IMG/VR virus record: IMGVR_UViG_3300011335_000173
Coordinates: 1 to 24,740 of that record
Direction: 5' to 3' (one strand)
DNA length: 24,740 bases
Source of the DNA: a virus
Taxonomy: Duplodnaviria > Caudoviricetes
The translations under genes were made by a program, and so were the position numbers. The notes below the pieces were generated by a model, which worked only from the letters and a program-made list of their open reading frames with translations, did no database searches and was not told the origin of the DNA. Position 1 is the stretch's first letter, and every line of letters starts with the position of its first letter. Positions 1 to 24,740 of the stretch are shown here, piece by piece.

Positions 1-65
1 TCCACGGATACGTCAGCACCTTTGCTGCAATCGGTGGAATGATCCGCAAGATCACCCAGGCTTAG
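1..65 (+). CDS. Major capsid protein, C-terminal fragment (genome A)
   Basis: Frame from base 3 reads HGYVSTFAAIGGMIRKITQA*, homologous to FGYAATFAANSSMIRKITQA* at the end of 12635..14221. Confidence 0.9.
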   Translation, partial: HGYVSTFAAIGGMIRKITQA

Positions 66-71
66 TAGAAA

Positions 72-86
72 GGCGGCTTAACCGCC
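72..86 (+). promoter_or_regulatory. Hairpin between the capsid stop and the adaptor ATG (GGCGG-CTTAA-CCGCC)
   Basis: 5-bp GC stem abutting ATG 87; a structurally equivalent hairpin lies at 14226-14242. Confidence 0.55.
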
Positions 87-719
87 ATGGCTACTTACAC
101 AGTTACTAACAAGTACCTGATTGACAACTTTGCCGTACTGCAACTCCTGACCCCATCGGAGATTGCAGTCGGCAGTTCAATCACGGTCGCTGGAGTTGAC
201 GCAACATTCAACGGCACTTACACGGTGCGCGCTTTGCCACAGTATTTGTTTCTTGGTATTGATACGCAGGGCGACCTGCTGTACGACTACCAGATACCGA
301 TCGCTGATCAGGTGCTTTACGCCAAAACCGCAAGCGATGTCGAGCGAACTGCAGCGACTGGCACGGTTGCTAATGACCCTGTTTGCACTTGGGTGACGGC
401 CGCACAGGTCATGACCTATTTGGGCATCACGATCACCAACCCATCAGACGATTACACGTTGCTCACCCAATCGGTATCGGCTGGCAACCAGTTCTGTTAT
501 CGCAGGCGCCAGGAGAGCGGTTATATCGACTCCCTAACGACCTCGCCAGGCGGAGATGCAACATTGGGCACTTTGATGTATTGCGCTGCTCTGTGGCGCT
601 CTAGGGGCTCAATAGAGGCAACCTACGCCACCTTTGACGGCATGGGTTCAGCACCACAGCAAAGCCTGACCCCGATCGTTAAGCAGCTCTTAGGTATTCC
701 ACGTCCAGCGGTTGCCTGA
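87..719 (+). CDS. Head-tail adaptor/connector with an extra N-terminal beta-rich domain
   Basis: Directly after the capsid gene; C-terminal half (WVTAAQVMTYLG...LMYCAALWRSR...VKQLLG) resembles gp6/gp15-like adaptors; paralog at 14243. Confidence 0.7.
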   Translation: MATYTVTNKYLIDNFAVLQLLTPSEIAVGSSITVAGVDATFNGTYTVRALPQYLFLGIDTQGDLLYDYQIPIADQVLYAKTASDVERTAATGTVANDPVCTWVTAAQVMTYLGITITNPSDDYTLLTQSVSAGNQFCYRRRQESGYIDSLTTSPGGDATLGTLMYCAALWRSRGSIEATYATFDGMGSAPQQSLTPIVKQLLGIPRPAVA

Positions 720-1081
720 TGGCTTACACCGACCTGTTCAACGAGGCGATTGATGACGTCACGGCAACGCTTACCGCGGTGTCAGGTTTGCGTGTTGTAA
801 ACGACCCAACAAAACTTGTGCCTAATTGCGTGTACCTTGACGCGCCAAACTTTACCACGTTCGCAGGTAACGGCAACATTGTGCGCCTCGAGTTTCCGAT
901 CAAAGTCATTGGCTCAGGCCCAGCAGGTCTGCCGGTGCTCCGCTCAATCTTGAGCATTGTGGCAACCGTGCTTGGCTCGTCAATCATTGTGATGGCTGGC
1001 CGTCCGTCAAGCCTCGAGATCGGCGGCGCGCTGTATCCGTGCTACGACCTAGATTGCGCGATTGAAGCACAGACCAGATAA
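719..1081 (+). CDS. Tail completion/terminator-like protein
   Basis: 120 aa, between adaptor and major tail gene; paralog at 14869. Confidence 0.55.
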   Translation: MAYTDLFNEAIDDVTATLTAVSGLRVVNDPTKLVPNCVYLDAPNFTTFAGNGNIVRLEFPIKVIGSGPAGLPVLRSILSIVATVLGSSIIVMAGRPSSLEIGGALYPCYDLDCAIEAQTR

Positions 1082-1137
1082 TCCACAACTACACAACAAC
1101 AATCATCTACTATCAGATCAGAACCTAAGGAGCACAC

Positions 1138-1566
1138 ATGCCTAGTAGTACATACCTCTCTAACCCAAAAGTCCAAGTAGGCGCCGCAATCGGTTCTATT
1201 CAGGACATCACCGATGACGTGGTCGCAGCAACTTTGACTGTTACTGCGGAGCCTCTGGAAGACACCTCGTTCGGCCAGACATCCCGCACCATGACCTCGG
1301 GTTTGTTCTCGAATAGCTTGACCCTAACGGTGTTTGCATCGTACGCATCAAGCCAGACCTATGCGATCTTGTCACCATTGCTCGGCACCAAGTGCACGAT
1401 TAAGGTAAATCCAACTTCGGCAGCTGACAGCAGTACGAATCCTGGCTTTATTTTGACAGACACCTATTTGTCCAGCATTCCAGTAATTAATGCCTCGCTT
1501 GGCGAATTGTCGCAATGGGACATTGAGTTCCAAGGCGGCACATACAGCGTAGATACAACCCCATAA
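1138..1566 (+). CDS. Major tail (tube) protein
   Basis: AAGGAG RBS; LEDTSFG motif; S/T-rich beta protein upstream of the chaperone and tape measure; paralog at 15410. Confidence 0.8.
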   Translation: MPSSTYLSNPKVQVGAAIGSIQDITDDVVAATLTVTAEPLEDTSFGQTSRTMTSGLFSNSLTLTVFASYASSQTYAILSPLLGTKCTIKVNPTSAADSSTNPGFILTDTYLSSIPVINASLGELSQWDIEFQGGTYSVDTTP

Positions 1567-1595
1567 ACACGGCTCCAAGCCGACATAGGAGACAC

Positions 1596-1895
1596 ATGAA
1601 AATTAAGTTGCAGTTAAAGCGCACGCCTGACAGCGCACCCGAGTACTACTACACAAACCTGTTTGTAGTAACCGAATGGGAACGCCTTGAGCGCCGCAAC
1701 ATTCAACAGCTCTCAACGTCACCGTTGTATTCCGATTATTGCTGTTGGATGCACACAATCTTGAAAATCAAAGGCGAGCAAGTTGGCGACAATTGGCGTG
1801 AGTGGATTAGCAAAAACCCTGACATCGACATTATGCCGGTACTGGACGAAACAGACCCAAACCCTACGGACGCGGCACCTACCGCCGCCAACTAG
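1596..1895 (+). CDS. Tail assembly chaperone (gpG-like)
   Basis: AGGAG RBS; position after the major tail gene; slippery site near the 3' end. Confidence 0.75.
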   Translation: MKIKLQLKRTPDSAPEYYYTNLFVVTEWERLERRNIQQLSTSPLYSDYCCWMHTILKIKGEQVGDNWREWISKNPDIDIMPVLDETDPNPTDAAPTAAN

Positions 1896-2005
1896 CAGAG
1901 GTGTTGGTCGCGGTCGGTTGGTGGCCTAGCGACATTGCGTTTGACTCACGAGACTTGGTTACGGTCATTAAAGTGCTTAACGAGGCAAACAAAAAAAGAA
2001 GGTAA
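1859..2005 (+). CDS. -1 frameshift extension of the tail assembly chaperone (gpGT-like), not in the ORF track
   Basis: A AAC CCT at 1859-1865 (overlapping C CCA AAC at 1856-1862); the -1 frame reads KPYGRGTYRRQLAEVLVAVGWWPSDIAFDSRDLVTVIKVLNEANKKRR* and is conserved in genome B. Confidence 0.8.
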   Translation, partial: KPYGRGTYRRQLAEVLVAVGWWPSDIAFDSRDLVTVIKVLNEANKKRR

Positions 2006-2007
2006 TT

Positions 2008-2550
2008 ATGCCAGCGCGCAGTTTCACCGAACGATCGTCAACAGTTACAAGCAACATTGAGGTCGTTGGTCTTAAAGAAGCGCTGAAAACCTTAAACAAG
2101 ATTGACAAGTCTTTGCGCCGAGAAATTACCAAGGACTACAAAAAGATTGTTCAACCCGTCATTGACGATGCGAAGAACCTTGTGCCAATTAAAGCGCCGC
2201 TATCTGGTATGGCTCGAGCGTATAAGTACCGATCTGGCTACGAGGTACTGCCTTGGGTGGATGGCTATAACCAGAGAATTATTGCCAAAATTAACACGCG
2301 CAATATTAAAGAAACCTACGGCGGCGACAAGGTAAACGTGGGCACGTTCATGGTGCAATGGCAGGGCGCCACCGGAACATTATTCGACACCACAATGGCT
2401 GGCGCACTTGGCAAAGCGTTAACAGCGCGATATGGGCCACGTTCGCGAGTAATGTGGAGAGCATACGAGCAACGCCGTGATGATGTATTAAGGGAAATGG
2501 AACAGTTAGTGCGGCGCGTTATGGATGAAGCAAACAGAGAGACCGCGTAA
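2008..2550 (+). CDS. HK97 gp10-like tail/neck protein
   Basis: N-terminal IEVVGLKEALKTLNKIDKSLRREIT and C-terminal MWRAYE helix, typical of gp10-like proteins; paralog at 16260. Confidence 0.55.
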   Translation: MPARSFTERSSTVTSNIEVVGLKEALKTLNKIDKSLRREITKDYKKIVQPVIDDAKNLVPIKAPLSGMARAYKYRSGYEVLPWVDGYNQRIIAKINTRNIKETYGGDKVNVGTFMVQWQGATGTLFDTTMAGALGKALTARYGPRSRVMWRAYEQRRDDVLREMEQLVRRVMDEANRETA

Positions 2551-3866
2551 TGGCAATTAATATCCCGATCATTTCAGAGTTTGACGGCAAAGGGATTAAG
2601 AAGGCTATTGCTCAATTCAAGCAACTTGAAACGACATCCGAAAAAGCCCAGTTTGCAATCAAAAAGGCGGCGATTCCTGCAGCTGCGGCGCTTGGCGGTT
2701 TGGCTATTGCCCTGGGCGATGCAACTCGCGCTGCGATGGAAGATCAGCGGGAGCAGGCCGCTTTAGCACTTACTTTGCAAAATGTGACTGGCGCTGGCGC
2801 TGCACAAACCGCACAGGTAGAAAAACAGATCAGCGCAATGTCTCGCGCATCTGGCATTGCAGACACCGAATATCGCAAGAGCCTAGAGGCTTTGGTGCGC
2901 GGTACAAAAGATGTTGACCTTGCCATGAAAGACATGAACCTTGTCATGGACATCAGCACCGCGCTACAGACCGACAGCGCAACCGTGGCAGACGCGCTCG
3001 CAAAGGCTTATCAAGGCAACTTTAAGGCGCTCCGATCATTGAGCCCAGAAATGTCAACGATGATCAAAGAAGGCGCAAGCCTTGACGAAATCATGAACGT
3101 GCTAGGCGGAACCTTTGGCGGTGCCACAGCAAAGAACGCTGAAACCGCTGCCGGCAAGATGGCAATACTTAAAAACTCAATTGGCGAAACCAAAGAGTCA
3201 ATCGGTGCCGCGCTGTTGCCTGTGCTTGAAGCAGTTCTGCCTGTGCTCAACCGTTTTGCTGCATGGGCACAAGACAACCCGAAAGCGTTTTTGGCTATTG
3301 CCGCCGCTATCGGTCTAGTCGCCGCTGCGATCGTGGCCACAAACATTGCTATGGCACTCAACCCATTCAGCCTGATCGCTGCAGGTGTCGCGCTATTGGT
3401 CGCCGCGCTAGTCGTTGCTTACAACAAGTTTGAGTGGTTTAAGACAGGCGTTGACGCAATTATTAACGGCATTCTTGGAGCATTCGAGTCGGTAGTCAAC
3501 GGTGCGATCATGATGGTCAACGGCATTATTCGCGCTTACAACGCCATCCCTATTGCGCCAGACATCAAAACAATCGCGCACGTCAATCTGCCAAGCATCG
3601 GTGGCAGTTCGGCTACACAAGCCGCATCACGCATGAACCTGCCACGCATGGCCGAAGGTGGCATTGTGTCTAGCCCTACCTTGGCGCTGATCGGTGAGGC
3701 AGGCCCAGAAGCAGTAGTGCCATTAGATCGCTTGCAAAACGGTGGCGGAATAACTATCAACGTCACAGGCGGTTTGGCTACAAGCGCAGAGATCGGTGAA
3801 AGCGTGGTTAACGCATTGCGCGCCTATTCACGCTCCGCTGGGCCATTGCAACTACAGGTCGCCTAA
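2550..3866 (+). CDS. Tape measure protein (438 aa)
   Basis: Ala-rich helical protein with hydrophobic segments; MAEGGIV...IGEAGPEAVVPL motif common near tape measure C-termini. Confidence 0.9.
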   Translation: MAINIPIISEFDGKGIKKAIAQFKQLETTSEKAQFAIKKAAIPAAAALGGLAIALGDATRAAMEDQREQAALALTLQNVTGAGAAQTAQVEKQISAMSRASGIADTEYRKSLEALVRGTKDVDLAMKDMNLVMDISTALQTDSATVADALAKAYQGNFKALRSLSPEMSTMIKEGASLDEIMNVLGGTFGGATAKNAETAAGKMAILKNSIGETKESIGAALLPVLEAVLPVLNRFAAWAQDNPKAFLAIAAAIGLVAAAIVATNIAMALNPFSLIAAGVALLVAALVVAYNKFEWFKTGVDAIINGILGAFESVVNGAIMMVNGIIRAYNAIPIAPDIKTIAHVNLPSIGGSSATQAASRMNLPRMAEGGIVSSPTLALIGEAGPEAVVPLDRLQNGGGITINVTGGLATSAEIGESVVNALRAYSRSAGPLQLQVA

Positions 3867-5155
3867 TGCCCGGCACAGTTGTTGTTGACTCGGGCAACTA
3901 TGCCTTAAAAATTGCTACAGGATTTCAGATTGACGCGTTTGTGTTGGACGATGCGCTTAAGGGTGTATTGGACAATACGACTTATGTGCTAGACGGCACC
4001 ACAGAATTTGCCGATGTCATGGACTCAACTATCAGCATCACAGCACGCCGCGGTCGCCGCGACATAGGCGACCAGTTCAGCGCTGGCACGATGACATTCA
4101 CCATTCAAGACGTGGACGGCATCTTTAACCCGTTTGACGAAAACAGCCCATACTACGACACCGCACAAGCCAAGCCAGGGCTAGCCCCATTGCGCGCCGT
4201 GCAGCTCATTCGATACAGCGCAACCAATGTGCCCGAATCCTTGTTTAGTGGTTATGTCGTCAACTATGACTACAATTTTGCGCTCGGCGGTTTAGACACC
4301 GTGACGGTGTATTGCGCCGACCAGTTTTATCTGCTTGCACAAACCTACTTAGACGCGCTCAACCCAACCACAGAAACATCAGGGCAACGCATAGAAACCG
4401 TCCTAGACCTACCAGAAGTAGATTTTCCTGTTGGCTCTCGTGACATCGCTACAGGCACCGTAAACCTTGGCCATGACAGCGCCTACAACGTCCCTGCCGG
4501 CACAAACGTGTTGCAATACATTTCCCAGATCAACGACACCGCCGAGTTTGGGCGTGTCTTCATGTCACGGTCTGGCGTGTTCACATTCCAAGATCGCATT
4601 GGCACCACACTTAGCGCATCTAAAGCCGATTTCCATGATGATGGGACTAATTACAAATACGATGGCGTGGGCATCACATTCGAGGCGGACGGCGTAAAAA
4701 ATAGAACCACCGTTACAGGTCTTAACGGCACCACGTACACCGCAACCGATACAGGGTCTATTGCAACCTATTTCATTCAGGCGTTAAGCATCACAAACAG
4801 CTTGTTGCATGACGCTGGCGAGATTCAGACCGCCGCCGAATACCTGTTAAACCCAGAACCCGAAGCGCGCTACACGTCTGTTGCAACCAAGTATCTGATG
4901 CTGACTACAGCCCAAAAAGACACGCTGGCGACCGTGGACATTGGTGACACGATCACGATAGAAAAGACGTTTTCTAGCGGTACTGGCACGACCCAGTTAG
5001 CGCAAGAGCTTTCGGTTGAAGGCATTGAACATTATTTGGATTTCAGCACAGGCCACAGGGTGCTGTATTCGACTGCCCCGACCACGATTGTTTACGAACT
5101 GATATTGGACGACGCCACGTATGGCACACTTGACGCACTCAATGTTTTAGGATAG
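3866..5155 (+). CDS. Minor tail / baseplate hub protein
   Basis: Follows the tape measure gene; RGRRDIGDQF motif shared with 18751..20046. Confidence 0.7.
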   Translation: MPGTVVVDSGNYALKIATGFQIDAFVLDDALKGVLDNTTYVLDGTTEFADVMDSTISITARRGRRDIGDQFSAGTMTFTIQDVDGIFNPFDENSPYYDTAQAKPGLAPLRAVQLIRYSATNVPESLFSGYVVNYDYNFALGGLDTVTVYCADQFYLLAQTYLDALNPTTETSGQRIETVLDLPEVDFPVGSRDIATGTVNLGHDSAYNVPAGTNVLQYISQINDTAEFGRVFMSRSGVFTFQDRIGTTLSASKADFHDDGTNYKYDGVGITFEADGVKNRTTVTGLNGTTYTATDTGSIATYFIQALSITNSLLHDAGEIQTAAEYLLNPEPEARYTSVATKYLMLTTAQKDTLATVDIGDTITIEKTFSSGTGTTQLAQELSVEGIEHYLDFSTGHRVLYSTAPTTIVYELILDDATYGTLDALNVLG

Positions 5156-5162
5156 GAGCACT

Positions 5163-5741
5163 ATGCCACTCACAACATTTGTCGCTGGAAACATACTCAC
5201 AGCGGCACAACTCAACAACTCATACGCCGCGGTCGGCGGTTGGCGCATCGTCCAAAACGAAACAACATTTACGGCGGCTACCGCAATAGTGGCCAACGCC
5301 AACATTTTTACAAGTTCATACACGAACTACAAGATCGTTATGCGCTTTACCGGTACTACTGGTGGCGGGTTAGGTTTGAGGTTGCGTGTCGCTGGCGTAG
5401 CTGCAGCAACCAACTACAACCAACAATTCCTAACCGCAAGTTCAACAACTCTTACGGGTGTGAGACAAACCGCGCAAACCTCATACGCAATCGGTGCAGG
5501 TTCAACTGGAACATTTTTTCAATCTGTCGAATGTCTTGTTACTGGTCCAGCGTTAGCAGAAGGCACAACTTTTTTAACAAACTTCCAAATTTCTGACGCT
5601 GGTTATACAGTCCCATCTATTCAAATGAATTATGGCAACCACAGCACCGCCACCGCATACGACAGCTTTGAAATGAACGCCGCATCAGGCAACTTCACCG
5701 GCACATACACCGTTTACGGCCTAGTAAAAACAGGGGTTTGA
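5163..5741 (+). CDS. Tail fibre / receptor-binding-like protein
   Basis: N-terminal FVAGNILTAAQLN anchor; T/A/G/S-rich beta domain; GNHSTATAYD shared with 20056..20775. Confidence 0.6.
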   Translation: MPLTTFVAGNILTAAQLNNSYAAVGGWRIVQNETTFTAATAIVANANIFTSSYTNYKIVMRFTGTTGGGLGLRLRVAGVAAATNYNQQFLTASSTTLTGVRQTAQTSYAIGAGSTGTFFQSVECLVTGPALAEGTTFLTNFQISDAGYTVPSIQMNYGNHSTATAYDSFEMNAASGNFTGTYTVYGLVKTGV

Positions 5742-5742
5742 T

Positions 5743-5943
5743 ATGGCATACATCATCAACATTGACGGCGTAGATCGTCCAATGACAGAAGAAGAACAAG
5801 CCACATACGAAGCAACCCGTGACGCAATGCTTGCTGACGCTAAAGCAACAACAGCAGAACAAAAAGCAGCTGCAAAAACAAAACAAGCCGTACTTGAAAA
5901 ACTCGGATTGACCGCTGAAGAAGTAGCAGCTTTGCTGGCGTAA
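5743..5943 (+). CDS. Small tail-fibre-associated protein
   Basis: 66 aa ending LEKLGLTAEEVAALLA; paralog at 20775. Confidence 0.6.
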   Translation: MAYIINIDGVDRPMTEEEQATYEATRDAMLADAKATTAEQKAAAKTKQAVLEKLGLTAEEVAALLA

Positions 5944-5947
5944 TGAA

Positions 5948-6112
5948 ATGGATACTCAAATCGTGGTGGCTCTTATCGGTGGTGGCTTCCTTGTATTGGT
6001 GGCGCTCATTGGCAAAATCGGCAGCGACAACAAAAAAGACCACGGCCAAGTACACCAAACCTTGGGTCGAATAGAACAAAAGATTGATAACCATGTTGAA
6101 AATCACCAATAA
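5948..6112 (+). CDS. 54-aa single-TM membrane protein (lysis cassette, holin-like), not in the ORF track
   Basis: MDTQIVVALIGGGFLVLVALIGKIGSDNKKDHGQVHQTLGRIEQKIDNHVENHQ*; nearly identical ORF at 20983..21147. Confidence 0.8.
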   Translation: MDTQIVVALIGGGFLVLVALIGKIGSDNKKDHGQVHQTLGRIEQKIDNHVENHQ

Positions 6113-6296
6113 AGACAAAGCAATGTTTGCCAGTTATGCGCGATCAGTCGTTGGCGCGCTTATTGCCGTTTACTCGACAGGCACAACAGACCCACGCGAC
6201 TACGGCAAAGGCGCAATCGCAGCTGTAATCCCACCATTGCTCCGATGGGTAAACCCTAAAGACGCAGGTTTCGGACGTGGCGATAGCCAGAGCTAA
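6093..6296 (+). CDS. Putative holin
   Basis: ATG 6093; two hydrophobic segments and a LRWVNPKD..FG tail; directly upstream of the endolysin; paralog at 21128. Confidence 0.65.
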   Translation: MLKITNKDKAMFASYARSVVGALIAVYSTGTTDPRDYGKGAIAAVIPPLLRWVNPKDAGFGRGDSQS

Positions 6297-6807
6297 ACCC
6301 GGAGTCCCTAACGCAAGGGACTACATCGGCAACGCAGACGGAGCATCACCAGCTCCACGCGCAGGCATGAACGAGTTCATCCGTCAAGTGCTACATCACT
6401 CAAATGGCGCATTCGTCAATCTTGGAAGTTGGGGTCAGCGCGATGTCAAAGGGAAACCCGGAACCCTAAGCGTCCACGCCACCGGACGAGCATGGGATGC
6501 TGGTTTTACCACAAGCGAAAAAAACCCGAACGCATCACGCAAAACGGCATTGCCATTCATTGAAAAGATGGTTGCCAATGCCAACGATTTAGGAATCCAA
6601 ATGGTCATTGATTACTTCCCTAAAGAGTACGGTCGCGCATGGCGTTGTGATCGACAAGTTTGGAAAAACTACGACACCAAAACCGTGTCAGGCGCACCGG
6701 GCGGTCGGTGGTTCCATATTGAGATCTCTCCACAAGCTGCCGACTCGGTGATCTGGGTAAAAGCCGCATTTCTAAAGGTCTTCGGGGAAATCCCACCCAA
6801 GGCTTGA
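6277..6807 (+). CDS. Endolysin, M15-like zinc peptidase
   Basis: SxHxxGRAxD motif (SVHATGRAWD) plus downstream FHIE; paralog at 21312. Confidence 0.8.
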   Translation: MAIARAKPGVPNARDYIGNADGASPAPRAGMNEFIRQVLHHSNGAFVNLGSWGQRDVKGKPGTLSVHATGRAWDAGFTTSEKNPNASRKTALPFIEKMVANANDLGIQMVIDYFPKEYGRAWRCDRQVWKNYDTKTVSGAPGGRWFHIEISPQAADSVIWVKAAFLKVFGEIPPKA

Positions 6808-6847
6808 TCTATGTTCTAGGGTCGGAGTACCGACAAAAGGACAGGCA
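6803..6847 (+). promoter_or_regulatory. Putative promoter/operator region for the non-structural operon
   Basis: TAGGGT (TAnnnT) followed by inverted repeat GTCGG-AGTA-CCGAC (6821-6834); B has TAAGGT and GTCGAATTACCGAC at the same place. No well-spaced -35 seen. Confidence 0.4.
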
Positions 6848-7024
6848 ATGACTGAACCCCAGATAGTGGATTACAGCGTCTATACAGGAGTGATGGACAA
6901 CGGCCAAGAAATCTTGGTGCAGATATTTACTAGCCCAGAGTCGGGCAAGTTCCTCATGGGACAAATCGCATTTAGATCGCATGCTTCTAGTTGGGGCGTG
7001 CCCATACCTTTGGAGAAACGATGA
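6848..7024 (+). CDS. 58-aa hypothetical protein, not in the ORF track
   Basis: MTEPQIVDYSVYTGVMDNGQEILVQIFTSPESGKFLMGQIAFRSHASSWGVPIPLEKR*; homolog at 21879..22055. Confidence 0.85.
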   Translation: MTEPQIVDYSVYTGVMDNGQEILVQIFTSPESGKFLMGQIAFRSHASSWGVPIPLEKR

Positions 7025-7530
7025 ACTACTTTGCAGAAAAAATCATTGGGCTAGTGCTTTGTACGGTATTTGGTTTTACGGTCGCTGTAGGCGCTCCTGA
7101 CGCGTCTGGTGCCCCGTCTGGCACCATTGCCCTAGCGCCTTTGGACGCCCAGAACTATTTGATTGAGCCGACTACAACCACCAGCTCAACGATCTACATT
7201 GACCCGTACACGTCAGCCTGTGAGCAGTTCAGCGCGCTCGCCATAAACCTTGGTTGGCCTGCCGATCAGCGCACCGTGCTTGAATCAATCATGTTCAGAG
7301 AGTCGCGCTGCATACCTAACGCGGTCAACAGCAAAGACCCAAACGGTGGGTCGCGTGGCCTTATGCAGATCAACGGATTTTGGACGCCGTGGCTCATTGA
7401 GCGCGGAATCATCACAAGCGCAAAAAACCTGTTACAGGCTGATGTTAATTTGCGCGCAGGATTAGCAATTTACAACTACGGGGTCGAGCGATACGGCTAC
7501 GGCTGGGGGCCATGGAGCGCAACAAAATGA
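7021..7530 (+). CDS. Secreted or membrane-anchored lytic transglycosylase (SLT family)
   Basis: ATGA-coupled start at 7021; N-terminal hydrophobic segment, Thr-rich linker, RES catalytic Glu and GLMQIN motif. Confidence 0.85.
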   Translation: MNYFAEKIIGLVLCTVFGFTVAVGAPDASGAPSGTIALAPLDAQNYLIEPTTTTSSTIYIDPYTSACEQFSALAINLGWPADQRTVLESIMFRESRCIPNAVNSKDPNGGSRGLMQINGFWTPWLIERGIITSAKNLLQADVNLRAGLAIYNYGVERYGYGWGPWSATK

Positions 7531-7790
7531 GCGAAGGTACTGCATACAACCAAGGCGAACTGACCGAAGAAACACGCAAACTTGTGCTTGACTCAACAGC
7601 AAACGCAAACCACACAATGGCAATCTTCAATTTGATTGACGACATTATGGCGGTCAGCAAAAACCCACACGCAAGCATCATTCAACGGCTTAAGACAATG
7701 AAAAACCAGTTGTCATTAGAAGACCCGATGCCGCTTTACGATGTGACTACACTCGATCTTGCAATCAAAGCACTACAAGCACATTCCTAA
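7527..7790 (+). CDS. Conserved hypothetical helical protein
   Basis: ATGA-coupled start; highly similar to 22555..22818. Confidence 0.75.
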   Translation: MSEGTAYNQGELTEETRKLVLDSTANANHTMAIFNLIDDIMAVSKNPHASIIQRLKTMKNQLSLEDPMPLYDVTTLDLAIKALQAHS

Positions 7791-7811
7791 CCGACACAGG
7801 AGATTCCGACA

Positions 7812-8210
7812 ATGAAAACATGCACAATTTGCAAAGGCTCAATCGCCTACCCAGACATACAAGGCAAAACACACTTTGTATGTGACGGCCGTGTGCCGGT
7901 CAGAAAACAAGCACCATTTATCCAAGGCATGTTGGCGTCACAATCGTCAGCAGATGCGCGATGGACACGCGAAGAACAAAACAAAGTTGATGCAGCGATC
8001 TTGCACGTTGCGCGCACAAAAGGGTTCTTCACATCAGACGACATCTGGAAATATTTAGGCGACCAGTTCCCTGTCACTAAGGGCATTGCTGGACGCTTGA
8101 ACGCAGCTGCACGCCGTGGCCATATTCGCAACACAGGTGAACTGGCATACGCCCAGCGCGGTGGCGCGCATGACCATGCTCAACGTCTAAGCGTTTGGGC
8201 AGGCATCTAA
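7812..8210 (+). CDS. Putative DNA-binding protein (N-terminal CxxC...HxxC, then wHTH-like domain)
   Basis: CTIC...HFVC followed by FTSDDIW...IAGRLNAAARRGHIRNTG...VW, a winged-helix-like pattern. Confidence 0.5.
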   Translation: MKTCTICKGSIAYPDIQGKTHFVCDGRVPVRKQAPFIQGMLASQSSADARWTREEQNKVDAAILHVARTKGFFTSDDIWKYLGDQFPVTKGIAGRLNAAARRGHIRNTGELAYAQRGGAHDHAQRLSVWAGI

Positions 8211-8758
8211 TGGGCTTTGACTTAAGCAACTACGAAACAGTTGAGCAACGGCTAGTGCGTTGGTGGGCTGCATATCCCAACGGGCGCGTGTACACCTGCA
8301 TGATGAACTACACGGGCGATGCTTGCGTGTTCTATTGCGAACTGTACGCCGACAAGGACGACAAGGTGCCAGTCGCAACAGGCTACGCAGAAGAAATCAA
8401 AACAGATCGTGGGGTCAATGCGACTTCATTTGTTGAAAACGCAGAAACAAGCGCAATCGGGAGAGCAATCGGCAACTGTGCGCTCGGGTCAAACGGTACG
8501 CCAAGACCGTCACGCAATGAGATGCAAAAAGTCGAGCGTCTAGGTGGGCAGGAACAGTCAACAAACAAGGCGCACATACCCTCTGGTGCATTCGCTACAC
8601 CTAAGCAAATTGGTTACATCAAGAAACTGGCCAAGGATGCCAACCTTGACGATTTGGGATTGTTGGAGTTAATTCATCGCCAATTGAATGATGACAGCGC
8701 GGTGCTTGAGCTGCTGAAATCTCACGAAGCCAGCAAGATTATTGAGGTGCTGAAATGA
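8210..8758 (+). CDS. Rad52/Sak-like single-strand annealing protein
   Basis: YETVEQRL...ATGYAEE...VENAETSAIGRA motif; C-terminal ATPKQIGYI; paralog at 23186. Confidence 0.75.
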   Translation: MGFDLSNYETVEQRLVRWWAAYPNGRVYTCMMNYTGDACVFYCELYADKDDKVPVATGYAEEIKTDRGVNATSFVENAETSAIGRAIGNCALGSNGTPRPSRNEMQKVERLGGQEQSTNKAHIPSGAFATPKQIGYIKKLAKDANLDDLGLLELIHRQLNDDSAVLELLKSHEASKIIEVLK

Positions 8759-8877
8759 TGACGTTTCTGATAGTCAACATTGCAGGCATCTTGCTTGGAC
8801 TCATGTTGACCTTGTTTGTGATGATGTTTGCCGAAGACCCAAGAACAACCGCTGGACGCAAAAGGGGAAAGAAATGA
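8755..8877 (+). CDS. 40-aa single-TM peptide with a basic tail (genome A only), not in the ORF track
   Basis: MMTFLIVNIAGILLGLMLTLFVMMFAEDPRTTAGRKRGKK*; ATGA overlaps on both sides. Confidence 0.65.
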   Translation: MMTFLIVNIAGILLGLMLTLFVMMFAEDPRTTAGRKRGKK

Positions 8878-9020
8878 CATTAGAAGAACTAATTAGCGCG
8901 ATTGAACGTTTGCAAACCGTTTACAACTCAATGGTTGAAGAAGATCAGCGCGAAGCAAAACAGTACGTGCGCTGGGCAATCAAGCGTCTGGCTGACAAGG
9001 CGTATATGGCTGCGTTATGA
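8874..9020 (+). CDS. 48-aa helical hypothetical protein (genome A only), not in the ORF track
   Basis: MTLEELISAIERLQTVYNSMVEEDQREAKQYVRWAIKRLADKAYMAAL*; ATGA overlaps on both sides. Confidence 0.7.
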   Translation: MTLEELISAIERLQTVYNSMVEEDQREAKQYVRWAIKRLADKAYMAAL

Positions 9021-9361
9021 AGATTGACCCAAAGATCAGCGAAGCCGACTTTAAGGACATGGTGATCAGTATTGCCAAACGGTATGGCTGGTTAGTCCAT
9101 CACGATCTGCCGGCACAGAACACTCGAGGCAAATGGTTGACCAATGTTCAGGGTGATGCAGGGTTTCCTGATCTGTTCATGGTGCACCCGTTTCAAGGTG
9201 GTAGGCCGTTGGTGATAGAACTGAAAGCCGAAAAAGGGAAGGTAACACCTGGGCAAAAGATTTGGTTAAATGCTTGCGAGATGGCAGGTTGTCATGCAGC
9301 TGTGTGGAAGCCCAGCGACATGGAATACATCCTGTACACGTTAAGCAACCCGAGAGCGTAA
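9017..9361 (+). CDS. VRR-NUC domain nuclease (PD-(D/E)xK, resolvase-like)
   Basis: GFPDL...IELKAEKGKVTPGQKIWL motif. Confidence 0.85.
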   Translation: MKIDPKISEADFKDMVISIAKRYGWLVHHDLPAQNTRGKWLTNVQGDAGFPDLFMVHPFQGGRPLVIELKAEKGKVTPGQKIWLNACEMAGCHAAVWKPSDMEYILYTLSNPRA

Positions 9362-9582
9362 ACAATCGGCTAGTAGCACGACCTAAGCCATTCGCACGGC
9401 AGTTGGTGACACACGGAAACGTGGGTAGATCGGCGCGTCCCGAATCATGCAAGACGAAATGAAACGGGCGAAGCGTCGAGGCGAGCCGTAAACATAATCG
9501 GCTAGTGAGTGCAAAGGGAACCAGGATGGGCAATCTGGTGGGTGGAGCATTCACACACATATGTTTCATTGGTTCGCATAAG
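9362..9582 (+). ncRNA. Candidate structured non-coding RNA of unrecognised class (copy A)
   Basis: Intergenic; conserved with 24103-24324 with compensatory changes in six helices; G-U pairs and a GAAA loop favour the + strand. Confidence 0.75.
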
Positions 9583-9599
9583 GTAAAGGTTGATAAATA

Positions 9600-9694
9600 A
9601 AAACACACAGACACGGAGACACACACATGAGTCCGACATCATCACAAGGACAAGGCGCGCAAGCGCCGCGTCAGCGCAAGCGGAGCGCGCGAGC
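9600..9694 (+). other. AC-rich tract and GNA/GNRA-loop hairpin cassette (candidate ssDNA signal/origin, or 3' part of the RNA)
   Basis: GAC-aa-GGCGC-GCAA-GCGCC-gc-GTC (9649-9672) and GCGGAGC (9680-9686); covarying copy at 24390-24426. Confidence 0.5.
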
Positions 9695-11437
9695 ATGACA
9701 CGCAAACTAACCGAACACGACACAGCAATTTACAAACAGGCCAGAGCAGAACTACTGCGCGACCAACCACTCTGCCATTGGTGCAAACGCAACACAGCAA
9801 CAGAACTAGACCACCTAGTTGAAGCAGACAAAGGTGGAACAATAGAAGACGGATACGTTGCAGCATGCAAACCATGCAACAGCGCTCGAGGCGCCACATA
9901 CCGAAACAAAAAACTTGCACAAGCAAAACAAAACCGTGAGAAAGCAATAAACGATTTTTTATACGCAACCGAGATGCCCCCGAGCCCATCGTTCTTTTTC
10001 TCCCCGAACGACGACGACCAGCCCGAACTGGCTGCGATCGGTCATGACCAGCCGAGACTGGCAACGATTAGCCCGGATCAGCTTGGATCGCATGTTGAGT
10101 CTGTGGTGGAGTGGGCTCGCAAGTTCATGCAGATTGAATTGATGGAGTGGCAAATCTCAGCATTGAGAAACCAACTTGCATTCTCTGATGAGGCTGGCGT
10201 TGAGCTTGTGACTCGGACCTCATTGGTCTCATGCGCGCGCCAACAGGGAAAATCAGTTGCTCTTCGAGCTCTATCTGGCTGGTGGCTTACCGAGATGCCA
10301 AAGATCCGTGGAGAGAAACAAACCGTGCTCTTGATGGCACACCGACTTGATTCCGCTGCACAGATTTATGAAGAAATTGCCGACATCCTTGAGCAATACT
10401 TTGGCGCAAAACTTACGCGCTCATACGGTCGTCTAGCTGCAAAACTTCCAGACGGATCCAAGCTTCTAGTCCGATCCGCCAAGCCCAATGCAGCGCACGG
10501 TCTTTCGGTAGATCTTGCGCTTGTAGACGAAGTGTGGGGAATTGACGAAGAAGTGATTGACGGTGGCATCACGCCAACTATGCGCGCACGACGCTTTCCA
10601 CTTCTCAGCATGTGGTCCACTGCCGGCACCGAAGAATCCAAGGTCATGATGCGCTACCGAGAGATGGGTCTTCGTCTGATTGACACACATCAGCCGACAA
10701 ACTTCCACTTTCGTGAATGGTCTCCGCCACCAGATCTTGATCCGATGGATCCGATTGCATGGGCATATGCGAACCCTGCGCTCGGCAAGACGCTCGAGAT
10801 GTCCACTATCGAGTCAGAAGCACAGCTCCCCGACCGCGCATCCTTCCTCAGAAGTAGCGTAAATCTTTGGATAGCAACTGACCGAAGTTGGCTACCACAG
10901 GGTCTCTGGTCGCAGCTTGTCACTTCTGAGCCACTTCCAGCTGGGGGAGTGGTTGCCGTTGAGGTGGATTTCAACGACTCGCACTACTACGCCACAAGAT
11001 CAGTGCTTTTGCCGGACGGTCGGATCGGGGTCACGGTCGCGTTCACTTGTGACACACAGACACAGCTCTGGGATCACATTGCCAACCTTGCCAAAGATCC
11101 GAGCATCCAGTTCGCGCTCACTCCAACGATTGATCTCCAATGCCCACCATCCATTGAGCGTCGGCGTGTCGTAGTTGGTTATGCAGAGATCTTGAAATGG
11201 ACACCAGCGGTCCAAGGATTGATCCGTGAACGACAGATCGTCCACACAGGAGAAATGGCATTAGCAGAGCATGTCGTGCGCGCAGTTTCAGTTCGGACAC
11301 AAGGCTCTATTGCTGTGAGCTCTCAGCGTTCGCCCGGACCCATCGAGCTTTGCAGGACGATGATCTTCTCAAGCGCGATCGTTGCCGGCAACAAACACAG
11401 CCGAGGGAAGCCACAGCTCGTCGTTGTTGCCAACTAA
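9695..11437 (+). CDS. terL: HNH endonuclease-terminase large subunit fusion
   Basis: Likely start ATG 9695; CHWC...DH...CKPCNSARG HNH domain; Walker A ARQQGKS, Walker B LALVDE and STAG coupling motif in one uninterrupted frame. Confidence 0.9.
   Translation: MTRKLTEHDTAIYKQARAELLRDQPLCHWCKRNTATELDHLVEADKGGTIEDGYVAACKPCNSARGATYRNKKLAQAKQNREKAINDFLYATEMPPSPSFFFSPNDDDQPELAAIGHDQPRLATISPDQLGSHVESVVEWARKFMQIELMEWQISALRNQLAFSDEAGVELVTRTSLVSCARQQGKSVALRALSGWWLTEMPKIRGEKQTVLLMAHRLDSAAQIYEEIADILEQYFGAKLTRSYGRLAAKLPDGSKLLVRSAKPNAAHGLSVDLALVDEVWGIDEEVIDGGITPTMRARRFPLLSMWSTAGTEESKVMMRYREMGLRLIDTHQPTNFHFREWSPPPDLDPMDPIAWAYANPALGKTLEMSTIESEAQLPDRASFLRSSVNLWIATDRSWLPQGLWSQLVTSEPLPAGGVVAVEVDFNDSHYYATRSVLLPDGRIGVTVAFTCDTQTQLWDHIANLAKDPSIQFALTPTIDLQCPPSIERRRVVVGYAEILKWTPAVQGLIRERQIVHTGEMALAEHVVRAVSVRTQGSIAVSSQRSPGPIELCRTMIFSSAIVAGNKHSRGKPQLVVVAN
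9955..10006. other. Putative cos site / A-B junction inside the HNH-TerL linker
   Basis: T-tract, GCCCCCGAGCCC core, pyrimidine tract; the window ends at the homologous position in B; composition switches in this neighbourhood. Confidence 0.5.
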
Positions 11438-11446
11438 GATACGCGC

Positions 11447-11499
11447 GGAGTCGCGTGTCAAACCTTTCGTCGGAGAAGGTTCCCCCGATGCGCGACTCC
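11447..11499 (+). promoter_or_regulatory. Long intergenic stem-loop between terL and portal
   Basis: GGAGTCGCG/CGCGACTCC outer stem and AACCTT/AAGGTT inner stem; no U-tract. Confidence 0.6.
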
Positions 11500-11534
11500 A
11501 CCAAAAGCCGACCCATCTATGGAAGAGTAAAGAC

Positions 11535-12638
11535 ATGGCATTATTCGAGCGCAAAGTATCTAAAGCTGCAATCTCTGAGCCAGTAGGCAAAGCAGCTGCA
11601 GCAGGTGGTGGATACACCGGTCAATCAATGATTGGCGCTTACTACACCTACCAAGAAGGCGAAGCGCGTAATCGCGCAATGAGTGTTCCAGCAATTTCAC
11701 GCGCACGCGATCTCATGGCATCAGTGATCTCTTGTATGCCGTTGATCATGTACAAAGAAACATGGAACGAACAAACACAAGAAATGGACACCACTCGACT
11801 TGCTCCGCGCAGCTGGCTCCGTCGCATGTCGCCATCCATCCCAAACTCCACACTCCTCAGCTGGTTATTCGACGATATTTTTTTCTATGGTGTGGGCTAC
11901 CTTGCCATTACAGCGAGGACTCAAGATGGCTATCCCTCGGAGTTCGAGCGTCTTCCAGCCGGATCCATCACTCGTCGCGATCAGTCAGGTCCCGTCTTCT
12001 TTGCACCATCCAAAGAGCTCTACTTCCTCGGACAAGAACTTGACTACCGCAATGTCGTGCAATTCATCTCAGGCATCCAAGGCATTATCTATCAATCGCC
12101 CGGAGTAGTAAATACAGCACTCAAGCTGGAGTCAAGCAGGTACAGGAATGCGGAATCGCTGATTCCGTCTGGCGTGCTCCGGCAGACCGGCGGCGAGCCC
12201 TTGAGTCCCTCTGAGCTCAGCGCAATCGGCGCGCAGTTCGAGTCGGCGCGCAAACTCAATCAGATCGCTGTTCTCAATGAGTTCCTATCCTTCGAGCCAT
12301 CACAAGCAACACCAGACAAGATGCTCCTCATTGACGCTGCAAACTATCAAGCACTTGAATGTGCGCGACTAACCAATGTTCCGCCATACCTAGTCGGCGT
12401 GAGCACAGGATCATACTCGTACCAGTCATCACAGCAAGCACGCGCGGACCTTTACATCTTCGGCGTGAAGGCTTACGCGGAATGCATCGCCAACACACTC
12501 TCGATGGATAATGTATTGCCAAGAGGAACGATGGTGAAGTTCGACGCTCACGAATATCTCGAAGAAAATTATCTTGCCGACACAATGGACAGAGAAGACA
12601 TGCCGGAAGAAAACACACAAGAGGAAATCGCATCATGA
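11535..12638 (+). CDS. Portal protein (HK97 family)
   Basis: Likely start ATG 11535; AMSVPAISRARDLMASVI, PSGVL and ARLTNVPPYLVG motifs; lies between terL and the protease. Confidence 0.9.
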   Translation: MALFERKVSKAAISEPVGKAAAAGGGYTGQSMIGAYYTYQEGEARNRAMSVPAISRARDLMASVISCMPLIMYKETWNEQTQEMDTTRLAPRSWLRRMSPSIPNSTLLSWLFDDIFFYGVGYLAITARTQDGYPSEFERLPAGSITRRDQSGPVFFAPSKELYFLGQELDYRNVVQFISGIQGIIYQSPGVVNTALKLESSRYRNAESLIPSGVLRQTGGEPLSPSELSAIGAQFESARKLNQIAVLNEFLSFEPSQATPDKMLLIDAANYQALECARLTNVPPYLVGVSTGSYSYQSSQQARADLYIFGVKAYAECIANTLSMDNVLPRGTMVKFDAHEYLEENYLADTMDREDMPEENTQEEIAS

Positions 12639-14221
12639 TCCAATTCACAGCTCAATCAGTCAGCATCGATGCAGCTGGACCAGACGGTCAGCCACGACGC
12701 ACCATCACCGGCATTGCAGTTCCCTATGGCGTAGAAGCGACCGTTTCGGACGGGACATCGGTCCGCGTACTCGAGGGAGCTCTTCCAGTTGATGGCAAGG
12801 CTCCTCGTCTGCTTCTCAATCATTCGACAGATCAGGCGATCGGCATCGTCACAGCACGCCAATCCACGCCAGACGGGATGCTCTTCACAGCCAAGATCAG
12901 CGACACCCAGATGGGAACCGAAGCGCTCACTCTCATGAAAGACGGAGTTCTTGATTCAGTTTCAATTGGAATTACCCCGACACAGTTCAGCTACGACGAA
13001 GCCGGAACGATGGAGATCCGCGCTGCTATTTGGAGCGAGTTGTCGGTCGTCGCAATCCCAGCATTTGCAGGAGCTCAGATCACAGAAATCGCTGCGAGTA
13101 TCCACCAACCAGATCCCGAAATAAGCAATACTCAAGAAGTAGTCCAAGAACAGGAGCAAGAAATGTCAGAAGCAACCGAAGTACAAGCACCAGTCGAGGC
13201 ATCAATCCCGACCCCAATGTTCGCATCAGCAAAGCGTGAGCCACGCTTGCCAAGTGCAGCAGAGTTTGTTGCAGCAATGCACAAGGGCGGAGAAGTTGCA
13301 GCCAACGCAAACCGCGTATGGAACGATTACCGCGCCTATCACAGATCAGATATCGAAGCAGCAGCTGGAGACAATGTGCTCAGCAATGATGCCGGTATAG
13401 TCCCTGTTCCAATTTTGGGACCTGTCTTCGCGGATATCAACTACATCGCTCCAGTGTTGAATGCACTTGGTACACGCGCGATGCCAAACGGCAACAGCGG
13501 TGCAACCTTCATTCGCCCAACTTGGACGACTCACCCAACGGTCGCACAGCAATCAACCGAACTCACAGCAGTATCGGCAACGACTGCCGTGATTGCAGCG
13601 AACACGGTTAGCAAAGTGACCTTTGCCGGTCAAGCACAGCTCTCGTATCAGGTAATTGACTTTACCGATCCGAACGCAATGCAAATCATCATCCAAGATC
13701 TTGCTGGTCAGTACCTCACCGCAATTGACAACTACGCTGCAGACAACTTGCTTGCAGCAGCATCGTCAGATGGCGTGTGGGACCTAACCCCAGAAGACTT
13801 GATGAAGTCAATCTACGATGCAGCAGTAACGATCTCTGCAGCAACGAACTACTTGCCGACTCACATGTTTGTGGACCCAGCAACTTGGGCTCTTATGGGT
13901 CAGCTTGTAGATACCACGAAGCGTCCAATCTTTCCAGCACTCGGTGCACCGGGATTGAACGGTCAGAACTCACTCGGCGCAGGCTCAGCTGCATCATGGT
14001 CAGGCATGAACCCACTCGGTCTTGAGATTGTTGTGGACAACAAGTTCGCTGCCAAGACCATGGTCATCATGAACAAGAACGCATTCGAGATCTACCGTCA
14101 GGATCGTGGCTTGCTCAGCGTGGAAGTTCCTTCAACCTTGGGTCGTCAGATGAGCGTGTTCGGATATGCAGCAACATTCGCTGCAAACTCGAGCATGATT
14201 CGCAAGATCACACAGGCTTAG
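12635..14221 (+). CDS. Prohead protease-major capsid protein fusion (HK97 fold)
   Basis: N-terminal ITGIAVPYG, LLLNH, SVSIG and ELSVV protease motifs; acidic linker; HK97-like capsid C-terminal domain. Confidence 0.9.
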   Translation: MIQFTAQSVSIDAAGPDGQPRRTITGIAVPYGVEATVSDGTSVRVLEGALPVDGKAPRLLLNHSTDQAIGIVTARQSTPDGMLFTAKISDTQMGTEALTLMKDGVLDSVSIGITPTQFSYDEAGTMEIRAAIWSELSVVAIPAFAGAQITEIAASIHQPDPEISNTQEVVQEQEQEMSEATEVQAPVEASIPTPMFASAKREPRLPSAAEFVAAMHKGGEVAANANRVWNDYRAYHRSDIEAAAGDNVLSNDAGIVPVPILGPVFADINYIAPVLNALGTRAMPNGNSGATFIRPTWTTHPTVAQQSTELTAVSATTAVIAANTVSKVTFAGQAQLSYQVIDFTDPNAMQIIIQDLAGQYLTAIDNYAADNLLAAASSDGVWDLTPEDLMKSIYDAAVTISAATNYLPTHMFVDPATWALMGQLVDTTKRPIFPALGAPGLNGQNSLGAGSAASWSGMNPLGLEIVVDNKFAAKTMVIMNKNAFEIYRQDRGLLSVEVPSTLGRQMSVFGYAATFAANSSMIRKITQA

Positions 14222-14225
14222 TCGA

Positions 14226-14242
14226 GAGCGGAGCTTCCGCTC
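14226..14242 (+). promoter_or_regulatory. Hairpin between the capsid stop and the adaptor ATG (GAGCGGA-GCT-TCCGCTC)
   Basis: 7-bp stem abutting ATG 14243; equivalent to 72-86. Confidence 0.55.
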
Positions 14243-14872
14243 ATGGCAACCTACAGCGTTACCTTCAAGTACCTACTGGATAACTACGCCGTACTGCAAC
14301 TCCTCACACCGAGCGAGATTGCAGTCGGCGAATCCATCACGGTCGCATCAGTTGATGCAACATTCAACGGCACATACACCGTCTATGCGTTGCCAGAGTT
14401 TGAGTACCTTGGCATCGACAGCGAAGGCGATCTGCTTTACGACTTCAATGTTTCGATTCCGAATCAGGTTCTCTACGCCAAGACCGCAAGCGATGTCTCG
14501 CGTGTAGCTGCGACCGGCACGGTCACATACACACAGACCTGCACATGGATTACTCAACAGAATGTCCTCGACTGGCTCGGCATCTCCGTCGCTACGGCTG
14601 GCGATCAGGCTTTCGTGACAACTTGTGCAGCTGCATCGAATGCCTTCTGCAGTAGGCGCAGAGCCGAGGCAGGATACACAGGGGACTCGCTCACAACCGT
14701 GCCATCGCAAGATGTCTATTTAGGAACCGTGATGTATGCAGGAATGTTGTACAAGAGCCGTGGGACCGTGGATGTTTTTTCTAGTTATCAAGACATGGGT
14801 CAGACACCAGTAGTCGGAATGAACGGACAGATTAAACAACTCCTCGGCATTGATCGCCCAGCCTGCGCATGA
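14243..14872 (+). CDS. Head-tail adaptor/connector (genome B)
   Basis: Homolog of 87..719. Confidence 0.7.
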   Translation: MATYSVTFKYLLDNYAVLQLLTPSEIAVGESITVASVDATFNGTYTVYALPEFEYLGIDSEGDLLYDFNVSIPNQVLYAKTASDVSRVAATGTVTYTQTCTWITQQNVLDWLGISVATAGDQAFVTTCAAASNAFCSRRRAEAGYTGDSLTTVPSQDVYLGTVMYAGMLYKSRGTVDVFSSYQDMGQTPVVGMNGQIKQLLGIDRPACA

Positions 14873-15234
14873 CAGTCTCCAACTACACCGACCTATTCAA
14901 CAATGCGATGAGCGCGTTGGGAACGAAACTGGCAACCGCAACTGGCTTGCAAGTAGTCACGGATCCACGCAATTTGCGTCCGCCGTGCGTCTTCATATCA
15001 GCACCATCATTCACGATGTGGAACTACAACATTGCCAAGATGACATTCCCCGTCCAGATCATCTCAATGGGTCCGGGCAACTCTGACGCTTTGGGTAACA
15101 TTCTCAACATGGCTGCATCTGTAATGACCGCGAATGTCGGAGCGACATCAGGATCCCCGACCAGCGTGGATGTCGGTGGCGTAGTCCTGCCGGCATACGA
15201 AATGATGATTGAAATACAGGCGCAAACCGCATGA
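14869..15234 (+). CDS. Tail completion/terminator-like protein (genome B)
   Basis: Homolog of 719..1081 (YTDLFN, GPG). Confidence 0.55.
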   Translation: MTVSNYTDLFNNAMSALGTKLATATGLQVVTDPRNLRPPCVFISAPSFTMWNYNIAKMTFPVQIISMGPGNSDALGNILNMAASVMTANVGATSGSPTSVDVGGVVLPAYEMMIEIQAQTA

Positions 15235-15407
15235 GCTTCGTCATCGCATCCGAGCGTCTAGGCAAGATCGGTGATCCGTTCACGCCGAAGGATGGCATCA
15301 ACATTGACGGTCTGCTTGCTGGTGGTTTTATTGTGCGCGCCGAAGTATCAACCACAGAAGAAGAAAAACCTGCTAAAACTAAACCTAAGAAAGCATCCAA
15401 GGAGTAA
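15231..15407 (+). CDS. 58-aa hypothetical protein with a Lys-rich tail (genome B only), not in the ORF track
   Basis: MSFVIASERLGKIGDPFTPKDGINIDGLLAGGFIVRAEVSTTEEEKPAKTKPKKASKE*; ATGA-coupled, and its end contains the RBS of the tail gene. Confidence 0.75.
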   Translation: MSFVIASERLGKIGDPFTPKDGINIDGLLAGGFIVRAEVSTTEEEKPAKTKPKKASKE

Positions 15408-15409
15408 TC

Positions 15410-15817
15410 ATGGCAACCAGTACTTATCTCAGCTCACCGGTCGTTACCGTCAATAGCGTAGATCTCAGCGATCAGTGCACCGGCGCGACTGTGAACATCA
15501 ACTACGACCAGCTTGAAGCAACCGCTTTCGGCGACACATCACGCAAGTATGTGTCAGGACTCGGATCACACTCAGTTACACTCGACTTCTACGCAAGCTT
15601 TGCAGCAACCGAAACTTGGGCAACGCTCAAGAGTCTGGTCGGCACTTCCACCAATGTGATTGTGAAGCCAACGACCGGAGCAGATTCGGCAACGAACCCG
15701 GGCTTGACTTTCACTGGAACATTCTTGGCAGCTCTGCCAGTAGTCACATCTTTGGGTGCTCTCGGGACGATCTCGGTGACATTCAATGGTGGTGTCTACA
15801 CATCTGACGAAAGCTAA
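15410..15817 (+). CDS. Major tail protein (genome B)
   Basis: Homolog of 1138..1566 (STYLS, LEATAFG, TNPG). Confidence 0.8.
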   Translation: MATSTYLSSPVVTVNSVDLSDQCTGATVNINYDQLEATAFGDTSRKYVSGLGSHSVTLDFYASFAATETWATLKSLVGTSTNVIVKPTTGADSATNPGLTFTGTFLAALPVVTSLGALGTISVTFNGGVYTSDES

Positions 15818-15857
15818 TAACTGACCGCGCACCGGTCCGACACGAAAGCGAGAAGAA

Positions 15858-16145
15858 ATGAAGCTGCACCTAAAGGTGACAGAAGCAGGCAAAGACCCAT
15901 ACGAAGTGACTACCAATTTGGTCACATTGGTTGCATGGGAACGAAGGTTCAAGCGTAAAGCGTCAGACATGGCAAACGGTATCGGTGTCGAGGATCTCGC
16001 GTTCTTAGCGTGGGAAGCATCCAAGCAAGCCAAGATCGTAGTGCCGGGAGAGTTTGACAAGTTTATTGCAAAGCTCGATGCCGTTGAGGTGGTTGCTGAG
16101 GAAATTGAAAACCCTATCCTCGCGGAACTCACCGAAGGCTCTTAG
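15858..16145 (+). CDS. Tail assembly chaperone (genome B)
   Basis: Homolog of 1596..1895 (TNL...WER). Confidence 0.75.
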   Translation: MKLHLKVTEAGKDPYEVTTNLVTLVAWERRFKRKASDMANGIGVEDLAFLAWEASKQAKIVVPGEFDKFIAKLDAVEVVAEEIENPILAELTEGS

Positions 16146-16255
16146 CAGAATTGCTAGTTGCTCTTTCGTGGGCTCCGCGCTTTTACGAAGAGGAGTTTGA
16201 CACCGCCGACCTACTCACTGTCACTACTGTGTTAGAGGAAAGAAACAGGAAGTGA
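16109..16255 (+). CDS. -1 frameshift extension of the tail assembly chaperone (genome B), not in the ORF track
   Basis: A AAC CCT at 16109-16115; the -1 frame reads KPYPRGTHRRLLAELLVALSWAPRFYEEEFDTADLLTVTTVLEERNRK* and has a TGA immediately upstream. Confidence 0.8.
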   Translation, partial: KPYPRGTHRRLLAELLVALSWAPRFYEEEFDTADLLTVTTVLEERNRK

Positions 16256-16259
16256 GAAC

Positions 16260-16841
16260 ATGGCAAGAACTGGCGTTCAGGTATTTGGGATCAAGGAAGA
16301 TCTCAAGACGCTGAACAAACTCGCCCCAGATCTACGCCGACAGATCACTAAGGACTACCGCGCACTTATGCAGCCGACTATCTCGGACGCGCGGAACAAT
16401 CTCCCGACGGGTATCGGCGTGACCGTCATGCGTGGCTTTGGTCGTAAGTGGCGACACATCTTCCCTTGGGACAAAGCAAACGCGAACAGGTACATCAGCG
16501 GCAAGATCGATACTCGACGCGCACGCCAACGGAACATGGACAAGGGCGCGCAATACGAAACTCTGAGCGCGTTCATCATTCAACAGAAGAACCCTGCCGG
16601 CATCGTGTTTGACATCGCTGGTCGTGGTGGCAGATCGTCGTCATCCCAGAAACGCAAAGGTGGGACATACGAGTGGAACAACACGCTGATAGAGAATATG
16701 GACAAGACCTTCGGCAAAGCGTCGCGCTCAATGTGGCCTGCAGTAGAAGCGAATACAGACAACATTGAAGCAGCAATCAAAAACATCACCGAAGAAGTCG
16801 AGCGTCAGCTCACAGTCGCGCTGAGTAGGAGCAACATTTAA
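16260..16841 (+). CDS. HK97 gp10-like tail/neck protein (genome B)
   Basis: Homolog of 2008..2550 (LKTLNK...LRRQITKDY). Confidence 0.55.
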   Translation: MARTGVQVFGIKEDLKTLNKLAPDLRRQITKDYRALMQPTISDARNNLPTGIGVTVMRGFGRKWRHIFPWDKANANRYISGKIDTRRARQRNMDKGAQYETLSAFIIQQKNPAGIVFDIAGRGGRSSSSQKRKGGTYEWNNTLIENMDKTFGKASRSMWPAVEANTDNIEAAIKNITEEVERQLTVALSRSNI

Positions 16842-18751
16842 TGGCTATTCGCATCCCCATCATCACCGATTTCCAAGGTGACGGACTCAAGAAAACTTTT
16901 GAGCAATTCAAGGCGCTTGAAACCAATGCTGAGAAGGCATCATTCGCGCTCAAGAAATCATTCGTCCCAGCATTAGCTGCGATCGGTGGCTTGACCGCTG
17001 GGCTTGTCATGAGCTCAAAGGCAGCTGCAGAAGATCAGGCTGCACAGGCACAACTTGCGCGACAGCTCCAAGCAACGACCGGAGCAACCGATAAGCAGAT
17101 CCAAGCCAATGAGGATTTCGTTAGCACTCTGTCTCGTAGCGCAGCTGTAGCCGACGATGAGCTTCGTCCGGCACTTGCCAGCCTCGTCCGTGGTACTGGC
17201 GATCTGGCATCTGCACAGGATGCGCTCAAGACCGTCCTTGATGTCTCGGCTGCCACAGGCAAGGGCGTTCAGGAAGTCGCTGATGCTGTGTCCAAGGCTT
17301 ACGGCGGAAACACTAAAGCGATCAAACAACTATCCCCAGAGCTCTTCAAGCTCATCAAAGATGGCGCGTCAGTTGATGAGGTCATGCAGTCACTCGCATC
17401 AACTTTCGGTGGCGCTGCATCAACCGCTGCGAACACGGCTCAGGGCAAGTTCAAGAACCTCACCATCCAGCTTGGTGAAGCCAAAGAAGCAATCGGAACC
17501 GCGCTCCTTCCAGTCGTTGAGGTGATGGTCGGAGCGTTCACCAATTTCGCTATTTGGGCACAAAAGAACACAGGCGTGATCGTCGGCATCGCTACCGCTA
17601 TCGGACTGATCGCTGGGGCGATCGTGGGAGCCAATGTGGCGATGGCTGCATGGAAAGCAGTCAGCGTCATCACAGCTGCAGTGAACTATGCGCTCGCAGC
17701 ATCCTTCACAGCTGTCCAGATCGCGACAGGTATCGGCATCGCAGTCGTCATCGCAGGTATTGCAGCGTTCGCTCTTTACAAGCGCCAGATGGACGGAATG
17801 AAAGACAGCCTCGGCGCGTTCAATACGACGCAGGGATACAGCAATTCACAGCTTCAGCGCATGTCAGACAACGGCACACTCGCAACCGAAGCGGTGACTG
17901 GTCTTGATATTGCAGCAACGGGTGCTGGTGGCGCGATTGACAAGATGGCAGAAAAGATCAAGAAGGCTCGCGAAGAGCTGACGGATCAATTCAGCACAGC
18001 TCTTGACACAGCCAAGGGCAAGCTCGAGGAAGCAAAGAAGGCTTACGACGATTTCAAGGGCACGGTCGCCGAATCGGTCACTGGAGAGTTCTCGGTATCG
18101 GGTGCAGCTGACGCTGCCAAAGAAGCCGGAACGACCATCCTCGCCCAGCTCAATCAGCAAGCATCAGGAGCGAAACAGTTCAGCAAGCAAGTAGAGCAAC
18201 TACTCGCGATGGGCTTGTCACAGGACGCGCTCAGAAGCGTTCTAGAGGCTGGTCAAGAGGCTGGCAGTGCAATCGCTAACGAACTCATTATCGGGGGCTC
18301 TGACGCGATTACAGGACCCAATGGGATCAACACGCTGGTCAGTGACCTGAACTTTGTTGCCGATGCTCTCGGGACCTTGGCTGCAGACAAGTTCTATCAA
18401 GCTGGAGTCACACAAGGCGAGCAGTATTTGGCTGGCGTTCAGTCAGCAATCCAAGCTGCAGAGCAACTGCTCAAGAATCCGAATCTCAAGCTTGCTGATG
18501 TCAAGGGCATCGGAGCCAAGTTTGCCAGCGATGTCGTTGGGATCAACACAGGCGCTCCAGCGTCAGCATCAAATGCGCTGTCTCCATTGTCGCCATCAAT
18601 GCGCGGTGGCGACTCATACACAGTCAATGTGAACGGCGGATTACTCACAAACGCTCAGACAGGCAAGGTCGTCATCGACGCTGTGAAGAGCTTCAACCGT
18701 GCATCGGGTCCAGCTGACATCGCGGTCCGTCCAATTACTGGCAGATACTAA
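16841..18751 (+). CDS. Tape measure protein (636 aa, genome B)
   Basis: N-terminus MAIRIPII homologous to 2550..3866; Ala-rich and helical. Confidence 0.9.
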   Translation: MAIRIPIITDFQGDGLKKTFEQFKALETNAEKASFALKKSFVPALAAIGGLTAGLVMSSKAAAEDQAAQAQLARQLQATTGATDKQIQANEDFVSTLSRSAAVADDELRPALASLVRGTGDLASAQDALKTVLDVSAATGKGVQEVADAVSKAYGGNTKAIKQLSPELFKLIKDGASVDEVMQSLASTFGGAASTAANTAQGKFKNLTIQLGEAKEAIGTALLPVVEVMVGAFTNFAIWAQKNTGVIVGIATAIGLIAGAIVGANVAMAAWKAVSVITAAVNYALAASFTAVQIATGIGIAVVIAGIAAFALYKRQMDGMKDSLGAFNTTQGYSNSQLQRMSDNGTLATEAVTGLDIAATGAGGAIDKMAEKIKKAREELTDQFSTALDTAKGKLEEAKKAYDDFKGTVAESVTGEFSVSGAADAAKEAGTTILAQLNQQASGAKQFSKQVEQLLAMGLSQDALRSVLEAGQEAGSAIANELIIGGSDAITGPNGINTLVSDLNFVADALGTLAADKFYQAGVTQGEQYLAGVQSAIQAAEQLLKNPNLKLADVKGIGAKFASDVVGINTGAPASASNALSPLSPSMRGGDSYTVNVNGGLLTNAQTGKVVIDAVKSFNRASGPADIAVRPITGRY

Positions 18752-20046
18752 TGGCAGCGTCCGTCATCCAGTCAGGCGAGTACCTGCTTGAGATTGATAC
18801 AGGCTGGGATTCTTCAAGCTTTCAACTTGACTCAACGACGAAGGGCGTGCTTGACAATACGACTTACAAACTTGGACCGACGACAGAGTTCGCTGATGTG
18901 ACCGACGGTGTTCTTGATGTGTCCATCACTCGAGGACGACGCGACATCGGGGACCAGTTCGCTCCCGGCATCATGAACTTCACACTCAATGACCGAATCG
19001 CTTATGGAGCTTTCAACCCGTTCAACCCCGATTCGCCGACATTCGACCCAGCCAACAATCAGCCCGGCATCGCACCAATGCGTCGAGTCCGCTTCTACCG
19101 ATACAACTCGCTCGGCGTAGCGCAATCACTCTTCCAAGGATTCATCGTCAATTATGACTATCAATTCAACCTAGACAACAATGACCTAGTTGTCATTCAA
19201 GCAATCGATGACCAGTATCTACTTTCGCAAGCATTCCTAGACGAATGGAATGTGGATGAAGAGATCGCCTCGACTCGTGTCGTAAAGCTTCTAGCGCTCC
19301 CAGAAGTGGACGCTTTCCAAGGAGTAGGTCAGCAATCAATAGAGACCTCAGCGGTCACGCTTGGCGGTGCAGCTGCATGGACCGTCCCATCGGGATCTAA
19401 TGCTCAGGGGTATCTCAATGACATCATGGCTGCAGAGCAAGGTCGAGTGTTCGTGGATCGCTCAGGCGTGTTCACATTTCAGAAGCGTCTTGGACCAACA
19501 ATTTCAGCGCCATCAGTTGAGTTCGGTGACAACGACCCAAGCCACACTCCCTACGATTCAGTAGCAATCAACTTCGGTGCGGACAAGGTAGTCAATAGGG
19601 CATCTGTTACCCATCTTGGCGCGACCGGACCACAGACCGTTGATGATCTGGCAAGCCAAGCACAATACTTCATCCAAGCTGTCGCCTACACCGAAAGCCT
19701 TCTCCACAACGACGCTGCAGCTCTGACCTTGGCGACCTATCTGATCCAAGGTGAACCGACCGCGACACTGACCAGCGTGAACACAGCATTCCAAATGCTC
19801 TCCACAGCTGAGCGCGATTCGGTAGCAATCCTTGAGATCGGTGACACAATCAGCATTGAAAAAACGATCACAACCCCAGAGACAACGACAAGCGTGATCG
19901 CTCAAGAGTCCTTCGTGGAAGGCATTGAGCATCGGATCTCATTCAGCCAGCCACATCAAGTCACGATCTATACATCACCGACGACCGTCTATCAAATCTT
20001 CATTTTAGACAGTTCCACACTCGACACGATCTACGCACTAAGTTAG
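18751..20046 (+). CDS. Minor tail / baseplate hub protein (genome B)
   Basis: Homolog of 3866..5155. Confidence 0.7.
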   Translation: MAASVIQSGEYLLEIDTGWDSSSFQLDSTTKGVLDNTTYKLGPTTEFADVTDGVLDVSITRGRRDIGDQFAPGIMNFTLNDRIAYGAFNPFNPDSPTFDPANNQPGIAPMRRVRFYRYNSLGVAQSLFQGFIVNYDYQFNLDNNDLVVIQAIDDQYLLSQAFLDEWNVDEEIASTRVVKLLALPEVDAFQGVGQQSIETSAVTLGGAAAWTVPSGSNAQGYLNDIMAAEQGRVFVDRSGVFTFQKRLGPTISAPSVEFGDNDPSHTPYDSVAINFGADKVVNRASVTHLGATGPQTVDDLASQAQYFIQAVAYTESLLHNDAAALTLATYLIQGEPTATLTSVNTAFQMLSTAERDSVAILEIGDTISIEKTITTPETTTSVIAQESFVEGIEHRISFSQPHQVTIYTSPTTVYQIFILDSSTLDTIYALS

Positions 20047-20055
20047 GGAGTACTT

Positions 20056-20775
20056 ATGGGAGCCAACGCACAAACCTCAGTACCAGCCTTCGTTGCTGGG
20101 GAAGTATTGACAGCTGCCGAAATGACGCAGGTGAACACCGGGGTACCAGTCTTTGCAACCACCGTCACTCGTGATGCTGCTTTCGGTGGCACGGGTGAAA
20201 AGACGCTTGCTGAAGGACAGTACGCCTATATCGAAGCAACTAATACAACTCAATATTATGACGGTGCGGCTTGGCAAACTCTTGGCGGTGGTTTAGTTGT
20301 TGTACAAACGGAAACGGCTTTTACCGCTTCTAACTCAATAGTTGCAAACAATGTTTTTACTAGCGCTTACCGTAACTACACGATTAAATTTACTTCTACC
20401 GCTTCTACGGGTGTGGGCTTGTATATGAAATTGCGAGTGGGTGGGGTTTCGGCTTCAACTAATTACAACTACCAAGCGTTAAGCGTAAGTAGTACTTCGG
20501 TTACTGGTGTAAGAGTTGGAAGTTCAACATATGCCGAAATTGGAAGTATTGCGGTTCAAGAAAGCGCTGCGACATTAAATTTATATAACCCCGCAGTTGC
20601 CGTGGCTACAAATTTTGACGCAACAACGGCCTACAACTCGGCAGCATTTACTAGCCCCGTTTCGTATTTATACACGGGCAACCATTCAACGGCAACCGCT
20701 TATGACGGAATAGAGATTTACCCGTCAAGCGGCACACTTACTGGCTCATACACAATTTACGGTTGGGGTAAATAA
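20056..20775 (+). CDS. Tail fibre / receptor-binding-like protein (genome B)
   Basis: FVAGEVLTAAEM anchor, an extra ~45-aa insert, and a C-terminal domain homologous to 5163..5741. Confidence 0.6.
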   Translation: MGANAQTSVPAFVAGEVLTAAEMTQVNTGVPVFATTVTRDAAFGGTGEKTLAEGQYAYIEATNTTQYYDGAAWQTLGGGLVVVQTETAFTASNSIVANNVFTSAYRNYTIKFTSTASTGVGLYMKLRVGGVSASTNYNYQALSVSSTSVTGVRVGSSTYAEIGSIAVQESAATLNLYNPAVAVATNFDATTAYNSAAFTSPVSYLYTGNHSTATAYDGIEIYPSSGTLTGSYTIYGWGK

Positions 20776-20978
20776 TGGCTAAATATATGGTCAATGAAAA
20801 CGGCGTAGACCGTGAAATGACAGTTGATGAAGTTGAACTTTACGAAGCCGCGATGACCGAAAATCAAAAACAAAAAGACGCACAAGCACAAGCCGACGCA
20901 GATCGTCAAGCACTCAAGACAGCCACGCTTGCAAAACTTGGACTTACTGCCGACGAAGTAGCTGCACTCCTTTCTTGA
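20775..20978 (+). CDS. Small tail-fibre-associated protein (genome B)
   Basis: Homolog of 5743..5943. Confidence 0.6.
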   Translation: MAKYMVNENGVDREMTVDEVELYEAAMTENQKQKDAQAQADADRQALKTATLAKLGLTADEVAALLS

Positions 20979-20982
20979 TTCG

Positions 20983-21147
20983 ATGGATGCTCAGATTGTG
21001 GTGGCTCTGGTCGGTGGGGGTTTCGCTGTACTGGTGGCGCTCATTAGCAAAATCGGCAGCGACAACAAAAAAGATCACGGAAAAGTCCACCAAATCCTTG
21101 GTCGAATAGAAGAAAAGATTGACAATCATGTTGAAAATCACAACTAA
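20983..21147 (+). CDS. 54-aa single-TM membrane protein (genome B), not in the ORF track
   Basis: MDAQIVVALVGGGFAVLVALISKIGSDNKKDHGKVHQILGRIEEKIDNHVENHN*. Confidence 0.8.
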   Translation: MDAQIVVALVGGGFAVLVALISKIGSDNKKDHGKVHQILGRIEEKIDNHVENHN

Positions 21148-21331
21148 AGACAAAGCCATGATTGCCAGTTATCTTCGATCAGTCGTCGGCGCGCTTATTG
21201 CCGTTTATTCCACAGGCACAACAGATCCACGCGACTATGGCAAAGGTGCAATCGCAGCAATTATCCCTCCGTTGCTGCGCTGGGTGAACCCCAAAGATTC
21301 AGGCTTCGGGCGTGACAATAGCCAAAGCTAA
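21128..21331 (+). CDS. Putative holin (genome B)
   Basis: Homolog of 6093..6296. Confidence 0.65.
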   Translation: MLKITTKDKAMIASYLRSVVGALIAVYSTGTTDPRDYGKGAIAAIIPPLLRWVNPKDSGFGRDNSQS

Positions 21332-21836
21332 ACCCGAAGTCCCAAACGCTAGGGACTACATCGGCAACGCTGACGGAGCATCACCAGCTCCTCGAGCAGG
21401 CATGAACGAATGGATCAAGCAAGCCATCGCTGCATCAAACGGATCGCTATGGAACAACGGTTCATGGGGTCAGCGTGACATGCGAGGAAAGCCCGGATCC
21501 CTGTCGGTCCATGCGACTGGCAGAGCTGTAGATCTTTCATACCGCAAAAGTGAAAAGCATCCTCAAGCGTCACGCAAAGAAGCGCTTGTGTTTATTGACA
21601 AGCTTGTCGCGAACGCGAACGACCTCGGTCTCCAGTGCATCCTTGACTATGTAGGTCCGAACGGCAGAGCTTGGAGATGCGACCGCTATGCGTGGAAGGT
21701 TTATGACAAGCCAACACTTCACGGCGTGCCGGGCGACTGGTTCCATATTGAGATCACACCACAAGCTGCAGACTCCGTGATCTGGGTGAAAGCTGCATTC
21801 CTAAAGGTCTTCGGGGAAATCCCACCTAAAGCTTGA
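21312..21836 (+). CDS. Endolysin, M15-like zinc peptidase (genome B)
   Basis: SVHATGRAVD and WFHIE motifs. Confidence 0.8.
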   Translation: MTIAKAKPEVPNARDYIGNADGASPAPRAGMNEWIKQAIAASNGSLWNNGSWGQRDMRGKPGSLSVHATGRAVDLSYRKSEKHPQASRKEALVFIDKLVANANDLGLQCILDYVGPNGRAWRCDRYAWKVYDKPTLHGVPGDWFHIEITPQAADSVIWVKAAFLKVFGEIPPKA

Positions 21837-21878
21837 CCCATGCCCTAAGGTCGAATTACCGACGGAAGGCAAGTGACT

Positions 21879-22055
21879 ATGAGTGAACCACAGTTCTTTG
21901 ATTACAGCGTCTATGTAGGCGTGATGGATAACGGACAAGAGATCCTCGTACAGATCTTCACAGAGCCCGAAACGGGAAAATATCTACTAGGACAGATTGC
22001 ATTCAGATCGCACGCTTCATCATGGGGCGTGCCCATACCACTGGAGAAAAAATGA
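21879..22055 (+). CDS. 58-aa hypothetical protein (genome B)
   Basis: Homolog of 6848..7024; start may instead be GTG 21873. Confidence 0.85.
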   Translation: MSEPQFFDYSVYVGVMDNGQEILVQIFTEPETGKYLLGQIAFRSHASSWGVPIPLEKK

Positions 22056-22558
22056 ACTACTTTGCAGAGAAATTGATTGGGATAGTGCTTTGTACGGTCT
22101 TTGGGGTTACTGCTCTCACGGGGGCTCCTAGCGCGTCTAAAGAGTCTTCTGGGACTATCGCCTTAGCACCGATCAGCGTCCAGCCATACCTGATTGAGCC
22201 AACCACGACCACCAGCTCCACGATCTACATTGATCCCTACAGCACAGCTTGCGAACAGTTCTCAGCTTTGGCAATCAACCTCGGCTGGGATCCGGAGCAG
22301 CGCACCGTCCTCGAGTCAATCATGAAGCGCGAATCCAACTGCACACCAAACGCAATCAATCGCAAAGACCCACACGGCGGATCACGCGGATTACTTCAGA
22401 TCAACGGCTCATGGCATAAATGGCTCACCGCCAAAGGCATCATCGCCAAGCCTGCAGATCTGTTACAGGCTCAGACTAACTTGCTCGCTGGATTAGCAAT
22501 TTATAACTACGGCATGGAGCGTTACGGCTTCGGCTGGGGACCTTGGAGCGTCAAATGA
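22052..22558 (+). CDS. Secreted or membrane-anchored SLT lytic transglycosylase (genome B)
   Basis: RES and GLLQIN motifs; N-terminal hydrophobic segment; homolog of 7021..7530. Confidence 0.85.
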   Translation: MNYFAEKLIGIVLCTVFGVTALTGAPSASKESSGTIALAPISVQPYLIEPTTTTSSTIYIDPYSTACEQFSALAINLGWDPEQRTVLESIMKRESNCTPNAINRKDPHGGSRGLLQINGSWHKWLTAKGIIAKPADLLQAQTNLLAGLAIYNYGMERYGFGWGPWSVK

Positions 22559-22818
22559 GTGAGGGCAGTGCATGGAATCAAGGCGAACTAACAGAAGAAA
22601 CCCGACGAATGGTTATGGAGCAAGCTATGAACACAAATCACGCTATGGCAATCTTCGGTCTTATGGATGACATTCTTGCGGTGAGTCAAAACCCTCACGC
22701 ATCAATTATTCGTCGTCTTCGCACAATGAAAAACCAACTTTCACTGAATGATCCGATGCCACTTTACGATGTGACTACACTGGACCAAGCAATCAAAGCG
22801 CTTGAAGCGCACTCATAG
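22555..22818 (+). CDS. Conserved hypothetical helical protein (genome B)
   Basis: Homolog of 7527..7790. Confidence 0.75.
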   Translation: MSEGSAWNQGELTEETRRMVMEQAMNTNHAMAIFGLMDDILAVSQNPHASIIRRLRTMKNQLSLNDPMPLYDVTTLDQAIKALEAHS

Positions 22819-22832
22819 AAAAGGCATCCGAC

Positions 22833-23186
22833 ATGTCCGACCATCAGCCAGAACTATTCCAGATCACCACAGGGTTAGGTGGCACTAAATATGTGCCTAC
22901 TGTCAATCGGAATGTGGTTATCACAGCAAAGAGAGCGCATCCAACATCGCTCAGCGCTGCGAAAAACGCATTCCCACGATCAGGATCTAAGCGTCAAAAA
23001 ATCTACAACGCAATCAAGCTCTTCGGCGGAATGACAGACGAAGAAATAGAGCGAACACTTGAGATGTCCGGCAACACAGTTCGTCCTTCGCGTGTGTCAC
23101 TTGTGCGCGACGCTCTAGTCATGGACTCAGGACGCACACGCAAAACAGTCTCAGGCAACGATGCGATCGTCTGGGTGGCTTGCTAA
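22833..23186 (+). CDS. Winged helix-turn-helix DNA-binding protein (genome B)
   Basis: RQKIYNAI...GMTDEEIERTLEMSGNTVRPSRVSLVRDALVMDSG...IVW pattern. Confidence 0.65.
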   Translation: MSDHQPELFQITTGLGGTKYVPTVNRNVVITAKRAHPTSLSAAKNAFPRSGSKRQKIYNAIKLFGGMTDEEIERTLEMSGNTVRPSRVSLVRDALVMDSGRTRKTVSGNDAIVWVAC

Positions 23187-23764
23187 TGGCATTCGATCTA
23201 AGCAACTACGAGACAGTCGAGCAACGCCTAGTCCGATGGTGGGCTGCATACCCAGACGGTCGGATCCACACCACGATGATGAACTACACAGGCGATGCTT
23301 GCGTGTTCTACGCGCAGCTCTACGCGCACAAAGATGACAAAGATCCAATCTCAACTGGCTATGCCGAAGAAATCAAAACAGATCGCGGAGTGAACTCAAC
23401 ATCATTTGTCGAGAACTGTGAGACAAGCGCAATCGGGCGCGCCATATCAAACTGCCCGATCCAAGGACACGGAAACGGTCCACGACCTTCTCGTCAGGAG
23501 ATGGAAAAGGTCGCTCGGCTGGGGGGCAACCTAGCGCCCACCACTGATCGCCCAGCCGGGCAACCATCCATCCAAGAACACATCCCTCGAGGAGCGTTCG
23601 CCACACCAAAGCAAATCGGCTACATAAAGAAGCTGGCAAAAGACAAAGGTCTAGACGATCTTCGCTTACTTGAGTTGATCCATCGTGAACTCGGTGATGA
23701 CAGCGCGGTTCTTGAGCTGCTCAAATCACATGAAGCGTCCAAGATTATTGAAGTGCTCAAGTGA
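23186..23764 (+). CDS. Rad52/Sak-like single-strand annealing protein (genome B)
   Basis: Homolog of 8210..8758. Confidence 0.75.
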   Translation: MAFDLSNYETVEQRLVRWWAAYPDGRIHTTMMNYTGDACVFYAQLYAHKDDKDPISTGYAEEIKTDRGVNSTSFVENCETSAIGRAISNCPIQGHGNGPRPSRQEMEKVARLGGNLAPTTDRPAGQPSIQEHIPRGAFATPKQIGYIKKLAKDKGLDDLRLLELIHRELGDDSAVLELLKSHEASKIIEVLK

Positions 23765-24102
23765 AGCCTAATTTGACGATGAGTGAAGCCGATCTCAAAG
23801 AGGTCGTGATCAGTGTCGCAAAGCGTTACGGCTGGCTTATTCATCACGATCTGCCGGCACAGAACTCTCGAGGACGCTGGCTGACCAATGTCCAAGGCGA
23901 CGCAGGCTTCCCCGATCTGATCTTGCTGCATCCCATCTCAGGCAAGTTGCTTGCTGTGGAGCTCAAAGCAGAGAAGGGAAAGCTCTCACCATTACAGAAG
24001 CGCTGGCTCATGGCATTCGATGCTGGCTCGCACTTCAATAGCGTCTGGAAGCCCTCTGACATGGAGTACATTCTCTACACTCTGAGCAACTTCCAGCTCT
24101 AA
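23761..24102 (+). CDS. VRR-NUC domain nuclease (genome B)
   Basis: GFPDL...VELKAEKGKLSPLQKRWL. Confidence 0.85.
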   Translation: MKPNLTMSEADLKEVVISVAKRYGWLIHHDLPAQNSRGRWLTNVQGDAGFPDLILLHPISGKLLAVELKAEKGKLSPLQKRWLMAFDAGSHFNSVWKPSDMEYILYTLSNFQL

Positions 24103-24324
24103 ACAATCGGCTAGTCGCATGACCTACACCGTCGCAAGGTGATCGGGTAACACACGGAAAGCGTGGGTAGATCGGTGCGCCCTCAATCATGCACGACGAA
24201 GTGAGCGAGGCAAAGCACCGAGGCGAGTCGTGAACATAATCGACTGATGAGTGCAAAGGGAACTGGGATGGGCAATCCAGTGGGTGGAGCATTCATCCCT
24301 GTATGTCTTCTCGGTTCGCATAAC
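24103..24324 (+). ncRNA. Candidate structured non-coding RNA (copy B)
   Basis: Covarying homolog of 9362-9582. Confidence 0.75.
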
Positions 24325-24327
24325 ATA

Positions 24328-24435
24328 CACACAAACAAACAAAGCAACAGACACGGACACACACACATGAGACCGACATCACTGACAAGGGCAAGCCACG
24401 CAGTGGCGCGCCAGCACAAGCGAAGCGCGTGAGTC
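24328..24435 (+). other. AC-rich tract and GNA-loop hairpin cassette (copy B)
   Basis: GGC-aa-GCCAC-GCA-GTGGC-gc-GCC (24390-24412) and GCGAAGC (24420-24426). Confidence 0.5.
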
Positions 24436-24740
24436 ATGGCTCGAGGACGAACAACAGACAACACCGAGTATCGGAACAACAGAGCAGCATTACTCAAAGG
24501 ACAACCGCTCTGCCATTGGTGCCAACGCAAGACCGCTGATACTGCAGATCATCTAGTTGAAGTTGATCGCGGTGGTGACAACTCGCTGTCCAACCTCGTG
24601 CCGGCATGTCGAGAATGCAACAGCAGACGCGGAACCCAATACAAGAGCGCGCGCGACCGCCAACGAATCCACGACCGAGCCGAAGCAACACGAACCATCG
24701 CACAACGAGAACCGATTCTTTACACAGACCCTTCCTCGCC
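24436..24740 (+). CDS. HNH domain (5' part of HNH-TerL), running off the window end; not in the ORF track
   Basis: MARGRTTDNTEYRNNRAALLKGQPLCHWCQRKTADTADHLVEVDRGGDNSLSNLVPACRECNSRRG...ILYTDPSS, with no stop before the end. Confidence 0.9.
   Translation, partial: MARGRTTDNTEYRNNRAALLKGQPLCHWCQRKTADTADHLVEVDRGGDNSLSNLVPACRECNSRRGTQYKSARDRQRIHDRAEATRTIAQREPILYTDPSS

Follow-up and report, generated by a model that had tools for sequence, protein, structure and literature searches.

A covarying structured RNA of unrelated freshwater phages, proposed to act in RNA-primed replication

RNA II of the ColE1/pMB1 plasmids, about 550 nt in length, represents the R-loop type of replication origin, and is the described system against which the phage element reported here is best viewed. 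The likeness lies in a folded RNA with a G-run near its 3′ end, in promoter-like sequence ahead of it in podovirus-like carriers, in the want of an initiator match in near-complete carriers, and in a short motif, GGGYGGAGC, with CGAGCGYAGCGAG downstream of it in some clades; ColE1 has GGGGGGCGGAGC at 1176-1187 (L443). The two differ in that the element measures approximately 150-270 nt among its homologues, shows no RNA I analogue and resides in tailed phages of probable Actinomycetota, where priming is a proposal, and in that our core model of the element, R1, gave no match on ColE1 at E-values up to 2. Structured plasmid motifs of 223-349 nt, designated ARRPOF, PAGEV and GEBRO, have been proposed to function in plasmid replication, according to PMC5737381; unlike these, the present element has no Rfam match and belongs to phages, not plasmids. 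The single plasmid match obtained by BLAST was distant and covered the downstream hairpins only, at E-values of 0.08-3.

Amongst phage systems, the element resembles the phi29 pRNA in being a phage RNA with a four-base loop pairing, located near packaging genes, but differs from it in having no Rfam match, in accompanying a terminase of the HK97 type with genome ends inside a gene, and in occurring also beside TerS. As at the T7 concatemer junction, transcription is aimed at the genome end in two carrier families; unlike T7, a host polymerase and a folded RNA would be involved here, and the geometry fails in the siphovirus fragments G003 and G005. The raiA motif, GOLLD, ROOL and HEARO are comparable as compact pseudoknotted RNAs whose role is obscure or protein-linked, and GOLLD and ROOL are phage-borne according to 10.1101/2024.12.08.627333. 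The element is, however, much smaller than GOLLD and ROOL and has no Rfam match, and it has neither the closing P1 nor the second pseudoknot of raiA as described in PMC12968392. Unlike the situation with HEARO or OMEGA RNA, the HNH neighbour is of the terminase type (fused to TerL), is not always adjacent and is missing in podovirus-like carriers, with no IscB/IsrB-type neighbour and no Rfam match.

The first-pass annotation, made on the 24,740-nt stretch of viral DNA analysed here (the window), had regarded the RNA as novel, and no Rfam family was found to match it. Searches with cmscan of the window, nine distant loci, the sister-clade element and a podovirus-like copy returned chance matches only; RF03072 (raiA) and RF02032 (GOLLD) were not matched in the full-library search, and single-family searches, run without a positive control, were empty. 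Three variants of the element, compared with GenBank phages by blastn, produced no match. HDV-like, hammerhead and twister topologies were ruled out by inspection against their consensus structures. An interdigitated double T-loop, a fold that occurs in RNase P and the T-box, was considered for the P6 internal loop and rejected, as the 3′ strand GGGGGGC is without the needed A in other clades. No description of the RNA was found in the published literature, mainly freely accessible papers, nor was there a motif match in the available supplements of Fremin 2023 (PMC10690425), alignment archives and one table aside; parts of the RNA may be among the IMG/VR candidates of that study, without a function.

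Copy 1 of the RNA, about 190 nt on the plus strand (9362-9554), was delimited by conservation and scored 83 bits against R1, in whose training set this copy was included. Its order was found to be 5′ ACAAT, P2, P3, GGTAGA, P4, the pseudoknot strand, P5, and P6 with the 3′ G-run. The P2 hairpin (9380-9409) presents the pseudoknot loop TCGC at 9392-9395, and its CCTAAG/GTTGG internal loop resembles a GNRA-tetraloop receptor, docking being conjectural. P3, a four-pair GNRA hairpin that was 100% paired in our alignment A3, is followed by the single strand GGTAGA (together 9412-9429), which was near-invariant (210 of 216 unique cores) in scans where it doubled as the search anchor under the pattern G[GT]T[AT]G[AT]. 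The P4 arm (9430-9479) is variable, with 19-62 nt in homologues, on a conserved basal helix in which 7/7 pairs vary on both sides. GCGA at 9481-9484 provides the 3′ strand of the pseudoknot, the P5 hairpin (9484-9503) has an AAAC-containing loop and is missing from short forms, and the P6 domain (9505-9554) includes an unpaired GGG at 9516-9518 and the 3′ G-run GGGTGG at 9540-9545, the predicted hybrid-forming stretch. A 3′ G-run was present in 302 of 305 homologues; a control window taken upstream had one in 52 of 290. The core common to the carriers comprises 5′ ACAA, CA, the P2 loop TYGC, ACAC, the P3 GNRA hairpin, GGTAGA, a variable P4, the GCR pseudoknot strand, an optional P5 and a G-run-terminated 3′ domain; it appears as a compact tertiary core with invariant unpaired bases. 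Four blocks first described as conserved (AATCATGC, AACATAAT, AAAGGGAA and GGTTCGCATAA) proved to be clade-specific, hence the conserved element stops near 9554 and not at 9582 as initially delimited.

The six helices and the CACG-GAAA-CGTG hairpin of the first-pass annotation were recovered, position for position, in both copies of the RNA, and the covariation claimed between the two genomes extended to a wider set of homologues. In A3, which consists of 20 diverse long-form homologues chosen by hand, 91.8% of cells pair compared with 29-42% in slid controls, and 32 of 43 pairs had changed on both sides, a result equalled by 0/500 shuffles, a figure that is not a probability as the sequences are mutually related. 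The main helices were also recovered unaided by RNAalifold. Folding energy by itself was modest (z of -2.4 and -1.6), and the case for a structure therefore rests on covariation.

Two pseudoknots had been suggested. That between TCGC (9392-9395) and GCGA (9481-9484) covaries, being concordant in 260 of 263 related sequences, a count that omits 12 unparsed rows and 42 rows in which the parser chose the wrong loop, and to which one pattern scan that demanded TTGC plus GCAA contributed. TCGC was partnered with GCG in 162 instances and with GCA in two, TTGC with GCA in 98 and with GCG in one. Within protein-anchored loci alone, 110 and 7 were concordant, 0 discordant and 12 unparsed, and the switch between TCGC/GCGA and TTGC/GCAR was seen in several lineages (e.g. 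L274, L488 and L669). The second pairing, GCAYGA with TCATGC, was abandoned: only 68.7% of cells paired, there were zero two-sided changes and 435 of 500 shuffles were equally good. Plus-strand polarity had been proposed from G·U pairs, and the excess of G·U over A·C cells (75 versus 12), together with a GNRA-type loop on P3 in 161 of 171 parsed protein-anchored cases, does indicate a plus-strand RNA.

The window was found to contain two related small siphovirus-like genomes joined end to end, with a spacing of 14,741 nt between RNA copies 1 and 2. The genomes joined within 1-24740 are two different 14.7-kb genomes, and similar double records of 29-31 kb, which may be assembly chimeras, were seen in the relatives L035, L041 and L322. 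Copy 1 is flanked by a VRR-NUC nuclease gene (9017-9361, plus strand; PF08774, E = 1e-8), whose stop codon abuts the RNA, and by a gene encoding an HNH endonuclease-large terminase fusion (HNH-TerL; 9695-11437, plus strand). Between the RNA and the latter gene lie, on the same strand, an A/C-rich spacer (9555-9626) and a 23-codon ORF read from the sequence (9627-9698), the stop of which overlaps the HNH-TerL start. The second genome contributes, also on the plus strand, a VRR-NUC gene (23761-24102), RNA copy 2 (24103-24297) and, at 24367-24740, a 21-codon upstream ORF (24367-24432) with the 5′ part of an HNH-TerL gene cut by the record end. Both short ORFs, of 21-23 codons, end at the HNH-TerL start. 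GC-rich hairpins with GNA loops lie inside the 23-codon ORF at about 9654-9694 and are possibly a primosome-assembly-like DNA signal. A GC-rich motif within the short ORF, CAAGCGRAGCGCG, recurs in other clades with a differing reading frame, which suggests a signal at the DNA level.

The HNH-TerL fusion is real and common, with many relatives of 575-600 residues having both domains, and a separate TerS was not found alongside it. Contig ends pile up in the linker between the two domains, 44 of 102 falling 557-607 nt past P3, and contig starts cluster at fixed linker codons in two other clades; a physical genome end (cos) was accordingly placed inside the HNH-TerL gene, in the linker at 9970-10020. 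HNH is fused in frame to the large terminase, and the gene, interrupted in its linker by this end, would be whole only once the ends join. Contig depth in one metatranscriptome run was high over 6800-10000 of the window and lower over 10005-12900, i.e. past the presumed genome end, a drop that, as contig depth only, is a weak hint; the capsid gene dominated contig depth in another run.

The initial description of an unrecognised structured RNA thus held, whereas its presence in just two genomes did not, the spread being far wider. The element was found in 80/80 loci anchored on the VRR-NUC protein of copy 1 and in 73/80 anchored on that of copy 2; of the seven misses, three stop at the gene and three have another gene inserted before the end of the locus. 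Carriers outside the window's family, located by pattern scans and R1, include a distant HNH-TerL clade (18 loci), the siphovirus fragments G003, G005 and L488, and a podovirus-like family of 39-41 kb. In the latter, 80 loci were collected, eight of which were left out because the terminase begins at the contig edge, and the element was present in 60 of the 72 searched, in every case on the strand opposite to the terminase gene and some 100-1,900 nt upstream; the 12 misses mostly had short flanks, with L673 (3.8 kb flank) a clear miss. Metagenome pattern loci yielded the element in 45 of 120 instances. The carriers are siphovirus-like and podovirus-like phages of 14-41 kb. Each genome has the element a single time, at a boundary of the same kind and with variable neighbours, the module having been swapped between unrelated phages. 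It is common to at least three otherwise unrelated kinds of uncultured freshwater phage. Searches with R1 of ColE1, the cultured actinophages Decurro, Coeur, BonaeVitae and phiPsal1, and 13 sister-clade loci, and of five MAGs (incomplete genomes), gave no match. WhiB genes in carriers and actinophage terminase matches suggest that the host is probably in the Actinomycetota; MAG bins containing the terminase were taxonomically mixed, and so did not name the host.

In podovirus-like carriers, an extended -10 motif was located just upstream of the element in 35 of 45 cases, versus 0 of 41 controls, along with a conserved CAAC start region and a T tract downstream of the element. The extended -10 was present in two of 175 mini-phage carriers, and no promoter-like site was found on either strand of window positions 9200-9800. 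In many podovirus-like copies (e.g. L665:1820-1870, minus strand), an additional 5′ hairpin, whose loop is GCTGGGAAG, lies between promoter and core. Past the G-run, podovirus-like carriers (L594:2600-2800, minus strand, and relatives) have a conserved element, GCTA(A/C)CGCCCT...CGGTTG, which comprises hairpins with TAC/TTC loops together with a T tract.

In a sister HNH-TerL clade, the corresponding position is occupied by another folded element, weakly covarying (5 of 53 pairs) and matching neither Rfam nor R1. This element (L284:1880-2075 and relatives, L283-L361) includes a GGTGCAAATCC hairpin resembling a T-loop, and has GGGGG on its 3′ side. A related terminase that lacks HNH was also observed at L578:9905-11299, within a 1.3-Mb Acidimicrobiales contig with no R1 match nearby.

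Of the functions put forward in the first-pass annotation, that of a replication primer is the best supported, though indirectly. We propose, at a probability of roughly 45%, that the RNA is a cis-acting, ColE1-like pre-primer that lets host enzymes begin copying of the phage genome. Host RNA polymerase would transcribe the RNA, the folded core would keep the 3′ G-run hybridised to its template, and the R-loop thus formed at the G-run would serve to prime or open DNA replication, with no need for an initiator, primase or polymerase of the phage. Trimming by RNase H, or strand displacement, would precede extension by Pol I, and the helicase would be loaded by host PriA or, in some lineages, by an upstream-encoded protein of the G39P fold. 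We infer each of these steps, namely the discrete transcript, the R-loop, processing by RNase H and Pol I, and helicase loading.

A stretch of rG:dC is essential for the persistent hybrid in ColE1, according to PMC4412123, and the near-invariant G-run is as predicted for a transcript kept on its template by a stretch of rG. The proposal is also consistent with the gene content of the carriers. Amongst 22 carrier records at least 90% complete, nine of them genomes of 35-41 kb, none matched an O-like initiator (phrog_270), DnaB, Pol A or Prim-Pol, while positive controls did, a comparison made within carriers and for these four families. PHROG scans of most of the larger ORFs revealed recombination genes, SSB and, in a single genome, one helicase-family fragment. 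The protein encoded at 7812-8210 of the window was assigned to no family, and small unassigned proteins such as this could be initiators. The sister clade counts in favour of priming, in that its different element also ends in a hairpin plus GGGGG and 0/5 of its genomes match the initiator family. The promoter-like sequence of podovirus-like carriers likewise speaks for priming. Against priming stands the small G002 clade, where an O-like initiator is encoded about 800 nt upstream of the RNA, itself present in 4 of 5 contigs. The lack of a promoter in the window clade, the patchy downstream hairpins described below and the absence of homology to RNA II also weigh against it, as does the course of the RNA toward a genome end, which would suit a role in packaging equally well.

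A candidate helicase loader is encoded next to the RNA in some carriers. The modelled N-terminal domain of this product had as its best match the SPP1 G39P helicase loader (1no1; Z 7.2, rmsd 2.0, 64/67 residues), followed in the PDB by a DnaD-like domain (Z 6.2); with a Z below 8 for a small helical bundle, the modelled match is not at a convincing level. Pfam made no call on the protein, and BFVD matches (rows 11 and 15) were weak. In G003, G005 and L488 the gene for it stops 10-35 nt short of the RNA, and in 10 window-clade contigs it lies between the VRR-NUC gene and the RNA; it is absent from the window itself. A GCGNAGC hairpin motif was found downstream in 8 of 29 representatives, a peak just as high being seen in the coding region 400 nt upstream, and opposite-strand GNA hairpins were seen by eye downstream in podovirus-like carriers. 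The window had no DnaA boxes close to the RNA. An antisense analogue of RNA I was likewise not seen, with neither an Rfam match nor any promoter-like site between 9200 and 9800 in either direction, although a divergent form may exist.

An alternative is that the RNA acts in genome maturation, as a cis signal whereby transcription through the RNA toward the genome end would pause RNA polymerase or open the DNA and recruit the terminase, in the style of the T7 concatemer junction, in phages without a free small subunit. Transcription-coupled packaging has a precedent in T7, as given in PMC3276506, and an A/C-to-G/T switch was detected ahead of the RNA, 566-745 nt past P3 in 65 of 73 mini-phage loci, where it is the mapped genome end, and 539-728 nt past P3 in 32 of 39 podovirus-like loci. 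The same switch occurs at the record ends of the cultured phiPsal1, and terminases are fused in both main families (HNH-TerL and HTH-TerL). This alternative nevertheless appears unlikely, as in G005 the RNA lies away from a TerS-TerL pair of the ordinary kind, in G003 it is followed by 6 kb or more of other genes, podovirus-like contig ends scatter, and three other cultured cos phages are without a clear switch. The podovirus-like terminase at L582:4558-6540 has an N-terminal HTH with a weak TerS-like match (E = 1.6e-6), and the HTH-TerL of these phages is apparently a second way to lose the free small subunit.

More specific ties to neighbouring genes, suggested when the RNA was first noticed, did not survive the comparison of carriers. 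A link to HNH-TerL is not supported in view of the podovirus-like carriers, in which the same RNA is antisense to and upstream of a different terminase family. A pRNA-like packaging cofactor fails as a general role because G005, with a phrog_83 TerS (E = 4e-9) beside its TerL, carries the RNA all the same, which is therefore no general substitute for TerS. Nor is the RNA a general late-operon leader, given that some contigs have no sense gene behind it, the genes there in G004, L723 and others facing the opposite way. Its presence both with a TerS and without a sense gene behind it indicates that its role is not tied to one gene.

Alternatively, the RNA may act in trans as a free phage molecule, comparable to GOLLD, ROOL or raiA in its compactness, and bind a host protein (RNA polymerase or a defence factor, for instance), or it may serve as a nascent antiterminator. 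Such a role would agree with the compact core and its invariant unpaired bases, the own promoter and downstream T tract in podovirus-like carriers, the variable neighbours and module swapping between unrelated phages, and coexistence with an initiator and with TerS. We hold it to be as improbable as the maturation signal, since each genome has a single copy at a boundary of like kind, neither the near-invariant 3′ G-run nor the loader-like neighbour nor the missing replication genes are accounted for, and metatranscriptome contigs had no clear excess over the flanks. Contigs from RNA libraries do cover the element, but the window has a comparable profile in what is probably a DNA run, and the depths, taken from assembled contigs only, sum over strains, and this coverage consequently does not demonstrate expression.

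A self-cleaving ribozyme, or a riboswitch-like leader controlling HNH-TerL, would be compatible with the small pseudoknotted core with invariant nucleotides and with the short ORF coupled to the HNH-TerL start behind the RNA in the window. We consider this very unlikely, as no such family matches, genes are at times inserted between the element and HNH in the sister clade, and no gene starts close behind the element in podovirus-like carriers; the ribozyme option of the initial description found no positive support. That the structure is one of ssDNA is scarcely credible: covariation alone cannot separate it from RNA (PMC5737381), but the GNRA loops, the G·U excess and the promoter-like sequence directly upstream in podovirus-like carriers all argue for RNA.

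The element represents a genuine, new class of RNA whose core is compact and covaries, and is most likely a form of RNA-primed replication, this function being our proposal. A bolder version, which we regard as possible yet on balance doubtful, is that it constitutes a portable RNA-only replication origin with a fold unrelated to ColE1 RNA II, by means of which hundreds of abundant freshwater phages of unrelated families drop all replication proteins, and that in two families this transcript, being directed at the genome end, might link replication with packaging. For the question of how replication starts in small tailed phages without a recognisable polymerase, primase, helicase or initiator, the RNA provides a defined candidate element of 200 nt. 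If it is a primer, it would represent a second, independent fold for RNA-primed replication, and possibly a protein-free replicon for the Actinomycetota.
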